Assembly: GCA_963827855.1 (NCBI GenBank)
Contig: CAWHBY010000001.1
Span: forward strand, 133,799 to 197,798
Source of the DNA: an uncultured Phycisphaerae bacterium
GTDB taxonomy: Bacteria; Planctomycetota; Phycisphaerae; Sedimentisphaerales; Anaerobacaceae
Reading direction: 5' to 3'
Length of the DNA: 64,000 nt
Part shown: in pieces, positions 1-64,000 of the stretch
How positions within the stretch are numbered: position 1 is the first letter of the stretch
How the letters are laid out: each line of letters starts with the position of its first letter
The notes under the pieces: generated by a model
Told to the model about the DNA's origin: nothing
What the model saw: only the letters and a program-made list of their open reading frames with translations
Database searches by the model: none
Program-made: the position numbers and the translations under genes

Positions 1-2
1 CC

Positions 3-1247
3 GTGTACGGCAAGGGTCTTCCCGTTGCAGGCACCTACTCCGGCAGCCTGAGCAACAGCGGCGAACAGATCAAGCTTTGTGACGCAGCAGGCCAGGTGAT
101 CGAGGACTTCGCGTACTCGGCCGACTGGTACGACCTTGCAGATGGCCAGGGCTTCTCTCTGGAGGTCCGGGACGTCAAGGCAGACCCCAAGGCCCTGTCC
201 TCAAAGGATAGCTGGCGTCCAAGCACTCACGTGGTGGGCACGCCCGGCAGGCTGGATGACCTTGCCACAGTCCCGGCCCCAGGGACGATCGTGATCAATG
301 AGCTACTAGCCAACTCGCCCAAGGGCAGGCCTGACTGGATCGAGCTGTACAACAGCACGGAGCAGGCAGTGGATGTCAGTGGCTGGCTGCTCAGCGATGA
401 CGCCAATGATCTGGCGAAGTATGCGATCCCTGCAGGTACGGTCCTGGAGGCCCATGGCTACAAGGTCTTCTACCAGGACCTGCACTTTGGCCAGGGTTTT
501 GGCTTGAGTGGAGATGGAGAGAGCGTCTACCTGCAGGCAGCCGCAGGAGGGCAGTCCCTGGGCTACAAGGCGTATCAGAAGTTCGGGGCCTCAGAGGCGG
601 GTGTGTCTCTGGGTAGGTATGTCACGAGTGCTGGCGGTGTGGACTTTGTGGCCCAGGTGACACCGACTCCCGGTGCTGCCAATGGTCAGCCGAAGACAGG
701 TCCAGTGGTGATCAGTGAGATCCTGTACGATCCGAATCTGCATCACGAGGCAGAATACGTGGAGTTGGTCAACGCAGGCAGCGAGGCAGTGGCGCTTTCG
801 GATCCATGCGCAGGACAGTCCTGGCGGTTGTCGGACGGAGACAACCCAGGGATAGACTTCGTCTTTCCTGCAGATCGGCAGGTCGCCCTGCAGCCTGGGC
901 AGAGGCTCCTGGTGGTCAAGAACTCCAGTGCTTTTACGCCGGTCTTTGGAGAGATCCAGGGCGTTGAGGTCTTTGAGTGGCTGTCTGGCTCCCTCGATAA
1001 TGGAGGAGACTGGGTCAGGTTGTACAAGCCAGAAGGGGTCGAGTCAGACGGTCAGGTCAGGTGGATCCTGGTGGATCAGGTGCACTACAGCGATGGAACG
1101 CACGCTGCGGACTTTGCGGCAGGAGTAGATCCCTGGCCTGCAGAGGCCAATGGCCGTGGCAAGGCCCTGGGCCGGGTCTCGCTGCAGGGCTATGGCAATG
1201 ACGCGGCCAATTGGCAGCCAGTTTCGCCGTCGCCTGGGCAGCCTTGA
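3..1247 (+). CDS. 3' part of a CotH/lamin-tail-domain (LTD) secreted protein; the 5' end lies outside the window
   Basis: The ORF is open from the window edge. It has LTD-type motifs (TIVINELLANSPKGRPDWIELYNSTEQAVDVSGWLLSD; VVISEILYDPNLHHEAEYVELVNAGSEAV). It aligns end-to-end with the last 414 aa of the 1291..5715 product, and 260 consecutive aa are identical. Confidence 0.8.
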   Translation: MYGKGLPVAGTYSGSLSNSGEQIKLCDAAGQVIEDFAYSADWYDLADGQGFSLEVRDVKADPKALSSKDSWRPSTHVVGTPGRLDDLATVPAPGTIVINELLANSPKGRPDWIELYNSTEQAVDVSGWLLSDDANDLAKYAIPAGTVLEAHGYKVFYQDLHFGQGFGLSGDGESVYLQAAAGGQSLGYKAYQKFGASEAGVSLGRYVTSAGGVDFVAQVTPTPGAANGQPKTGPVVISEILYDPNLHHEAEYVELVNAGSEAVALSDPCAGQSWRLSDGDNPGIDFVFPADRQVALQPGQRLLVVKNSSAFTPVFGEIQGVEVFEWLSGSLDNGGDWVRLYKPEGVESDGQVRWILVDQVHYSDGTHAADFAAGVDPWPAEANGRGKALGRVSLQGYGNDAANWQPVSPSPGQP

Positions 1248-1290
1248 GATCTGGCCGACCGCAGCAAGATAGAACGGAGCTACATCCAAC

Positions 1291-4200
1291 ATGAGGAAGG
1301 TGTCGCGGACGATCATCTGTGCCTGGCTCGGCCTATGGCTCTGTCCAGTGGTACTGGCCCAGTCAGCGAAGGGAGTCGTGATCAATGAGTTCATGGCCTC
1401 GAACACCAAGACCGTCAAGGACTCCCAGTCGCAGTACGATGACTGGATCGAACTCTACAACACCACGTCAGCGGCTGTCGACATTGGGGGCATGTTCCTG
1501 ACAGACACCCTGTCGGACCCCTCGCGGTGGCAGATCCCTGCTGGCACCACGATCGACCCTCATGCTGCCCTCTTGATCTGGACCGATGGAGACCTGAACA
1601 GCCCTGGCCTCCATGCGGGATTCTCGTTGTCTGCGGGTGGAGAGGAATTGGGCCTGTTTGACGCCAATGGAGTCCTGGTGGACAGCATCGCCTTCAAGGA
1701 GCAGATGGCAGACGTCTCCTATGGACGCTATCCCGACGCCAATGACACCTGGCAATTCATGGCCAGTCCCACGCCCGGGGCCAACAACAAACAGGGCTAC
1801 GCGGGCCTGGTGGTTGACGTGGAGGTCAGCCCTCGCAGAGGCTTCTACGAGGAGCCGTTTGAGTTGACCTTGACGACCTCCACAGCCGGCGCTGAGATCT
1901 GGTACACCCTCAATGGCGACACGCCACACGCCTGGATCCCCAATGTCAGGGGAGGGGGGACCTGGACCGGGAAGGTCTATGCGGGGCCGATCCACGTCGC
2001 CACGACGACCTGTGTCAGGGCCGTTGCTGCCAAGGGCGGCTGGAAGGACTCTGCTTGCGCGTCGCACACCTTGATCTTCCTGGCGGACGTCATCCGGCAG
2101 TCTGCAGGTCCGGTCGGCTTTCCTCTGAACTGGGGCGGCGAGACAGCGGACTATGCCATGGATCAGAGGGTGGTGGCTGCCTACAGCAACGAGATCAAAG
2201 AGGACCTCAAGGGCTGTCCCTCGGTCTGCATCACGCTGCCTGTCGCGGACTTCTTTGGCCCGGCCGGCATGTACTCGAATCCAGGGTCCAGCGGACGCAG
2301 TACCGAGCGAGCGGCCTCCATGGAGTGGATCAATCCCGTCAAGGGCGATCACTTTGGCGTCAACGCCGGACTGCGGATACAGGGCGGAGTGGGGCGGACG
2401 AACAACATCAAGAAGCCCCTGCGGGTCTTCTTCAGGGCTGACTATGGCCCCTCGAAGCTGGAGTATCCGGTCTTCGAGGACACCCGGGTCCACGCGTGTG
2501 ACAGCGTGGTGCTGCGATCCATCTGGAACTACTCGTGGACCGGTGACAGCAGCTATTGCAGCGGTCTGGGCAATAGTCACGCCGACTACCTTCGCGACTC
2601 CTTCGGAAGGGACATCATACGGGACATGGGCGGCCTTGTTCCACACGGCAGGTCCGTCAACCTGTATATCAACGGCCTCTATTGGGGCCTCTACAGCATG
2701 ACCGAGAGACCTGACCATCACTTCGCGGCCGAGCACATGGGGGGCCAAGACGAGGACTATGATGTCGTGAAGGCCCCTGACTCGACCATCGTGCCTGTGG
2801 CCGGGGATTTGCAGGCCTGGAACACCCTCTTCGCCATGGCGGGCGCCGGCGTGTCGTCGGCCCAGGCCTACAAGGCTATCCAGCAGTACGTGGACGTCGA
2901 GGCCCTGGTCGACTACATGCTCATGGTCTACTACACGGGCAGCCGGGATGCGCCGACGCTGCTGTGCAGTGACTCCTCGCCCCGTCCGCGGAACTTCTAC
3001 GCCATACGCAGAAGAAGCCCCCCTGGTCCCTTCTACTTCATAGCCTGGGACGTGGAATGGTCCCTGGAGGATCCCGCTGAGAACCGTGTCGAGATCCCAG
3101 GCGGGGAATCCAACCCGCACTACTTGGTCACCCGGCTCGTCACCAACCCAGAGTTCCGCATGCTGCTTGCCGATCGCGCCAACCGTCACTTCCGCAACGG
3201 AGGGACCCTCACCAGGGAGAGTGCAACCAACCGCTACCTGGCCAGGGCGGCCGAGGCCTATGGCGCGATCGTGGGCGAGTCCGCCCGCTGGGGCGACGTC
3301 CTGCGATCTCCTGCCTTCACCCGCGAGGACTGGCAGGCTGAGGTCAATCGCCTGGTCAACCAATACTTCTCAGGCAGGACCGAGACCGTACTCAATCAGT
3401 TGAAGACCCAGGGCTGGTATCCATCGGTCGAGCCACCCAGTCTTCTGGTCGATGGCAAGCAGCAGTACGGAGGCCAGTGCCGTTCCGGCGCGGCCCTGGG
3501 CATGGCCAACCTCAGTCCAGGCAACATCTACTATACCCTCGATGGCTCCGACCCTCGGCCGCCCCAGGTCTCCGCCTCGCAGGTCCAGACCACGACCCTT
3601 GTCCCTCAGGAGGCGACCAAGCGGGTCCTGGTGCCTACAGGCCCCGTCAATGACGCATGGAAGGGCGGCAGTAGCTTCGATGACTCTGCATGGGCGCTAG
3701 TCACGGGCAGCCCGGGCGGGATCGGCTATGACAGGACGCCGTCGCCCGCAGACTACTCGTCCTGGATCAGCCTCAACGTAGAGACCCAGGTATATGGCGT
3801 CACCGCACATCCATCGTGCTACATCCGCATCCCATTCACACTTGCCGCCTCAGACATCGAGAGCCTGGGTTCCCTGACACTGAAGATGCTCTATGACGAT
3901 GGTTTCGTGGCGTATCTGAACGGAGTGCAAGTGCTCCGTGTGGGCTTTGCAGCCACGCCGGCCTGGAACTCGCGGGCCATTGGCATCCATGAGGCAGGTA
4001 CGACTTTCTCTTCGTATGACCTCTCCGGATCTCTCAGCAGCCTCAGGCCAGGCGAGAACGTCCTGGCCATCCAGGGCATGAACGCCACGACGAACAGCGA
4101 CGACCTGCTCATCGTCGCGGAGCTCACGGCCAGCAAGTCCACCAATCCAGGGACGCTGTACAAGGCCCCGATCTCGCTGACCCGGAGCACGCATGTCAAG

Positions 4201-5715
4201 GCGAGGGTGAGCAGTGGCACGACCTGGAGTGCCCTGAGTGAGGCCGTGTACTCCACAGGGCCTGTGGCACAGGACCTTCGGATCAGCGAGATGATGATCC
4301 ATCCCAAGGACCCCAACACCGAGTTCGTGGAACTGACCAATGCCGGCACTGAGACGATCAACCTGGCCCTGGTCCAGTTCACTGAAGGGATCCATTTCAC
4401 TTTCCCGGCCATGGACCTTGCGCCAGGCCAGTTCTGCCTGGTAGTCAGCGACGTCAATGCCTTTGAGGCCGTGTACGGCAAGGGTCTTCCTGTTGCAGGC
4501 GTCTATTCCGGCAACCTGAACAATGGCGGCGAACAGATCAAGCTCTGTGATGCGGCAGGCCAGGCGATCGAGGACTTCACGTACTCCGGCTCATGGTACG
4601 ACCTTGCAGACGGCCAGGGCTTCTCTCTGGAGGTCCGGGACGTCAAGGCAGACCCCAAGGCCCTGTCCTCAAAGGATAGCTGGCGTCCAAGCACTCACGT
4701 GGTGGGCACGCCCGGCAGGCTGGATGACCTTGCCACAGTCCCGGCCCCAGGGACGATCGTGATCAATGAGCTACTAGCCAACTCGCCCAAGGGCAGGCCT
4801 GACTGGATCGAGCTGTACAACAGCACGGAGCAGGCAGTGGATGTCAGTGGCTGGCTGCTCAGCGATGACGCCAATGATCTGGCGAAGTATGCGATCCCTG
4901 CAGGTACGGTCCTGGAGGCCCATGGCTACAAGGTCTTCTACCAGGACCTGCACTTTGGCCAGGGTTTTGGCTTGAGTGGAGATGGAGAGAGCGTCTACCT
5001 GCAGGCAGCCGCAGGAGGGCAGTCCCTGGGCTACAAGGCGTATCAGAAGTTCGGGGCCTCAGAGGCGGGTGTGTCTCTGGGTAGGTATGTCACGAGTGCT
5101 GGCGGTGTGGACTTTGTGGCCCAGGTGACACCGACTCCCGGTGCTGCCAATGGTCAGCCGAAGACAGGTCCAGTGGTGATCAGTGAGATCCTGTACGATC
5201 CGAATCTGCATCACGAGGCAGAATACGTGGAGTTGGTCAACGCAGGCAGCGAGGCAGTGGCGCTTTCGGATCCATGCGCAGGACAGTCCTGGCGGTTGTC
5301 GGACGGAGACAACCCAGGGATAGACTTCGTCTTTCCTGCAGATCGGCAGGTCGCCCTGCAGCCTGGGCAGAGGCTCCTGGTGGTCAAGAACCTGGGCGCG
5401 TTCACACCAGTCTTCGGCGACGCCCAAAACTGTGCAACATTCGAGTGGCTGGCCGGCTCTCTAGATAATGGAGGAGACTGGGTCAGGTTGTATAGACCCG
5501 AAGGGGTCGAGTCAGACGGTCAGGTCAGGTGGATCCTGGTGGATCAGGCGCACTACAGTGATGGGTCGCACGCCGCGGACTTTGCCGCAGGAGTGGACCA
5601 TTGGCCTGCAGAGGCCAATGGCCGTGGCAAGGCCTTGGGCCGGGTCTCGCTGCAGGGCTATGGCAATGACGCGGCCAATTGGCAGCCAGTCTCGCCGTCG
5701 CCTGGCCAGCCTTAG
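1291..5715 (+). CDS. Secreted CotH-kinase-family protein with an N-terminal LTD, an Ig-like module, the CotH core, a galactose-binding-like beta-sandwich and three C-terminal LTDs
   Basis: 1474-aa ORF. Signal peptide MRKVSRTIICAWLGLWLCPVVLAQ. LTD motif VVINEFMASN..DDWIELYNTTSAAVDIGGMFLTD. CotH-core motifs LRVFFRADYGPSKLEYPVF, YLRDSFGRDIIRDMG, VNLYINGLYWGLYSMTERPD and MLMVYYTGSRD. FDDSAW..GGIGYD beta-sandwich. C-terminal LTDs (LRISEMMIHPKDPNTEFVELTN, etc.). Confidence 0.9.
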   Translation: MRKVSRTIICAWLGLWLCPVVLAQSAKGVVINEFMASNTKTVKDSQSQYDDWIELYNTTSAAVDIGGMFLTDTLSDPSRWQIPAGTTIDPHAALLIWTDGDLNSPGLHAGFSLSAGGEELGLFDANGVLVDSIAFKEQMADVSYGRYPDANDTWQFMASPTPGANNKQGYAGLVVDVEVSPRRGFYEEPFELTLTTSTAGAEIWYTLNGDTPHAWIPNVRGGGTWTGKVYAGPIHVATTTCVRAVAAKGGWKDSACASHTLIFLADVIRQSAGPVGFPLNWGGETADYAMDQRVVAAYSNEIKEDLKGCPSVCITLPVADFFGPAGMYSNPGSSGRSTERAASMEWINPVKGDHFGVNAGLRIQGGVGRTNNIKKPLRVFFRADYGPSKLEYPVFEDTRVHACDSVVLRSIWNYSWTGDSSYCSGLGNSHADYLRDSFGRDIIRDMGGLVPHGRSVNLYINGLYWGLYSMTERPDHHFAAEHMGGQDEDYDVVKAPDSTIVPVAGDLQAWNTLFAMAGAGVSSAQAYKAIQQYVDVEALVDYMLMVYYTGSRDAPTLLCSDSSPRPRNFYAIRRRSPPGPFYFIAWDVEWSLEDPAENRVEIPGGESNPHYLVTRLVTNPEFRMLLADRANRHFRNGGTLTRESATNRYLARAAEAYGAIVGESARWGDVLRSPAFTREDWQAEVNRLVNQYFSGRTETVLNQLKTQGWYPSVEPPSLLVDGKQQYGGQCRSGAALGMANLSPGNIYYTLDGSDPRPPQVSASQVQTTTLVPQEATKRVLVPTGPVNDAWKGGSSFDDSAWALVTGSPGGIGYDRTPSPADYSSWISLNVETQVYGVTAHPSCYIRIPFTLAASDIESLGSLTLKMLYDDGFVAYLNGVQVLRVGFAATPAWNSRAIGIHEAGTTFSSYDLSGSLSSLRPGENVLAIQGMNATTNSDDLLIVAELTASKSTNPGTLYKAPISLTRSTHVKARVSSGTTWSALSEAVYSTGPVAQDLRISEMMIHPKDPNTEFVELTNAGTETINLALVQFTEGIHFTFPAMDLAPGQFCLVVSDVNAFEAVYGKGLPVAGVYSGNLNNGGEQIKLCDAAGQAIEDFTYSGSWYDLADGQGFSLEVRDVKADPKALSSKDSWRPSTHVVGTPGRLDDLATVPAPGTIVINELLANSPKGRPDWIELYNSTEQAVDVSGWLLSDDANDLAKYAIPAGTVLEAHGYKVFYQDLHFGQGFGLSGDGESVYLQAAAGGQSLGYKAYQKFGASEAGVSLGRYVTSAGGVDFVAQVTPTPGAANGQPKTGPVVISEILYDPNLHHEAEYVELVNAGSEAVALSDPCAGQSWRLSDGDNPGIDFVFPADRQVALQPGQRLLVVKNLGAFTPVFGDAQNCATFEWLAGSLDNGGDWVRLYRPEGVESDGQVRWILVDQAHYSDGSHAADFAAGVDHWPAEANGRGKALGRVSLQGYGNDAANWQPVSPSPGQP

Positions 5716-5756
5716 AATCTGTCTAATCACAGTGCTAAGATGGGGTCACATTGAGC

Positions 5757-8700
5757 ATGAGGAAGGTGTCGCGGATCATCATCTGTGCCTGGCTCGGTCT
5801 CTGGCTGTGCCCGGCGGTCTTTAGCCAGCCCCAGAAGAAGCTCGTGGTCAACGAGTTCATGGCCTCCAACAGTGCGACCTTCGCCAACGGCAACGGGAAT
5901 TACAGCGACTGGATCGAGATCTACAATCCCACCACCGAGGCCGTGGACATGGCAGGGATGTCCCTGACCGATGATCTGACCGATCCCACCAAGTGGCAGT
6001 TTCCATCAGGCGATCCCTCGCTGACGGTCATCGACAGCCACGACCGCCTGTTGATCTGGGCGGACGGAGAGCAGGGCACCGAGCTCCACGCGGGATTCAG
6101 CCTCTCCGCTGACGGCGAGGCCCTGGGCCTGTTTGACGCGGACGGCACCCTGGTCGACAGTGTCACCTTTGGCAGGCAGATGATGGGTGTTTCGTATGGA
6201 CGATATCCCGATGGCGGCAGCACCTGGCAGCACATGCCCAGTCCGACCCCCACCGCGGCCAACAAGCAGGGCTACCTGGGCCTTGTGGAGGATGTCACCT
6301 TTGCGCCGGGGCGTGGCTTCTATGACTCTCCAGCCAGCGTTACCCTGGCCTGCCCGACACCGGGGGCCGAGATCTGGTACAGCCTGGACGCGACCAATCC
6401 CGGCCACCAGAACGGCCAGAAATACACCGGTCCAATCGCGGTCAGTCGTACGACCTGTATTCGCGCCGTAGGGATCAAGACCGGGTGGATGGACTCCCTG
6501 ATCGTCAGCCACAGCTATCTCTTCCTGGATGACATCATCCGCCAGTCCAGCAGCCCTGCGGGCTTCCCCTCCAGTTGGGGTTACAAGACGGCGGACTACG
6601 CTATGGACCAGAGGGTGGTGGACGACCCTGCATACAGCGGCGAGATCAAGGAGGACCTCAAGTCCATCCCAGTGGTCTGCATCGTGATCCCCAACGCGGA
6701 CTTCTTTGGCTCCGATGGGATCTATGCCAATCCCACGCTGAGGGAGGAGGCCTTCGAAGGGCAGGCCGCATGGGGCGACAAGGCCGAGCGGGCCGCCTCG
6801 ATGGAGTGGATCGATCCCGCAGGTGATCAGTTCGGTATGAACGCCGGGCTGCGGATTCACGGCGGCGCCTACGCCAGGGGCAGCGGGACCAATCGCAAAT
6901 ACGGCCTGCAGTTCTTCTTCAGGGCCGAGTACGGCAGGTCCAGGCTGGAGTTTCCGGTCTTCCCTGACAGCGAGGTCAAGACCTTCACCAGGCTGGGGCT
7001 GCGGGAGATATGGAACTACTCATGGATCGGGGACAGCGGATCCTACGGGGCCGACTATCTCCGCGATCTTTTCGCCCGTGACACCGTGCGGGACTTGGGT
7101 AGTCTGACCTCCCACGGCAGGCCTGTCAACGTCTACATCAACGGCCTGTACTGGGGCCTGTACATCCTGAGCGAGCGGATCGACGACGACTTCGCTGCAG
7201 ACCACCTGGGCGGCGGCAAGGAAGACTACGACATTCTGGAGGCTCCGAGCGGCACTGCTGCCACCTCGGTCATGAAGGTCCTCACGGGCGACGGCACTAC
7301 ACCTGCTGAGTGGAATGCGCTATTCGCCTTGGCTGCAGGTGACATGACCACGACCGAGGCCTACCAGACCATCCAGCAGTACGTGGACGTCAACGCCATG
7401 ATCGACTACATGCTGATGGTCTACTACACGGGCAGCAGGGATGGGCCGACGTATCTCGGCCATGACAGCAGCCCTGTTCCGCGGAACTTCTGCGCCATCC
7501 GAAGCAGGGAGCCTGCGGGTCCGTTCATCTTTGTGCCCTGGGACACCGAGTGGTGCCTTGAGAATCCCAGTGAGAACCGTGTCAGGATCGTCGGCGGCGC
7601 GGCGAATCCGCATCTGGTCATGATCCAACTGTCTGCCAACCCCGAGTTCAAGATGCTTCTGGCAGACCGCATCCACGAGGCCTTTCACAACGCTGGGCCA
7701 CTGACGCGGGAGGCTGTGACTGAGCGATACCAGGCACTCGCCAATGGGATCTACGGCGCGATCGTGGGCGAATCCGCCCGTTGGGGCGACCTGAAACAGC
7801 CGAGCAGGCCTTACACGCGGCTGGACTGGGAGGCAGAGGTCACCCGTCTGGTCACCCAGTACTTCTCGGCTAGGACCGATACCGTCCTTGGCCAGTTGAA
7901 GAGCAAGGGATGGTATCCGGCCATAGAGCCCCCGACCTTGCAGATCGATGGCCAGACCCAGTACGGAGGCGCAGTCAGGTCCGCCGCGGTCCTGACCCTG
8001 GTCAATCCCAACACGTCAGGGACCCTCTACTATACGCTGGATGGTTCCGACCCCAGGCTTGCGGACGAGGGGCAGGCACAGCCAGCCACGATCGTGACGC
8101 TCGTGGCAGAGTCGGCTGCCAAGAAGGTTCTGGTTCCTACCCAAGATGTCGGCTTCACCTGGCGGGGCGCCAACGAGCCGTTTGACGACTCTGCCTGGAA
8201 GGACGGCACCCCCATCGTCTCAGGCAAGGCGGGCGGAGTGGGCTATGACGTAGAATCTACCTACCTGCCATATATCACCTACAACGTCCAGACCGCGATG
8301 TACGGCCAATGCACCAGTTGCTACGTCCGCGTCCCCTTCATGGTCAAGGCTGCGGACATGGCTACAGTCAAGTCGCTGATCCTCAGGGTCCGGTGCGACG
8401 ACGGATACGTGGCCTTCCTCAACGGCGTGGAGGTGGCCTCCATCGGCAGGCCTGATCCCCTGACCTGGAACGCTGCTTGTGCGAACCGCAGCGACTCCAC
8501 GGACTTCGTAGAAACCGACCTCTCTGCCTACGTGTCCAACCTGCACCTGGGCACCAACGTGCTGGCCGTGCACGCCCTGAACACGACCCTGACCAGCTCT
8601 GACTTCCTCTTCTCTGCAGAGCTGACCGGTTCCGGCGCATGCAGGCAGCACCCAGCTTCGGGTCTCGCCGACCGCGATCCGCTACGCTGCGCCGATCACC

Positions 8701-9252
8701 CTCAATGCCAGTACCCGCGTCAAGGCCCGCGTCTTGGCCAATCAATGGAGCGCCCTGAGCGAGGCCGTATATGCGGTGGGCCCGGTGCTGGAGAGCCTCC
8801 GTATCAGCGAATTGATGTATCATCCGGCAGACCCCAACGCCGAGTTCATCGAGCTGACCAACGCAGGGTCCCAGACGATCAACCTGGCCCTGGTGCAGTT
8901 CACCAAGGGGGTCGATTTCGAGTTCCCGGCCATGGACCTGACGCCCGGCCAATACACCTTGGTCGTGGCAGACGCCAATGTCTTTGCCTCGACCTACGGG
9001 CCTGGCCTGCCGGTCGCTGGTCGGTTCTCCGGCAGCCTCAGCAACTCCGGTGAGCGGATCAAGCTCCGTGACAGCCTGGGCCGCACCATTGAGGATTTTT
9101 CCTACGCAGACGACTGGTACCCCACCACGGACGGCGGAGGCTACTCCCTGGTCGTCCGGGATGTGAAGGGTGATCCAAACACCCTGTCCACCCCAGATGC
9201 CTGGCGGCCCAGCGAACACCCCGGAGGAACCCCCGGCAAGCCCGGCCAATGA
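5757..9252 (+). pseudogene. Third LTD-CotH paralog, interrupted by a +1 frame break near 8637-8641 (pseudogene or assembly indel)
   Basis: ATG 5757 gives MRKVSRIIICAWLGLWLCPAVFSQ, the same leader as the 1291 gene. The product is colinear with that gene (LTD, CotH motifs LQFFFRAEYGRSRLEFPVF and VNVYINGLYWGLYILSERID) up to ..FSAELTGSGA. Homology (IRYAAPITLNASTRVKARV..WSALSEAVY.. plus one LTD) then continues in the +1 frame to TGA 9250-9252. ORF-track pieces: 5751..9053 and 8734..9252. Confidence 0.75.
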
Positions 9253-9288
9253 CCTTGCGGCGAGGCAGAAAAATGGCAATCAGCCCTG

Positions 9289-9318
9289 TTGACAGCCTGC
9301 CTGCCGGCCAGCTATACT
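9289..9318 (+). promoter_or_regulatory. Sigma70-type promoter of tRNA-Asp
   Basis: TTGACA (9289-9294), an 18-nt spacer, then TATACT (9313-9318), about 21 nt before the mature tRNA 5' end. Confidence 0.55.
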
Positions 9319-9339
9319 ATGGCGTTCCATTAGGAGCAC

Positions 9340-9413
9340 GGGGCCGTAGCTCAATTGGTTAGAGCGTCGGATTGTCGATCCGAAGGTTGAGGGTTCGATT
9401 CCCTTCGGCCTCG
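9340..9413 (+). tRNA. tRNA-Asp (anticodon GTC)
   Basis: 74-nt cloverleaf. Acceptor GGGGCCG/CGGCCTC (one G-T pair). D arm GCTC-AATTGGTTA-GAGC. Anticodon arm TCGGA-TTGTCGA-TCCGA with GTC at 9374-9376. Variable loop AGGTT. T arm GAGGG-TTCGATT-CCCTT. Discriminator G. CCA is not encoded. Confidence 0.9.
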
Positions 9414-9418
9414 TTCAA

Positions 9419-9457
9419 GAACCGCGTTTTCGGTAACGGGACCGCGGTTTTCTTTTG
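9419..9457 (+). terminator. Putative intrinsic terminator after tRNA-Asp
   Basis: Stem AACCGCG (9420-9426) / CGCGGTT (9443-9449) followed by TTCTTTTG. The loop is rather large (16 nt). Confidence 0.45.
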
Positions 9458-9964
9458 CGCGGAGGTACGCGACCGCGATCCTCTGACACCCAGTACTTGT
9501 CACCTTGGGCCTGGCCTGCATAGCGGTTGACTACGTCCCGAAAGACCTTGCAAAAGGGACCGCCATTTGGTACACATAGTGGTAAGGTCGATCGTGCCTG
9601 CCGTGGATTCCGTGCATGGCGGGCCGCTTTGGCATGGAGCGGGGGGATTGGAGGCCCTGAGCGATGTGTTTTTGCTGGGCACATGGCAACAGGGGGGCAA
9701 GGGGACGCATTTCTATCCCATACCACTTGGGGTGCGCCTATCTGCCGGTGCCACCCCCCTGGATTCCGGAAGGAGGTGAACCTGGCTCAATCCACGTACA
9801 TGCGCATAGGTGATCGTCGTCAGCAACTGCCCTGACCCATGACCGGCGAGAGCGAGTCGACTTCTCGTGAAGGAGGACCCTCGTGCGTAAAAGGCTGATC
9901 TGTTCAATCGCTTGGGTCGTGGTTCTCGGCGTATGAAGGTTTCTTCACAGTCGGGAGAGAGATC

Positions 9965-12892
9965 ATGAAGAGTAAGATTGTTAGCTTGACCTGTTTTGTT
10001 CTGGCGTTGAGTCCGGCCGCTTATGTCCTTGCGGTTGAAAATGGAATCTCAAAGACGCCCGCGCCAATAGTGATAGACGGCGTCAAGGATGGTGTCTGGG
10101 TCACTGCACCCACCTATCCGATAGCGAACGCCGTTGCCGGGGCAGGCTCGAACACCGGCTGTTCAGGCAGTTGGCAGGCGTTGTGGGATTCAACAAACCT
10201 CTATGTCTTCGTCGACGTGAATGATGAGACGCTGAATCGTGATTCCTCAGGTAATTGGAACGATGACAGCGTGGAGGTCTTCGTTGATATCCACAACGAC
10301 AAGGCCACGAGTTATGTCGCCGGCGCTGATGACTACCAGTATCGATTCAACTGGGAGAGAGACAAACCGGGGTCCGTCGGAGCAGACCACGGTGATGTCA
10401 CCGGTATCGATTTCAGGGTCGTGACTACCGCCAACGGGTACGCCGTTGAAGCTGCGATGCCCTGGACCCTTCTCTTTCAGGACAAAGGAGGGCCGTCGAT
10501 CGGCGACTTCATGGGATTTGAGGTGCAGATCAACGATGATGACAATGGCGGTGACCGGGACAACCAGCTCGACTGGTTCTCGACGGGAAACAACGCATGG
10601 AGCAATCCAAGCACCATTGGAACGGTTACCCTCGCTCCTGGCAATGCACCTATCGCAGTTGATCCAAAGCCGGCGGACAAGGCCACGGACGTGTCTCGGG
10701 AGGCGGTGCTGAGTTGGACGCCGGGACCCTTCGCGGGTAAGCACGACGTCTACTTTGGGACGGTGTTTGACGACGTGAACGCCGCCAGCCGGTCTGATGC
10801 CAAGGGTGTGTCGGCCGGTCAGGGCCAGGATGCCACCACCTTTGATCCCCCTGGGCTGCTGACCTACGGCCAGACCTACTACTGGAGGGTCGACGAGGTC
10901 AATGCCACACCGGATGCCTCCATCTACAAGGGCGAGGTCTGGAGCTTTACCGCGGAGCCCTATGGCTATCCGGTCAAGCCCGTCAAGGCCACGGCCTCCA
11001 GTTCGATGAGTTCCAGCATGGGGCCTGACAAGACCATCGACGGCTCCGGAATGGACGGCGCCGGTCTCGGCCATGGCACGTCCGCAACCACCATGTGGAT
11101 GAGCAAGAAGGGCTCTGGTCCGGTCTGGGTCCAGTACGAGTTCGGCAACGTCTACAAGCTCTACCAGATGTGGGTGTGGAACTCGAACCAGGCGGTCGAG
11201 GCGGTCGTCGGCTTCGGCGTCAAGGACGTGAAGGTCGAGACCTCCACAGATGGCACCACCTGGACGGCAGTGCCCAATGTGTCCCAGTTTGCGCAGGCCC
11301 CGGGTGAAGAGGGCTACGAGCACAACACGACTGTAGACTTCGGCGGTGTCCAGGCCAAGTTCGTCAAGCTGACGATCGACAACAACTGGGCGGATAGCAC
11401 CAAGCAGGCCAGCCTGAGTGAGGTGCGGTTCTTCTACGTACCGGTCAAGGCCTTTGGCCCCACCCCGGCCACAGGCAGCACGGGTGTAACGGTCAACGCG
11501 ATGCTGAGTTGGCGTCCAGGCCGTCAGGCAGTCAAGCACCAGGTCTACGTCGGCAGCGATTCGGAGGCCGTGGCCAAGGGTACAGTGTCGGCCACGACCG
11601 TGACCGGGCCGAGTCTGTCCCTCGCATCTATGGCCCTGGAGTATGGCAGGACCTACTACTGGAAGGTCAACGAGGTCAATGACGCAGCCACACCCAGCAC
11701 CTGGGAAGGCGACGTCTGGAGCTTCGTGGTCATTGACTATGCGGTGGTCGATGACTTCGAGACGTGTGACGACGTCTGCAACCGGGTCTTCTTCAACTGG
11801 GTGGATGGATTTGGCCATACCGGTTCCGCGGATTGTCAGGTTGCGCCCTCTGCGGGCAATGGCACAGGCTCGACGGTCGGGAACATGAGTGCGCCATTTG
11901 CCGAACGGCGTATCGTCCATGGTGGCAAGCAGTCCATGCCGATGACGTACGACAACTCCAAGAGTCCCTTCTACTCTGAGGCCCAGAGGGAGTGGCCGAC
12001 CAACCAGGCCTGGACCGGTGGCGGTGTGAACACCCTGGTGGTCTCTCTCCGCGGCGATGCACCCGGCTTCGTTGAGACCTCACCCGGCAACATCCTGATG
12101 AACGGGATGGGCACGGACGTCTGGGACGCCTCAGATCAGTTCCGGTTTGCGTACAAGGTGCTCAAGGGCAATGGCACGATCGTGGCCAAGGTCGAGAACG
12201 TCGGTACCAGCCACGAGTGGGCCAAGGCAGGCGTTATGATCCGCGAGACCATATCGTCCGGCTCGAAGCATGCCTTTGTGGCAGCGACGCCCACGGCCAG
12301 CCACGGCGTCTCTTTCCAGCGCCGTGTGGACGCGGACACGGCCACCAACCTGAGCACGGACGTGGCCAACACGTCCCTTCCGCAGTGGGTCAAGCTGACC
12401 CGTAGCGGCGACGCGTTCACGGCTCAGTACTCCAGCAATGGCGTCACCTGGACCGACGTCGCCGTCAGTCCCGCGGTCTCGATCAGCATGGCCAGTGACG
12501 TACTCATCGGCCTAGCCGTGAGCAGCCATGCGGCCAACGTGATCTGTGGGGCAGAGTTCTCCAATGTCTCGACTACAGGAGGCGTCTCTGGACAGTGGCA
12601 GGTCGCGGATGTGGGCGTGCCACAGCTTGCAGGCAACACACCCGAGACGTTCTACATTGCGGTCCAGGATAGCGCAGGCAAGGTGGCGGTCGTCAGCAAT
12701 CCCGATGCGACCCTCATCGCCACGGGCGACTGGCAGAAGTGGAGCATCCCGCTGAGCCAACTGACCTCCAGCGGCGTTAACGTCGGCAGCATCAAGAAGA
12801 TGATCGTCGGCGTAGGCAACCGCAATGCGCCCAAGGCCGGCGGAATTGGCAAGATCTGCATCGATGACATCCAGTTGACGCGCACCCAGTAG
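9965..12892 (+). CDS. Secreted multi-module glycan-binding-type protein: CBM9-like N-module plus the discoidin (F5/8 type C) chassis (paralog 1 of 4)
   Basis: 975 aa. Signal peptide MKSKIVSLTCFVLALSPAAYVLA. CBM9-like motifs (IVIDGVKDGVW, WDSTNLYVFVDVNDE, DDSVEVFVD, GFEVQINDDDNGG). Two DVYFGT..GQTYYW(R/K)V(D/N)EVN..VWSF modules flank a discoidin domain (KATASS..GPDKTIDGSG..WVQYEF..YKLYQMWVWNSNQ..FVKLTI). ConA/DUF1349-like segment (GTIVAKVENVGTSHEWAKAGVMIRE). Conserved C-terminal module ending GKICIDDIQL. Confidence 0.85.
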   Translation: MKSKIVSLTCFVLALSPAAYVLAVENGISKTPAPIVIDGVKDGVWVTAPTYPIANAVAGAGSNTGCSGSWQALWDSTNLYVFVDVNDETLNRDSSGNWNDDSVEVFVDIHNDKATSYVAGADDYQYRFNWERDKPGSVGADHGDVTGIDFRVVTTANGYAVEAAMPWTLLFQDKGGPSIGDFMGFEVQINDDDNGGDRDNQLDWFSTGNNAWSNPSTIGTVTLAPGNAPIAVDPKPADKATDVSREAVLSWTPGPFAGKHDVYFGTVFDDVNAASRSDAKGVSAGQGQDATTFDPPGLLTYGQTYYWRVDEVNATPDASIYKGEVWSFTAEPYGYPVKPVKATASSSMSSSMGPDKTIDGSGMDGAGLGHGTSATTMWMSKKGSGPVWVQYEFGNVYKLYQMWVWNSNQAVEAVVGFGVKDVKVETSTDGTTWTAVPNVSQFAQAPGEEGYEHNTTVDFGGVQAKFVKLTIDNNWADSTKQASLSEVRFFYVPVKAFGPTPATGSTGVTVNAMLSWRPGRQAVKHQVYVGSDSEAVAKGTVSATTVTGPSLSLASMALEYGRTYYWKVNEVNDAATPSTWEGDVWSFVVIDYAVVDDFETCDDVCNRVFFNWVDGFGHTGSADCQVAPSAGNGTGSTVGNMSAPFAERRIVHGGKQSMPMTYDNSKSPFYSEAQREWPTNQAWTGGGVNTLVVSLRGDAPGFVETSPGNILMNGMGTDVWDASDQFRFAYKVLKGNGTIVAKVENVGTSHEWAKAGVMIRETISSGSKHAFVAATPTASHGVSFQRRVDADTATNLSTDVANTSLPQWVKLTRSGDAFTAQYSSNGVTWTDVAVSPAVSISMASDVLIGLAVSSHAANVICGAEFSNVSTTGGVSGQWQVADVGVPQLAGNTPETFYIAVQDSAGKVAVVSNPDATLIATGDWQKWSIPLSQLTSSGVNVGSIKKMIVGVGNRNAPKAGGIGKICIDDIQLTRTQ

Positions 12893-12927
12893 TGATGATA
12901 GGTGGGTCGACCGTCTGTAGAGGCAAG

Positions 12928-12977
12928 TCAGGGGCCTGTGCCGCATGGGCATGGGCCCCTGATGTCTCTGTTTGTTT
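12928..12977 (+). terminator. Intrinsic terminator of the 9965 gene
   Basis: Stem TCAGGGGCC (12928-12936) / GGCCCCTGA (12954-12962) followed by a T-rich tail TGTCTCTGTTTGTTTC. It lies 36 nt after the TAG stop. Confidence 0.6.
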
Positions 12978-13131
12978 CAGAAGGCTGTTTCGTACCGTCA
13001 GCCGAGGCTATAAGCTGACGGTGATCACGTAGATCAGATGGTACCCAAGCTCTCTCCTCTCGGAGTCTGGGGCCTGCGTCGCGGTGATGCAGACCCCGAT
13101 AGGATCGCCGCCAGCCGCCAACGGCTAGCTG

Positions 13132-16077
13132 TCACGGCTGGAGACGGATGTCGTCAATGTACACCTTGCCGACGCCTCCAACTTTCGGCGAGTTCCGGTC
13201 GCCGATACCCAGATAGAGCTTCTTGATATGGCTCAGGTCGACCCCTGCCGACGAGAAGTCGGTCAGCGGGATCTGGACCTCCTGCCACGCGCCCGTAGCG
13301 ATCTGCGTGGGATCCGTACTCTGCACTGCTTTGGCTCTCCCGGCGCTGTCCTCCACAGCCGCATAGAACGCCTCGAACGGATTGCCGGCAACCTGGGACG
13401 TTCCGACCTCCGCCACCTGCCACTGGCCGGACACATTGCCCGTGGTCGAGACGCCGGAGAACTTGGCGCCGCAGACCACCCCTGCGGCGTGGCTGGTCAC
13501 CGCAAGGCCAATGAATACGTCATTGGCCATCGCGATCGTCACGGGGTTGGTCGGCACGATGTCCTTCCACGTCTCCCCGTCGGCGGAACACTGCGCCGTG
13601 AGGGAATTGCCGTTGCGGCTCACCTTCACCCACTGGGGCAGGGGTGTACTGGCAACGTCGGCGCTCTCGCTGGTCCCATCCATGGTGGGACGGCACTGGT
13701 AGGAGACGCCATGTGTGGCAGTAGGCGTCACCGCCACAAACGCGTGGGGCGACCCTGACGCCACGCTCTCGCGGATCATCACGCCCGCCTTGGCCCATTC
13801 ATGCGTATTGGTCACGCTTTCCAACTTTGCCACGATCGAGCCGTTGCCCTTGAGGGACTTGTAGGCAAAGCGGAATTGATCGCTATTGGTCCAGATGTCC
13901 GTGCCTGTCCCATTCATGATAACCGTCCCTGGAGAGGTCTCCACGAAGGCCGCGGCATCCCCTCGCAGGTACACCACCAGGGTGTTGCTCCCCCCGGTGC
14001 TCCAGGCCTGCGGAGTCTGCCACTCGTGCAGGGCCTCTGAGTAGAAGGGGCCCTTGGTATTGTCGAACCACATGGGCATCGACTTGGATCCGCCATGGAC
14101 GATCATTCTTTCGGAAAACGGAGGATTCGTGTTTCCCACTGTGGAACCCGTCCCATTGCCCGCGGAGGCCGCCAGCCCGCAATCCGCAGACGCAGAGTAG
14201 CCAAATCCGTCCAGCCAGGCAAAGAAGACCCGCTTGCACGTGTCGTTGTACGACTCGAAGTCGTCCACCGCGCCGTACGCCGGCGTGCTGAAGCTCCACA
14301 GGTCCCCCTCCCACGACGTCGGATTGGCGGCCTCGTTGACCTCATCGACCTTCCAGTAGTAGGTCCTCCCGTAGCCGAGGTCAAGGGCGGTCAGATTGAA
14401 GCTAGGCTCGGTGAGCGTTTTGGCCGCAGCCGTCCCATGGGTCACGGCGTTGGCGTCCGAGCTGAGATACAGTTGGTGTTTGGCAGCCTCCCGGCCCGGA
14501 TGCCAGGTGAGGGCCGCGTCCAGGGCTACGCCCGATGCCGCGGATGGAGGCTGAGGCGCCCTGGCACGCACTGGGACGTAGAAGAACCGGACCTCGCTCA
14601 GGCCCGCCTGCTTGGTCCCATCGGCCCAGTTGGCGGCAATGTTCAGCTTCACGTACTTGGCCAGCGCGCCGCCGAAATCCACCGTGGTGTTGTGGACGTA
14701 GTTCGGCTCGCCCGTGGCATCAGCAAACTCCGGCACGCCGGCCAATGCCGTCCAGGTGGTGCCGTCCACGGAGGTCTGGATCGCCACGTCCTTGGCGCCG
14801 AAACCGCTTATCGTCTCGACCTGCTGGTTGGAGTTCCACACCCACATCTGATAGAACTTGTAGACCCTATCGAACTCATACTGGATCCAGATGGGGGATA
14901 CGTTTTTCTTGCTGAGCCACATCTGCGACGCGGACACGCCGTGCTGGTCCATGGCATCGAGTCCGGAACCATCGATCGTCTTCTCGGGCCCCATGGTGGC
15001 AGCGAACGAACTGGACGCCGTGGCCTTGACAGGCTTGACAGGATAGCCGTAGGACTCGGTGGCGAAGCTCCAGACAGTTCCCTGGTCCCAACCGGAAACG
15101 CCGTTGGCCTCATCGACTCGCCAGTAGTACGTCGTGCCGAAACTGAGGCGTCCCGCAGCGTCGTAGCTGTTCGCATCCTGAGCCGAGACGACGGCCGTCC
15201 CGTCGTCTACCGCCCTGAACTCATCGCTGAGCAAGACTCTGTGCTTGGGCGACGATCCGCCGCTGTACACTCCGGGCGTCCAACTCAAGATGGTCTTGGC
15301 GGCCACTTCCTCTGCTCCGTGGGCCGGACTAGGATTAGAGGCGCGTGCGCCGCTGTATTCGCCGGTCACAAGGATGTTGTCGATGGCCCACCACCAGTTG
15401 TTGCCACAGTCGAACAGGCCCCAGGTCAAGACCATCGCTCTGGCACCTGCGGGAGCGATGACCTCGAGCGAGACCGTTTCGTTTGTGGCGTCCGCCTTGT
15501 AGTTCGCACTGGCCGGGTTGGATTCCCAACGGAACAGCTCCTTAGGCTCGCCACCGTCAAACGAGACTCTCAGGTTCCCTGTCTGGCGGCCGTAGTCGGC
15601 GTACTCGGGGCGCCAACTCGAATCGAACGTGAGGATGAGAGTACCGGGCCTTGCCGAGGAGATGTCTATCGCCGGCGTACTCAGATAGGTGTTGTACTGC
15701 CCCGCGGCGTGGGCTATGTCGTCCCATTCATCCGGGTCGGCAATGGCGACGGTTCCCGTTCCCTTGGTAAACTGGGTGCGGTTCTGGTCGGCGGCCGTGG
15801 TTGCCCACCAGGTCCTGTCCGCGAAGGACCACCCAGCCCATTCGGTCACGCCGTCCTGAGTCGTGTTGCCTGCCCCGGGGACGCCCGAGTCATCTATGGT
15901 CCAACCAGGCGGGGCGGTCTTGGTCCACACCGAATCGCCTGCCAGGGCCTCATCCACGTTCGGACCCAGGACAAGGCCGTCGAAGTCTTCTGACAGCAGT
16001 ACGTAGGTGGTTCGTGCTTGCGCCACCCCGACGAGAGCCCAGACAAGGGCCAACTGGAAGACCATGGTCCTTTTCAT
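13132..16077 (-). CDS. Secreted discoidin-chassis protein, paralog 2, with a distinct N-terminal beta-sandwich module
   Basis: Start trimmed to ATG 16077 (MKRTMVFQLALVWALVGVAQA; GAGGAG RBS 7 nt upstream). Unique N-module (..WAGWSFADRTWW..NNWWWAIDNILVTG). The rest shares the chassis: HRVLLSD..GTTYYWRVDEAN, YGYPVKPVKATASS..GPEKTIDGSG..WIQYEFDRVYKFYQMWVWNSNQ, LYLSSD..GRTYYWKVDEVN, GSIVAKLESVTNTHEWAKAGVMIRE, ..GKVYIDDIRL. Confidence 0.85.
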   Translation of the reverse strand: MKRTMVFQLALVWALVGVAQARTTYVLLSEDFDGLVLGPNVDEALAGDSVWTKTAPPGWTIDDSGVPGAGNTTQDGVTEWAGWSFADRTWWATTAADQNRTQFTKGTGTVAIADPDEWDDIAHAAGQYNTYLSTPAIDISSARPGTLILTFDSSWRPEYADYGRQTGNLRVSFDGGEPKELFRWESNPASANYKADATNETVSLEVIAPAGARAMVLTWGLFDCGNNWWWAIDNILVTGEYSGARASNPSPAHGAEEVAAKTILSWTPGVYSGGSSPKHRVLLSDEFRAVDDGTAVVSAQDANSYDAAGRLSFGTTYYWRVDEANGVSGWDQGTVWSFATESYGYPVKPVKATASSSFAATMGPEKTIDGSGLDAMDQHGVSASQMWLSKKNVSPIWIQYEFDRVYKFYQMWVWNSNQQVETISGFGAKDVAIQTSVDGTTWTALAGVPEFADATGEPNYVHNTTVDFGGALAKYVKLNIAANWADGTKQAGLSEVRFFYVPVRARAPQPPSAASGVALDAALTWHPGREAAKHQLYLSSDANAVTHGTAAAKTLTEPSFNLTALDLGYGRTYYWKVDEVNEAANPTSWEGDLWSFSTPAYGAVDDFESYNDTCKRVFFAWLDGFGYSASADCGLAASAGNGTGSTVGNTNPPFSERMIVHGGSKSMPMWFDNTKGPFYSEALHEWQTPQAWSTGGSNTLVVYLRGDAAAFVETSPGTVIMNGTGTDIWTNSDQFRFAYKSLKGNGSIVAKLESVTNTHEWAKAGVMIRESVASGSPHAFVAVTPTATHGVSYQCRPTMDGTSESADVASTPLPQWVKVSRNGNSLTAQCSADGETWKDIVPTNPVTIAMANDVFIGLAVTSHAAGVVCGAKFSGVSTTGNVSGQWQVAEVGTSQVAGNPFEAFYAAVEDSAGRAKAVQSTDPTQIATGAWQEVQIPLTDFSSAGVDLSHIKKLYLGIGDRNSPKVGGVGKVYIDDIRLQP

Positions 16078-16431
16078 TTCTCTACTCCTCACCCATGACC
16101 TCACGTTCTGCGGGCCAATCGCGAACGCCAACGGAAGAACCCCTGTGCGTTGTTTGTACCACAGTCCAGGGCTGGAGCACAATAGCAATCTGGGACGCGA
16201 TGCCCCGAGCGGGAAGCGGGAAGCAAAGTGACTTGCCAGCGGGAGCCAGATCTGGTACAAATATTAGTGGGTAAGTCCGATAAGTTCGGGCTTGGCTCTT
16301 ACTGTCTGCGCGTCGGTGTAGGATGCCCCTGAAGGAAGGAGGTGTTCAGGTCGATTCAACTGTAGTCTGTTTGGAGGAGATGTCCACTGAGTTAGGTCGC
16401 ATCGCGACTGATGAGTTGAGGAGCCAGTAGA

Positions 16432-19227
16432 ATGAGAACTCGATGGTTTTGGCTGGTCGTGTTGACGGTAGGGGTTCTGGGGGTCGGCGCAGGCCGTGCT
16501 CAAGACGTCACGAACATCCTGCCCAACGGCGGTTTCGAGAGTGGCGCGATAGGGCCCTTTGGCACCTACGGCGCTGCCACGACCGAGATCGTGACTGAAT
16601 GCGTGGGTGCGGCTGTCCCCGAGCCCCCGGTCGAGGGGACCCACTGTCTGCACGTGACGGTCGCCGCGGCAGGGACCAACAACTGGGACGTCGGCATGAC
16701 CGACGGCAGTCTCAGCTTCAAGCAGGGCAAGAAGTACACCTTCTCCGTCTTCATGAAGACGAAGTCTGGCACGTTGCAGGTCCGCCTGAAGCCCGAGCAC
16801 TCTACGGGTGACTATGCGGCCTATGGCGAGCTGATCGTGACCGTCACTGACACGTGGACCGAATTCACCACGACCACTCCCGTCATGGCGGCCGACGTGA
16901 CGCCCGCCAGCCCCACCTTCCATTTCGCCTTTGCACCCGGCGATTTCTGGATCGATGGAGTCAGATTCTATGAAGGCGACTATGTTGCGCCGTCATTTCG
17001 GAAGATTCCCACGGCTCAGAATCCAAGCCCCAAGACGAACGCGGTCGACGTGCCTCGCGACGCGACGCTGAGCTGGAAGGCAGGACCCTTCGTCGGCACG
17101 CACAACGTGTACTTCGGCACGGCCTCTGACGACGTGAACAATGCTACCCTCAGCAGCCCCGCGAGTCTGCTGGTCAGCCGTGGTCAGGCGGACGCCGCCT
17201 ACACACCCGCCAGCATTCTGGACTTCGGCCAGACTTACTATTGGCGGGTTGATGAGGTCAATGCCTCAGCGGACGCCACCGTCTACAAGGGCGACCTCTG
17301 GAGCTTCACCACTGAGACCTACGGCTATCCGATCAGGCCCATCAAGGCGACGGCCTCCAGCGTGTTCGCCTCCACGATGGGACCTGACAAGACCATCGAT
17401 GGCTCCGGGCTCGACGCCTTGGACCAGCACGGCGTGGCTGCGTCGCAGATGTGGCTCAGCAAGAAGAACATATCTCCCGTCTGGATCCAGTATGAGTTCG
17501 ATAAGGCCTACAAGCTCTACCAGATGTGGGTATGGAACTCCAATCAGGCGGTTGAACCGATCAGCGGTTTCGGGGCCAAGGAGGTGAAGGTCGAGACCTC
17601 CACGGACGGCACCACCTGGACGGCGCTGGCCGGCGTGCCGGAGTTTGCCGACGCCACGGGCGAGCCGAACTACGTCCACAACACGACCGTGGATTTCGGC
17701 GGCGTAGAGGCCAAGTACGTCAAGCTGACCATCGCCACCAACTGGGCGGACGGGACCAAGCAGGCCGGCCTCGCAGAGGTGCGGTTCTTCTACCTACCCG
17801 TCAAGGCCTTCTCCCCGACACCAGCGGATGCCGCCACGGGTGTGGCCAGGAACGCGGTCCTCAACTGGCGTCCGGGCCGATTGGCGGCCAAGCACCAGGT
17901 CTACCTGGGGACGGATGCAAGCGCCCTGCCCCTGGTTGGCACCGTGACTCCGCACAGTCTCAATCTCGATTCGCTGGGGCTGTTGTACGGCAAGACCTAC
18001 TACTGGAGGGTCGATGAGGCCAACGACGCAGCCAGTCCTGCAGTCTGGCAGGGCGACCTGTGGAGCTTCACGACCATCGGATACGCGGTCGTGGATGACT
18101 TTGAGGCCTATGACGACGCCTGCAGCCGCATCTTCTTCAGTTGGAAGGATGGATTCGGCTACTCTGCATCGCCGGATTGTGGCGTGGCGGGGTCGGCAGG
18201 CAATCAGACCGGCTCCACGGTGGGCAATATCAATCCGCCGTTTGCCGAGAAGACCATCATTCACGGCGGCAACAAGTCCATGCCGATGCCCTATGACAAC
18301 ACCAAGGCCCCGTTCTACTCTGAGGCTGAGCGGGAATTCGCGACGCCTCAGGTCTGGACCACGGGCGGGCTCTCCACCCTGCAGATCTTCGTACGGGGCG
18401 ATGCGCCTTCCTTCCTGGAGATCTCGCCAGGGACCATCCTCATGAACGGCACGGGCACCGACGTCTGGGATGCCTCGGACCAGTTCCGGTTTGTGTACAA
18501 GACCCTCAAGGGCAATGGTTCGATCGTCGCCAAGGTCGAGAGCGTGGGCAACACCCACGAGTGGGCCAAGGCAGGCGTGATGATCCGGGAGACCGCGTCG
18601 TCTGGATCGACGCATGCCTTCACCGCAGCGACTCCCAACGCCGCGCACGGCGTCTCGTTCCAGCGCAGGCTGGACACGGACATGGCCACCAATGCGTCCA
18701 CAGACGTGGCCAATATGCCCATGCCGCAGTGGGTCAAGGTGACCCGCAACGGCAGCACCTTCACCTCCCAGTACTCGGCGGACGGCAAGACCTGGACCGA
18801 TGTCCTCGCAGGAGGCGTCACGATCAACATGGCCAATGACGTCATGATCGGTCTGGCGGTGACCAGCCACGCGGCAGGGGCGGTCTGCGGCGCCACGTTC
18901 TCGAATGTCTCGACGACGGGCACCGTTTCGGCTTCCTGGCAGGTTGTGGATATCGGCGCAGCCCAGACGGGCGGCAACTCGCCGGAGTCGTTCTACGTGG
19001 CTGTGCAGGACAGCGCCGGCAAGGTGAAGGCCGTGACCAACCCGGATACCACCGTGATCGCCACGGGCTCATGGCAGCAGTGGAACATCCCGCTGAGCCA
19101 GTTCAGCTCCGCAGGCGTGAACGTCGGCAGCATCAAGAAGATCATGGTCGGCGTCGGCGATCGGACCTCTCCGAAGGCCGGAGGCGCAGGCAAGGTGTAC
19201 ATCGACGACATCCTCCTGGTGCCCTAG
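16432..19227 (+). CDS. Secreted discoidin-chassis protein, paralog 3, with a CBM4/9/22 (CenC-like) N-module
   Basis: 931 aa with a GAGGAG RBS. Signal peptide MRTRWFWLVVLTVGVLGVGAGRAQD. N-module ILPNGGFESG..NNWDVGM..KKYTFSVFMK..FWIDGVRFYEG. The remainder is about 80% identical in aa to paralog 2 (for example LAGVPEFADATGEPNYVHNTTVDFGG is identical). Confidence 0.85.
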   Translation: MRTRWFWLVVLTVGVLGVGAGRAQDVTNILPNGGFESGAIGPFGTYGAATTEIVTECVGAAVPEPPVEGTHCLHVTVAAAGTNNWDVGMTDGSLSFKQGKKYTFSVFMKTKSGTLQVRLKPEHSTGDYAAYGELIVTVTDTWTEFTTTTPVMAADVTPASPTFHFAFAPGDFWIDGVRFYEGDYVAPSFRKIPTAQNPSPKTNAVDVPRDATLSWKAGPFVGTHNVYFGTASDDVNNATLSSPASLLVSRGQADAAYTPASILDFGQTYYWRVDEVNASADATVYKGDLWSFTTETYGYPIRPIKATASSVFASTMGPDKTIDGSGLDALDQHGVAASQMWLSKKNISPVWIQYEFDKAYKLYQMWVWNSNQAVEPISGFGAKEVKVETSTDGTTWTALAGVPEFADATGEPNYVHNTTVDFGGVEAKYVKLTIATNWADGTKQAGLAEVRFFYLPVKAFSPTPADAATGVARNAVLNWRPGRLAAKHQVYLGTDASALPLVGTVTPHSLNLDSLGLLYGKTYYWRVDEANDAASPAVWQGDLWSFTTIGYAVVDDFEAYDDACSRIFFSWKDGFGYSASPDCGVAGSAGNQTGSTVGNINPPFAEKTIIHGGNKSMPMPYDNTKAPFYSEAEREFATPQVWTTGGLSTLQIFVRGDAPSFLEISPGTILMNGTGTDVWDASDQFRFVYKTLKGNGSIVAKVESVGNTHEWAKAGVMIRETASSGSTHAFTAATPNAAHGVSFQRRLDTDMATNASTDVANMPMPQWVKVTRNGSTFTSQYSADGKTWTDVLAGGVTINMANDVMIGLAVTSHAAGAVCGATFSNVSTTGTVSASWQVVDIGAAQTGGNSPESFYVAVQDSAGKVKAVTNPDTTVIATGSWQQWNIPLSQFSSAGVNVGSIKKIMVGVGDRTSPKAGGAGKVYIDDILLVP

Positions 19228-19270
19228 TCGGGTTCAGTGGCCTTTAGCCGGTTCTTTCACCGGGCATACC

Positions 19271-19309
19271 GGGGCCCGCGTCCGAGCGACGCGGGCCCCG
19301 TTTCTGTTG
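19271..19309 (+). terminator. Intrinsic terminator between convergent genes
   Basis: Perfect 12-bp stem GGGGCCCGCGTC (19271-19282) / GACGCGGGCCCC (19288-19299), a 5-nt loop, then GTTTCTGTT. Confidence 0.65.
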
Positions 19310-19317
19310 GCGGATGG

Positions 19318-21533
19318 CTACGGCTGGTCGATCAGCATCATGAGCCCCACGTCGATGTACGGGCCCGCCGTGGTCTGACGGCAGTGCACCGCCAGGGTGT
19401 TCTGCCCGGCCCTGAGCAGGGCCTTGGCATCGAGTCCCGCCGGACTATAGCCTGCCACCAGGCCTGAGAACTGCTTGACCCGTTGGCCGTTGAGGTAGAC
19501 CACGCCATCGCCGCTGTAGTGGATGCTGAGGCAGAGGTCTCCCTTGTCCACGGCCGCATCGAGGTTGAAGGAGCAGCGGAGCCAGAGATCGGAGGTGTTC
19601 CACGTCGTCTTGAGCACGGAGCCGGGCGTGGCCTGGGCGCCGAAGCCGCCCGGGCCCGATCTCCAGGCGCCGTCATCAAATTCGGGCCTGAACCAGTCCG
19701 ACGCGGGCTGCTCTAGGGTGTATCGCCAGAACTGGGGCTCTGCCTCGCTGGTCGCCACCAGGGTCACAGTCCGAGGAGGAGGCAGATAGAGATTGGCCGC
19801 TGCCGCAGCCAGGTGGTTCGGGTCCATCTTGATCAGACTGCGGTCATAGGTCATCAGGCCGTTGACCTCGACCTCGGTGTCGGAGGTCTGGGTATAGACC
19901 GCACCGCACAATCCCTGGGCGATCAGCGGCCTGGTGCGGATCAGGAGACCCACGTAGGCATCCGTCAGGTCCGCGGCGGTCTTGAACGAGACGTAGCCCC
20001 AGTTCTTCTCCGCCTGCCAGGTGTGGCCCGCGACCGGCATGCCCAGGCCGCCGAATTCACCCAGCACGCAGGCCCGCCTCTGCTCGACAGGAGACATGTC
20101 CGGGCCTGGATAGCTATGGATGTCCGAGATGACGCCCGCCCCCCGGTCCTGGCAGCCGCTGCCCTCGTTGACCAGGCGCGTCGGGTCATAGGCCCCGACC
20201 CACGCGGCGATTTCGGCGGTGTCGTGTTGACCCCAGCCCTCGTTGAAGCACGTCCACATGACGACGCAGGGGAAGTTGTGCAGGGTGTCGATGATCGCCT
20301 TGAACTCCCGCCTGAAGTTGGCCTTGGCCTCGTCGTTTCGTCCCGCGTCGCCGGAGGGCATGTCCTGCCAGACGAGCAATCCCAGTCTGTCGCACCAGTA
20401 GTACCAGCGGGCGGGCTCGGCCTTGACGTGCTTGCGGGCCATGTTCATACCCAGTCGTTTGGCCGTCACGATGTCGTATTTCAGGGCCTCATCGCACGGG
20501 GCGTGTAGAGGCCGTCGGGCCACCACCCCTGATCCAGCAGACCATACTGAAATAGCGGCCTGCCGTTGAGCGCGAGTCGGTTGATGCCTTCCGCGTCCTT
20601 GCGGACGTCGATCTTGCGGAGCCCAAAGTAGCTGGTGACTGTGTCCAGCACCTTGCCGGCCCGCACCAGGCAGACCTCCAGGTCATAGAGCGTGGGGTGG
20701 TCAGGAGACCAGAGGCTGGGATTGGGGATCTTCAGTTCAATGGCCTTGCCTGCAGGGCCGACGGCCCGGGCCAGGGTGACCGAACCCAGCCGGGCAGTCA
20801 GCCTGACCTCCGCGGCCGCGGAGGCCTGGACCGTGACAGATACCACGCCACGATCCACGTCAGGCACCATGGTCAGGGATTGGATGTAGTCCGCTGGCAC
20901 GACCTCCAGCCACACGGTCTGCCAGATACCGGACACCGCCGTGTACATGATGCCACCCGGCTTGAGCACCTGTTTTCCGTGCGGTTGATAGCCCGTATCC
21001 GTGGGGTCCCACACGGCTAGGTCCAGGTCATTCTCGCCGGCCTTCAGGGCGTCTGTGATATCCAGGGTGAAGGGATCATACCCGCCGCTGTGCTGGCCGA
21101 CCTCTCTGCCGCTGACCCAGACCGTGCACTGCCAGTCCACTGCCCCGAAGTGCAGCAGCAGGCGCTGGCCGCCGGAATTGGGCGGGAGCTGGAACGACCG
21201 GTGGTACCACAGCCGCTGATCGGGCTTGAGGGGCTTCATGACCCCGCTCAGAGCGGACTCCACGGCAAAAGGAACGAGGATGTCTCCATCCCACAGGTTG
21301 GGCTTGGCCTCGGCCTTGGGACGGATGGCATACCTCCAGAGCCCGTTCAGGTTGACCCAGTCCTTGCGGACCATCTGGGGCCTTGGATACTCAGGCCAGA
21401 CCCGATCGGGCGACACGTCCTTGGCCCACGGGGTCATGAGAGGCCCCTCTGCGGGTCTCCAGGCGGGGGCCCCGTGTACCCCAGCCACGACCATCATTTG
21501 CACCACCCACCAGGCTGATGCGAGCTTCCTCAT
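19318..21533 (-). pseudogene. GH2-family glycosidase split by a 1-nt frame break in a C4 run (pseudogene, phase variant or assembly indel)
   Basis: ORFs 20481..21722 and 19318..20526 are colinear halves. N-half: signal peptide MRKLASAWWVVQMMVVAGVHG (ATG 21533), sugar-binding domain LHFGAVDWQCTVWVSGREVGQHSGGYDPF and an Ig-like domain. C-half: TIM-barrel motifs VMWTCFNEGWG and VLGEFGG, plus a C-terminal FDDGAW beta-sandwich. The frames meet at ..WWPDGLYTP | PCDEALKYD (plus-strand GGGG 20498-20501). Confidence 0.8.
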
Positions 21534-21752
21534 GGCCTTGTTCCCCTTGCGACAATGCTGGCTACGGTCCCGAGCCCCGTGCCAGGGTCGTTCGGGATCA
21601 TTCGGTCTCAATAGGCTCCGCCTATTGTACTTGGCCGTCCAGCACATTCTTGGAGAATCGCCGTTTTTCCTGTAAGAACCGACGCAGGACGGGGGAGAAT
21701 GGTAGAGGTTGCCAGAGGACAACCCTATCCCTGAAGAAGAAGGAGGACTGCA

Positions 21753-24700
21753 ATGAAGAGAGGTGTGTTGGGTTCCGCATGGGTCATCTTGGGGCTGGCC
21801 GCGGTCGCGGCTGGCGTGGCCAGGGCAGACCTAGTCAGTTGGTACAAGTTCGACGGAGGCAGCGGCACTGTGGCCGTGGACTCGTCTGGCCGGGGCAATG
21901 ACGGGACCCTCATGGGGGGAGCGGCATGGGCATCCGGAAAGCTGGATGGCGCCATACAGTTCAATGGAACGGATGCCTACGTGCAGACCCAGCGTCAGAT
22001 CCAGGATTCCTTCACCCTCGCCGCATGGATCAAGACGAGCACTGCGGGCCGGGCAGGCTCCCAGGCCTACGAGGGCAGCGGCATCTTCTGGTCCGATGTG
22101 TCGGGAGCGGCCAACGACTTCGTCGTGGCCGCCCTGGTGCGCCAAGCTCTCATTCTTCTGTGGCAATCCGGATACCTCGGTCAACTCGAACGGGGATATG
22201 GTGACCGGAGAGTGGGTGCATATCGCCTGTGTCCGGGACATCACCGCCCAGACCATCGCCGTGTACCTCAATGGGGCACTCGACAAGAGCGTGGCTCACT
22301 CGAACACCAATGGCCTCACTGCGCAGCCTCTGCTGAACATCGGAGGCAACACGCTCGACAGCCGGTACTTCACGGGACTGATGGACGACGTTAAGATCTT
22401 CGATGCGGCCCTTACGCAGCCCGAGATCGCCGCGGCCATGAGGGGCCAGCCTGGACTGCCCGGCTATCCTGAGCCCGCTGACCGGGCGACGGACGTCCCC
22501 CGCGACGCGACGTTTGGATGGAAGGCCGGCGAGTTTGCCAAGACGCATGACGTTTACCTGGGAACGGTCTTCGAGGACGTCAACACTGCCACGAGGGCCG
22601 ATCCAGAGGCCGTCTTGGTCAGCCAGGGCCAGGATGCGAGTACTTATGATCCGGCCGGCCTGTTCTCCTTTGGCCAGACCTATTACTGGCGGGTCGACGA
22701 GGTCAATGCGGCCCCCGACTCTACGATCTACCAGGGCGACGTGTGGAGCTTCACAGCCGAGCCGTATGGCTATCCGGTCAAGCCGGTCAAGGCCACGGCC
22801 TCCAGCATGCTCAGCGCAGCCATGGGACCTGACAAGACCATCGACGGATCCGGGATGGACCCCTTGGACCAGCACTCGGTCTCCGCCTCGCACATGTGGC
22901 TGAGCAAGAAGGGCCAGTCGCCCATCTGGATCCAGTACGAGTTTGACCGCGTGTACAAGTTATATCAGTTGTGGGTCTGGAATTCGAACCAGGCCTCGGA
23001 GGTGGACATCGGGTTCGGAGCCAAGGACGTGAAGGTGGAGACCTCGACGGACGGGACCACCTGGACCGCCCTGGCTGACGTCCCGGAGTTCGTCCAGGCC
23101 ACGGGCGAGCCCAACTACGTACACAACACGACCGTGGACTTCAAGGGCGTACAGGCCAAGTACGTGAAGCTGACGATCAATGCCAACTGGGCGGACGGGA
23201 CCAAGCAGGCCGGTCTGGCCGAGGTCCGGTTCTTCTACGTACCCGTAAAGGCCTTCGGCCCTGTCCCGGCCTTGGCCGCTGCGGGCGTGGCCATCGACTC
23301 GGTTCTGAGCTGGAGGCCCGGCCGGGAGGCAGCCAGGCATGAGGTGTATCTCAGCAGCGACGCCAGCGCGGTGACCAGCGGCACGGCCCTCGTCGCGACG
23401 GCCACCGACCACCGCGTGAGCCTGACGACCTTGGGCCTGGAGTTCGGCAGGACCTATGCGTGGAAGGTCAATGAGGTCAATGATGCGGCGACGCCGAAAT
23501 CGTGGGAGGGCGACCTGTGGAGCTTCACGACGCCGGACTACGGCGTCGTCGATGACTTCGAATCGTACAACGACCAGTGCAACCGGATCTTCTTTGCCTG
23601 GGTGGATGGTTACGGCTACTCCGAATCTCCAAACTGTGGCCTGACGGCCTCCGCAGGCAATGGCAGCGGCTCTACGGTCGGCAACACCAATCCTCCGTTC
23701 GCCGAGAAGACGATCGTCAACGGCGGCAGGCAAGCCATGCCGCTGGCATACGACAACACGACCGGTAAGAGCGTTTCAGAGGCGATCCGGACGTTCGACC
23801 AGGCGCAGGATTGGACCCGGGGCGGGGCCAAGACGCTCGTGCTGTTCTTCCGCGGGCGGTCAGACAACGGGCCCGGCCAGTTGTACGCAGTGATCAACGG
23901 GGTCAAGGTGACGTATGGGGGCAGTGCGGCGGCTGTGACCATCCCGCTCTGGAAGCAGTGGAACATTGACCTGGCCACCGTAGGGACGAATCTGAAGTCA
24001 GTCAAGACGCTGGCGATAGGGGTGTCCGGCACAGGCAAGGGTACGATGTACGTGGATGACATCCAGTTGTACCGGGATGCGCCTGCGCCGATTCAGGCCA
24101 CGGACCCCGGAGGCAATGGTTTGGCGATGTGGTATCGCATGGAAGGGAACGTGAAGGACAGTTCGGGCAAGGGGCTGGACGGGACGGCCCAAGGGAATCC
24201 CTCCTACGTGGAAGGCCCCCTGGGATACGGTCAGGCCCTGCAGTTTGAAGGGATCGACGATGAGGTGGATCTGCCGATCGGCACGCTGGTGAGCACGCTG
24301 ACTAGCGCCACCTTTGCCACCTGGGTGAACGACAGCAGCCAGGATGGGTCATGGACGCGGATCTTCGACTTCGGCACGGACAACACCAACTACGTCATGT
24401 TGACCGGCCACCAGGGGACAACGGGTCCCTTGACCTGCGATATCACGGTCACCACGGCAGCCCTCACGGTGCCTCAGACGCGGTTTGCTGCAGCGAATGC
24501 AGTGGGTACGGGTTGGCACCACGTGGCCGTCGTCTTTGATGCCGCTGCGATGAACGTGCTGATTTACGAGGACGGTATGGTGGTCGCCAGCGGCGCCACG
24601 ACGGTCTTGCCGAAGGATCTGGGCAGGACGACGCAGAACTGGCTGGGCCGGTCTCAGTTCACGGCCGATGCGTACCTGACCGGCGTTCTGGATGAGTTCC

Positions 24701-24759
24701 GCATCTACAGCCGTGCATTGACCGCGGGTGAAATCCGGTATCTGTGCGGCGATCGATAG
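21753..24759 (+). pseudogene. Secreted discoidin-chassis protein, paralog 4, with LamG (Laminin_G_3-like) modules at both ends; frame break near 22137-22141
   Basis: Strong RBS GAAGGAGG. Signal peptide MKRGVLGSAWVILGLAAVAAGVARA. N-terminal LamG (LVSWYKFDGGSGTVAVDSSGRGNDGTL..DSFTLAAWIK) stops making sense at ..FVVAALV. It continues in the +1 frame (AKLSFFCGNPDTSVNS..WVHIACVRD..LMDDVKIFDAALT). Then the chassis follows (HDVYLGT..GQTYYWRVDEVN, discoidin, GRTYAWKVNEVN) and a C-terminal LamG (LAMWYRMEGNVKDSSGKGLDGT..WHHVAVVFD..LDEFRIYSRALTAGEI). ORF-track pieces: 21753..22394 and 21898..24759. Confidence 0.75.
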
Positions 24760-24783
24760 AGTACGGAGTCCTCTTTCTCAAGA

Positions 24784-24828
24784 CGTGTGGTTCCGCAACC
24801 CCCTGTGGCGGAACCACACGCTTTCTGG
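24784..24828 (+). terminator. Intrinsic terminator between convergent genes
   Basis: 13-bp perfect stem CGTGTGGTTCCGC (24784-24796) / GCGGAACCACACG (24808-24820) followed by CTTTCTGG. Confidence 0.6.
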
Positions 24829-24835
24829 GAGCGAA

Positions 24836-26209
24836 TTACTGGGCGGCCACGGCGAGGGCGGTGGTCGTGGTGTAGTATTTGGCGATCATGTTGGGGACCT
24901 CCCAACTGGGCAGACGCCCCTCGGCCAGGTAGCGCAGATACTTCTCCGTGACCTGGCTGAAGTGGGCCTCATGGCCGACGCGGTAGTGCTGCGGGATCAC
25001 CATCTTCCACCTGCCTGCGGACACGGCCTCCAGGCCGATGCCGGGATACAGAGTCTGCAGGTCACCCTCGACGGTTCTCTTGAGATCTGCCGCCGGATCG
25101 ACTCCTGGCCTGGACTCGACGTACAGCGTAGGCTCGTACTGCTCCTGCTGGCTCTGGCGGATGACCAGGGTGCAGCGAGTCCCCCGCAGCATGGAGGCGT
25201 GGGAGTCTCCTCCCCCCTCAGGCGCACGAAGGTTCCAGGTGACAGTGACCCTGGCGTGCACGCCCTTGATGACGTAGTCCGTCCTGCCGTTGCACAGGAC
25301 CCTCAGGCTGCCTTCCTGCACGGCGTCCTTGAGGAAGTCAGGGAAGCCCTGCAGGCCCGTGACCTCCCTGAATGAGGCCTCAGGGATCTCCGTGGCCCAG
25401 TGTCGGGCACTGATCCCCTGGATGTCTGTCTTGGCATCGACGATCTGGTCCGGGAAGCACTCCCACTGGATCAGGTCCACCAGGTGCGTGGCCACGTCGA
25501 CCAGGCCCTCGCCTTGCTGCCGGACGTCGAAGAACCAGGCGGGTCGGATCAAGGGGCTGCCTGCAACGGATTTGAGGAAGGTGTGCACGCTTTCCTGGAC
25601 CACCGCGGGATCATCGCCTGTCCCTTTCTCCAGGTCGCCGAAGACGCTGGGCCTGCGGGCCAGCTCCCGTTGAAGGATCGTGGTGATCTCGTATCGCTCG
25701 GTCATGATGTCGTAGAGCAGCACGCCTCTGGTCTGGGCCACCTTAAAGGCCTCGACCAGTCGCGGGAACTGGGCCGCCGTGATGACCATGGGCTTGTCCG
25801 CCAGGACGTGGATCCCCGCCTGGACCGACCGCAAGAGGTACTCGGTCTTGCGGCCGTTGTTGCCCGAGATGACCACCACGTTGCCAGGCCTGTCCTGGAG
25901 CATCTTCTCCAGAAAGTCCGGGCCCGCATAGACCTTCTCGATCCAGGACGTGGGATCCGTGGTGCGGGTGTTGAAGCCCTGTATCCGTGTGAGGTGGTCC
26001 TGAAGATCCCGTCCCTGGGGCGCATAGACGTAGACGGTGGGGTCGGCGTGGTCTATCCTGGCCTTTTGCACCAGGGCTGCGTGGAAGTGCCCAGGATCCA
26101 GGGTCATGAGTCTGACCGCCCGTGTGGCCGTCTCTGAGGAGGCCTGGTTGGATGCGGTCAGCAGGGAAAGGACTCCGGTCAGCAGGGAGAGGGCGATCGG
26201 ATCCGTCAT
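24836..26209 (-). CDS. Exported Gfo/Idh/MocA-like oxidoreductase with an Oxidoreduct_C-type C-terminal domain
   Basis: Start trimmed to ATG 26209, 1 nt after the upstream TGA stop. Signal-like MTDPIALSLLTGVLSLLTASNQASS. Characteristic LDPGHFHAALVQK and VVVISGNNGRKTEY..IHVLADKP motifs. Confidence 0.7.
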   Translation of the reverse strand: MTDPIALSLLTGVLSLLTASNQASSETATRAVRLMTLDPGHFHAALVQKARIDHADPTVYVYAPQGRDLQDHLTRIQGFNTRTTDPTSWIEKVYAGPDFLEKMLQDRPGNVVVISGNNGRKTEYLLRSVQAGIHVLADKPMVITAAQFPRLVEAFKVAQTRGVLLYDIMTERYEITTILQRELARRPSVFGDLEKGTGDDPAVVQESVHTFLKSVAGSPLIRPAWFFDVRQQGEGLVDVATHLVDLIQWECFPDQIVDAKTDIQGISARHWATEIPEASFREVTGLQGFPDFLKDAVQEGSLRVLCNGRTDYVIKGVHARVTVTWNLRAPEGGGDSHASMLRGTRCTLVIRQSQQEQYEPTLYVESRPGVDPAADLKRTVEGDLQTLYPGIGLEAVSAGRWKMVIPQHYRVGHEAHFSQVTEKYLRYLAEGRLPSWEVPNMIAKYYTTTTALAVAAQ

Positions 26210-26210
26210 T

Positions 26211-27596
26211 TCAGGCCTCCACGCCGAGGGTGCCGTAGGGGCGTCGCTGTGGCCGGCTGAGCAGGGCGTTGGCCCGGTCATCGTCGATGAACCGCTCCCG
26301 CCTGGGGTCCCAGCGGAGCTTCCTGGCCAGCTTCATGGCGATGTGGCTGAGCAGGCATGCGCTGCAGGACCGATGGCCGACCTCCGCGGGCGCGATGGGC
26401 TGGCGCCGGCTCCTGATGCATTCGAGCCAGTTCAGGTGCTGCTCCGGGCTCTGATACAGATGGACCTCGTCAGGCCCGATCGGAGCCGAGAGGATCTTGG
26501 GATCGTTGGCATCATAGGACTTGGATTTGGATGCGCCGGAGACCGGGTCACTGGCAGTGACCTCGCTGCTCCGGCTGACGAAGATCCATCCCTCTGTTCC
26601 CTCGAACCTGAGACCATTGGGCAGGTCGTCGCTGGCCTCCAGGGCCACGCCGTTGGCGTACCGGGCGAAGACCTTGAACTTGCCGTGGACGTCCCACAGC
26701 CCGCTCTTGGGGAACTCGGCCTGGGCCTCGATCTCGACCGGCCCTGTGTACTCCGTGTCCATGGCCCAGTGGGCGATGTCGAAGTGATGGGCGCCCCAGC
26801 CGGTGATCATGCCTGCCCCGAACTGCTCGCACCTGAGCCACCCGGGACGGGAGTAGTCGTTCTGTGGGTGGACGCGTTTCTCGGTGTAGTAGACCGAGGG
26901 CGTGGAGCCGAGCCACATATCATAGTCGAGGTTCGCGGGGACCGGCATCTCCGGCTCCACCTCTCCCCCGGGGTCGGTCGGCAGGCCGATCAGTATCCGC
27001 TTCAACTCGCCGATACGGCCGCTACGGACCCGCTCGCAGGCCGCAAGGAACTGCGGCCAGGGATTCAGAGACCTCTGCTGGCAGCCGATCTGGAAGATCC
27101 GTCCCGTGCGGTGGATCACGTCGCTCATGCGACGGCCTTCGGCGATGGTCAGGGACGTCGGTTTCTGGAGGTAGATGTCCTTGCCTGCCAGGGCCGCCTC
27201 CATGGCGGGCTGGGCGTGCCAGTGGTCGGGCGTGGAGATGATGACCGCGTCGATCGTGGGATCCTTGAGCATCTCGCGGTAGTCCGCGTAGGTCTTCACG
27301 TCCAGGTAGTCGGTCTTGCCAGTCTTCTTGGCATAGGTGTCCTCGATCCACTTCTTGCCCTCTGCTGCCCGCTTGCGGTCCACGTCCGCCACTGCCACGA
27401 CGCGGCACAGGTCGTGCTTGATCACCTCAGGCAGGTCGTGGCCACGGGCGATCCGGCCAATGCCGATCTGGCCGATGTGGATCTTGTCATTGGGCCGGGT
27501 CTTGGCCACCACTGCACCAGAGACGATCGTGGGAATGCCGACCCATCCAGCAGCGGCGGCAGTGGCAGCCCCCTTGATGAAGGTCCTTCGGTTCAT
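26211..27596 (-). CDS. Tat-exported Gfo/Idh/MocA family oxidoreductase
   Basis: ATG 27596 is preceded by GAGGAGGAGG. Twin-arginine leader MNRRTFIKGAATAAAAG. Rossmann motif IGQIGIGRIARG. STPDHWHA and YLQKP motifs. Confidence 0.85.
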   Translation of the reverse strand: MNRRTFIKGAATAAAAGWVGIPTIVSGAVVAKTRPNDKIHIGQIGIGRIARGHDLPEVIKHDLCRVVAVADVDRKRAAEGKKWIEDTYAKKTGKTDYLDVKTYADYREMLKDPTIDAVIISTPDHWHAQPAMEAALAGKDIYLQKPTSLTIAEGRRMSDVIHRTGRIFQIGCQQRSLNPWPQFLAACERVRSGRIGELKRILIGLPTDPGGEVEPEMPVPANLDYDMWLGSTPSVYYTEKRVHPQNDYSRPGWLRCEQFGAGMITGWGAHHFDIAHWAMDTEYTGPVEIEAQAEFPKSGLWDVHGKFKVFARYANGVALEASDDLPNGLRFEGTEGWIFVSRSSEVTASDPVSGASKSKSYDANDPKILSAPIGPDEVHLYQSPEQHLNWLECIRSRRQPIAPAEVGHRSCSACLLSHIAMKLARKLRWDPRRERFIDDDRANALLSRPQRRPYGTLGVEA

Positions 27597-27607
27597 GGTC
27601 CTCCTCC

Positions 27608-28882
27608 TCATTTCACCGCTATCGCAGGCGGGTAGGCATAGGTCTTCCACAGGTCCTCGCAGGTCCCGGCATCCAGGACCCCGTCGTATACGACCATGCG
27701 GTACCGCAGCACGCTCTTCTTGCCGGGCTCCAGGGACCACCCCTTGAGCCGTATCGGGCAGAACTCGAAGAAGAAGTACCCCTTGTCCTTGATGATGTCT
27801 GCAGGCCAGACCCTCATGGGTTCGGGGTGCTCGAAATTGGCGGGGTGGCTCATGAACACCACGCCCGAGCCGGCCAGATCGCCCCCGCGGACGTCGCACC
27901 AACGGGCCCGCGTTCCGTCTGCGTCCTGGCGGACCTTCCCCTCAGAGGTGAGGACCTGGCAGTTCTTTGCGGTCCAGTCATCCGTGGCACGAAAACCGAT
28001 CCCACCGCCGTAGCGGTAGCTGGGCAGGTCGATCGGCTCCTTCAGGGCATTGTCCAGCGAGGTCACCAGATCCACGACCCACATGGACTTGCCACCCAGG
28101 GTGCATGGAGAGGCCCGCACGTCCCAGACCTCGTGGATGGCCGTCTTCTCCTTGCCCGGACCCGCCAGGACCACGTGCTCCTGCCTGGCCGCAAAGCCGC
28201 CGTACACGGGGCCAGACGTGGTGGACAGCACGCCGGCGAATCGCACGGTCCCTTGCCCCTTGGCCAGGTTCCAGAAGTCGACCTCCTGTCCCTCCACGTG
28301 GGTCACGGTCCATGGATTCCAGATGCCGTAGTGGTGGTAGTGATCGCTGGGCTGTATCCGCGTCAGGACCTTGCCGGCCGGCGACCACAGGGGATGGATG
28401 AACCCGCTTCTTTGATACAGGGGGTCCACGCCTGCCGGGGCCGCCTGCACGGCACATTGATACCGAAGGATCTCCTTCGAGTGATAGCCGAGGAGGATGG
28501 CCTCGCGGTCTGCGGACGCAGTCACCAGGCCGGTACGTTCGGACCGGCCGGAAAAACGCAGTTCCAGGTCCACGATCGCATGGGGTTCGATCGTCTTGTC
28601 AGGGATGAACCAGAGTCGCTCTGGATGGCCTTTCTCGATCTGGCAGGGCAGATGGACCTTTGTGCCGCCCTCGATCCTGCACAGGACTGGCTCGACCGTC
28701 CCTTCCGGGACCGCCAGGTCCCCCAGTTCCATCGCCAGAGGGACCGGCAGGACTGCCGCAGGGCCTGTCCGAAATGAGCAACGGTACGAGACAGGTCTTT
28801 CCATCCTGCATGAACAGGTGAGGGCCATGAGCAAGCCCGTGGCCAGGACGTGTCGAATGGACATGCAACGGCTCCTAATCAA
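27608..28882 (-). CDS. PmoA-family (DUF6807-like) protein
   Basis: 424 aa with a hydrophobic N-terminus. Motifs SGFIHPLWSPAG, DHYHHYGIWNPW and DFWNLAKGQG, as I recall for the Pfam PmoA family. Tightly linked to the two oxidoreductases downstream. Confidence 0.65.
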   Translation of the reverse strand: MIRSRCMSIRHVLATGLLMALTCSCRMERPVSYRCSFRTGPAAVLPVPLAMELGDLAVPEGTVEPVLCRIEGGTKVHLPCQIEKGHPERLWFIPDKTIEPHAIVDLELRFSGRSERTGLVTASADREAILLGYHSKEILRYQCAVQAAPAGVDPLYQRSGFIHPLWSPAGKVLTRIQPSDHYHHYGIWNPWTVTHVEGQEVDFWNLAKGQGTVRFAGVLSTTSGPVYGGFAARQEHVVLAGPGKEKTAIHEVWDVRASPCTLGGKSMWVVDLVTSLDNALKEPIDLPSYRYGGGIGFRATDDWTAKNCQVLTSEGKVRQDADGTRARWCDVRGGDLAGSGVVFMSHPANFEHPEPMRVWPADIIKDKGYFFFEFCPIRLKGWSLEPGKKSVLRYRMVVYDGVLDAGTCEDLWKTYAYPPAIAVK

Positions 28883-28951
28883 CAGGGTCTATCCAATTAT
28901 GGTCCTGCGCCGCCAAGTGCGTCAAGCCCTTTCCCCCGCAGCCGTCCATCG

Positions 28952-30988
28952 TTATTCCAGGCTGATCGTCTCGCCGACCGTCATGATCTTGACAGGACAG
29001 GCGGCGTTGGGAACGAGGGTCTTGATCAAGGTGTCCTTCGTCGTGTTGTTCCAGTGCATGGGGATGGCCAGCTTGGGGTGGATCCACGCCGTGGCCGTGG
29101 CCGCCTCCATGGCGTTCATGGTGTACGTGGCGCCGACAGGCAGCATGGCCACATCAATGTCTTTGAGGGTCTTCATCTCCTCGATGAGGTCCGTGTCACC
29201 GGCGTGGTGGAGACGTCTTCCGGCGATCTCCACCACAAAGCCCACCCAGTTGCTGGTCTTGGGGTGATTGGACTTGTTGGTATTGTACGCAGGGACGGCG
29301 GCGATCGTCAGACCTCCGAGCGTGACGCTCTGGCCTTGGCCAAGGGATAGTCCTTTGCCGTAGGAACTGACCACGCTGGGCGGACCGATCAACTGCATCG
29401 CAGGACCTGCCACCTTGGTTATATCACCGGGAGAAAGGTGGTCACTGTGCGTGTGGGAGCACAGGATGTAGGTGGCGTCGTGGGGCGCGTCCGTGATCTG
29501 ATACGGATCGAGGTAGATCACTACCGTACTGGTCCAAATCTTGAACGAGGCGTGCCCCAGCCACTTGAGGGACACCCTTTCCTCGCGGTTCTCCAACCAA
29601 TGGCCGGCCAGGATCGCAAGGTCCAGGCCGTCGACCCGGCAGTCTCCATTGATGTCGCCCGCCACGATCGCTTCACAGGGCGCCTTGCCGAAGTACGACT
29701 TGCTTGCCTCTGCAGTGCCGCCGTAGAGGCCGACGTTGACCAAGCCGCCATTGGGGAAGGGTTCGAGTCCGATGGGTTCGACAGGGCTGCCTGCGTCGAT
29801 GCAGGGGCTGGTCTGGCCGTCCTGGATCCAGGCCTGGGCCTCGGAGTCCCAGCGGCCCGCCTGAGACCGCAGGTGATAGTCGCCGTCGACCCACCGGCCC
29901 TGGCTGTCCCAGGCGCCGGCCAGTGCAAACGAGGGATCTGCGGAGAGATTGCCGCCACCGTCGTGGTAGCTCAGGCCTGGCTGCACGCAGCAGTTGGCCA
30001 TCTGGCCCGCCAGCGAGGGCGTCGCAGGCGATGTGTCGGCGTTGTCCCACACGATGCAGTGCCTTGCGGTTGCAGGGATGAAGGACACCACGAGCGGGGT
30101 GTCGATCACGCACCCGGACAGGGCACTGTTGCCGACCAGGACACAGTGGGACAGGTCGATCTTGTCTGCGGACGAGGTCGAGCTGGCCTTGATGGCCCCT
30201 CCGGTATTGCCGGCCTTGTTGCCGGCCAGGACGCAGCGGCTCAGGGTGATGGATCCTGTCTTGCAGTGGATGGCGCCACCGTCCGTGAAGGCGTAGTTGC
30301 CGACCCAGCGGCACGCCGTCAGCGTGACGCTGCCGGCGACCACCAGGAGTCCGCCACCGCTTCTTGCCGCATTGGCCATGAAGGTACATTGGCTGATCAC
30401 GGGGCTGCCGCTGCTGACCACCACGCCGCCTCCGCCGCCTGCGCCGCCGTCTGTGCGGGGATTGCCGGTCCTGGTTTCCAGTCCTGCCGTGATCGTCACG
30501 CCGTCGAGGCAGGTGGCTGCATCGGCATTGGTCAGCGTGACCACGTCGTAGGCGTTGTCTGCCCGGGTCGTCTCGGTCCAGAGCCCGCAGGGATCCGCCA
30601 CATCCACGTCATTGGCCTTGAGGTCTCCGCTCAGGACAGTCTCGAACTTACCGATGTCCCTCAGGTTGGGGTCTGGCTGGGCCGCCCCCGCGTAGCCCCC
30701 TTTGCACGTGACGCCGGCCTTGAGCTGAAAGGTGGAGGTCCGATCCAGGGCCTTCGCACCGCTCCCCTGGTCAGGCCGGTACGTGCCTTGGGCCACCCGG
30801 ACCTCGTCACCGCTACTCGCGGCAGTCAGTGCGATGCGGAGGGTCTTGTAGGCGCTGGACCACGACGACCCATTGCCTGAGGTCGTCACGCCTGCATCGA
30901 CGTACAGGACCCTCGCGGAAAGGGGGCCGCTGGCCATCGCCATGAGCAAGAAGGATATCCAAGACCAAGGACGTACTGTGTGGTTCAT
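28952..30988 (-). CDS. Secreted right-handed beta-helix protein with a dockerin-like repeat, fused to a complete MBL-fold (UPF0173-like) hydrolase domain
   Basis: Start trimmed to ATG 30988 (MNHTVRPWSWISFLLMAMASGPLSA). Gly/Cys-rich beta-helix repeats (SGGGLLVVAGSVTLTACRWVGN, TDGGAIHCKTGSITLSRCVLAGN, TGGAIKAS). Dockerin-like GDINGDCRVDGLDLAILAGHW. Then LKWLGHASFKI..YLDPY..ILCSHTHSDHL..HHAGDT..MLPVG..IPMHW with no intervening stop. Confidence 0.75.
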   Translation of the reverse strand: MNHTVRPWSWISFLLMAMASGPLSARVLYVDAGVTTSGNGSSWSSAYKTLRIALTAASSGDEVRVAQGTYRPDQGSGAKALDRTSTFQLKAGVTCKGGYAGAAQPDPNLRDIGKFETVLSGDLKANDVDVADPCGLWTETTRADNAYDVVTLTNADAATCLDGVTITAGLETRTGNPRTDGGAGGGGGVVVSSGSPVISQCTFMANAARSGGGLLVVAGSVTLTACRWVGNYAFTDGGAIHCKTGSITLSRCVLAGNKAGNTGGAIKASSTSSADKIDLSHCVLVGNSALSGCVIDTPLVVSFIPATARHCIVWDNADTSPATPSLAGQMANCCVQPGLSYHDGGGNLSADPSFALAGAWDSQGRWVDGDYHLRSQAGRWDSEAQAWIQDGQTSPCIDAGSPVEPIGLEPFPNGGLVNVGLYGGTAEASKSYFGKAPCEAIVAGDINGDCRVDGLDLAILAGHWLENREERVSLKWLGHASFKIWTSTVVIYLDPYQITDAPHDATYILCSHTHSDHLSPGDITKVAGPAMQLIGPPSVVSSYGKGLSLGQGQSVTLGGLTIAAVPAYNTNKSNHPKTSNWVGFVVEIAGRRLHHAGDTDLIEEMKTLKDIDVAMLPVGATYTMNAMEAATATAWIHPKLAIPMHWNNTTKDTLIKTLVPNAACPVKIMTVGETISLE

Positions 30989-31148
30989 ACCCGTTCCCCT
31001 TTCATTGCCGGACATGCGCAGAGCCCTACTGGATTGACTCATGGGGCGTCCGAGAACCTCTTCAGTGTAAGCATTCGGAGAGGGCTATGTCAACCCGATC
31101 CAGGCCAAAAACTGCTGCGAGGGACGTCCGGATGCCGATATTACTGCT

Positions 31149-31907
31149 ATGAGAAACGCTCTGCAGGACAGGGTCAGGCCCGGCACGGCCAGGCCTGAGG
31201 CTGACGAGGATCGAAGGAAGTGTCCCTTCTGTGGGGAGATGATCCAGACAGAGGCGGTCAAGTGCCGGTATTGCCGCGAATTCCTCGAAGATCCCGATAT
31301 CCTGCCGGTCTCACGCCACGCAGTGCGACCGGGGGCCCAGAAGGTGGGCGTCGGACAGGAGACCGATCCGGTGGATGCGGACGAGGAGTCCCCGACGATC
31401 CTCACGCCTTCGCTATGGGCCATGACGGACTCCGCGTGGAAGGGGGCCTGCATACTGGCTGTGGCCATCTTCGTGCTGGCCCTTCCGATTGAGCGATGGG
31501 TCCTGGTCTTCAAAGGGTTGTCGGATAGCGCCATCCGAGGCATGGCCCAGACGATCAATCTTGCGGCCGAGGGTACGATCGTCGTAGTCCTGGTCTGGCT
31601 GGGCCTGCGGGCTGCGTTTCTGCGGAGCATCCATTACGAGATCAGTCCGGACCGGATCGAGTGGGCCAGGGGCCTGTTCAGCCGCGAGATCGACAACATC
31701 GACATGTTCCGCGTGATCGACATCAAGCTCCATCGCTCCATCCTGGACTGCATCACCGGCGTCGGCACAGTCACGGTGATGACCAAGGACGACAGCGACC
31801 CGACCTTCCAGTTCGAGAAGGTCAGGAATCCCCGCCGGCTCTATGACGCGATCAAACACGCCACGCTCGAAGCGGACAGGCGCCAGGGCGTGGTGCACAT
31901 CGAATAA
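31149..31907 (+). CDS. Zinc-ribbon plus membrane-anchored bacterial PH (bPH_2/YdbT-like) domain protein
   Basis: CPFCGEMIQ..CRYCREF zinc ribbon. Two hydrophobic helices. C-terminal ISPDRIEWARGLFSREIDNIDMFRVIDIKLHRSILDCITGVGTVTV matches the bPH_2 pattern. Confidence 0.65.
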   Translation: MRNALQDRVRPGTARPEADEDRRKCPFCGEMIQTEAVKCRYCREFLEDPDILPVSRHAVRPGAQKVGVGQETDPVDADEESPTILTPSLWAMTDSAWKGACILAVAIFVLALPIERWVLVFKGLSDSAIRGMAQTINLAAEGTIVVVLVWLGLRAAFLRSIHYEISPDRIEWARGLFSREIDNIDMFRVIDIKLHRSILDCITGVGTVTVMTKDDSDPTFQFEKVRNPRRLYDAIKHATLEADRRQGVVHIE

Positions 31908-31913
31908 GACAAG

Positions 31914-31989
31914 AAGTAAGATGCAGGATGCAGGAAGTAAGATCCGGCGATCGCCTCGTGTCTCTTACCTCTTACCTCTTACCTCTGGT
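31914..31989. repeat. Tandem heptamer arrays flanking a GC palindrome between convergent genes
   Basis: AAGTAAG ATGCAGG ATGCAGG AAGTAAG (31914-31941). GGCGATCGCC palindrome (31946-31955). CTCTTAC x3 plus CTCTGGT (31962-31989). GTAAGA (31937-42) can pair with TCTTAC (31963-68). Confidence 0.85.
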
Positions 31990-33715
31990 CGGCGGATGGC
32001 GTGATCGCTTCCCATTCGATGTTCGATGCCCCGAGCAGCGTGCCTGTGGCGTAGGCCAGGTCCACCAGGGCGATCTGATAGTCGGTCAGGGCCGAGATCT
32101 CGGTGCTCTGGGCGTTGGCCAGGCTGGCCTGGGCATTGAGCACGTCCGTGGAGGTCCGCAGCCCCAGCTCGAACTGCCGTTTCTCGGCTTCATACAGGCG
32201 GCCGGCCAGGACGGTATTCTGCTGTCCCGCCAGTATCCGCTGCCAGTTGGCCTCCAGTCCTGACACCGCGTTGAGGACCTCCTGCTCGATCTGGGCCCTG
32301 CGGCTCTCCCGCGTGGCCAGCCGCTGACACTTCTGGTACACGGCCTGCCGGACGCGGCTCTTGGCAGCCTCATTGCCTATGGGGATCTGGAGTTTCAGTC
32401 CCAGGCGGTTGTCTGAGAAACGATTCTCCCCCAGCATGCTCCAGGAGTCCTCGCGTGAGGCGCCCATGCCGTTGAGATTGTAGTTGTAGTCGAACACGAC
32501 TGAGGGCAGGGACAGGTCTCGCTGGTAGTCGACGTTGAGGCTGTCTTGTGCCAATCGGAGCTCCAGTTCGAGCATCTCCATACGGTTGTGGATGGCAGAA
32601 TCCACCAACTGGTCGGACCTCAGGTCATAGCGAACCGGCGTCGGCTCCGTCATGGGGACCACGGCCGTGGGACTCTGCATACCCAGGGCGGCCTGATTGA
32701 TCTGCCGCTTCAGCGATCTTTGGCGATTCTCGAGATTGTTCTCCGCAACGATGATGGCCTCCAACTGCTGGGCCACGCCGGCCTGCGCCCTGACGACCTC
32801 CACGGGCGCCCGATCGCCCTTGTCGACGCATCGCCGGGCCTGATCCAGTTGCGCCTTGGCTAGGTCCAATTGCTGACGCCGGACATCCAGCTCCTTGCGG
32901 GCAGCCACCAGTCGCCAGTACGACCGGTCCAGCTCCGCAGTCAGCCGGATGACCTCCAGCCGGGTCTGGGCGTCCGTGATCCGCCGGTCCAGGGTCGCGA
33001 CCTGGATGCTATACGTCGCGACTTTGGAGCCCAGCCCGCGGAGCAGTGGCTGGCTGATCGAGAATGTGAGGTCAGAGCCGTAGTACGGATTGAACTGGGT
33101 CTGCAGGGCGTCGGTCCGCGTGCGGCTGTCGGTCGCCCTCATGGACACGGTCCCGCCTGTCTCCAGGGGCTTCTGGACGCCAAGGTCGGTATACAGGGAT
33201 TCCACCTGGGACCCATAGATCTCATCGTAAAACGAGATGGCCGGCGTATCGCTCTTGGAAAGGGTGGTGTTGGCGGAGAAGCTGGCCTCGAACTTGGCCC
33301 GTTCCTGTCTGACGCGTTCGGCCGAGAGCGTGGGGTTGATCAGGGTGGCCTTGAGTTCCAGGTTATTCTGCAGAGCCATGGCCCTGCACTGCTCCAGGGT
33401 CAGCTCCAGCGAGGCCGAGGGAGGGGTGAAAAGCTCGACGATATTGGGCTCAGCGGCCTGCGGGGGCGCCACCTGAAGCCTGAGCGGCTCGATCTGCTTG
33501 AGCGGTCGATCGGCGGCGACCTTAGCCGCAGAGCCGCCGATCCCGAACACCCCGTCACACCCCGCCAGCAGAACCAGTCCGAAGGCCAGGGCCAAGGCCA
33601 AGGCGCATGCCCAGAGGCCGGCGCAATGGTGTCTGCTCCCCACCCTCCTGTCTCCTGTCTCCTGTCTCCTGGGTCCTGAGTTCTGTGTTCTGTGTTCTGT
33701 GTTCAAACTACTCAT
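31979..33715 (-). CDS. TolC/OprM-family outer-membrane efflux lipoprotein
   Basis: Two outer-membrane-efflux-protein repeats (LTLEQCRAMALQNNLELKA.., LDLAKAQLDQARRCVDKGDRAPVEVVRAQ..). Lipobox LVLLAGC. Start is ambiguous: ATG 33715 overlaps the upstream stop, while GTG 33643 (VGSRHHCAGLWACALALALAFGLVLLAGC) gives a normal lipoprotein leader. Confidence 0.8.
   Translation of the reverse strand: MSSLNTEHRTQNSGPRRQETGDRRVGSRHHCAGLWACALALALAFGLVLLAGCDGVFGIGGSAAKVAADRPLKQIEPLRLQVAPPQAAEPNIVELFTPPSASLELTLEQCRAMALQNNLELKATLINPTLSAERVRQERAKFEASFSANTTLSKSDTPAISFYDEIYGSQVESLYTDLGVQKPLETGGTVSMRATDSRTRTDALQTQFNPYYGSDLTFSISQPLLRGLGSKVATYSIQVATLDRRITDAQTRLEVIRLTAELDRSYWRLVAARKELDVRRQQLDLAKAQLDQARRCVDKGDRAPVEVVRAQAGVAQQLEAIIVAENNLENRQRSLKRQINQAALGMQSPTAVVPMTEPTPVRYDLRSDQLVDSAIHNRMEMLELELRLAQDSLNVDYQRDLSLPSVVFDYNYNLNGMGASREDSWSMLGENRFSDNRLGLKLQIPIGNEAAKSRVRQAVYQKCQRLATRESRRAQIEQEVLNAVSGLEANWQRILAGQQNTVLAGRLYEAEKRQFELGLRTSTDVLNAQASLANAQSTEISALTDYQIALVDLAYATGTLLGASNIEWEAITPSADQR
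33645..33707. repeat. Nine in-register tandem heptamers at the permease/TolC junction
   Basis: Plus strand: CTCCTGT x3, CTCCTGG, GTCCTGA, GTTCTGT x3, GTTCAAA. On the coding (minus) strand this reads TTTGAAC, ACAGAAC x3, TCAGGAC, CCAGGAG, ACAGGAG x3. Confidence 0.9.
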
Positions 33716-34976
33716 GTCTGAGGGCCTCAATCGGATCGAGCCGGGCGGCCTTGATGGCCGGGAACATGCCAAAGCAGATGCCTACGGTGCACGAGAACGC
33801 AATTGCCAGAACCGTGACCTGCCACGGGATATAGGCCATGTCCACGAACTTCGCCATGCTGGCGATGGCCTTCGTCAGGAGTTGTCCGAGGCCCAGGCCA
33901 ATCATCCCGCCCACCATGCAGATAACCATGGCCTCGATCAGGAACTGGGTCAGGATCGCGGATCTGCGGGCACCCACGGCCTTGCGGAGTCCGATCTCCC
34001 GGGTCCTTTCGGAGACAGAGACCAGCATGATGTTCATGATGCCGATCCCTCCGACCAGGAGCGAGATGCCCGCGATTCCGCCACCCGCCAGCCTCAGGTA
34101 CAGGGCCACGCGGTTGAATCCCCTCAGCTCGTTCTCCATGGACAGCAGATTGAACGTGTCCGGCTCACCAGGGCTGACGTGACGGGTGCGGCGGAAGAAG
34201 AACCGCAGCTCTGCCAGGGCGTCTTCCGACGCCTCCGAGGTGCGGCTCTCTGCGCGGGCATCGATCCAGGGGTCGCGGTTCAGCTTGAGGCCCGTGTGGA
34301 AGGGAATGAACATCTCGATGTTCTCGCCGTCTCCGCCGCTGAACATGGAGCTGGGCCTGGCCTCCAGGAGTCCCACGATGATGAAGGTATTGTAGCCTAC
34401 GAGGATGGACTGGCCGATGCAGTCCTTGTCCAGCTCCAGCTTGTCCCGCAGCTTGGGATCGATCAGACAGACCTGCCTGGCCTGTATCTCGTCCATTTCC
34501 GAAATCAGGCGGCCCAGCGTCACGGTCTTTCCCTGGATCAGATGGCAGGCCGGCTCCGCGCACGTAACGCCCACCCCCTCCACGGACTTCTCGCGACGGG
34601 TGACGGTCTGCCGGCCCAGCCCGGTCTGCATCCCGAAGCGTGAGACCGAGGGACAATGCGTCAGTAGGTTGTCGAACTGCTCGGGTCGCATCCGGAGATC
34701 CCACCAGCCGGCATTCTTCATGGGACCCGTGTTGGGACGCGTGGGCCAGATGAAGATCAGGTTGGTCCCGAACGTGGACTTGACCTCGGAGAGGATCTTG
34801 GCCTTCATCCCGCTGATCGCCGCTACGACCGCAGTCACGGACGCGACCGCGATGATGATCCCCAACATGGTCAGAAAGGACCGCATCTTGTTGGCCCAGA
34901 TCTGGCCGAGGGCCAGGAAGATGCTCTGGTACAGAAACCGCATGAAGGCCACGATCGACGTCATCACGATCCTCAT
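33708..34976 (-). CDS. macB: MacB-type ABC transporter permease (FtsX-like with a large periplasmic domain)
   Basis: 422 aa. N-terminal TM (ANKMRSFLTMLGIIIAVASVTAV), a periplasmic domain of about 220 aa, then three C-terminal TMs with RTREIGLRKAVGA. The start overlaps the ATPase stop (ATGA). Confidence 0.8.
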   Translation of the reverse strand: MRIVMTSIVAFMRFLYQSIFLALGQIWANKMRSFLTMLGIIIAVASVTAVVAAISGMKAKILSEVKSTFGTNLIFIWPTRPNTGPMKNAGWWDLRMRPEQFDNLLTHCPSVSRFGMQTGLGRQTVTRREKSVEGVGVTCAEPACHLIQGKTVTLGRLISEMDEIQARQVCLIDPKLRDKLELDKDCIGQSILVGYNTFIIVGLLEARPSSMFSGGDGENIEMFIPFHTGLKLNRDPWIDARAESRTSEASEDALAELRFFFRRTRHVSPGEPDTFNLLSMENELRGFNRVALYLRLAGGGIAGISLLVGGIGIMNIMLVSVSERTREIGLRKAVGARRSAILTQFLIEAMVICMVGGMIGLGLGQLLTKAIASMAKFVDMAYIPWQVTVLAIAFSCTVGICFGMFPAIKAARLDPIEALRHE

Positions 34977-35710
34977 CGCTTCTCCTCCTGGCCCAGGGGG
35001 TGGCTGATCCGGTCCTTGTCGACCGGCAGATCACTCAAGACCTTCCCGTCCCTCATCCGGATGATCCGTTCTGCGTGGCGGGCGATGTCGTCCTCGTGGG
35101 TGACCATGATGATCGTCTGCCCTTCCTTGTGGAGCCTATCGAACAGGCCCATGATCTCCTCGCTCGTGTGCGTGTCGAGGTTGCCGGTAGGCTCATCGGC
35201 CAGCAGGATGCTGGGCTTGTTGATCAGGGCCCGCGCGATGGCCACCCGCTGTTTCTCGCCGCCGGAGAGCTGGTTGGGCTTGTGCTTGACACGGTCTGCC
35301 AGCCCCACCCGCTCCAGGGCCTCTGTGGCGAGCTTGCGCCGCGAGACCCAGCCGTTGCGGGAGTAGATCAAGGGAAGCTCCACGTTCCTGACTGCGCTCA
35401 TCTGCCCGAGCAGCTCATAGGACTGGAACACGAACCCGATCCGCTCATTGCGGACCCTGGCGAGGTCTGCGTCGCCCATGGTCGTCGTATCCTGGCCGTC
35501 CAGGTAGTACTTGCCCGACGTGGCCCGATCCAGGCAGCCCAGCACGTTCATCATCGTGCTTTTGCCAGATCCGGAGTGTCCCATGATGGCCACGTACTCG
35601 TTGCGGCGGAGCTCCAGGCTGACCCCATCGAGGGCGCGGATGGACTCTACACCCACGATGTAAACGCGGGCTGCGTTCTCCAGACGGATGATGACATCGT
35701 TGTTGGGCAT
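34973..35710 (-). CDS. MacB/LolD-type ABC transporter ATP-binding protein
   Basis: Walker A GHSGSGKSTMMN, Q-loop FVFQSYEL, signature LSGGEKQRVAIARAL, Walker B ILLADEPTGNLD. Confidence 0.9.
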   Translation of the reverse strand: MPNNDVIIRLENAARVYIVGVESIRALDGVSLELRRNEYVAIMGHSGSGKSTMMNVLGCLDRATSGKYYLDGQDTTTMGDADLARVRNERIGFVFQSYELLGQMSAVRNVELPLIYSRNGWVSRRKLATEALERVGLADRVKHKPNQLSGGEKQRVAIARALINKPSILLADEPTGNLDTHTSEEIMGLFDRLHKEGQTIIMVTHEDDIARHAERIIRMRDGKVLSDLPVDKDRISHPLGQEEKR

Positions 35711-35799
35711 TGGTTGTTGGTTATCGGTTATTGGTTCCTGGTCATTGGTTCACAAGCCACTGGCCACCCACAGCTCATAGCTCATAGCTCATAGCTCGC
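35709..35799. repeat. Two tandem heptamer arrays in the adaptor/ATPase intergenic region
   Basis: Plus strand: ATTGGTT GTTGGTT ATCGGTT ATTGGTT CCTGGTC ATTGGTT (35709-35750, running into the ATG of the ATPase gene) and AGCTCAT x3 plus AGCTCGC (35772-35799). Confidence 0.9.
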
Positions 35800-35805
35800 G
35801 GTCCG

Positions 35806-37230
35806 TCACTTCTTGCCTGAGGCCGTCTTGTTGGGGTCTGGGGCGTTGGGCTCTTTCTTCTTCTTGTCCTTCTCGACATCCTTCTCGTCCTTGATGGCCT
35901 CATCCTGCTTCAGGCCGTCCAGTGCGCGGTAGGGGCCCACGATGACCTTGTCCTTGTCGGACAGGCCTGCCTCGATGATCGTATGGGTCAGGTTGCTGGA
36001 ACCGATCTTGACGGGCGTGATGGCCGCCTTGCCGTCTGTCGCAAGGTAGACCACGGGCGTGAAGGTCTTGTCTTTCTGGACCTCCGGTGCATTGCGGCTG
36101 GCCAGCGGAAGGTCATCTACGGGCCGGGCCAGGACTGCCTGGCTGGGCACGGTCAGGACGTCCTCGTGCTTGACCGTCTCGATCTCCACCTGGGCGCGAA
36201 GGCCGCCGTACAGCTTGGGGCCATTGGGATCGTAGTCCAGCAGGATCTCGACCCTGAAGTAGTCGGTCCCCGTCAGCGAGGTGACCCTGCGGGGCAGGTC
36301 GTTCTTGGTCAGTGCGATCTCGATGACCTCGCCGGACCATACCTTGTCCGGATAGGCCTGGATCCTGACCTTGGCCTTCTGGCCGACCTTCAGCTTTCCC
36401 ACGTCCGCCTCCGCCACCTGGGCCAGGACCAGCATCTGCGAGAGGTCCGCCACCTCCATGATCACGGTGCCGGGATTGTTCATGGTCCCCGTCATGACCA
36501 TCTCACCGACTGCCGCATTGACGCGGGTGACGATGCCGTCGATGGGCGAGACGATCGTGGTATGGCTGAGGGCCTCCTCGGCCTGGGCGATGTCTGCGTC
36601 CGCGCCCTCGAGGTTGTGCTGCATGACCTCCAGGTTCCTCTCCGAGGCTGTCAAGGAGAGCTGCTCGGCCTGGAATTGCGAGGCAGTCTCATCGTATTTG
36701 AGTCTGGCCTGATCGTAGGTGGACTGGCTGACGTCCTTGGACTGAAGCAGGTCCTGCTGCCGCTTGAGGTCCCGCTCGACCTGCTGGACCGTGGCGGAAC
36801 GGCCTTTGAGGCTTTCCTTTTGGCTGGCCAGCCTCGCCCTCTCCACGAGGATCTGGGAGGCCTGGGCTTCGCGCCTCGATTGGGCGTAACGCAGCCGGGT
36901 ATCGAGGTCCTTGGAATCCAGTCGGACCAGGAGGGACGCGGGGGTCGCCGGCGTGCCACAGGGATCCCCCTTGGTGACCTTGTCGCCTCCCTTGAATGGC
37001 ATCTCGACGATCCGGGCCGAGACCTTGGCGGAGATCTGGACGTTGGTCTTGGGGTCGATCTGACCTGGGGCACTGACGGACTCGATCAACTCTCCCTTGG
37101 CGGGCTCTTCGATGCGTACCACGGTAGGCTTGGCTGCCCCACTCTTGGCCGCCCAGAATCGCCAGCCGACGAACGCCGCGATCAGCCCGATCACGCCTAC
37201 CCAGATCAATACCTTGCGAGACCTCTTCAC
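35806..37230 (-). CDS. macA: Efflux periplasmic adaptor (MacA/HlyD family)
   Basis: GTG start with a GGGAAAGG RBS. N-terminal TM VLIWVGVIGLIAAFVGW. Lipoyl-like motifs (VSARIVEMPFKGGDKVTKGD, TTIVSPIDGIVTRVNAAVGEMV). Long coiled-coil. Lys-rich tail. Confidence 0.85.
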   Translation of the reverse strand: MKRSRKVLIWVGVIGLIAAFVGWRFWAAKSGAAKPTVVRIEEPAKGELIESVSAPGQIDPKTNVQISAKVSARIVEMPFKGGDKVTKGDPCGTPATPASLLVRLDSKDLDTRLRYAQSRREAQASQILVERARLASQKESLKGRSATVQQVERDLKRQQDLLQSKDVSQSTYDQARLKYDETASQFQAEQLSLTASERNLEVMQHNLEGADADIAQAEEALSHTTIVSPIDGIVTRVNAAVGEMVMTGTMNNPGTVIMEVADLSQMLVLAQVAEADVGKLKVGQKAKVRIQAYPDKVWSGEVIEIALTKNDLPRRVTSLTGTDYFRVEILLDYDPNGPKLYGGLRAQVEIETVKHEDVLTVPSQAVLARPVDDLPLASRNAPEVQKDKTFTPVVYLATDGKAAITPVKIGSSNLTHTIIEAGLSDKDKVIVGPYRALDGLKQDEAIKDEKDVEKDKKKKEPNAPDPNKTASGKK

Positions 37231-37588
37231 TGGCAGACCTTTCCCAAAAACCGATCTCTTCAGACGGTCTAAAGACGTCTATTCTACCTCTATTAGACGC
37301 CCAGCACCATCATTCGTTACATCGGGTCGCGCCAAATTCACTCACTTCGGAAGGGCCGGCGTCTGGGGCCACCTGGACCCCTCTCCATGCGGGGCGTGGA
37401 TCGGGTCCTCTCGCGGGCGCCAGACCCGACATTGAGACTTCCTGGGGAGCCTTCTGTGTGATACAGTATTCGGTGATTCAATGGTGGTGGTCCATGAGTC
37501 GAGTGATCTTGTTTTGTAGCTGCGTGCATTGCTCCCGGCGCTGCTGGAAAGGCAGGCGCGAGGAGAACTCCCTTGGGAGGAGCCGTCT

Positions 37589-45709: not shown

Positions 45710-47344
45710 TTATTTTGGGGGCCTCCCGGATCGCCATTCATGCAGCATGCGCTTGAGGCGATGCAGGATGCCGTCACTCGCCAGTTCCGTCGGAGCCGTC
45801 ACAGAGGCACGCAGCTTCTCCAGCGATTCGGCATTCTCCTTGGCGCGGGCGGCTGCCAAGTCCGAGAGCATCTGCGGGATCTCTTCCCGGAGCGACAGCA
45901 GGCGAGCGAAGGCGTCCCGGTTGAATTCGAGCAGCTCGCAGTCCGTTGTGGCCGTCATGGTCGCGCTCCTCGGCAAACCGGTCAGGAGGCTCATCTCGCC
46001 GAAAAGCGAGCCGGGTTGCAGGTCGAATTCAACGTCACGAGCGGTATCGGAGTTCATAATCCGGCCATGCACCTTTCCCTGGACCAGGACGTAGAATGAC
46101 TCTCCTTCGTCCTGTTGGCGCATCAAGGTTTCACCTCGCGTGAACCGGGTGCGTTTCACGTCCCTGGCCACTGCCTTCAGCTCGTCGCGGCTGAGCATGC
46201 AGACGCCGTCGGGGCCGGCCATGAGTTTGTGCCCGAAGTCGCTGTGCAGCAGATCGTCCACAATGCGTTCGATCTCCGTCGCCAGGGGCCTCTCGAATCG
46301 CTGGGCATGAACCGCCTGCATGAAGTTGTCGAGCATACGGCCGCTCATGGGGAATGGGATCTCGATCCCGCGGCGGGTGAACTTGTACCAGATCATCCGC
46401 ATCACATGACCTTCGATCGGCGTGCGATGCTCGTACTGCTTCGACCAGAACCGAAGCACATAGTCGATACAGAAGTCCTTAAAGCCCGTTACGTAGGCGT
46501 CTGGTTCCGGGTGCTTCTCGACTGCCGGCACGCTGTCTGCGGCCTCCAGCAGGGCGGCGATGACGTCGCCCGGTGCATCTCCGTAGCTGGCCGACACCGG
46601 TACCTCGTGCCGACGCAGGGGGGTGGGCGACGAGAAATTGCGGAGGATCGTGTCTGCGAGCTTGCCGTTGGGGACAATCACCACGTGTCCGCCGGTCGTG
46701 CGCAGCCGCGTCTCACGCCAATTGACCAGAATCACCTGCCCGATCGTTCCGTCCACGTCGATCCAGTCGCCCACCGACATGGATCGGCTCGTGTGAAGGG
46801 ACATGCCCGCCAGCAGATTACCCAACACCCCTTGCATGGCGAAACCGATGACGCCGGTCACAATTGCGGTCGAGGTGAGCAGGACGCTGATTTCCTGGTC
46901 GAGGTGGTACCGGATCAGCAGGAAGGCAACGCCCAGCATGATCGCCAGGCGGAGCAGACCACGGGTTAGACGACTGAGCGGACAGGCCCGCCCCATGTGC
47001 GAAAAACCCTCGACCAACAGCCCTTCAGCAAGCCTTACGATGGCATAGGCGGCCCAGAACAGCAGCCATGCTTCATGGTATCGCGACCAGCCTCCAGGCT
47101 CTGCGGAGCGGAGGAGCCAGGTGATCAGCGGCAAGGAAAGCACCAGCACCAGTGCGGAGAATCCGATGTAGCTCAGCAACACGCCGACAAACTGCCCGCC
47201 GGATCGCCGCACCGACTCGACGCCGTCGGAGGGGCGGTATCGGCGGTGGAGCGGGATCGCCAGCAGATAGGCCACAAGCAGCACCACTGCGGCCAATGCG
47301 ATGTTCTGGATATAAGGCACTCCCGTTTCCAGCCATTTCAGCAT
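45710..47344 (-). CDS. MscS-family channel with a C-terminal cyclic-nucleotide-binding domain (bCNG-type)
   Basis: Multi-TM N-terminus. MscS core (GDWIDVDGTIGQVILVNWRETRLRTTGGHVVIVPNGKLADTILRNFS). C-terminal cNMP-binding motifs (FTRGETLMRQQDEGESFYVLVQG..LFGEMSLLTGLPRSATMTA). Confidence 0.8.
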   Translation of the reverse strand: MLKWLETGVPYIQNIALAAVVLLVAYLLAIPLHRRYRPSDGVESVRRSGGQFVGVLLSYIGFSALVLVLSLPLITWLLRSAEPGGWSRYHEAWLLFWAAYAIVRLAEGLLVEGFSHMGRACPLSRLTRGLLRLAIMLGVAFLLIRYHLDQEISVLLTSTAIVTGVIGFAMQGVLGNLLAGMSLHTSRSMSVGDWIDVDGTIGQVILVNWRETRLRTTGGHVVIVPNGKLADTILRNFSSPTPLRRHEVPVSASYGDAPGDVIAALLEAADSVPAVEKHPEPDAYVTGFKDFCIDYVLRFWSKQYEHRTPIEGHVMRMIWYKFTRRGIEIPFPMSGRMLDNFMQAVHAQRFERPLATEIERIVDDLLHSDFGHKLMAGPDGVCMLSRDELKAVARDVKRTRFTRGETLMRQQDEGESFYVLVQGKVHGRIMNSDTARDVEFDLQPGSLFGEMSLLTGLPRSATMTATTDCELLEFNRDAFARLLSLREEIPQMLSDLAAARAKENAESLEKLRASVTAPTELASDGILHRLKRMLHEWRSGRPPK

Positions 47345-47389
47345 GATCGCACCTTTCGTTCGTACGCCGTCGGCTTGGCCACGTGTCCC

Positions 47390-48232
47390 CTATCCGCCGA
47401 TCGTCCACCCTTGCCCCGCCCGCACGAGCACGGCGTAAGAGGAGCGTGTCTTCACTTGCCGTTCCAGGGCACGCAAGGCCTTGTCGTCCGCTTCCGGGGC
47501 ATGGTGTCCCAGGAGCACCTGCTTGACGCCTGCCGACTCGGCAATCTCCAGGCCGTCCTCCCAGCACGTATGCCCCCACCCTGCAAAGCCCTCCTGGCTG
47601 GCCCTGGCGAAGTGCGCGTCGATGATGAGCATATCGGCGGGTCTCGGTTCGCAGCAGATCGCCATGAACGCCGTCTCGTACGCCGCGGTCCGATTTCGCC
47701 ACTCCAGATCTGTGGCGAACACGAGCGAAGCACCGCTGTTGGGGTCATCGATACGATAGGCCAGGCATCCCCCGGGATGCGGCACTGGACAGCCTTTCAC
47801 CCGCAAGGTCCCCACCTGGACGGGTTCCGTTGCGAACTCGGCAAACTCGAGCCGTGCGCCCATCCGCTCCCAGGACACCGGCCAGTACGGCGGCGCGAGC
47901 AGTCGCGTCACTGCATCGCGAACCCCCCCGTCGGCAAGGGTCGGCCCGACGAACCTGAAAGACCAGTCCGGCCTGTGGAACAGGGGATTCATCGTCAGCC
48001 CGGCCACGTGGTCCAGATGGTAATGTGAGAAGAGCACGGTCACCTCACCCGGCCCTCCTGCCGCCAATTGTGCGGCGACGGCATGCATGCCGGTTCCGGC
48101 ATCCAGCACCAGTCGTTCGCCTCGCGATCCGACGAGGAGCAGCGACGTCGTATCACCGCCAAATTCCTCGAAGGCCCCGCCGGTGCACGGCCGGCTCCCT
48201 CGCATCCCGCCAAAGAAGAGCCGCATGCTCAT
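47390..48232 (-). CDS. MBL-fold metallo-hydrolase, translationally coupled to the cyclase gene
   Basis: Start trimmed to ATG 48232, which overlaps the cyclase stop (ATGA). HxHxDH motif FSHYHLDHVAG. Downstream PHPGG, DLEW and LGHH motifs. Confidence 0.75.
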   Translation of the reverse strand: MSMRLFFGGMRGSRPCTGGAFEEFGGDTTSLLLVGSRGERLVLDAGTGMHAVAAQLAAGGPGEVTVLFSHYHLDHVAGLTMNPLFHRPDWSFRFVGPTLADGGVRDAVTRLLAPPYWPVSWERMGARLEFAEFATEPVQVGTLRVKGCPVPHPGGCLAYRIDDPNSGASLVFATDLEWRNRTAAYETAFMAICCEPRPADMLIIDAHFARASQEGFAGWGHTCWEDGLEIAESAGVKQVLLGHHAPEADDKALRALERQVKTRSSYAVLVRAGQGWTIGG

Positions 48233-50346
48233 TTCTCCGTCAGCCCCCATACCCCGTCCCACGACGCAGGAGGATGGGCACATAGTTGGGCGCAACGCTG
48301 GACATAGTGCTGTGCTGCCGGATCGTCAGGCAGTTGCTGGAAGGCCTCCATCGCACCGGCGAAACGGCCTTCGCGGAAATGGACCAGGCCAGCGGCGAAC
48401 GCCTCCCAACCGGCGGGCACGGGATCCGTGGCGAATCCCGTCAGTTCATAAACCTCCACGGCGGTCTTCCTGCCCACCACACGCAGGTCCGCCAGTTTGC
48501 GGCCGAGGAACTCGGAGGACACCAGGCGCCACGTACTCCCGGACACCATGGTCTCTGTGCCGAAGGCCTTGTTGGCACCCTCCAGGCGGGACGCCAGGTT
48601 TGCCGCATCCCCCAGAATCGTGTAGTTGAAGCGTTTTCGGGATCCCATATTGCCCACCACGACCTCACCGGTGTTGATCCCCACCCTCATCCGCATCGCG
48701 GCCCCCGTGCGTTTCAGGTAGGCCTCTCGAAGTTCGGCCAACCGTCGTTGACACCGCAACACCGCGCGGCAGGCACGCACGGCATGATCCGGCTGCTCCA
48801 GCGGCGCGTTCCAGAACGCAATGATTGCATCGCCCTCGTATTTGTCAAGCGTACCGCCCTCATCCAGGATGATGTCCGTCATCTCGCTGAGGTAGTCGTT
48901 GAGCAGGGCCGTCAGCTCGACGGGGCCCAGCCTCTCTGAGAACGTCGAGAATCCCGCCAGATCCGTGAACAGGATAGTCAGTTCGCGTTTCTCCCCGCCG
49001 AGTTGGAGGTGCTTAGGATCGAGGAGGATCTTCTCGATCACCTCACCACTCAAGTAGTGCCGGAAGGCCTGTTTGATGAATGCCTTCTGGCGTCCCTCCG
49101 TCCAGTAGTTTGCGGCCAGCGCGCCGACCATGCCCAGCGCCGAGGCGCTCGCTTGGGCGACGACCGGCCACCATTGTCCTTTGCCGTAGGCGGCAAACCC
49201 GATGACGATCGGCGCCGCCAGCCAAGCGAGGGCCAGCGGCCCCGCCTGCCACCATTTGCCCCCATAGGTCAGGGATAGCGATGCGGCGATGGCTGCCGCC
49301 ATCACGCCCAGAATCACCATCGATGTCGGCGCATCGGCGATAAAGGAGTCCGTGAGTAGGTTGTCTACGAACGTCGTGTGCAGGACGACGCCGGGACATT
49401 TGGGATTGACCGGGATCGGTCGCAGGTCCAGCAAACCCGGCGCGCTATACCCGACAAAGACGTAGCAGTCTTTGAAGATCTCCGGAGATAGGGGGGCTTT
49501 GTCGCCGTCGCGCAGTCGTAGCTCGGACTGGATGACCGACGCGGCAGAAACCGCTTCCGGCAGACCATCGCGACCCCGGAATCGCAGGATCGCCTTGCCG
49601 TGCCGGTCGAGAGCCACGATCTTGTCCCCCACGCGCAGTTCCCTGCCCGAACCCGTGATGGATGCGGATTCCGCACGCGCAGTCAGCCACGCCGCCAACC
49701 CGAGCGTTGGGACCGAGATCCCGTCAAAACGGCAAAAGGGTGAGATCCGGCGAAATACGCCATCGGCATCGGGCGAGCCGGCGACGTGTCCCACAGCCGC
49801 CGCGCCGGCGGCCACGTCCTGAACCGGGAACAGCAGCCTGACTTCTTCCGCCATGGCGGGCAAGTCGATCTTCAGGTTCGGATGTGGCATATAGTCCGGC
49901 CATGCCTTCCGGTCCCCGCCCGGCATGACCGCCAGGACCGCTGGGGTACCGGCCTTCAATGCCTGTCCCATGGCCTCGTCGTCCGGGACTCCACGCCCAG
50001 AGGGCTCGGTGAAGAGCACGTCAATGGAAAGGACCCGGGCACCGCCTCTCGCACAGAACGCCGGGATCGCGCCATACACCTCCCGGGGCCACGGCCAGCC
50101 CCAATCAGGATTCTCGCGTTGCGCCCAATCCAGACTGTTCTGGTCCACCAAGATCAGTTTGACCTTTGGGGAGGGGATCTCTCGCTGCGAAAAGAACCTG
50201 GCTCGCCACGTCCAGGTCGGGGCCTCCCAGGATTCGAGCCAGCCCAGGTGCCACACGAGCAATGCCATCACTGCGGCGACCAGGCCGATCCCCGTGCCGC
50301 GCACCCACTTGCCGCCGAAAAGCGTTCGGAAACCCGTTGTGGCCAT
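48229..50346 (-). CDS. CHASE2-domain class III adenylate/guanylate cyclase
   Basis: TM1 GIGLVAAVMALLVW, then a periplasmic region of about 300 aa (KLILVDQNSLDW..VLSIDVLF), a three-TM block, and the cyclase core ELTILFTDLAGFSTFSERL..YEGDAIIAFWNAP..RVGINTGEVVVGNMGS..YTILGDAANLASRLEG. Confidence 0.85.
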   Translation of the reverse strand: MATTGFRTLFGGKWVRGTGIGLVAAVMALLVWHLGWLESWEAPTWTWRARFFSQREIPSPKVKLILVDQNSLDWAQRENPDWGWPWPREVYGAIPAFCARGGARVLSIDVLFTEPSGRGVPDDEAMGQALKAGTPAVLAVMPGGDRKAWPDYMPHPNLKIDLPAMAEEVRLLFPVQDVAAGAAAVGHVAGSPDADGVFRRISPFCRFDGISVPTLGLAAWLTARAESASITGSGRELRVGDKIVALDRHGKAILRFRGRDGLPEAVSAASVIQSELRLRDGDKAPLSPEIFKDCYVFVGYSAPGLLDLRPIPVNPKCPGVVLHTTFVDNLLTDSFIADAPTSMVILGVMAAAIAASLSLTYGGKWWQAGPLALAWLAAPIVIGFAAYGKGQWWPVVAQASASALGMVGALAANYWTEGRQKAFIKQAFRHYLSGEVIEKILLDPKHLQLGGEKRELTILFTDLAGFSTFSERLGPVELTALLNDYLSEMTDIILDEGGTLDKYEGDAIIAFWNAPLEQPDHAVRACRAVLRCQRRLAELREAYLKRTGAAMRMRVGINTGEVVVGNMGSRKRFNYTILGDAANLASRLEGANKAFGTETMVSGSTWRLVSSEFLGRKLADLRVVGRKTAVEVYELTGFATDPVPAGWEAFAAGLVHFREGRFAGAMEAFQQLPDDPAAQHYVQRCAQLCAHPPASWDGVWGLTEK

Positions 50347-50370
50347 GCCGTCCTTCCGCCTTGGGGGACT

Positions 50371-51297
50371 CTACCTGCCGGCTACGATCGGCCGCATGGC
50401 CGCAGCAAAGCGTTGCTGCCTGACGGTATCAGGGGTTGACTCGGCTTCCTTGATCACGGTGCGAAGCGCGTCAATGCGGCTCTGTGCTGACGGATGTGTC
50501 TTGGCGAATCCGAGCCCTCCCGCATCGGTCAGCCGCGTATTCATGCGCTGCAACATGGTGATGATCGCCGCCGCCGGGTAGCCGGCACGCCGCAGCAGTT
50601 GCACTGCAGCGGCATCCGCATCGCGTTCCTGGGTCCGCGAGTAGCCGCTGGTCGTGAGGGTCATCACCACGTCGCCCACCGATCCCTCGAACTCGCGGGT
50701 CAACGACGCCAGCTCCTCGCCGCCCAACTGCTTGGCGGACTCCGCCGCGACCACCGTGAACGCCTCGGTCAGACGTCCCTGCTGGATTGCACTGAGTCCG
50801 TGCTTCTTCTCAACGTGACAGATCTCGTGCGCCAGCACCGCTGCCAGCTCGTCCTCGTTCTCGCAACACCGCAACATCCCACGGGTCACCAGGATCAGGC
50901 CGCCCGGCGCGGCAAACGCATTGATCTCGTCGGAGTCCAGCATCAGAAAATGGTAGCCGCCAAACGTCTCGGGCCGATCGGAGAAGATCGCCAACGACTG
51001 ACCGAGTAGATTCAGATAGGCATTCGCCTGGGGCCGATCCAGGGGCGGGTAGGTCTGAAACACCCGCGCCGCCACGGCACGCCCGATGTAGTACTCCTGT
51101 TCCGGCGTCAGATCCTGCCACGTCTTGCCAATGGCCTTCGCGCCTCGGGTGATCGAGTCTGCCTGGCTGCTGGATATCATTCCGGTCCCCTGTGCGACCT
51201 GAGAGCCCATCTCGGTGACTGTCTCGCAACCGGAGAACAGCATCGCTGCGCACAAGCCCGATACCAGTAGGGTCCAGAGTGCGGGTCTCTCGTTCAT
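50371..51297 (-). CDS. M48-family zinc metallopeptidase, probable lipoprotein
   Basis: Leader ..LCAAMLFSGC. HEICHVEKKH (HExxH). NAFAAPGGLILVTRGML. Downstream ERDAD motif. The start overlaps the upstream stop (ATGA). Confidence 0.85.
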   Translation of the reverse strand: MNERPALWTLLVSGLCAAMLFSGCETVTEMGSQVAQGTGMISSSQADSITRGAKAIGKTWQDLTPEQEYYIGRAVAARVFQTYPPLDRPQANAYLNLLGQSLAIFSDRPETFGGYHFLMLDSDEINAFAAPGGLILVTRGMLRCCENEDELAAVLAHEICHVEKKHGLSAIQQGRLTEAFTVVAAESAKQLGGEELASLTREFEGSVGDVVMTLTTSGYSRTQERDADAAAVQLLRRAGYPAAAIITMLQRMNTRLTDAGGLGFAKTHPSAQSRIDALRTVIKEAESTPDTVRQQRFAAAMRPIVAGR

Positions 51298-51758
51298 TGG
51301 ACACCTCCAGCCAGATGGCCTTGTGCGCGGAATTGCTCAATCCGGTCGGCAGCGGTGTTAAATGCCGCCATGCGGTCCACCCAGGTGTAATCAAGCTTCC
51401 CGTCCTTCCTGAGCTTGGCCTCGACCTGCTCGTTGAAGCCCTTGCCTGCAAGGGCGACTTCATCGGACGAGACACCGGTGGCCGTGTCCGTGGCGCCTGC
51501 CCGCATGGCGATCGGCTTCTTGGAGAGTGCCGACTCGTGGAGCCAGCCTGTCTTGCCGTCGGCCGTGGTCACCGGGTACCAGCCGTTTTGGATCGCCCCG
51601 GCTTCAACGGCTGCGCCGTACGCCACCGTGGCGACGACACGGCCCAACTGCGAAGGAGTCGCCCGCACCTTGCCATCTCGTACCTGAATGCTCATCTGCG
51701 CCGCGAATGCCACGCCTGCCGAGAACGCAAGCAGTGCCAACACAACCTTGATCCTCAT
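51294..51758 (-). CDS. Secreted SH3b-domain protein
   Basis: Start trimmed to ATG 51758 (MRIKVVLALLAFSAGVAFA). SH3_3-like segment VRDGKVRATPSQLGRVVATVAYGAAVEAGAIQNGWYPVTTADGKTGWLHESAL. Confidence 0.65.
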   Translation of the reverse strand: MRIKVVLALLAFSAGVAFAAQMSIQVRDGKVRATPSQLGRVVATVAYGAAVEAGAIQNGWYPVTTADGKTGWLHESALSKKPIAMRAGATDTATGVSSDEVALAGKGFNEQVEAKLRKDGKLDYTWVDRMAAFNTAADRIEQFRAQGHLAGGVQ

Positions 51759-51911
51759 GACATCGGCCTCCCGTGAAAGCGTATTCCATTCCCGGTGTCC
51801 GAAGCCCAAGACGTGCATCGGACAGCACCGGATGCCATGCTATCCGGTACTGCCCCGAAAGCAAGCTCGCCGCCCTCAATTTGCGACGGCCTGCACTGTG
51901 AGATTATCTCT

Positions 51912-53030
51912 TCACCAGGCTCTCCCATGGCTACGGCCGGTGTTACAGCCACCCACATTCTGCAACTCGGCCGGGTCGGCTGAGAACCACTTGCCCTTGA
52001 GCCACAGGCTCACGTTCACCAGACCGATGAGCACGGGCACCTCCACCAGCGGGCCGATGACCGCGGCAAATGCCGCCCCATGGTTGATGCCGAATACACC
52101 CACCGCTACCGCGATGGCCAGCTCGAAGTTGTTGCTCGCGGCTGTGAAGGACAGCGTGGCCGACTTGGCGTAGTTGGCCCCGGCCTTCTTGCCCATCCAG
52201 AAACTCACCAGGAACATGACCACGAAGTAGATCAACAGCGGGATGGCGATTCGCACGACGTCCAGCGGTTTGGCGATGATCTTCTGACCCTGCATGGAGA
52301 ACATGACCACGATGGTGAACAGAAGGGCTATCAGGGTGATGGGGCTGATCTTTGGAATGAACCGCCCGTGATACCACTCCTTGCCCTTGGTCTTGACCAG
52401 GACGAGCCGAGTGAGCATGCCGACCAGGAACGGGATGCCGAGGTAGATGAAGACGCTCCTCGCAATCTCGCCGACGGTGATCTTCGATGTGTCGGCGCCC
52501 TGGAAGCCAAGCAGGGGCGGGAGCACCGTGATGAACAGATAGGCGTATACGCTGTAGAAGAGCACCTGGAATATGGAGTTGAAGGCCACCAGGCCCGCGC
52601 AGTACTCGGTGTCGCCCTTGGCGAGGTCATTCCACACGATGACCATGGCAATACAACGGGCCAGGCCGATCATGATCAGGCCGATCATGAACTCAGGCTG
52701 GCCCCTGAGGAACAACACGGCCAGAACGAACATCAGTATGGGGCCGATGATCCAGTTTTGCACGAGGCTCAGGCCCAGCACCCGCCAGTTGCGGAAGACG
52801 TCGCCCAGTTCTTCGTACTTGACCTTGGCCAGGGGCGGATACATCATGAGGATCAGCCCGAGGGCAATTGGAATGCTGGTCTGTGTCCCTTCCGGGCGGA
52901 GGGAGCCGATCCAATTACCGACTGCCGGGGCAGAATAGCCCATCACCACACCGACGGCCATCGCCAGGAAGATCCACAACGTCAAGAACCGGTCCAGAAA
53001 TGAAAGCCTCTTTGCGATTCCTTCGCTCAT
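51912..53030 (-). CDS. acr3: ACR3-family arsenite efflux transporter
   Basis: Start trimmed to ATG 53030 ([24 protein letters not shown]). Motifs [27 protein letters not shown] and [11 protein letters not shown]. Confidence 0.9.
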
Positions 53031-53043
53031 AGACAGACTCCTG

Positions 53044-54615
53044 TCACGAGTGCTTCGTTGCGCTTCGACCAAAGCAACAAGCCGGGGTATCCTGTACTGG
53101 CGAATCCAACAGGCCTTTCGCAAAGTCCTTCATGGCGGACATAGAGCCCTTCTCAACCTGATGACCGACGTTCACAGCCTCGCGGATATCCTGGTCGTCG
53201 ATCCCCATCTCCTGGGCCTTGCCCAGATGGTACTTCAGGCAGGGCTGGCAGTGGGCCGTGACCGATGCACCCAAGGCAATCAGCTCCTTGAGCCTGGGCG
53301 CAAGCGTCTGGCCCGGCTTGACCGCCGAGATGCTCAGACTTGTCACGAAGTCACTGGGCTTCGTGCCCGCCGGGACCTTGGCAGCGATATCGCGGTACAG
53401 GGGATCTGACCATGAGGCCATGCTGTCCACGTAGTTGGCCTTGGCCTCAAACATCGCATCAGCCAGGCCTGCGGCCTCGACCATGGCCTTGGTCTCATCC
53501 ACGAGTACTGCCCCGGCCACGCACCCGATCAGGGCCTGTACGGACTGGCGGATCTCTTCAGGCAGGGACCGCAGCAGGGCAAGGTCCGACACGGCCACCC
53601 GGCCACCCGGCCTGAGCACCCTGGCGATCTCCCGCCAGACCTGGGCCTTGTCGGGCGAGAGGTTGATTACGCAGTTCGAGATCACCACGTCCACACTGGC
53701 GTCCGCCACAGGCAGGTGCTCTATCTCTCCGAGCCTGAACTCGACATTGGCAAGCCCCGTCTTTTGCCGAAAGACCTCGATCCCGGCCCTTGCCTTGGTT
53801 ACCATGTCGGCTGTCATGTCTACGCCGATAGCGAGGCCCTTGGCCCCTACCTTCTTGGCTGCGACGAATACGTCCAAGCCTGCCCCAGCCCCAAGGTCCA
53901 GGACCACCTCGCCCTCACGGAGGGATGCCAAGGCGGTCGGGTTGCCGCAGGACAGGCCCATGTTCGCACCTTCCGGGAGGTCCTTTAGATCGGCCTGATC
54001 GTATCCGACGGCCTCTGTCACAGAAGCGGCTGTCGGACCACCGCAACAGGACGACGGCCCGCAGCACGAGCCACCCTGCTGGGCGATCTTGCCGTATTCC
54101 TGGCGTACCACGCTCCGCACGTCCTTATCCGTGCCACCTGTACTCATACTTGAGCCTCCATTCGTTGATGTCTCTGTCGAGAGGTTCTCCGGCATGCCCT
54201 GGACAAAGGCTCGGATCTGGTCTCTGACCCGGCGATAGCAGTCCAGTGCCTCCTTTTCGGTCTTGGCCTGGGCAGCCAGTCTGGGCGGGTCATCGAAACC
54301 GACGTGGATGACCTTCGTCCTGCCTGGAAAGAACGGGCACTGTTCATGCGCGTTGTCACAGACCGTGACGACATAGTCGAAGGGGATGCCCTTCAGTTCG
54401 TCCACGTGCTTGGACCGCTGGCCGGAGATATCCACGCCGGCTTCGGCCGTGACCTTGACGGCCCTGGGGTCGAGGCCATGCGGGTCGATCCCCGCCGAAT
54501 AGGGCTCAATCACGTCGCCTTTGAGGTGCCGGGTCCAGCCCTCGGCCATCTGGCTCCGGCAGGAATTGCCCGTGCACAAGAACAAGATCTTCAGCCTTTT
54601 CGTTGGTTGCAGCAC
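53044..54615 (-). CDS. Triple fusion: thioredoxin-coupled ArsC (LMW-PTP type), ArsM As(III) SAM-methyltransferase, and a CMD/AhpD-like domain
   Basis: aa 8-145: [30 protein letters not shown]. aa ~160-440: [55 protein letters not shown]. aa ~445-523: [20 protein letters not shown]. Confidence 0.85.
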
Positions 54616-54953
54616 AGGTGCTCCTTGTTCATCCTCAGGACCTTGCCAAGTGCCCGTTTGTCATTCTGGATGATCGGGTCCTCCCGGCCGTGGGCTGTGG
54701 CCCATTCGATGGCCTGTTGGATGGCCTGGCCTGGTTGATCGGCCAGTCTGTAATGCATCCACCGACCTTCCTTTCGGGCCTCGACCAGCCCCGCCTGCTT
54801 GAGGATCGAGATGTGCTTGGACACGGTCGAGGTGGCGAGCTGCAGAACCTCTGTGACTTGGCAGACGCACAGTTCACCACCTGCCAGCATCGATACTACC
54901 CTGACTCGGTTCAGGTCCGATAGGGCCTTGGCAATCGCTACGACTGGGTTCAT
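54591..54953 (-). CDS. arsR: ArsR/SmtB-family metalloregulator
   Basis: 120 aa. LSDLNRVRVVSMLAGGELCVCQVTEVLQLATSTVSKHISILKQAGLV (CVC metal site). First gene of the ars operon. Its stop overlaps the start of the next gene by 25 nt. Confidence 0.9.
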   Translation of the reverse strand: MNPVVAIAKALSDLNRVRVVSMLAGGELCVCQVTEVLQLATSTVSKHISILKQAGLVEARKEGRWMHYRLADQPGQAIQQAIEWATAHGREDPIIQNDKRALGKVLRMNKEHLCCNQRKG

Positions 54954-54968
54954 GGTCCATTCCTATAT

Positions 54969-55013
54969 TTAGCTAACTGACGAAATAATAGCTAATCCAG
55001 CTATCCCTGTCAA
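54969..55013 (-). promoter_or_regulatory. arsR promoter with candidate ArsR operator boxes
   Basis: Minus strand: TTGACA (55013-55008), a 17-nt spacer, TATTAT (54990-54985). Palindrome TTAGCTAA (54969-54976), ATAGCTAA (54988-54995) and AGCTA (54999-55003) overlap the spacer, the -10 element and the early transcript. Confidence 0.55.
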
Positions 55014-55118
55014 TTCAAAATCGGAGTTCTTGCTGCCAATGTTGATGAAGAATCGGTGTCGGAACCAGTTGGAGTGGCCCCTGGATGCGTTTTCGGGTCT
55101 TGTTGTTTGTCTTCACCT

Positions 55119-56801
<1,683 letters not shown>

Positions 56802-57365
56802 AGCAAGAGCCTCAAGAAACGAATCCTAAGCGTAAATCGTTCGGCAGGTCGGCGGGCGAGAAGGCCGCGATAACGGCACGGGAAATGCAAGCCAACAGGC
56901 AAAACGACAGGAGGGATGGCCGAAAATCAGGGTGGAGTAACACCGCGCCCGAGCCAGATTACCTCGGAGCGGCAGTTCCACCATGATGGTGCAACAATCA
57001 GCATGTGGACATCTTACCAACGGCTACGGGAGATGTCAACCCTAAGATCCTGATTGATTCACATCTCAATTCACTGTACATGGCCCCGTGCACGGCGTTC
57101 GGCAGGTCGACATGTTCCCCTGAGATGAATCCGATGATATGCCGGTCCAGGACCTCCGTAAAGTGGGATATAGGAAGAATCTCCCCGGGGCATCTGTGAC
57201 CGGGTAGGCCCAACCGGACCGCCGTCTCAAAGCCACCTTGTCGGATCCGGCCGGTCCGTTTCCGGACCGGGTCTGCGCGTCAGACGAGTCTCAGAGCGAC
57301 CTTGCCGCTCAAGGCAAAGCCATGTGTCTCTTCTCCTTTCATCAAATATGCAGCGGTGGGGGATG

Positions 57366-58061
57366 TCACGCCTTGTAGATCAAGTACACCCCTGCCACCA
57401 GGATCAGCACGCCGCAGACCTTCTTCACGATCACTGCGCCCTTGGATCGCTCGTTCCAATCCATGTACCGCTGGACGACCTCGGTGAACGTGCCGGCCAG
57501 GACGATCACAGAGCAGTGGCCGATGCCGTACACGAGCAAGAGAAGGACGCCGTAGCCCAGGGCGGTGGCAGCCAGCCTGAAGGTGACCGCAAGCATGGGG
57601 GCCATGTAGGCAAAGGTGCACGGACCCAGGGCGATGCCGAAGACCAGGCCCAAAACAAAGGCCGCCAGCATACCTTTCTTACGCATTCCGACCTGGCCAG
57701 GCCCTGACCAGGGCATGGGGATGACATCCAGGAGATAGAGCCCTACCAGAAAGAAGATCACGGCCACCCCGTAGTTGCCCCAGCGTCCCACGTCTCCCAT
57801 CATGCGGCCTGCCATGGCCGTGATGGCCCCAATGACGCCGATCGTGATCAGGACGCCCACGGCGAAGAGCGCCGAAAGCCCGAAGGCACGCCGGGTCGAT
57901 GTCACACCCTGTCCGTTGATGAAGCCCACGATCAGGGGGATGCTGGCCAGGTGGCAGGGACTGAGCAGGATACTGAGGATGCCCCAGACAAAGGCTGCAC
58001 CCAGGGCGATCGCAGGGGTGCCCTCGACGGCATGGGTCAGTGCAGTAAACAGGCTTTCCAT
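57366..58061 (-). CDS. ccdA: CcdA/DsbD-type thiol:disulfide interchange membrane protein
   Basis: 231 aa and about 6 TM. Conserved TM cysteines in LLSPCHLASIPL and ALGPCTFAYMAP. Confidence 0.85.
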   Translation of the reverse strand: MESLFTALTHAVEGTPAIALGAAFVWGILSILLSPCHLASIPLIVGFINGQGVTSTRRAFGLSALFAVGVLITIGVIGAITAMAGRMMGDVGRWGNYGVAVIFFLVGLYLLDVIPMPWSGPGQVGMRKKGMLAAFVLGLVFGIALGPCTFAYMAPMLAVTFRLAATALGYGVLLLLVYGIGHCSVIVLAGTFTEVVQRYMDWNERSKGAVIVKKVCGVLILVAGVYLIYKA

Positions 58062-58064
58062 TGG

Positions 58065-58973
58065 CTACTTGACTCCCATCTCAGCCAGTTTCTTCTCGAT
58101 CTCATCCTGTGGCCAGAAGCCCACGTGGCGGAAGACCTCCTTGCCGTCCTTGTCATAGAAGAACTGCATGGGAATGCTCGAAATGCCGTATCGAGCTGCC
58201 AGGACCTGTTCCTGGCCCACGTGGACGAACACCACGTTCACCTTGCCCGCGTATTTGGTCTTCAGGGTCTCCAGGATCGGGGCCAGCATATCGCAGGGCC
58301 TGCAGCCCGTGGAGCCGAAGTCCACCAGGGAGGGCCTGCCGCTTGCGCGGGCCTTGTCCACGGGATTGTCCTTGGCCAGGACGGCCTGTGCCTTGGCCCA
58401 TACATCAGAGACCTCGATCGGCATTCGTTGGCCCAGGGTGCGGACGTGCTGCTCGACCAAGTCCTGCTGTTTCTGCTGGAGGACCACCTGCTTGATTTGG
58501 CCCTTCACCTGGGCCAGGGTAGCCCCGCCACAGGCGTCCTTGTTGGCCTGGTAGAATTCGGCGACCTCCTGGTCCGAGACCGTCACCTTCTCCACGATGC
58601 CTTGCAGGTAGCGCTGGATCAGGTTCCGTTCATTGGGATCGGCGCTCGACGTCTGGGCCTTGGCGGCCTGAGCAAGCAGCTTGGTCGTGGCCGTTCCTTC
58701 CAGGACATGGAAGGCGTTCTTGCGGAGTTGTTCCTGTTGCGCCTGGGGGGCCTGGGCGATCCGTTCTGCGACCTCCTTCTCGCTGATGGCCAGGGTTCCC
58801 GCCTTCAAGAGCACGCCCTCAGGCAGGGTCGCCAATCTGGCGTAAGTCAGGGCCCCACTGGCCAGACCTGGATAGACGTCCTGGACGCAGGAGGGGTCTG
58901 ACAGGGCATAGGCGGAGGGCACACAGGCCCATGCGATACCGATTATGACGGATTCAACGATGTAGCCTCTCAT
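58065..58973 (-). CDS. Periplasmic SurA_N-like chaperone module fused to thioredoxin (CRPC)
   Basis: Signal peptide MRGYIVESVIIGIAWACVPSAYA. Helical Gln/Ala-rich module. C-terminal Trx fold LVDFGSTGCRPCDMLAPILE..IPMQFFYDKDGKEV. Confidence 0.7.
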   Translation of the reverse strand: MRGYIVESVIIGIAWACVPSAYALSDPSCVQDVYPGLASGALTYARLATLPEGVLLKAGTLAISEKEVAERIAQAPQAQQEQLRKNAFHVLEGTATTKLLAQAAKAQTSSADPNERNLIQRYLQGIVEKVTVSDQEVAEFYQANKDACGGATLAQVKGQIKQVVLQQKQQDLVEQHVRTLGQRMPIEVSDVWAKAQAVLAKDNPVDKARASGRPSLVDFGSTGCRPCDMLAPILETLKTKYAGKVNVVFVHVGQEQVLAARYGISSIPMQFFYDKDGKEVFRHVGFWPQDEIEKKLAEMGVK

Positions 58974-59015
58974 ACAGCGACTCCTCTGCCCCCAAAGGGG
59001 CCTTCACAGTCAGTA

Positions 59016-60281
59016 TCACTTTGGAGCACACTCGCCGATCTTGCAGGCCTTCTTGATCTGGTCGGGCGAGAGCTTCATCTTGTCGGCCAATGCCTGAGCG
59101 ATGGAGATGAGCCTGCCGGTCTCGTGAGGGTTCTTCTCAACCCACTTCCTGAGGTTGTCTGCGTTCGTAAAGAAACCTTGGTGGAAACAGCCGGCAGAGG
59201 CCCAGGTGCCATCGGGCTTCTGACGCTGTCCGAACCAGGCCACCGCAGTCGCCGGCTCCAGGGAGGCGATCTTGCCTTCAAAGGTCTTGACCACGATTGC
59301 GTCGCCGGTCAGGCGATCCTTTTCGTGGACCTCGATGTCCTTGCCCGTGCGGGCCGCCACGCCCAGTGCGCAGTGGGAGCAGCAGCCCCAGGTGTGCACT
59401 CCGCCTTGTACGATGACCTCGGCCACGTCCTGCGGATAGACCGCTCGGTCGCAGAATCCGCAGCGATGGGATAGCTCTTTCTGCTGAAGTGCCGCCAGCG
59501 CAAGGACACTCCCCCCGCTGGCCGCCCGCTCTGCGACAGCGGTATCCCTTCCTGTAAACGCCTTGACCCACGGCCTGCCTGTGGCCTCGTCCTCGCCGCA
59601 GAGGAACGCGGCCTCGGAGATCGGGATCGGTTTGCCTGCGGTCCAATCCATGACCGTGACCTTCTTCTCAAAGCCGGTCTTGTCCTCTGTCAGACACGAG
59701 ACCATGATGAAGTAGCAGTGGGGGTCGCACAGTCTGACAGGTCCCTTGTCGGTTTGCACGGTCACCGCGGTCTTCTCCTGGATGTCGCCGTCACACATGT
59801 AGCAGATGCGGTCCTTGGGCCGCTCATCAGTCTTGGCTGGTGACAGCCGCTCGAACGCGGGGCTCGCAGCAGAGGCCGTGGCGAGGTTGACGCCCATCTC
59901 CGTCCACTTGGCGAGTATGTCTTCCTTGGAGAAGAAGCCTTCATGACGGAACAACTCCTTGCCGGCCGCATCGAAGAAGATCTGCGTGGGGATGAGCTGG
60001 ATACCATAGGGCGTGCCGAGGTCGGGGTTCTTGCCCACGTCAACGAACATGACCTCCAGCCTCCCTGCATAGTCCTTCTTGAGTTCTTCCAAAATAGGGG
60101 CCATCATTTTGCAGGGGATGCACGTGGTGGACCCGAGATCGACCAGCCTGGGCAGCCCTGAAGAACTCGCCTCCATCGAGGCGATGCCAGAGGGTGCCGT
60201 GCGGCCTTGCTTGACGGCCAGCACCACAGCCACAGCAACGACCAGGCCAATGACCACAACGATCTTGATGATCTTGTTCAT
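59016..60281 (-). CDS. Membrane-anchored thioredoxin (CIPC), NosL-like Cys-rich module and MerB-like (alkylmercury-lyase fold) C-terminal domain
   Basis: Start trimmed to ATG 60281 (AAGGAG RBS; MNKIIKIVVVIGLVVAVAVVLAV anchor). Trx fold LVDLGSTTCIPCKMMAPILE..IPTQIFFDAAGKEL. Cys-rich module ICYMCDGDI..VRLCDPHCYF. The C-terminus aligns by eye to MerB: HCALG vs WCALD, LEPATAVAW vs VEPAGMAVS, GCFHQGFF vs CCHVHFF, GRLISIAQAL vs GLAIVSVHEAF. Confidence 0.6.
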   Translation of the reverse strand: MNKIIKIVVVIGLVVAVAVVLAVKQGRTAPSGIASMEASSSGLPRLVDLGSTTCIPCKMMAPILEELKKDYAGRLEVMFVDVGKNPDLGTPYGIQLIPTQIFFDAAGKELFRHEGFFSKEDILAKWTEMGVNLATASAASPAFERLSPAKTDERPKDRICYMCDGDIQEKTAVTVQTDKGPVRLCDPHCYFIMVSCLTEDKTGFEKKVTVMDWTAGKPIPISEAAFLCGEDEATGRPWVKAFTGRDTAVAERAASGGSVLALAALQQKELSHRCGFCDRAVYPQDVAEVIVQGGVHTWGCCSHCALGVAARTGKDIEVHEKDRLTGDAIVVKTFEGKIASLEPATAVAWFGQRQKPDGTWASAGCFHQGFFTNADNLRKWVEKNPHETGRLISIAQALADKMKLSPDQIKKACKIGECAPK

Positions 60282-60411
60282 AACGTCTCCTTTGGCCCTC
60301 AAAACGGAGGGAATCCATGAAAACACAAGCCACATCCCGACCGCGCAGGCCAGGAGGACCCAGAAGTTGGCCTTGACACAACTGCAACCCTGTGCCAGCA
60401 GCATCATTGTC

Positions 60412-60792
60412 TCATCCACAGGCTATCATCTCGGCGGCCTTCGCAGCGACCTTGTTGACGTTGTCTTCAGTCGCAGGGCTCTTGCCCTTCTCCAGGCCGA
60501 GGTCCGCCAGTTGCAGATGCTTGAAGGTCTTGAACCCGGCCTGCTCCAGGCTGGCCTTGACGCAGTTGAGCGGACAGCCATCAACGGCCAGGATAGTCTG
60601 GGCCGACTCGGTGGTCTTGAGGATGCCGCTGATGCGGCCGCCCAGGCCGGCCATGCAGAACATCTTGCCTGTGCCTTCGCGGTTGAGCTTTCTGGCCGCC
60701 CGATCTGCGATCTCGCCCACATCGGCAGCCCCGCTGCACGCAAACACCAGTTTCGGTCCGCCACTGCATCCACACGATTGCTGATTGCTCAT
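60412..60792 (-). CDS. DGC-domain putative zinc-binding protein
   Basis: 126 aa. FACSGAADVGE, CMAGLGG and AVDGCPLNC motifs. Confidence 0.75.
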   Translation of the reverse strand: MSNQQSCGCSGGPKLVFACSGAADVGEIADRAARKLNREGTGKMFCMAGLGGRISGILKTTESAQTILAVDGCPLNCVKASLEQAGFKTFKHLQLADLGLEKGKSPATEDNVNKVAAKAAEMIACG

Positions 60793-60823
60793 CTGTCGTC
60801 CTTTCTGCGTCTGTTCCCGTTGC

Positions 60824-61060
60824 TTACGCCAGCATCTTCTTGATCTCCTCCGGCGAAGGCACCTTGCCCACGACCTTGACTTGGCCGTCCACGGCCAGGG
60901 CAGGAGTCATCATGACGCCAAAGGCCATGATCTGATTGATGTCCGTCAGCTTTTCCAGGGTGTACTCTACACCCAGTTCCTTGGCCGCTGTCTCGGTGTT
61001 CTCAGCCAGCTTCTTGCACTTGGCACAGCCGGTTCCAAGTATCTGTAGCTTCTTCACCAT
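60824..61060 (-). CDS. Thioredoxin_3 family (redox-active disulfide protein 2-like)
   Basis: Start trimmed to ATG 61060. MVKKLQILGTGCAKCKKL..TPALAVDGQVKVVGKVPSPEEIKKML. Confidence 0.85.
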   Translation of the reverse strand: MVKKLQILGTGCAKCKKLAENTETAAKELGVEYTLEKLTDINQIMAFGVMMTPALAVDGQVKVVGKVPSPEEIKKMLA

Positions 61061-61067
61061 GTACTCC

Positions 61068-62609
61068 TTAGAAGATCGCCCCAAAAATCATACCACTGAT
61101 TGTGGCCATCACGACCACCAGCGAGACGAACACTACAGTCTTCTGCGTGCCCATGATGCTGCGTAAGACCAGCATACTGGGCAGCGACAGGGCAGGCCCT
61201 GCCAGAAGCAGGGCCAGGGCCGGACCTTTACCCATGCCCGACCCGATCAGGCCCTGGAGGATCGGGACCTCGGTCAGGGTGGCGAAGTACATGAACGCCC
61301 CGAATATGCTGGAGAAGAAGTTGGTCCACAATGGCCAGACGGCCCGGGCAAGGCCCTCGAATGCCCCGCCGCCCCAGCCGGTGATCGCCAAGAAGGTGTC
61401 CGGGCTGTCGCCCACGAGCATCTTGACGTACTTGCTGGGGATGAACCCCTCGTGGTCCACACGTCCAAGCAGGAATCCGGCTACCAGCACACCGAAGAAC
61501 AGCAAGGGCAGGATCTGCTTGGCAAAGGCCCACGTAGACGCAAACCACTCCCCGGCCTCACCCTTGTCAGTGCTGGTGATGGCCGACAATCCCACAACGG
61601 CCGCTGCGAAGGGAATCATGAGCATCATGCCCTGCATGGGAAGGACCAGGGCAAGGATCACGGCCGGAACCGCGGCCAGGACCACCTTCCACCACTTGAT
61701 GGCGAACCAGAAGACAAGGATCAGCGAGAACGCGACTGCAAAGGCGGTCGTCACAAGCCATTTGTGCTGCCAGATCGTCGTCCACGTGCCGGACACAGGC
61801 GTCTTTGTCTGGATTGTAGCAGCGGTGATGGTCATATCTTTACCCGTATCCGGCCCGCTGATGACCTTCAATGAGTAAGAAGCTCCCTCCGCCGCGGGAT
61901 TCTCCGGGGCCTTAACGACAGCAGCCTCGAACTGCTGCCCATTATTCAGCTTGAAGGCGAACGCGTTAGGTGCGCCCCAGTTGGCGAAGACCAGGATGCC
62001 GATCATGACCGCGAAGAACAGGGCGTTCTGCCATAAAGGCCTGGACACCTGCGGCTCAGGTGCAGCCATCTGGGCCTCGACCTTGGCCTGTTCCTCCTTG
62101 CGATAGATCAGGTGCATCAGCAGGCCGATGATCACGCTGAAGCCGATCGCGCCCACGGCCCGGGCAATGCCCAGCTCCAGGCCCAGGATGCGGGCGGTCA
62201 GGATGATGGCCAGCACATTGATCGCAGGACCGGAATACAGGAATGCACAGGCCGGTCCCAGGCCCGCGCCCATCCGCCAGATGCCGGCGAACAGGGGCAA
62301 CACCGTGCACGAACAGACTGCCAGGATCGAGCCGGAGACGGAGGCCACACCATAGGCCAGGATCTTGTTGGCCCTGGCCCCGAGGTACTTCATCACAGAG
62401 GCCTGGCTGACGAACACGCCGATCGCCCCGGCAATGAAAAAGGCCGGGATTAGGCACAGCAGCACGTGCTCGCGTGCGTACCACTTGAGCAGGTGAAGGG
62501 CCTCCATGACCGCGTTGTCGAATTGCCCCCAGCCCACGGGCAGCCAGAAGAACGCGACGAACACCGCCACGATGGCGGCCAACTTCTTCCACTCGCTTTT
62601 CCAATCCAT
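61068..62609 (-). CDS. ArsP_1/DUF318-family permease (two-half architecture with an inserted soluble loop)
   Basis: Start trimmed to ATG 62609 (MDWKSEWKKLAAIVAVF). Motif SVSGSILAVCSCTVLPLFAGIWRMGAGLGPACAFLYSGPAINVLAI. Second half: FMYFATLTEVPILQGLIGSGMGKGPALALLLAGPALSLPSMLVL. Confidence 0.8.
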   Translation of the reverse strand: MDWKSEWKKLAAIVAVFVAFFWLPVGWGQFDNAVMEALHLLKWYAREHVLLCLIPAFFIAGAIGVFVSQASVMKYLGARANKILAYGVASVSGSILAVCSCTVLPLFAGIWRMGAGLGPACAFLYSGPAINVLAIILTARILGLELGIARAVGAIGFSVIIGLLMHLIYRKEEQAKVEAQMAAPEPQVSRPLWQNALFFAVMIGILVFANWGAPNAFAFKLNNGQQFEAAVVKAPENPAAEGASYSLKVISGPDTGKDMTITAATIQTKTPVSGTWTTIWQHKWLVTTAFAVAFSLILVFWFAIKWWKVVLAAVPAVILALVLPMQGMMLMIPFAAAVVGLSAITSTDKGEAGEWFASTWAFAKQILPLLFFGVLVAGFLLGRVDHEGFIPSKYVKMLVGDSPDTFLAITGWGGGAFEGLARAVWPLWTNFFSSIFGAFMYFATLTEVPILQGLIGSGMGKGPALALLLAGPALSLPSMLVLRSIMGTQKTVVFVSLVVVMATISGMIFGAIF

Positions 62610-62665
62610 GCGATTGCCTGCCTTCAAGTACTCACTTATAGGCGACGAAGGAAGACCATCGTCGA

Positions 62666-63007
62666 TCACCGAGGGTTCAGTTTCAGCGTCTTCAAGAGCA
62701 CGGCCTCTTGCCGAGTCCTTTCCCGGAGAGCCTGATCGACGCATCCCAGGAAACTGAGGATACACGGTATACGAAGCCTGTAGATCACCTTCAGCCCATC
62801 CTTGCGGCTCTCCAACACTCCCGCCCTGAGCATGACCGACAGATGCCTGGAGACATTCGATCGCTGCGCGCCCACGTGCTCGACAATATCGCAGACGCAC
62901 TGCTCACCCTGACTGAGAAACTCAATGATGGCAAGCCGGATAGGATGTCCAGCAGCTTGGATGATCTCCGCCTTCAATTGGTAGCATCTTCTTGTGTCTG
63001 CATTCAT
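62666..63007 (-). CDS. ArsR/SmtB-family metalloregulator (second copy)
   Basis: 113 aa. AAGHPIRLAIIEFLSQGEQCVCDIVEHVGAQRSNVSRHLSVMLRAGVL. Confidence 0.85.
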   Translation of the reverse strand: MNADTRRCYQLKAEIIQAAGHPIRLAIIEFLSQGEQCVCDIVEHVGAQRSNVSRHLSVMLRAGVLESRKDGLKVIYRLRIPCILSFLGCVDQALRERTRQEAVLLKTLKLNPR

Positions 63008-63038
63008 ATCTGCACCTACTCGGCAGAAAGGATATACA

Positions 63039-63067
63039 ACTATAACATGGTTTACTCACATATGCAA
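63039..63067 (-). promoter_or_regulatory. Promoter of the second ArsR-controlled cluster
   Basis: Minus strand: TTGCAT (63067-63062), a 17-nt spacer, TATAGT (63044-63039), about 31 nt before ATG 63007. AT-rich island. Confidence 0.5.
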
Positions 63068-63107
63068 CTGCGATAACTCGTGTTCGACGTTTTTCAGCCG
63101 ATGAGCA

Positions 63108-63482
63108 TCAGTTGTGGGGACACTTCTTCAGGCACATGAACCAGTCCAAGCACTTCACGTCTGGGTCGCGTTTGTCCATGCGATCCTTGTCCAATTGCTC
63201 AATGGACGACCTGGAGCCCGCAGGCATGTGGATGGCCCTGACCAACTCGCCGGGCTTGATGCTGTACCGGTCAACGACCACCCCTGGGTGGCAGAAGAGG
63301 CGGGCATTCCTGGCCATGGATAGAACGTCCCACGGCCCGCCTGTGTGGTCATAGTGTCCGTGGCTGAGGACCACGGCGTCCAGGCTGGACAGGTCGATAC
63401 CAAGGGAGCGGCAGTTCTCCGGCAAGGCAGGCCCCTGGCCCGTGTCGAAGAGGACCCGCGTGTGATCCGTCTCAATGAGCAC
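63108..63482 (-). pseudogene. Truncated MBL-fold hydrolase (COG1237-like) fragment
   Basis: ..LIETDHTRVLFDTGQG..LGIDLSSLDAVVLSHGHYDHTGG matches the family core, but the ORF is only 124 aa. In-frame sequence upstream (DSNADEWSGHGLA) has no start. An ATG-AAA lies one frame off at about 63525, and the C-terminal half of the fold is missing. Confidence 0.5.
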
Positions 63483-63605
63483 CGCTAGGCCATGACCGCT
63501 CCATTCATCCGCGTTGGAGTCATTTCATGGCTCGGTTTATGCACCATACTCCTGGATTATGCCCCCCGCGGACTGGACTGACAAGTGCCATTCTCCAGAT
63601 GCCCC

Positions 63606-63634
63606 TTGACAGGTCGTGGTTATGAACATATGCT
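63606..63634 (+). promoter_or_regulatory. Putative promoter of the DUF134 gene
   Basis: TTGACA (63606-63611), a 17-nt spacer, TATGCT (63629-63634). GGAG lies 7 nt before ATG 63666. Confidence 0.45.
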
Positions 63635-63665
63635 CATAATCATTCATGGGAAATGGAGTCTTCGA

Positions 63666-64000
63666 ATGCCAAGGCCTTGTTGCCTGCGTCACATTGGTTT
63701 CAAGCCGAGAGCTGGCCTTTTCAAGCCGGCAGGCGTTCCGGCATGTGCCCTGGAACAGGTGACACTGACCCTGGATGAAGTCGAAGCGTTACGACTGGCC
63801 GACCTGAACGGGCTTTACCAGGAGCGGGCGGCGGAGCAGATGAAGATCTCCCGACCGACTTTCTCAAGGGTCGTAGAGGAAGCGCGGCGGAAGGTGGCGG
63901 ACGCCCTTATTCACGGCAAGGCGATCCGCCTGGAAGGCGGAGCCGTGAGGATGGCAGGGGGTGCGGAAACGCTGGAAACAGACGGAGCGGGCCCTGTGGG
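63666..64000 (+). CDS. DUF134/UPF0251-family putative DNA-binding protein (3' end beyond the window)
   Basis: My own translation: MPRPCCLRHIGFKPRAGLFKPAGVPACALEQVTLTLDEVEALRLADLNGLYQERAAEQMKISRPTFSRVVEEARRKVADALIHGKAIRLEGG. This matches the DUF134 consensus (MPRP..R.V...P....FKP.G.P......V.L..DE.EA.RL.D..G..Q..AA..M..SR.T..R....AR.KVA.AL..GKAI). It is absent from the ORF track because it runs off the window edge. Confidence 0.8.
   Translation, partial: MPRPCCLRHIGFKPRAGLFKPAGVPACALEQVTLTLDEVEALRLADLNGLYQERAAEQMKISRPTFSRVVEEARRKVADALIHGKAIRLEGGAVRMAGGAETLETDGAGPV

What the first reader, a model, noticed from the sequence alone, without database searches (positions are those of the whole stretch)
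33641..33715. Nine in-register heptamers sit exactly where TolC translation must start
Seen: on the coding strand the 63 nt read TTTGAAC (ACAGAAC)x3 TCAGGAC CCAGGAG (ACAGGAG)x3, immediately followed by G-GTG (33643). There are two readings. (a) If ATG 33715 is used (it overlaps the permease stop, CATGAGTAG), the array is translated as LNTEHRTQNSGPRRQETGDRR in front of the lipoprotein leader, and gain or loss of one unit would frameshift tolC. (b) If GTG 33643 is used, the ACAGGAG units supply phased AGGAG Shine-Dalgarno motifs. The second-last is 8 nt from the GTG, and that spacing would be insensitive to copy number. Inference: reading (b) fits a normal lipoprotein N-terminus better. Either way the repeat is functionally placed.
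Basis: partly seen in the sequence, partly recalled or inferred. Interest (0 to 1): 0.6.

Follow-up and report, generated by a model that had tools for sequence, protein, structure and literature searches.

The report
Translated heptamer repeats in tolC leader
Nine 7-base repeats sit at the start of an outer-membrane efflux gene of a planctomycete whose genome holds hundreds of such repeats, and comparison with about 100 relatives indicates they are read as part of the cut-off export signal and kept in frame, not serving mainly as a ribosome-binding site.

Summary
On the minus strand, 33707-33645 reads TTTGAAC (ACAGAAC)x3 TCAGGAC CCAGGAG (ACAGGAG)x3, then G-GTG. Lag-7 identity is 48/56, against a maximum of 33 in shuffles.

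The array is not specific to tolC. The 6.2-Mb Phycisphaerae genome has 575 heptamer-phase arrays, 77% of them intergenic. ACAGGAG is the commonest unit, and it occurs in both orientations.

Comparison favours the other reading. In 96 of 97 related permease-tolC junctions an ATG lies 5 nt before the permease stop. Without an insert, the lipoprotein signal peptide follows it directly. Of about 28 junctions with inserts (many are heptamer arrays), 25 stay open and in frame from that ATG (p about 1e-9; 14 of 17 by genus, p about 5e-5).

In the closest clade the unit counts are 9, 9, 6 and 6, all in frame. One contig has 5 units and is frameshifted.

The array therefore most likely encodes 21 residues of the cleaved signal-peptide n-region. 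The GTG, with an AGGAG 8 nt upstream, is a plausible secondary start found only in this lineage.

The closest known cases are neuO (heptamer repeats, ON when the count is divisible by 3) and opa leader repeats. No population data were available, so switching is untested.

The parts
33708..34976 (-). MacB-type ABC permease gene (MacB_PCD + FtsX). Its stop TAG is at 33710-33708 and its C-terminus reads ...DPIEALRHE*.
   Evidence: Pfam hits. ORF. The C-terminal motif is conserved in 97 related junctions.
33713..33715 (-). Conserved ATG that overlaps the permease stop (CATGAGTAG, an 8-nt overlap). It is the inferred main tolC start, reached by translational coupling.
   Evidence: An ATG sits 5 nt before the permease stop in 96 of 97 related junctions. 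Relatives without inserts run from it straight into the lipoprotein signal peptide. It is kept by His codon CAT, which is only 27.5% of His codons here.
33645..33707 (-). Nine in-register heptamers: TTTGAAC (ACAGAAC)x3 TCAGGAC CCAGGAG (ACAGGAG)x3. That is 63 nt, or 21 codons (LNTEHRTQNSGPRRQETGDRR in the ATG frame).
   Evidence: Orthologous arrays of 9, 6, 6 and 5 units occur in the closest relatives.
33652..33656 (-). AGGAG of the second-last unit, 8 nt upstream of GTG 33643. It is a candidate Shine-Dalgarno site for the alternative start.
   Evidence: The 16S 3' tail and the positional profile of AGGAG upstream of 1313 genes are.
33641..33643 (-). GTG, a lineage-specific alternative start. 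It was used by the gene call stored in the protein collection (554 aa).
   Evidence: P0001 is 554 aa. There is no equivalent start in P0003, P0006 or P0007.
33557..33640 (-). Remainder of the lipoprotein signal peptide: GSRHHCAGLWACALALALAFGLVLLAG-C. The lipobox is LLAGC, with the Cys codon TGT at 33559-33557. It contains a hexamer repeat GCCTTG x3.8 (33582-33604) that encodes ALALALAF.
   Evidence: Translations. TRF row.
31979..33715 (-). TolC-family outer-membrane efflux protein gene. It is 578 aa from the ATG and 554 aa from the GTG.
   Evidence: Pfam OEP PF02321, two stretches, E = 1.2e-43. More than 1900 homologues.
34973..37230 (-). Upstream operon genes: the HlyD-type membrane-fusion protein (35806-37230) and the ABC ATPase (34973-35710). 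A 95-nt gap between them is also filled with heptamer arrays (35709-35797).

Best explanation
The array is one local member of a genome-wide class of heptanucleotide tandem repeats (NCAGRAS units). It has lodged just inside the 5' end of tolC, in the part that encodes the n-region of the lipoprotein signal peptide. tolC is translated mainly from the conserved ATG that overlaps the stop codon of the upstream MacB-type permease gene, by termination-reinitiation coupling (inferred). The nine units are therefore read as 21 hydrophilic, net-basic residues. Signal peptidase II removes these with the leader at the lipobox Cys, so the mature TolC is unchanged. Because the peptide is discarded, the site tolerates almost any stop-free repeat. 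The one constraint is reading frame, which for a 7-nt unit means copy numbers that differ by multiples of three, or compensating indels. Gain or loss of a single unit by slipped-strand mispairing would disconnect the ATG from tolC. In this genome the GTG 8 nt downstream of an array-borne AGGAG could then act as a back-up start (inferred). Shown here: the array, the genome-wide repeat class, conservation of the ATG, retention of frame across relatives, and the unit counts. Inferred: which start the ribosome actually uses in this organism, the coupling, and the cleavage.
For: 1. The array is real, and it lies in frame with the ATG with no stop.
2. It belongs to a genome-wide class. There are 575 heptamer-phase arrays and ACAGGAG is the commonest unit. 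The same (NCAGAAC)n-(NCAGGAG)n composite occurs at many loci. The pattern CAGRASNCAGRASNCAGRAS has 296 hits, against 5 for the reversed control.
3. In 96 of 97 related junctions an ATG lies 5 nt before the permease stop. In uninserted relatives it opens directly onto M[SN][KR]...signal peptide...GC.
4. About 25 of 28 expanded junctions remain open and in frame from that ATG. Some carry inserts of 100-290 nt. P = 1.2e-9 against one-third; counted by genus it is 14 of 17, P = 4.7e-5.
5. In the closest clade the unit counts are G000 9, P0003 9, P0007 6 and P0006 6, all in frame. P0002 has 5 units and the same downstream flank as P0003, and it is frameshifted.
6. P0003, P0006 and P0007 have no other start that would leave a charged n-region. 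Their only basic residues are array-encoded.
7. Where the repeat unit carries stop codons (G014, ATTGATG), the gene has moved to a new ATG with AGGAG 7 nt upstream. This shows that the frame matters.
8. Many database homologues start MN/MS and carry 7-aa-periodic QKSEVRS-type stretches.
Against: 1. The GTG at 33643 has a well-spaced AGGAG, and this genome does use SD sites. The stored gene call uses the GTG.
2. From the ATG the leader has 53 residues, with a 30-residue n-region that includes 3 acidic residues. That is long for a lipoprotein signal peptide.
3. Within this genome there is no general sign that arrays upstream of genes are translated. A start upstream of the array with an open frame through it was found in 39, 36 and 31 of 285 cases for frames 0, +1 and +2.
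4. The frameshifted relative P0002 still has an otherwise intact tolC ORF. A downstream start may therefore suffice in some lineages.
5. Frame retention was counted on related genomes that are not fully independent.
6. No expression data or read data could be obtained.
Confidence: 0.68

Rival explanations
1. Reading (b): tolC starts at GTG 33643. The array is untranslated leader, and its ACAGGAG units supply Shine-Dalgarno sites at a spacing that does not depend on copy number. The in-frame ATG is a relic.
For: The anti-SD is canonical. AGGAG upstream of genes peaks with its first base at -15 to -10, and the second-last unit starts at -13. The GTG start gives a textbook 29-residue lipoprotein leader. 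The stored gene call uses it. G014 shows that the family can switch to an SD-led internal start.
Against: The GTG is absent from the closest relatives, which carry the orthologous array. 63 nt keeps the ancestral ATG in frame, as in 25 of 28 expanded junctions. NNAGGAG arrays occur in both orientations (58 sense, 45 antisense), and only 2 of 76 end within 10 nt of a called start, so they are not generally SD devices. An in-frame NTG among the roughly 13 codons after the array is likely by chance.
Confidence: 0.2
2. The array is an adaptive phase-variation switch (a contingency locus) that turns the outer-membrane channel on and off through frequent gain or loss of units, as in neuO or opa.
For: A 7-nt unit lies in the 5' coding region. 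The in-frame counts are 9, 9, 6 and 6, and there is one natural 5-unit out-of-frame variant. The product is a surface-exposed protein that could be a phage receptor (inference).
Against: The longest perfect run is only 3 units, and the array is a mosaic of 5 unit types, which should slip rarely. Nearly all relatives are ON. In neuO, by contrast, about two-thirds of genomes are OFF (PMC13001214). The genome has hundreds of similar arrays that are mostly intergenic, so this is not a dedicated locus. A possible GTG back-up start would blunt any switch.
Confidence: 0.08
3. The array acts at the RNA level. It is a U-poor, purine-rich stretch that cannot fold and so keeps the coupled start region open for ribosomes. 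On this view its translation is incidental.
For: In the predicted fold of 33600-33750 most of the array is unpaired. The region is no more structured than shuffles (z = +0.6). The neighbouring ATPase start is also abutted by an A/C-rich heptamer array.
Against: The z-score is not significant. Arrays of the same family occur in both orientations and at the 3' ends of genes. Most orthologues work without any array.
Confidence: 0.04

Closest known systems
neuO of E. coli K1 (CUS-3 prophage O-acetyltransferase): AAGACTC heptanucleotide VNTR in the 5' coding region
   Same: A 7-nt tandem repeat lies just inside the 5' end of an ORF. Full-length translation occurs only when the unit number is divisible by three (PMC13001214). 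The repeat is translated as a 7-residue periodic peptide.
   Different: neuO has 3-53 perfect units, switches at high frequency, and is OFF in about 66% of genomes. Its repeat peptide stays in the enzyme. Here the array is a 9-unit mosaic with runs of 3. Relatives are almost all in frame. The peptide lies in a cleaved leader, and the repeat belongs to a genome-wide class.
Neisseria opa genes: CTCTT pentamer 'coding repeats' in the leader-peptide region
   Same: A simple repeat whose unit is not a multiple of 3 lies inside the signal-peptide coding region of an outer-membrane protein. The copy number sets the frame (PMC3745409).
   Different: The opa unit is a pentamer that encodes the hydrophobic core. 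Switching at about 1e-3 per generation has been demonstrated. No switching is shown here, and the repeat encodes the charged n-region.
Heptanucleotide simple-repeat classes of bacteria: cyanobacterial STRR, TAACTGA direct repeats of Beggiatoaceae/Cyanobacteria/Bacteroidetes, and the LSSR of Mrazek et al. 2007 (as reviewed in PMC4679880)
   Same: There are hundreds of short tandem arrays of 7-nt units, mostly intergenic. They occur in families of related units and are patchily distributed among lineages. Their function and origin are unknown.
   Different: The unit sequences differ (NCAGRAS, AGGTTTT and others). The host is a Phycisphaerae planctomycete; my searches found no paper that describes such repeats in this phylum. 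TAACTGA carries stop codons in forward orientation, whereas NCAGRAS is stop-free and is translated here.
Translationally coupled overlapping start/stop junctions in efflux operons (macAB-tolC type)
   Same: The ATPase and permease genes overlap by 4 nt. The permease and tolC genes overlap by 8 nt (ATGAGTAG), and this overlap is conserved in 96 of 97 relatives.
   Different: In this genome 63 nt of repeat have been placed directly after the overlapping start.

Membership tests
SSR contingency locus in a 5' coding region (neuO / opa type) | Tandem repeat with a unit length not divisible by 3, lying between the start codon and the body of the ORF | tested here: met
   Nine 7-nt units lie between ATG 33715 and the signal-peptide core. 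This holds only if the ATG is the start.
SSR contingency locus in a 5' coding region (neuO / opa type) | The frame is intact only at certain copy numbers, and out-of-frame alleles exist | tested here: met
   9, 9, 6 and 6 units are in frame. The 5-unit allele (L157) is out of frame with an identical downstream flank.
SSR contingency locus in a 5' coding region (neuO / opa type) | A long perfect tract that slips at high frequency, with reversible variation inside one population | tested here: not met
   The longest perfect run is 3 units.
Genome-wide heptanucleotide repeat class (STRR / LSSR-like) | Strong genome-wide excess of period-7 tandem arrays, mainly intergenic | tested here: met
   TRF rows: period 7 = 453, period 14 = 250, period 21 = 98, against 13 for period 6. 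There are 575 merged arrays, and 440 are mostly intergenic in a genome that is 83% coding.
Genome-wide heptanucleotide repeat class (STRR / LSSR-like) | Same unit sequences as the cyanobacterial STRR or TAACTGA families | tested here: not met
   The units here are ACAGGAG, AAAACCT, AACTCAG, AAGAAGT and others.
Shine-Dalgarno site for GTG 33643 | Complementarity to the 16S 3' tail at 5-10 nt from a start codon | tested here: met
   The 16S tail is GGATCACCTCCTTTCT. AGGAG lies 8 nt upstream of the GTG, inside the genome's observed window.
Shine-Dalgarno site for GTG 33643 | That start codon is used or conserved in orthologues | tested here: not met
   No equivalent start exists in P0003, P0006 or P0007, which carry the orthologous array. 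Use in vivo cannot be tested with these tools.
Bacterial lipoprotein signal peptide (SPase II substrate) | Basic n-region, hydrophobic core, and a lipobox L-[AS]-[GA]-C | tested here: met
   ...RRVGSRHHCAGLWACALALALAFGLVLLAG-C. The lipobox is conserved across relatives. Cleavage itself was not tested.
TolC / OEP outer-membrane factor | Two OEP (PF02321) repeats, encoded downstream of MFP, ABC ATPase and MacB-type permease genes | tested here: met

The most novel reading that the evidence does not exclude
NCAGRAS-type heptamer arrays may be written or spread by an active, sequence-specific process in Phycisphaerae; this genome has about 300 pattern hits and 76 of 301 class members have some. 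Because the arrays are stop-free and encode charged peptides on one strand and hydrophobic peptides (LLSSVFC-type) on the other, they would be recurrent raw material for N-terminal export signals. At tolC they would give a dual-start design: a coupled ATG reading through the array, plus an SD-led back-up start created by the array itself. That design would make expression robust to the array's own slippage.
Probability: 0.12. Interest if true: 0.75.

Novelty: new variant of a known kind. Interest (0 to 1): 0.5.

Why it matters
Simple 7-nt repeats are usually treated as non-coding clutter or as pathogen on/off switches. Here they can sit inside an essential-looking envelope gene of an environmental planctomycete. 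They are translated and are held at frame-preserving copy numbers across many species. The case also corrects the likely start codon of this TolC family: automatic callers choose downstream starts when arrays intervene. It shows that cleaved signal-peptide n-regions act as a safe harbour for repeat expansion. And it identifies a Phycisphaerae-wide heptamer repeat family whose origin is unknown. The finding does not open a long-standing question by itself, and the mechanism of start choice in this organism remains inferred.

Tried and rejected
1. Cyanobacterial origin. A GGCGATCGCC palindrome nearby suggested HIP1, but GCGATCGC occurs only 402 times in 6.18 Mb, about twice the number I estimate from base composition (count). 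TolC relatives are Phycisphaerae/Sedimentisphaerales.

2. Arrays as general SD devices. Rejected: they occur in both orientations, and only 2 of 76 end within 10 nt of a called start.

3. Arrays as a mobile element with conserved flanks. Rejected: the flanks of 36 (ACAGGAG)>=2 sites share nothing beyond the heptamers.

4. A genome-wide frame test for translation of arrays in G000. No enrichment: 39, 36 and 31 of 285 for the three frames. The case for translation therefore rests on tolC comparisons only.

5. Known RNA family. None found in 31500-37500.

6. Stable RNA structure. None: z = +0.6.

Exact-flank scans of metagenome and genome contigs found no conspecific DNA.

8. My first junction script mis-indexed the overlapping ATG and lacked TolC hits on the short loci. 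It was replaced by a coordinate-anchored analysis.

9. Apparent out-of-frame cases. L062 is caused by an NN mask, because P0052 has the same sequence in frame. L069 is a 1-nt difference in an A9 run.

10. Literature searches for heptanucleotide repeats in Planctomycetes or Sedimentisphaerales returned nothing.
Full report
**What is there**

On the minus strand the MacB-type permease gene (33708-34976; MacB_PCD + FtsX) ends ...AGA CAT GAG TAG. Directly after the TAG (33710-33708) come nine heptamers in one register: TTTGAAC, ACAGAAC x3, TCAGGAC, CCAGGAG, ACAGGAG x3 (33707-33645). One G and GTG 33643-33641 follow. The ATG at 33715-33713 lies inside CATGAGTAG. TRF finds the array. Lag-7 identity is 48 of 56, against a maximum of 33 in any 63-nt window of 50 shuffled copies of the window. 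From the ATG the frame is open into a 578-aa TolC/OEP protein (PF02321). The leader reads MSSLNTEHRTQNSGPRRQETGDRRVGSRHHCAGLWACALALALAFGLVLLAG-C, with the lipobox Cys at 33559-33557. The operon is MFP (35806-37230), ABC ATPase (34973-35710), permease, then tolC.

**The array is one of hundreds**

The window lies in a 6.18-Mb, 62% GC assembly. Its TolC relatives are labelled Phycisphaerae, Sedimentisphaerales or Pirellulales MAGs. Genome-wide, TRF gives 453 rows of period 7, 250 of period 14 and 98 of period 21, against 13 of period 6. Merged, these make 575 heptamer-phase arrays, and ACAGGAG is the commonest unit.

With a simple codon-usage gene caller (4408 genes, 83% coding), 440 of the 575 arrays are mostly intergenic. 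They are densest in convergent and co-directional gaps and about three times rarer per kb in divergent gaps. The composite (NCAGAAC)n followed by (NCAGGAG)n recurs at many unrelated loci, sometimes with an inverted partner array that could form a hairpin.

NNAGGAG arrays of two or more units occur 186 times. Between co-directional genes, 58 are sense and 45 antisense. Only 2 of 76 end within 10 nt of a called start. So the units are not in general placed as ribosome-binding sites. Three other junction arrays lie within 10 kb in this window.

Across the class, the pattern CAGRASNCAGRASNCAGRAS hits G000 296 times (reversed control 5). It also hits 75 of 300 other genomes, patchily, with up to 135 hits in one genome.

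**Where tolC starts in relatives**

I fetched the permease-tolC junction from 100 genomes of the same order, in addition to 11 closer loci and four metagenome contigs.

- Of 97 junctions with a recognisable permease end (...DPIEAL[RK]xE*), 96 have ATG exactly 5 nt before the stop.
- In G000 the His codon that creates this ATG is CAT, which accounts for only 27.5% of His codons. This argues for selection on the ATG itself.
- In the majority of junctions the distance from the stop to the lipobox Cys is 64-70 nt. The ATG then opens straight onto M[SN][KR]..., a hydrophobic core and GC. Examples are MNKKLLRLYWFVICVGFITTSLSGC (L001) and, in the same genus, MSSIGLFCKRTSHIFFLSGLVLAGHGC (G001).

This ATG is the ancestral start, overlapping the permease stop by 8 nt. 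Translational coupling is the usual interpretation of such overlaps (established knowledge; not tested here).

**Inserted junctions keep the frame**

About 28 junctions are expanded (stop to Cys more than 76 nt, up to 289 nt). Many of the inserts are heptamer arrays of several families. They translate as 7-residue periodic peptides such as QKSEVRSQKTEVRRQKSEDRS, ISNFKFQISNF and IKSQIENRKSE.

Twenty-five of these junctions are open and in frame from the conserved ATG. With a one-in-three expectation this gives P = 1.2e-9. Counting one event per genus, 14 of 17 gives P = 4.7e-5. The genomes are related, so these values are approximate.

The exceptions are informative:

- In G014 the unit ATTGATG carries TGA. 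The frame is closed, and a new ATG with AGGAG 7 nt upstream is used.
- G333 has ACG instead of ATG and a 434-nt gap.
- G160 differs by one base in an A9 run.
- L062 is broken only by an NN mask, since P0052 has the same sequence in frame.

**The closest clade**

Four relatives at 67-75% identity carry the orthologous array directly after ATGA[AG]TAG.

| Relative | Units | Frame from the ATG |
|---|---|---|
| G000 (this genome) | 9 | in frame |
| P0003 (GTTCAAC + 8 NCAGRAG) | 9 | in frame |
| P0007 (CTTCAAT + 5) | 6 | in frame |
| P0006 / G002 | 6 | in frame |
| P0002 | 5 | out of frame |

P0002 has the same downstream flank as P0003. It is therefore shifted by four units (28 nt), and its gene was called from a TTG that leaves a 12-residue leader with no charged n-region.

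Thus the four in-frame alleles have unit numbers divisible by three, and the one that does not is frameshifted. P0003, P0006 and P0007 have no other start that would leave a basic n-region; their Arg residues come from the array itself. G001, in the same genus, has no array, so the array arose or was lost within the genus.

**The GTG reading**

The 16S rRNA ends GGATCACCTCCTTTCT. Upstream of 1313 genes with an unambiguous start, AGGAG peaks with its first base at -11 (range -15 to -10), and 14% of the genes have AGGAG in the window.

Relative to GTG 33643 the last unit is too close (AGGAGG at -6 to -1). The second-last AGGAG starts at -13, which is 8 nt of spacing and inside the window. The GTG would give a classical 29-residue lipoprotein leader, and the stored gene call uses it. 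So reading (b) is mechanically sound.

However, the GTG is specific to this lineage, and an in-frame NTG in the roughly 13 codons after the array is likely by chance. Both starts would yield the same mature protein after cleavage at the lipobox Cys. Neither the peptide nor N-terminal proteomics of mature TolC can therefore discriminate between them.

**How it most likely works**

The array belongs to a genome-wide repeat class. It persists at this spot because the n-region of a discarded leader tolerates any stop-free, hydrophilic insert.

It is translated from the coupled ATG, and the frame is maintained by selection. This last step is shown by comparison across species and inferred for this genome. 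A single-unit slip would uncouple the ATG, as seen in P0002. In G000 the array-borne SD plus the GTG may buffer such a slip (inference).

I give this about 0.68. The alternatives are GTG-only initiation at about 0.2, an adaptive phase switch at about 0.08, and a purely RNA-level role at about 0.04. For the last of these, the predicted fold leaves most of the array unpaired but z is only +0.6.

Against a dedicated switch:

- Perfect runs are only three units long.
- Almost all relatives are in frame, whereas about 66% of neuO genomes are OFF (PMC13001214).

**Comparison with known systems**

- neuO has an AAGACTC heptamer VNTR in its 5' coding region and is translated in full only when the number is divisible by three (PMC13001214).
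- opa genes carry CTCTT repeats inside the leader-peptide coding sequence (PMC3745409).
- Genome-wide heptamer repeats are known from cyanobacteria and Beggiatoaceae and as LSSR (PMC4679880). My searches found nothing for Planctomycetes.

This case shares the arithmetic of neuO and the location of opa. It lacks long perfect tracts and any demonstrated switching, and it sits within a genome-wide repeat class. I therefore rate it a new variant of a known kind.

Earlier notes of this scan describe translated, frame-preserved heptamer arrays in leader peptides in other phyla. They agree with this reading but are not independent evidence.

**Limits**

- No reads or expression data were available.
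- Gene calls in G000 are my own rough ones.
- A genome-wide test in G000 gave no general enrichment for arrays lying in the frame of the downstream gene (39, 36 and 31 of 285). Translation is therefore supported for tolC by comparison, not for the repeat class as a whole.

Noticed in passing
G000 whole genome; e.g. C2:3687571-3687647, C2:1469071, C2:1664096: Many NCAGGAG arrays are followed, after a short spacer, by the reverse-complement array (CTCCTGN). This makes long imperfect hairpins. The composite (NCAGAAC)n then (NCAGGAG)n recurs at 15 or more unrelated loci without shared flanks.
   Followed up: partly
class-wide, (G000, G555, G046, G490, G526, G552): The NCAGRAS heptamer family is shared by 76 of 301 genomes of the class, in many families, but very unevenly: 296 hits in G000, 135 in G555, and none in most. 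Some genomes are instead rich in the reversed control pattern (G633: 112 hits), so they hold other heptamer families.
   Followed up: partly
L058, L095, L089, L067; proteins P0017, P0067, P0069: In relatives the hydrophobic core of the TolC leader is itself 7-aa periodic (LLSVFC, SVFCHLSSVTC). This looks like the translation of the reverse complement of CAGAAGA-type units. If so, a sense array plus its inverted partner encode 'charged then hydrophobic', which is a signal-peptide-like layout.
   Followed up: partly
window 35709-35797 (minus strand): The 95-nt MFP-ATPase gap is almost entirely heptamers: GAGCTAT x3-4, then AACCAAT-like x6. The last AACCAAT-G forms the ATPase ATG at 35710, and there is no purine-rich SD.
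   Followed up: no
window 31914-31989: The tolC stop TAA lies inside the first of three AGGTAAG units. A GGCGATCGCC palindrome and TTACTTC/CTGCATC units follow, up to the stop of the convergent gene. GCGATCGC is not strongly enriched genome-wide (402 copies).
   Followed up: partly
window 33582-33604: A hexamer repeat GCCTTG x3.8 encodes ALALALAF in the hydrophobic core of the TolC leader. Its unit is a multiple of 3, so it is frame-neutral.
   Followed up: no
L053 (G014) 1374-1500: The same junction carries ATTGATG-type heptamers, which contain TGA in frame. The ancestral ATG is closed after 6 codons, and tolC restarts at a new ATG with AGGAG 7 nt upstream. This is a natural example of the 'SD-led restart' solution.
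   Followed up: yes
G000: C1:34373-34419, C2:380778-380803, C2:862171-862203, C1:1095807-1095838: Other candidate leaders in this genome contain array-derived peptides in front of lipoboxes or hydrophobic cores. Examples are LLPLTSYLFLAGC, LLLSPVSC...FFGGC, and GDRSQETGDRR followed further on by ...LMAGGC. They were not tested by comparison.
   Followed up: no
G000 genome-wide TRF: Periods 8 (139 rows), 10 (83) and 16 (80) are also over-represented and mostly intergenic. An example is the GGAGAATC-type octamers next to NCAGGAG arrays.
   Followed up: no
Genome search table: G000 (6.18 Mb, 6 contigs) is about twice the size of the two same-genus genomes listed (2.9 Mb and 4.0 Mb, at 94% and 87% completeness).
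   Followed up: no

Follow-up and report, generated by a model that had tools for sequence, protein, structure and literature searches.

The window analysed here, a 64,000-nucleotide stretch from an uncultured Phycisphaerae bacterium (an anaerobic planctomycete), carries five neighbouring genes on its minus strand. They encode a secreted SH3b-tail protein, an M48 lipoprotein protease, a CHASE2 cyclase, an MBL-fold protein and an MscS-type channel with a cNMP-binding domain. In the order of reading, the features are:

51759..51911, minus strand: 153-nt spacer from the upstream acr3 gene to the SH3 gene, which presumably holds the module's promoter
51294-51758, minus strand: SH3b gene, 154 aa, with its ATG behind a GGGAGG ribosome-binding site
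50371-51297, minus strand: M48 protease gene, 308 aa
48229-50346, minus strand: CHASE2 cyclase gene, 705 aa
47390-48232, minus strand: MBL gene, 280 aa
45710-47344, minus strand: MscS-cNMP channel gene, 544 aa
45676..45707, minus strand: GC-rich hairpin of 13 pairs that begins 3 nt past the channel stop codon (pattern scan, called on the plus strand)

We read the four junctions directly from the sequence. Two are 4-nt overlaps of a start over the preceding stop, CAATGA between the SH3 and M48 genes and AAATGA between the cyclase and MBL genes. The M48 and cyclase genes are separated by a 24-nt gap with GGAAGGA inside, and the MBL and channel genes by a 45-nt gap. ORFs, Pfam and this reading agree on the five genes, their domains and the junctions as initially annotated. 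A pattern scan of the spacer upstream of the SH3 gene found no sigma-70-like site. At the other end, the hairpin has a fold energy of -20 kcal/mol, which is not distinctive compared to shuffles (z = -0.97). It lacks the downstream U tract of a canonical terminator on the minus strand, and may be a transcript end mark or a stabiliser. In this genome the module is flanked by ars genes (including acr3 upstream) and mtnA. These are missing from all related loci, the sole exception being mtnA about 5 kb downstream in one of them (L079). Since the flanking genes differ between loci, we place the edges of the unit at the SH3 and channel genes. From spacing and conservation only, we infer that the five genes are co-transcribed.

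The linkage noted in the initial annotation is conserved well beyond this genome. We surveyed 80 related loci, of which 70 were evaluable for the SH3-M48-cyclase trio, 66 for the MBL gene and 54 for the channel. The trio was adjacent and co-directional in 62/70 loci from at least six phyla (Planctomycetota 22/22, Desulfobacterota 20/22, Verrucomicrobiota 11/12, Kiritimatiellota 4/5, Lentisphaerota 2/2 and Gemmatimonadota 1/1). The MBL gene came next after the trio in 37/66 loci and adjoins the trio-type cyclase in four phyla. The channel gene followed in 24/54 loci, including 17/18 from Planctomycetota, and one fragment aside it never occurred without the MBL gene in loci with enough downstream sequence. 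In Planctomycetota, the cyclase/MBL overlap is retained in 23/23 loci and the SH3/M48 overlap in 14/16. That this order and strand recur in dozens of loci outside the phylum places the arrangement far beyond chance. The Desulfobacterota loci had neither the MBL gene (0/23) nor the channel (0/22), which shows that the five genes are not an obligate unit. The initial view of the five genes as one unit is supported, with a refinement: the full set recurs, and its evolutionary core is a three-gene sensor of SH3 protein, M48 protease and CHASE2 cyclase, to which the phosphodiesterase and channel were added as an output set in some lineages.

Across the 21 nearest relatives, this genome and one other (G002) were the only ones with the CHASE2 cyclase, the SH3-tail protein and an ORF of about 545 aa with a cNMP-binding domain. 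The module is single-copy per genome, and its phylogeny is deep and largely lineage-consistent. In 16 Verrucomicrobiota, Kiritimatiellota and Lentisphaerota loci, a set of MlaE, MlaF-like and MlaD genes lies on the same strand directly upstream of the SH3 gene. A gene of about 310 aa sits between the two and is TPR-like where scanned (L059). We count the Mla set as a point for an envelope link of the module.

The SH3b protein starts with a signal peptide, followed by an SH3b domain at residues ~22-78 (Pfam SH3_3 2.8e-09, SH3_4 4.1e-08), a disordered linker at ~86-103 and a small helical C-terminal tail. Its SH3 part is similar to the SH3b domains of cell-wall hydrolases, while the tail matched no Pfam family and contains the invariant motif E-x-ALAGKGF-x3-VE. 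In the alignment of 32 orthologues, R32, W60, G71, W72, E100, A104, G105, G107, F108, E113, F143 and G147 were invariant. The pLDDT of its AF2 model is ~90 for the SH3 domain, <50 for the linker and ~75 for the tail. All 16 genomes tested encoded exactly one full-length SH3-tail protein, and its gene always lay about 1 kb ahead of a single CHASE2 ORF; none of the 12 further CHASE2 paralogues in these genomes had such a neighbour. We take the SH3-tail protein to be a dedicated partner of the trio cyclase.

The M48 protein is a zinc-metalloprotease lipoprotein (Peptidase_M48 PF01435 4e-33) with the lipobox LFSGC. H157, E158, H161, E224 and D228 are invariant among 64 orthologues, and the lipobox Cys24 is present in 62/64. 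It is of the BepA/LoiP type without TPR repeats: in NCBIfam it comes closest to the BepA and LoiP models, under the cut-off of each, and among solved structures to 3c37 and BepA (6sar/6ait).

The cyclase (Pfam CHASE2 1.6e-41, Guanylate_cyc 1.9e-20) is the sole CHASE2 protein in this genome, where a second, divergent cyclase-domain ORF is also present. Its layout comprises TM1, a periplasmic CHASE2 domain at ~38-335, a TM bundle, a class IIIb cyclase domain at ~450-635 and a short TPR-like tail, with hydrophobic segments at 19-37, 335-353 and 368-386. In the predicted topology, the SH3, M48 and CHASE2 parts are periplasmic and the MBL protein is cytosolic. Across the window sequence and 79 orthologues, D462, K502, D506, N583 and R587 show no variation, and T576 is kept in 79/80, with Ser in the remaining one. 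The Lys/Thr pair and the full six-residue catalytic set mark it as a predicted class IIIb adenylate cyclase. The initial annotation had left the product as cAMP or cGMP; the specificity residues predict cAMP and speak against cGMP.

The same annotation assigned signal turnover to the MBL protein, which indeed fits the MBL-fold cAMP phosphodiesterases by Pfam family, motif and fold. It matches Lactamase_B_2 (PF12706 2.5e-12), and its SHYHLDH is a match to [T/S]HxHxDH. The atypical class-II cAMP phosphodiesterase group is defined by Rv1339, YhfI and CpdA (PMC9293780). These proteins, from M. tuberculosis, B. subtilis and C. glutamicum respectively, share this family and motif, although identity to YhfI is only ~20%. 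They also differ in that the MBL gene here is coupled by the gene overlap to a receptor cyclase. All 27 aligned sequences share H70, H72, D74, H75, H152, D175, H221 and H243, and the protein has its own extra invariant motifs GGxRGS, PxWP, ATDxEW and GWGHS. Its AF2 model (pLDDT 94.8) had YhfI (6kns) as the top Foldseek match, followed by RNase Z, PhnP-family enzymes, yeast PDE1 and Apyc1. Taken together, family, motif and fold make it a probable member of the atypical class-II cAMP phosphodiesterases.

Its substrate could also be another phosphodiester, given the RNase Z- and PhnP-type fold neighbours and a score far under the cut-off of the best NCBIfam model (NF041851, cyclic nucleotide-degrading phosphodiesterase; 4.4e-12, 45.9 against the 400-bit equivalog cut-off). 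The protein might then be an RNase Z- or PhnP-like enzyme, hydrolyse 2',3'-cyclic nucleotides, or play a non-catalytic part alongside the cyclase, and cAMP would be removed otherwise, for example by export or dilution. RNase Z/ElaC, PhnP-family enzymes, PqqB and arylsulfatase score similarly as fold or profile neighbours, and in Pfam the protein has no match to the typical class-II phosphodiesterase family PF02112. However, NF041851 was still the top NCBIfam match, and the top fold match is the structural representative of the atypical group. The translational coupling to the cyclase, the adjacency to it in four phyla and the near-absence of channels without the MBL gene all argue in the same direction. 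We therefore regard a function other than cAMP hydrolysis as doubtful.

The channel contains MS_channel_2nd (PF00924), MS_channel_3rd (PF21082) and C-terminal cNMP_binding (PF00027 1.9e-20) domains, and aligns to MscS/YnaI and to the cNMP-binding domains of PKA regulatory subunits. Among 25 orthologues, the pore-helix motif GFAxQGVLGNLLxGxSL is conserved and G449, E450, R459 and A461 are invariant. The phosphate-binding cassette, on which the proposed cNMP binding depended, is intact on alignment (FGE...PRSA). The channel is the sole PF00027 match in this 6.18-Mb genome, and 6/12 other five-gene genomes tested also had one match (G021, G022, G023, G025, G028 and G030). For G021, a 7.5-Mb genome, the match was on a 7.5-Mb record titled chromosome. 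One genome with the MBL gene beside the cyclase (G035) had zero detected cNMP-binding proteins. This census relies on a quick first-pass filter and would miss cAMP receptors built on a different fold, GAF domains among them.

The above results support the initial suggestion of a self-contained second-messenger circuit, with the channel as sole PF00027 match here and in half of the other five-gene genomes tested. We consider it likely that the five genes together make up a single closed cAMP signalling circuit, in which an output set has been added to a conserved sensor core. The input would be received by the periplasmic CHASE2 domain of the membrane adenylate cyclase. The SH3b and M48 proteins would set the state of this domain, most likely through regulated proteolysis: disturbance of the envelope may, for instance, lead M48 to cut or remove the SH3 protein, with the disordered linker or the invariant ALAGKGF tail as the target site. 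The cyclase would make cAMP, as predicted from its Asp/Asp, Lys/Thr and Asn/Arg catalytic set. The cytosolic MBL enzyme, translationally coupled to the cyclase, would hydrolyse cAMP and reset the signal, a role predicted from its family, motif, fold and position. The predicted sole reader is the MscS-type channel with its C-terminal cAMP-binding domain. With the channel as the only reader, the output would be an altered flow of ions or osmolytes through the inner membrane, not transcription. By analogy to bCNG channels, it is more likely that cAMP opens the channel than that it closes it.

Alternatively, two or three independent units could merely lie side by side: an SH3-M48 pair for general quality control of the envelope (like BepA, LoiP and YcaL), a separate cyclase-MBL signalling pair, and an ordinary osmotic-valve channel with a regulatory appendage. 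The M48 lipoproteins closest in models and structures, BepA and LoiP, are known envelope housekeeping proteases, and the Desulfobacterota trio lacks the MBL and channel genes. Moreover, about 3 kb separates the SH3-M48 pair from the cyclase in two loci (L044 and L053). Conversely, the trio is adjacent across at least six phyla, the 4-nt overlaps are conserved, and the parts were gained and lost together among the 21 relatives. The single SH3-tail protein per genome always accompanies the trio cyclase and never the other CHASE2 paralogues, and the channel is often the only cNMP-binding protein. Independent units are thus distinctly unlikely. An anti-phage, Pycsar-like abortive infection system, in which a cyclic nucleotide made on attack leads a cNMP-binding membrane effector to collapse the membrane, could draw on PADLOC matches (PycC models to the cyclase domain, 3.4e-33; PycTIR and effector models to the channel cNMP-binding domain, 6e-11), the fold similarity of the MBL protein to Apyc1, a phage MBL-fold cNMP phosphodiesterase, and the patchy distribution among close relatives, but is highly improbable: the PADLOC matches are confined to generic domains common to both, a periplasmic CHASE2 receptor and the invariant adenine-type Lys/Thr pair are part of the cyclase, a built-in phosphodiesterase would argue for a reversible signal, the periplasmic partners are dedicated with an Mla-like lipid transporter adjoining in three phyla, the neighbours are arsenic-resistance and methionine-salvage rather than defence genes, and the module has one copy per genome with a deep, largely lineage-consistent phylogeny.

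Returning to the cAMP circuit, several known systems resemble it in part. Bacterial cyclic-nucleotide-gated MscS homologues, or bCNG channels, were described by Caldwell et al. 2010 and Malcolm et al. 2012, as cited in a 2026 review (PMC13591265). According to that review, the described channels are mostly cyanobacterial, and their physiological role and structures are unknown. Unlike these, the channel here shares a conserved operon-like unit with a cyclase and a probable phosphodiesterase of its own, and it is the sole cNMP-binding protein detected in its genome, which would assign it a specific upstream signal.

The S. meliloti CHASE2 adenylate/guanylate cyclases CyaD1, CyaD2 and CyaK respond to the plant protein uL2, relayed via outer-membrane NsrA (PMC13001267). 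As here, a CHASE2 receptor is fused to a class III cyclase and works with an extracytoplasmic accessory protein, a dependence that is proposed in our case. Compared by description only, the accessories are a beta-barrel (NsrA) there and an SH3b-tail protein and M48 lipoprotein here, and the reader is the CRP-type regulator Clr there and a channel here. In a second S. meliloti system, JspA, an M48 lipoprotein with a LysM domain, acts with LppA to reduce the level of the periplasmic inhibitor ExoR and so controls the sensor kinase ExoS (PMC10659215). By analogy, JspA-LppA-ExoR-ExoS/ChvI may serve as a published precedent for proteolytic sensor control. Both systems combine an M48 lipoprotein protease, a peptidoglycan-binding type domain, a small extracytoplasmic partner and a membrane sensor. 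By description rather than sequence, LysM is in the same chain as the protease there while SH3b is on a separate protein here, and the sensor is a histidine kinase instead of a CHASE2 cyclase. In E. coli, proteolysis of the periplasmic accessory protein CpxP by DegP alters the activity of the inner-membrane sensor CpxA. We propose that the same logic may apply here, although the protein families are unrelated and the output would be cAMP instead of phosphorylation.

The module is real and conserved, and is a new arrangement of known parts. In the searchable literature we found no paper describing the five-gene set as a module, in line with the initial impression of novelty. Its recurrence in several phyla without such a description offers testable leads on the CHASE2 input and on the purpose of bCNG channels. 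Among trio-only Desulfobacterota, 6/7 genomes tested had 8-16 PF00027 matches. In such lineages, with many other cAMP receptors, this sensor presumably acts on a broader regulon.

The five genes lie on the minus strand of the window, in the following order:

51294-51758, minus strand: SH3b protein, 154 aa (Pfam SH3_3 / SH3_4)
50371-51297, minus strand: M48 protease, 308 aa (Peptidase_M48, 4e-33)
48229-50346, minus strand: cyclase, 705 aa (CHASE2, 1.6e-41; Guanylate_cyc, 1.9e-20)
47390-48232, minus strand: MBL protein, 280 aa (Lactamase_B_2, 2.5e-12)
45710-47344, minus strand: channel, 544 aa (MS_channel_2nd, MS_channel_3rd and cNMP_binding, the last 1.9e-20)

ORF calls and Pfam searches bore out the coordinates and domains of the initial annotation, and the junctions it had described could be read from the sequence. 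These are ATGA overlaps between the SH3 and M48 genes and between the cyclase and MBL genes, a gap of 24 nt between the M48 and cyclase genes that contains the ribosome-binding site GGAAGGA, and a gap of 45 nt between the MBL and channel genes. In a hydropathy scan, the SH3 and M48 proteins had signal-type N-terminal segments (the M48 lipobox is LFSGC), the channel had five hydrophobic segments and the MBL protein had zero.

The neighbours of the module are unrelated to it, with acr3 and an ArsC-ArsM-CMD fusion upstream and mtnA downstream. The ACR3 arsenite carrier ORF (window positions 51912-53123) is directly upstream and is overlapped by the long fusion ORF (53044-54615), whose ArsC is of the LMW-PTP type. 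A search for a promoter-like site upstream of the module found none. A GC-rich hairpin of 13 pairs (45676-45707) starts 3 nt past the channel stop codon; it was scored as a terminator on the plus strand alone, where no gene terminates, and is not distinctive. A composition anomaly or recent island was ruled out, because the GC content of the module (0.58-0.65) falls inside the range over 40-58 kb (0.58-0.66).

The initial annotation proposed a five-gene second-messenger circuit, a reading that calls for conserved linkage, and the linkage is kept across phyla. With the cyclase as query and one genome per species, 579 relatives were found, of which the best 80 loci were taken forward. Synteny was determined by tblastn with all five window proteins, counting adjacent, co-directional genes and scoring loci only where the contig extends far enough. 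MAG contigs make up most of the related loci, and in this GC-rich sequence genes were called simply, by a codon-usage score per locus. Among these best 80 of 579, the Planctomycetota loci come from Sedimentisphaerales-type MAGs with cyclase identities of 65-82%, while loci of 44-52% identity belong to Verrucomicrobiota, Kiritimatiellota, Lentisphaerota, Desulfobacterota, Fibrobacterota, Gemmatimonadota and a few Pseudomonadota. The trio of SH3, M48 and cyclase genes was adjacent in 62 of 70 evaluable loci, the MBL gene was present in 37/66 and the channel in 24/54.

Table. Module genes at evaluable loci, by phylum (best 80 of 579 loci)
Planctomycetota: trio 22/22, MBL gene 21/22, channel 17/18
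Desulfobacterota: trio 20/22, MBL gene 0/23, channel 0/22
Verrucomicrobiota: trio 11/12, MBL gene 9/12, channel 4/9
Kiritimatiellota: trio 4/5, MBL gene 5/5, channel 2/2
Lentisphaerota: trio 2/2, MBL gene 0/1, channel 0/1
Gemmatimonadota: trio 1/1, MBL gene 1/1, channel 1/1

Wherever the downstream sequence was long enough, no locus had a channel without the MBL gene, save for a C-terminal channel fragment in one locus (L031). The five-gene loci occupy one half of the cyclase tree, which comprises a Sedimentisphaerales clade, a Verrucomicrobiota/Kiritimatiellota clade, a pair of Fibrobacterota and Gemmatimonadota, and the loci L045/L048. Because of the locus counts and this tree, in which the Desulfobacterota have the trio alone, the core of the module is a putative three-gene sensor, with the putative phosphodiesterase and the channel as its output set. 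The 4-nt overlaps recur in Planctomycetota, between the cyclase and MBL genes at 23/23 loci and between the SH3 and M48 genes at 14/16. The flanking genes vary from locus to locus, and those of the window are missing from related loci, except in L079, which has mtnA about 5 kb downstream. Therefore, the unit is bounded by the genes for the SH3 protein and the channel.

Inspected by eye, the regions downstream of the Desulfobacterota loci contained unrelated housekeeping genes (RecJ-like, PBP1A-like, acyl-CoA synthetase-like, HisG-like and QueF-like) and no substitute effector. Upstream genes at loci without the trio also appeared unrelated by eye, for example RecN-like, MurA-like and GspF-like. 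In L044 and L053, the SH3-M48 pair lies about 3 kb from the cyclase with two opposite-strand genes between them, and the MBL gene still comes next after the cyclase (as a fragment only in L044). These two loci show that the trio can be split. In L031, from a delta-type MAG, a 283-aa ORF (L031:10396-11247) located 245 nt past the cyclase covers a bCNG channel only in its C-terminal half. It has the MscS C-terminal domain and the cNMP-binding domain without the pore, and might be either a remnant or a soluble protein that binds cAMP.

The CHASE2 domain of the cyclase scores 143 bits against a Pfam cut-off of 26.3 (PF05226), and hydrophobic segments flank residues 38-335, as in CHASE2 receptors. 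The domain lies between the N-terminal TM1 and a TM bundle and is therefore extracytoplasmic. In 80 sequences, including the window's and 79 orthologues, D462, K502, D506, N583 and R587 are invariant, with T576 in 79/80 and Ser in the remaining one. They supply two metal-binding Asp, the transition-state Asn and Arg, and the specifying Lys with Thr replacing Asp. Lys and Thr at the specificity positions are the mark of class IIIb adenylate cyclases, which are specific for ATP. We infer that the protein is such a class IIIb enzyme, with cAMP as its predicted product. Of the two messengers named by the initial annotation, cAMP agrees with these adenine-type residues, and cGMP was rejected because the Lys/Thr pair is invariant. 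The window's genome has a second cyclase-domain ORF of 414 aa outside the window (contig C2:3470066-3471310). This ORF combines a cytosolic class III cyclase domain with a TPR-like tail, and has Asp in place of the transition-state Asn (VDIAAR).

The metal ligands of the MBL protein (H70, H72, D74, H75, H152, D175, H221 and H243) are invariant in its orthologues, and its first motif reads SHYHLDH. The best PDB neighbour of its AF2 model (pLDDT 94.8) is Bacillus subtilis YhfI, with which the profile search agrees, followed by RNase Z, the PhnP family, a Brucella MBL protein with AMP/GMP, yeast PDE1 and Apyc1 as the next fold neighbours. Its best NCBIfam model, NF041851 (cyclic-nucleotide-degrading phosphodiesterase), gave 45.9 bits versus a cut-off of 400; the protein is a distant relative and no equivalog. 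Rv1339, YhfI and CpdA form the 'atypical class-II' phosphodiesterases, defined, in the study that identified Rv1339, by PF12706 and a [T/S]HxHxDH motif (PMC9293780). Both features are found in the MBL protein (PF12706, 2.5e-12; SHYHLDH with the full ligand set). A typical class-II phosphodiesterase (PF02112; yeast PDE1, Vibrio CpdP) was ruled out because Pfam gave no PF02112 match at E ≤ 0.01, and yeast PDE1 (4ojv) is a distant profile and fold neighbour only. With these atypical class-II features in place, we regard it as unlikely that the MBL protein acts on a substrate other than cAMP.

Residues 117-334 of the channel align to MscS/YnaI, and the protein has an MscS-type pore-lining helix and the cytoplasmic beta and alpha-beta domains (PF00924, 1.7e-16; PF21082, 9.3e-12). 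Residues 386-485 align to the cNMP-binding domains of PKA regulatory subunits, FGE...PR[AS]AT cassette included (PF00027, 1.9e-20); the cassette in the channel is FGEMSLLTGLPRSAT, which aligns to the PKA regulatory-subunit cassettes. The initial annotation required this phosphate-binding cassette to hold up on proper alignment, and it is intact: the cassette and the pore-helix motif are invariant in 25 channel orthologues, as are G449, E450, R459 and A461. By its pore and cNMP-binding domain, the channel can be assigned to the bCNG family, which was reportedly described in 2010.

We counted cNMP-binding proteins by PF00027 in a fast first pass that covers the cNMP-binding fold only, with GAF-type receptors outside its reach. 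In the window's genome (6.18 Mb, 94.5% complete), which has one CHASE2 protein and two cyclase domains, the single match is the channel. The proposed circuit would be closed, the channel being the sole detectable cNMP-binding reader in this genome, as the self-contained circuit of the initial annotation would have it. Likewise, six other five-gene genomes have one match each (G021, G022, G023, G025, G028 and G030; in the 7.5-Mb G021 it is on the chromosome record). The remaining five-gene genomes have 2-5, except for G031 with one, in a 181-aa ORF. Six of seven trio-only Desulfobacterota have 9, 12, 16, 11, 8 and 14 matches. The trio-only Syntrophaceae genome G042 (locus L063) has a single match at C79:16513-16770, in a 540-aa ORF that may be an unlinked bCNG channel; its trio is on contig C70. 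In G035 (locus L059), the MBL gene directly follows the cyclase, yet there are zero PF00027 matches genome-wide.

A cyclase together with a cNMP-binding effector is also the composition of Pycsar, a two-gene anti-phage defence with a cytosolic pyrimidine cyclase, and PADLOC returned matches to the generic cyclase and cNMP-binding domains only. We rejected a Pycsar-like function, since this cyclase has adenine-type Lys/Thr residues and is a membrane receptor with a CHASE2 domain, a putative phosphodiesterase is built in among the five genes of the unit, and the neighbouring genes speak against defence.

That the genes are independent units lying side by side is contradicted by the joint gain and loss of the parts and by a one-to-one pairing of SH3-tail protein and cyclase. 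In a comparison of the 21 nearest genomes, which belong to the same genus, family or order, only the window's genome and the congeneric G002 have a CHASE2 domain, and the same two alone have a full-length SH3-tail protein (the secreted SH3b protein with its C-terminal helical tail) and an ORF of about 545 aa with a cNMP-binding domain. Whole-genome searches of 16 genomes from other lineages found one full-length SH3-tail protein each, and in 16/16 its gene precedes one CHASE2 ORF (roughly 700-800 aa) by about 1 kb. Those genomes have 12 further CHASE2 paralogues, which are without an SH3-tail partner. Because of this pairing, the SH3-M48 pair appears to serve this cyclase subfamily and not CHASE2 domains at large.

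Across 64 orthologues, the M48 protein keeps its HExxH motif, the Glu of ExxAD as third ligand and the lipobox Cys (H157, E158, H161 and E224 invariant; Cys in 62/64). An M48 domain having HExxH and a downstream Glu, together with export or a lipoprotein anchor, characterizes periplasmic proteases of the BepA/LoiP/YcaL type, and the protein shows these features (PF01435, 4e-33). By structure it comes nearest to Geobacter 3c37 and BepA. It stays below equivalog level with the BepA model (96 bits versus 570) and the LoiP model (60 versus 365). Pfam detected no TPR domain in the protein. In the model of the SH3 protein, the SH3b domain is confident and resembles those of cell-wall hydrolases, and the linker (residues 86-103) is variable and of low confidence. 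The tail consists of four helices with an invariant E-x-ALAGKGF-x3-VE motif, and Foldseek matches were confined to the SH3 part. The SH3-tail profile matched 378 proteins at E ≤ 1e-30 among 50%-identity cluster representatives, some of which are multi-SH3-repeat proteins, yet the family is without a name and its tail without a Pfam family. Most of the 150 matches listed have a single domain, measure 150-220 aa and align over their whole length, and some others contain multiple SH3 repeats.

In the JspA-LppA-ExoR-ExoS case (PMC10659215), the M48 lipoprotein JspA, which has a LysM domain, brings down the level of a periplasmic inhibitor. Because of this precedent, we propose that the SH3 protein and the M48 protease would influence the input to CHASE2, with regulated proteolysis as the most likely means. 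The cyclase would then make cAMP, the MBL enzyme would remove it, and cAMP binding would alter channel gating. As a tentative and rather improbable elaboration, the SH3-tail protein might be a self-made, wall-associated pro-ligand or inhibitor. Upon wall or outer-membrane damage, M48 would cleave it in either the disordered linker or the ALAGKGF tail, CHASE2 would read the cleavage product, and the MscS-type channel would open in response to the ensuing cAMP pulse, leading to turgor release or a change in membrane potential ahead of any stretching of the membrane. If true, this would amount to a mechanosensitive safety valve with a chemical trigger, and would give a first ligand logic for the CHASE2 domain and a first physiological role for bCNG channels.

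Full-text literature searches found no paper linking CHASE2 to M48 or SH3 partners, none linking bCNG to a dedicated cyclase, and no description of the five-gene combination as a unit, in agreement with the initial annotation. The families are known throughout, and the novelty is the wiring. CHASE2 domains are widespread extracytoplasmic sensors with unknown signals, bar those of Sinorhizobium meliloti, in which an outer-membrane protein passes on a signal that is itself a protein (PMC13001267). In a 2026 review, bCNG channels still figure as a family of unknown physiological role and structure (PMC13591265). These two long-standing gaps meet at the module locus, where one CHASE2 cyclase subfamily has two dedicated periplasmic partners in strict one-to-one association and, in some lineages, is wired to the sole PF00027 protein detected, a bCNG channel. 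The module is a small, portable, genetically closed system, and rebuilding it could address CHASE2 activation, proteolysis as a switch and the effect of cAMP on an MscS-type channel.

At 16 loci (L025, L027, L029, L035, L037, L041, L042, L044, L045, L048, L049, L051, L052, L058, L059 and L075), genes for MlaE, a degenerate MlaF-like ABC ATPase and MlaD/MCE are found directly upstream of the SH3 gene on the same strand. These loci belong to Verrucomicrobiota, Kiritimatiellota and Lentisphaerota, where the Mla neighbours tie the sensor to envelope-lipid upkeep, and the Mla set may extend the module. Between this set and the SH3 gene is a gene of about 310 aa, which is TPR-like in L059, the one scanned. 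In L044, the Mla set is kept beside the SH3 gene even though the SH3-M48 pair is apart from the cyclase.

What the first reader, a model, noticed from the sequence alone, without database searches (positions are those of the whole stretch)
57366..63067. ArsR-controlled cluster coupling an ArsP-like permease to an extracytoplasmic thiol-redox relay and a MerB-like domain (candidate novel organometal(loid) system)
Seen: seven co-directional minus-strand genes have gaps of 56, 7, 31, 130, 42 and 3 nt, downstream of a TTGCAT-17-TATAGT promoter. They encode ArsR (CVCD site), an ArsP_1/DUF318 permease, Thioredoxin_3 (CAKC), a DGC-domain protein, an N-in membrane-anchored Trx (CIPC) + NosL-like + MerB-like protein, a signal-peptide SurA_N-like + Trx (CRPC) protein, and CcdA. 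Established: CcdA/DsbD proteins carry reducing equivalents across the membrane to periplasmic thioredoxins. ArsP exports trivalent organoarsenicals. MerB cleaves carbon-metal bonds with a Cys/Cys/Asp triad. The ArsR-permease-Trx_3-DGC core recurs in anaerobes without an assigned function. Inference: the cluster encodes an envelope-located, thiol-powered pathway that processes and exports an organometal(loid) or soft metal, next to a canonical ars operon 2.4 kb away. I know of no characterised system with this composition.
Basis: partly seen in the sequence, partly recalled or inferred. Interest (0 to 1): 0.7.

Follow-up and report, generated by a model that had tools for sequence, protein, structure and literature searches.

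The report
Arsenic-island periplasmic thiol relay, MerB-like
An anaerobic planctomycete carries, inside its arsenic-resistance island, a conserved but uncharacterised operon that appears to pass reducing power across the membrane to a cysteine-packed outer-compartment protein; that protein is built like the mercury enzyme MerB and the copper chaperone NosL but lacks MerB's catalytic aspartate, so it probably binds arsenic compounds rather than cutting them.

Summary
Seven co-directional minus-strand genes (57366-63007) encode ArsR, an ArsP_1 permease, an ArsE-type small thioredoxin, a DGC protein, a membrane-anchored Trx + NosL-like + MerB-like fusion, a secreted Trx and CcdA.

Corrections:
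- The "130-nt gap" is coding. It is a conserved N-terminal extension (Cys pair + extra TM helix), so the real gap is 4 nt.
- The MerB triad is not kept. Asp99 is an invariant Cys (C301/C304/C365).
- "SurA_N-like" has only faint support.
- The promoter matches the consensus at only 8 of 12 positions.

The organism is a Sedimentisphaerales planctomycete. The fusion gene was found in at least 110 species genomes, and 80 loci were examined. It is followed by ccdA in 59/64 loci and preceded by the small Trx in 63/65. arsM or acr3 lies in the same locus in 26/36 wide loci, and sits inside the cluster in about 11 of the 80. A 46%-identical Trx-less relative also lies next to Acr3 and a methyltransferase.

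Best reading: an ArsR-controlled arsenic-island module in which cytoplasmic Trx, CcdA and periplasmic Trx keep a NosL/MerB-fold Cys site reduced, so that it can bind or hand over trivalent (organo)arsenicals alongside the permease. A lyase or reductase role is not excluded. I found no published description. It is a new variant of known kinds.

The parts
63039..63067 (-). Candidate promoter TTGCAT-17-TATAGT upstream of arsR
   Evidence: Present in the sequence. It matches the sigma-70 consensus at 8 of 12 positions and falls below the scan threshold. Unverified.
62666..63007 (-). ArsR/SmtB metalloregulator (113 aa) with a CVCD site and a C-terminal Cys pair
   Evidence: HTH_5 56.6 bits; NF033788 79.5 bits against 55. 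C37 and C39 are kept in 47/48 orthologues, C82 and C89 in 48/48.
61068..62609 (-). ArsP_1/DUF318-family permease (513 aa), with a roughly 180-residue insert relative to the Pfam model
   Evidence: PF03773 203.6 bits. Below the cut-offs of the SO_0444 and SaoE families. The C99-S-C101 motif is kept in 51/52 orthologues and C52 in 50/52.
60824..61060 (-). Small cytoplasmic thioredoxin-like protein (78 aa, CAKC), MTH895/ArsE family
   Evidence: PF13192 96.8 bits; TIGR00412 112.5 bits against 62. The CxxC motif is kept in 68/68 orthologues. The gene lies upstream of the fusion gene in 63/65 loci.
60412..60792 (-). DGC-domain Cys-rich protein (126 aa), no export signal
   Evidence: PF08859 104.3 bits. 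Five Cys are conserved. Present in 37/62 loci.
59016..60407 (-). Fusion protein, long form 463 aa: N-terminal Cys pair, TM1, basic loop, TM2, thioredoxin (CIPC), NosL-like 4-Cys module, MerB-like 6-Cys module, C-terminal CKIGEC. An internal ATG at 60281 with a strong AAGGAG site would give a 421-aa short form.
58065..58973 (-). Secreted protein (302 aa): signal-like N-terminus, helical domain, thioredoxin (CRPC)
   Evidence: Thioredoxin 50.5 bits. The CxxC motif is kept in 39-42 of 42 orthologues. Present in 37/64 loci. The SurA-like label has only faint support.
57366..58061 (-). CcdA-type membrane thiol-disulfide transporter (231 aa)
   Evidence: DsbD_TM 44.5 bits against 27.1. C36 and C148 are kept in 66/66 orthologues. 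The gene lies downstream of the fusion gene in 59/64 loci.
57251..57320 (-). G+C-rich hairpins after ccdA (possible end of the operon)
   Evidence: Inverted repeat of 8 nt at 100% complementarity, 57251-57270, and a second hairpin read by eye at about 57297-57320. Neither is followed by a T-run. Weak evidence.
51912..54953 (-). Neighbouring canonical ars operon: arsR, an ArsC(LMWP)-ArsM-AhpD/CMD fusion and acr3
   Evidence: arsenite methyltransferase NF008823 316 bits against 263; ACR3 TIGR00832 455 bits against 283.

Best explanation
This is an ArsR-controlled accessory module of the arsenic-resistance island of an anaerobic Sedimentisphaerales planctomycete.

Proposed mechanism (every step is inferred; none is demonstrated):
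1. The cytoplasmic ArsE-type small thioredoxin supplies electrons to CcdA.
2. CcdA passes them across the inner membrane to the secreted thioredoxin (CRPC) and/or the thioredoxin domain (CIPC) of the membrane-anchored fusion protein.
3. These keep the many cysteines of the attached NosL/MerB-fold tandem domain reduced. That domain carries two CX2C-X21-22-CX3C sites, an extra Cys301 and Cys365, and a flexible C-terminal CX4C tail.
4. The domain acts as a periplasmic thiolate binding and hand-over site for a trivalent arsenical, As(III) or methyl/aryl-As(III). It works with the ArsP-family permease (CxC motif in a membrane helix) and, in the long form, with its own Cys pair at the outer membrane face. 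This would resemble the cysteine chain of the mer system or the NosL chaperone.

Because the catalytic Asp of MerB is replaced by Cys, I read the MerB-like part as a binding or transfer module, not a canonical carbon-metal lyase.
For: Domain identities.

Fold: the AlphaFold model of the C-terminal 281 residues has pLDDT 88.8 and pTM 0.84. In the PDB it matches only MerB/MerB2 (E 1e-8 to 2e-5) and the periplasmic copper chaperone NosL (E 8e-4 to 3.5e-2, probability 1.0). The two halves are homologous to each other (hhalign 93.7%, E 1.8e-7).

Active-site alignment to solved MerB: C301 aligns with Cys96, C304 with Asp99 and C365 with Cys159. All 14 key Cys are invariant in 115 close relatives, and 10 of them are kept in most of 11 divergent ones.

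Topology: the strongly basic loop RAKGDVMNKIIK lies between two hydrophobic helices, and the neighbouring Trx has a signal-like N-terminus. CcdA has both TM cysteines in 66/66 orthologues.

Synteny in 80 genome loci: ccdA 59/64, small Trx 63/65, permease 44/49, arsR 41/49.

Arsenic link: arsM or acr3 lies in the same locus in 26/36 wide loci, and between the permease and the small Trx in about 11 loci (for example L031, L050, L055, L056, L069, L072, L075, L076). A 46%-identical relative without Trx is followed by DUF6951, Acr3 and an ArsM-like methyltransferase. The other families recurring within 7 kb that were annotated are housekeeping or unrelated genes; no mer, nos or cytochrome-c-maturation genes were among them.

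Regulator: ArsR has a conserved CVC site.

Published precedent: the ArsR-ArsP-ArsE-DGC operon of Pseudodesulfovibrio mercurii ND132 is reported to be upregulated in As(III)- and As(V)-treated cultures (bioRxiv 10.1101/2022.10.17.512643).
Against: - No experiment bears on this protein family. Substrate, direction of transport and electron path are all inferred.
- A stoichiometric periplasmic binding site does not by itself explain resistance.
- The permease is sometimes separated from the rest by arsM and acr3, so the two halves may not work together.
- An ArsR with a CVC site can also sense Cd, Pb, Bi or Sb.
- One related locus (L001) carries true hgcAB in the same island, so mercury species remain possible ligands.
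- The four-Cys sites could simply be structural zinc sites.
- No model coordinates were available, so I could not check the geometry of the Cys cluster.
Confidence: 0.45

Rival explanations
1. The MerB-like domain is an oxygen-independent organometal(loid) lyase. It cleaves C-As (methyl- or aryl-arsenite) or C-Hg bonds by protonolysis in the periplasm, with a tri-thiolate site in place of Cys/Asp/Cys, and it is recycled by the Trx-CcdA relay.
For: - The only enzymatic activity known for this fold is C-Hg protonolysis. The domain matches MerB by HMM and by fold.
- Cys96 and Cys159 equivalents are invariant.
- The locus sits beside arsM, which makes methylarsenicals.
- One relative has hgcAB in the same island.
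- ArsI, the known C-As lyase, needs O2, and no anaerobic demethylating enzyme is established (bioRxiv 10.64898/2026.08.27.747368).
- From my own memory, not checked here: synthetic tris-thiolate Hg-alkyl complexes undergo facile protonolysis.
Against: - The Asp99 position, which is the proton relay of MerB, is an invariant Cys.
- The closest solved relative is MerB2, the natural Asp-less variant. From memory, that variant and the D99S mutant are reported as copper-binding with impaired lyase activity.
- The protein scores far below the NCBIfam MerB cut-offs: 28-30 bits against 193-200.
- As-C bonds are chemically resistant to protonolysis (general chemistry).
- The CX2C...CX3C pattern looks like a metal-binding treble clef rather than a catalytic pocket.
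Confidence: 0.15
2. The fusion protein is a periplasmic thiol-cascade reductase for pentavalent arsenic species (arsenate, thioarsenates or methylated As(V)). It would work like thioredoxin-coupled ArsC, but outside the cytoplasm, using successive Cys pairs and the C-terminal CX4C tail, with electrons from Trx and CcdA.
For: - A covalently attached Trx, a second Trx and a dedicated CcdA imply continuous electron consumption. That suits an enzyme better than a passive binding site.
- There are many invariant Cys pairs, including a low-confidence (flexible) C-terminal CKIGEC tail.
- The locus lies in an arsenic island, in organisms recovered from sediment, digester and lake metagenomes according to the record titles.
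Against: - The fold bears no relation to any known arsenate reductase.
- A cytoplasmic ArsC is already encoded next door.
- Making more toxic As(III) in the periplasm has no obvious benefit.
- No oxyanion-binding loop was detected.
Confidence: 0.15
3. The periplasmic part is not an arsenic handler. It is either a general envelope thiol-repair or protection system co-induced with ars genes, or a NosL-like chaperone that inserts Cu or Zn into a periplasmic enzyme. Its neighbourhood with the permease and the ars genes is then regulatory convenience only.
For: - Fold match to NosL.
- Distant double-domain relatives occur outside ars contexts, for example P0165 next to a MacB/FtsX-type ABC transporter.
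- The permease can be separated from the module by other genes.
- From memory: CcdA/DsbD-type relays serve copper tolerance in the Scs system.
Against: - Arsenic genes accompany the module persistently, including in a divergent relative.
- No candidate client metalloenzyme, nos gene or cytochrome-maturation gene recurs nearby.
- The module lies under an ArsR-type regulator with a CVC site in 41/49 loci.
Confidence: 0.15

Closest known systems
MerB / MerB2 organomercurial lyase (PDB 3f0o, 1s6l, 5c17)
   Same: Same fold for the last ~160 residues (Foldseek E 1e-8 to 2e-5). Pfam PF03243 scores above its gathering score. The Cys96 and Cys159 equivalents are invariant.
   Different: Asp99 is replaced by Cys. 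There is an extra CX2C knuckle and a Cys at the Trp95 position. MerB's own N-terminal domain is replaced by a NosL-like duplicate. The protein is fused to a thioredoxin, membrane-anchored and predicted periplasmic. It sits in an ars context, not a mer context, and scores far below the NCBIfam MerB cut-offs.
NosL periplasmic copper chaperone (PDB 7og7; NosDFYL 7znq, 7osg)
   Same: Same fold (E 8e-4, probability 1.0). Both are extracytoplasmic and membrane-tethered, and NosL has a metal hand-over role. Distant relatives of the window protein hit Pfam NosL.
   Different: There is no Pfam NosL hit on the window protein and there are no nos genes nearby. It is anchored by TM helices rather than a lipobox. 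Its sites are Cys-rich, and it is fused to Trx.
CcdA/DsbD-fed periplasmic thioredoxin relays (CcdA-ResA/CcmG in cytochrome c maturation; ScsB-ScsC in copper tolerance)
   Same: A CcdA with two TM cysteines lies next to exported CxPC thioredoxins. From general knowledge, these relays move reducing power outward.
   Different: The terminal acceptor is a covalently attached NosL/MerB-fold Cys domain. No cytochrome-maturation partner genes recur nearby. The unit is under ArsR control inside an ars island.
SAO system proposed by Haft and Gwadz (bioRxiv 10.1101/2022.07.06.499078)
   Same: It is found in anaerobes only. It combines a MerB-like protein (SaoL), an ArsP-family efflux protein (SaoE) and a small thioredoxin-like protein (SaoT). 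It is also uncharacterised, and it was proposed to handle an organometallic compound.
   Different: The window cluster has no ABC importer and no selenocysteine. SaoL is cytosolic, about 200 aa and unfused. The window permease scores 88.8 bits against the SaoE cut-off of 325, and there were no SaoL or SaoT hits. The SAO system is not linked to ars genes or to CcdA.
ArsR-ArsP-ArsE-DGC operons of anaerobes (e.g. Pseudodesulfovibrio mercurii ND132 'operon C') and ArsEFG of Shewanella
   Same: The first four genes have the same composition. The ND132 operon is reported to be upregulated in arsenic-treated cultures. The small Trx passes the ArsE-family model, and 25 of 80 relatives also carry an ArsF-family gene.
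   Different: Those operons lack the periplasmic fusion protein, the second Trx and CcdA. The window itself lacks arsF. The ArsEFG paper could not be read here.
mer transport chain (MerP-MerT/MerF-MerA)
   Same: The idea is the same: a thiophilic ion passes along paired cysteines from a periplasmic binder, through a Cys pair at the membrane face, to cytoplasmic thiols. The long form of the fusion protein has a CxC or CC pair just before TM1, like MerT and MerF (general knowledge).
   Different: No homology to MerP, MerT or MerA was found. The direction of transport is unknown. The context is arsenic, not mercury.

Membership tests
MerB organomercurial lyase | Match to Pfam PF03243 above its gathering score | tested here: met
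   69.2 bits against 27, residues 290-398 of the 421-aa form. 71.6 bits for the isolated C-terminal part.
MerB organomercurial lyase | Passes the NCBIfam MerB models (NF009710 equivalog, NF033555 exception) | tested here: not met
   28.3 and 29.8 bits against cut-offs of 193 and 200.
MerB organomercurial lyase | Catalytic Cys96 and Cys159 | tested here: met
   C301 and C365 align to them. Both are invariant in 115 close relatives. Among the 11 divergent relatives, C301 is kept in 10 and C365 in 9.
MerB organomercurial lyase | Catalytic Asp99 (proton relay) | tested here: not met
   The aligned residue is C304. It is Cys in all 126 relatives examined.
MerB organomercurial lyase | MerB fold | tested here: met
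   Foldseek: 5c17 E 1.3e-8, 3f2f E 3e-7, TM-score (target) about 0.5.
MerB organomercurial lyase | Cytoplasmic enzyme encoded in a mer operon (merR, merT, merP, merA) | tested here: not met
   The protein is predicted to be extracytoplasmic. Its neighbours are ars genes. No mer genes were among the annotated families recurring within 7 kb in 81 loci. The topology is a prediction only.
MerB organomercurial lyase | C-Hg bond cleavage activity | not testable with these tools
   Needs an enzyme assay.
NosL copper chaperone | NosL fold | tested here: met
   7og7 E 8.2e-4; 7znq_L E 1.4e-2; probability 1.0.
NosL copper chaperone | Match to Pfam PF05573 | tested here: not met
   No hit at E up to 10 for residues 141-270. 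Only distant relatives (P0165, P0183) carry weak or faint NosL hits.
NosL copper chaperone | Lipoprotein encoded with nosZ/nosDFY | tested here: not met
   The protein is TM-anchored. No nos genes were among the annotated recurrent neighbours.
TRASH/YHS metal-binding domain | Cys pattern C-X2-C-X19-22-C-X3-C | tested here: met
   Read from the sequence: C160/C163/C185/C189 and C274/C277/C300/C304, all invariant in close relatives. The pattern definition is recalled from the literature, not checked here.
TRASH/YHS metal-binding domain | HMM or fold match to TRASH, YHS or L24e | tested here: inconclusive
   No Pfam hit. Only weak local matches to L24e/Rlp24 and to a LIM domain: Foldseek probability 0.3-0.6, HMM E 0.11-0.41.
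CcdA-thioredoxin reductive relay | CcdA/DsbD_TM protein with one conserved Cys in each of two TM helices | tested here: met
   PF02683 44.5 bits against 27.1. C36 and C148 are kept in 66/66 orthologues.
CcdA-thioredoxin reductive relay | Exported thioredoxin-fold partner with a CxxC motif, genetically linked | tested here: met
   There are two Trx modules (CIPC, CRPC) with a TM anchor or signal-like N-terminus. ccdA follows the fusion gene in 59/64 loci. Export is predicted, not shown.
CcdA-thioredoxin reductive relay | Electron transfer from cytoplasm to periplasm | not testable with these tools
   Needs redox-state trapping in vivo.
ArsP methylarsenite efflux permease | Pfam ArsP_1 membership and a vicinal CxC pair in a TM helix | tested here: met
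   203.6 bits. C99-S-C101 is kept in 51/52 orthologues. The functional importance of the Cys pair is recalled from Chen et al. 2015, which could not be read here.
ArsP methylarsenite efflux permease | Efflux of MAs(III) or Rox(III) | not testable with these tools
   The protein is 513 aa, with a ~180-residue insert relative to the 294-position model. Orthology to the characterised ArsP is not established.
SAO system (Haft and Gwadz) | SaoL, SaoE and SaoT family models, an ABC importer, and selenoproteins | tested here: not met
   SaoE NF040736 scores 88.8 bits against 325. There is no SaoL or SaoT hit at E <= 0.01. There are no ABC genes in the cluster.
ArsR/SmtB As(III)-type repressor | HTH_5 fold with a CVC metalloid site in helix 3 | tested here: met
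   The inducer specificity cannot be tested with these tools.

The most novel reading that the evidence does not exclude
The Trx-fused, Asp-less MerB/NosL-fold protein is the missing oxygen-independent organoarsenical (C-As) lyase of anoxic habitats, or a periplasmic methylmercury lyase. It would use a tri-thiolate site and be recycled by a dedicated CcdA-thioredoxin relay.
Probability: 0.12. Interest if true: 0.9.

Novelty: new variant of a known kind. Interest (0 to 1): 0.6.

Why it matters
Arsenic resistance is usually described as a cytoplasmic business of reduction, methylation and efflux. This locus suggests that a widespread group of anaerobic sediment and digester bacteria (at least 110 species genomes) adds a dedicated periplasmic, thiol-powered arm. 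Its end piece is built from the MerB/NosL fold.

If the domain binds or transforms methylated or aromatic arsenicals, it would bear on how toxic methylarsenite is handled, or even demethylated, without oxygen. According to a 2026 preprint, no enzyme is established for that step. It would also show MerB-fold proteins working outside mercury resistance.

There is a practical consequence too. Databases label these proteins 'organomercurial lyase' or 'thioredoxin 1'. The first label is probably wrong, because the catalytic Asp is missing, and the second names only one of the protein's domains.

Tried and rejected
- Mercury-resistance reading: rejected as the main explanation. No mer genes were among the annotated families recurring within 7 kb, the Asp99 position is Cys, and hgcAB occurs in only 1 of 81 loci.
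- Cytochrome c maturation reading of CcdA + Trx: no ccs, res or ccm genes recur nearby, and the terminal domain would be left unexplained.
- Membership of the SAO system: the family cut-offs are not met.
- Whole-protein phmmer and the A2 profile against the PDB were swamped by thioredoxins. A trimmed C-terminal profile, A3, solved this.
- A search with the distant relative P0165 returned only itself.
- Short contigs for P0127, P0137 and P0183 gave little context.
- The papers on ArsEFG, ArsP and the Bacteroides vulgatus ars operon are not held. Statements about them rest on NCBIfam names, on citations in other papers, or on memory.
- Raw six-frame ORF clustering of the loci was noisy, with shadow ORFs in GC-rich DNA and single-linkage merging of Trx proteins. 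I used it only to look for recurrent extra families.

Full report
**1. Observation**

The ORF list shows seven co-directional minus-strand genes between 57366 and 63007.

| Gene | Coordinates | Support |
|---|---|---|
| ArsR | 62666-63007 | HTH_5 56.6 bits; NF033788 79.5 vs 55 |
| Permease | 61068-62609 | ArsP_1 203.6 bits |
| Small thioredoxin | 60824-61060 | Thioredoxin_3 96.8 bits; TIGR00412 'MTH895/ArsE family' 112.5 vs 62 |
| DGC protein | 60412-60792 | DGC 104.3 bits |
| Trx + MerB fusion | 59016-60281 | Thioredoxin 48.9 bits; MerB PF03243 69.2 vs 27 |
| Second Trx protein | 58065-58973 | Thioredoxin 50.5 bits |
| CcdA | 57366-58061 | DsbD_TM 44.5 bits |

The motif TTGCAT-17-TATAGT is at 63067-63039. 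It matches the consensus at only 8 of 12 positions, so the scan did not list it. A canonical ars operon lies 2.4 kb away: arsR, an ArsC-ArsM-AhpD triple fusion and acr3. prfC sits between the two clusters.

**2. Corrections to the anatomy**

The 130-nt 'gap' is coding. The frame of the fusion gene stays open upstream to an ATG at 60407, 4 nt after the DGC stop. This adds MMLLAQGCSCVKAN, a hydrophobic helix and a basic loop (RAKGD) before the MNK start.

- The same extension (a QCCS or QCPCSGG motif plus a helix) is conserved at protein level in many relatives. It is absent, with a nearby stop codon, in others.
- The internal ATG at 60281 keeps a strong AAGGAG site, so both a 463-aa and a 421-aa product are possible.
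- In the long form the loop carries four positive charges. That places it in the cytoplasm, and places both the N-terminal Cys pair and the whole Trx/MerB-like part outside.
- The short form, a single anchor flanked by two Lys on the N side and Lys plus Arg on the C side, gives the same location for the soluble part, although there the charge balance alone is not decisive.
- The neighbouring Trx protein has a signal-like N-terminus ending AYA|LS.
- The small Trx and the DGC protein have no hydrophobic segment, so they are cytoplasmic.

**3. The fusion protein**

PDB sequence searches place the Trx domain at about residues 37-129 of the 421-aa form. Against the PDB, the remaining 281 residues match only MerB2 by sequence (E 5e-10).

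- A profile of the last 140 residues also reaches canonical MerB (E 2e-6). It aligns C300 with Trp95, C301 with Cys96, C304 with Asp99 and C365 with Cys159. The triad is therefore Cys/Cys/Cys, not Cys/Asp/Cys.
- The AlphaFold model of the 281 residues is confident (pLDDT 88.8, pTM 0.84). The full-length model is also good (pLDDT 84.9).
- In the PDB the model matches only MerB/MerB2 (E 1e-8 to 2e-5) and the periplasmic copper chaperone NosL (E 8e-4 to 3.5e-2), plus weak local matches to ribosomal protein L24e.
- The two halves (150-264 and 265-400) are homologous to each other (hhalign 93.7%, E 1.8e-7).
- Each half carries a CX2C-X21-22-CX3C pattern: C160/163/185/189 and C274/277/300/304. The second half adds C301 and C365. 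The protein ends in CKIGEC, in a low-confidence and presumably flexible tail.
- All of these Cys are invariant in 115 close relatives. Ten of them are kept in most of 11 relatives down to 24% identity.

**4. Who has it, and with what**

The closest proteins (78-94% identical) come from Sedimentisphaerales/Phycisphaerae MAGs. Sources name them 'thioredoxin 1', 'hypothetical protein' or 'organomercurial lyase'. A scan of one genome per species found 110 species, and 80 loci were fetched. Nearly all are Planctomycetota of that order. In the 1.84-billion-protein representative library only 129 clusters match at E <= 1e-3, and only 27 at 1e-30, so the family is narrow.

Mapping the window's proteins onto the loci gave these counts among loci with enough flanking sequence:

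| Partner gene | Position relative to the fusion gene | Loci |
|---|---|---|
| ccdA | downstream | 59/64 |
| small Trx | upstream | 63/65 |
| permease | upstream | 44/49 |
| arsR | upstream | 41/49 |
| second Trx | downstream | 37/64 |
| DGC | upstream | 37/62 |

- arsM or acr3 lies in the same locus in 26/36 loci that have at least 6 kb on both sides.
- In about 11 loci arsM and/or acr3 are inserted between the permease and the small Trx. In several others the ars operon starts right after ccdA.
- When arsM and acr3 are inserted, the small Trx stays with the periplasmic module. This fits a role as its cytoplasmic electron donor.
- In 25 loci an ArsF-family gene (NF040494, 86 bits vs 60) sits where the window has its extension. 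At least two of these carry a signal peptide or lipobox-like N-terminus.
- A 46%-identical relative without Trx (P0126) is followed by DUF6951, an Acr3-type gene and an ArsM-like methyltransferase.
- The other annotated families recurring within 7 kb are housekeeping or unrelated genes (PGM/PMM, LpxB, RpoN, MntP, EamA), plus TrmO_N and DUF1805. No mer, nos or cytochrome-maturation genes were among them.
- The rest of the window near the cluster is ordinary chromosome, and its composition is even.

**5. Cysteine conservation in the partners**

- ArsR: C37 and C39 (the CVC site) in 47/48 orthologues; C82 and C89 in 48/48.
- Permease: C99-S-C101 in 51/52; C52 in 50/52.
- Small Trx: CxxC in 68/68.
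- DGC protein: five conserved Cys.
- CcdA: C36 and C148 in 66/66.

**6. Mechanism**

The anatomy is shown. The chemistry is inferred.

The most economical reading is a self-contained electron path: the small cytoplasmic Trx, then CcdA, then the exported Trx modules. This path would keep a periplasmic, membrane-tethered, cysteine-dense NosL/MerB-fold domain reduced. That domain would bind a thiophilic species.

The persistent company of arsR, arsM, acr3 and arsC points to a trivalent arsenical. So does the report that the ArsR-ArsP-ArsE-DGC core of Pseudodesulfovibrio mercurii is upregulated in arsenic-treated cultures (bioRxiv 10.1101/2022.10.17.512643).

Three sets of cysteines suggest hand-over along thiols, as in the mer transport chain or NosL: the CxC pair in the permease, the Cys pair at the outer face of TM1, and the flexible CX4C tail.

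The catalytic Asp is missing, and the nearest solved relative is the natural Asp-less MerB2. I therefore favour binding or transfer over lyase activity (confidence 0.45). The rivals are a tri-thiolate lyase (0.15), a periplasmic reductase (0.15) and a role unrelated to arsenic (0.15).

**7. Comparison with what is known**

The relay resembles CcdA-ResA/CcmG and, functionally, ScsB-ScsC. The end domain resembles MerB2 and NosL. The first four genes resemble known but uncharacterised ArsR-ArsP-ArsE-DGC operons.

The nearest proposed system with a similar parts list is the SAO locus (MerB-like SaoL, ArsP-family SaoE, Trx-like SaoT; bioRxiv 10.1101/2022.07.06.499078). The family cut-offs are not met. 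The window cluster has no ABC importer, no selenocysteine and no cytosolic lyase-like protein, and SAO has no CcdA or ars linkage.

Literature searches for MerB-like proteins in arsenic contexts, and for DGC/thioredoxin/permease clusters, found no description of this fusion.

**8. Verdict**

The feature is real, strongly conserved and uncharacterised. It is a new variant that combines known kinds: an ars accessory module, a CcdA-Trx relay and the MerB/NosL fold.

The envelope thiol relay and the link to arsenic stand. The lyase argument from the triad does not.

Interest is 0.6. The locus offers a concrete, testable candidate for periplasmic handling of arsenicals in anaerobes. The anaerobic demethylating enzyme is still unknown, but the evidence here favours binding over catalysis.

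Noticed in passing
L001:14228-15533 (7.5-Mb contig ERZ25039462 contig_13382): True mercury-methylation genes hgcA (NF040863, 398.6 bits vs 275, with the NVWCAAGK motif) and hgcB (NF040864, 125 bits vs 99) sit in the same island. They come directly after arsR and arsC, about 1.3 kb downstream of the ccdA of the homologous cluster, and are followed by CMD, a Cys-rich 229-aa unknown, arsD, arsA and acr3. Only this one of 81 loci has them.
   Followed up: partly
window 60282-60411; L001:9493-9873; L016:8953-9444; L084:1267-1467: In 25 of 80 related loci an ArsF-family gene ('nitrophenyl compound nitroreductase subunit', NF040494, 86 bits vs 60, CxxC motif) lies between the DGC gene and the fusion gene. 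Longer versions have a signal peptide or lipobox-like N-terminus, which suggests a third exported thiol protein. The window lacks this gene.
   Followed up: partly
window 60282-60407: There is a conserved in-frame N-terminal extension of the fusion protein: a CxC or CC pair plus an extra TM helix. It is present in roughly half of the relatives. The conserved 'KG' codons just before the internal ATG coincide with a Shine-Dalgarno-like AAGGAG, so long and short isoforms may both be made.
   Followed up: partly
window 53044-54615 (-): A triple fusion of a thioredoxin-type ArsC (LMWPc), the arsenite methyltransferase ArsM and an AhpD/CMD domain with CxxC, in one 523-aa ORF.
   Followed up: partly
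window 55119-56801 (-): prfC (release factor 3) separates the cluster from the ars operon here. In several relatives (L001, L005, L009) the ars operon follows ccdA directly, so there has been a local rearrangement.
   Followed up: no
L082:8001-8807 (Bacillota MAG, JBLNCG010000031.1): A distant (28% identical) signal-peptide version of the NosL+MerB double domain, without Trx, lies next to a MacB/FtsX-type ABC transporter and outside any ars context. It carries weak or faint precomputed Pfam hits to both NosL and MerB.
   Followed up: partly
JGI 3300075153 contig carrying P0126 (no DNA fetched): A Trx-less relative (46% identical, with a Cys-rich N-terminus CGCGWG) is followed by DUF6951, an SBF/Acr3-type gene and an ArsM-like methyltransferase.
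   Followed up: no
window 61068-62609 (-): The ArsP_1 permease is 513 aa, about 180 residues longer than the 294-position Pfam model. The insert holds extra hydrophobic helices and a small soluble segment.
   Followed up: no
L026:8175-8699; L076:14143-14451: A TrmO_N-like gene (13 loci; in L026 it lies between the permease and the small Trx) and a DUF1805 gene (16 loci) recur near the cluster. Their role is unknown.
   Followed up: no
window 63108-63482 (-): A short metallo-beta-lactamase-fold ORF (124 aa, matching only the first ~60 positions of the Pfam models) ends 100 nt upstream of arsR. It may be truncated, or its start may be mis-set.
   Followed up: no
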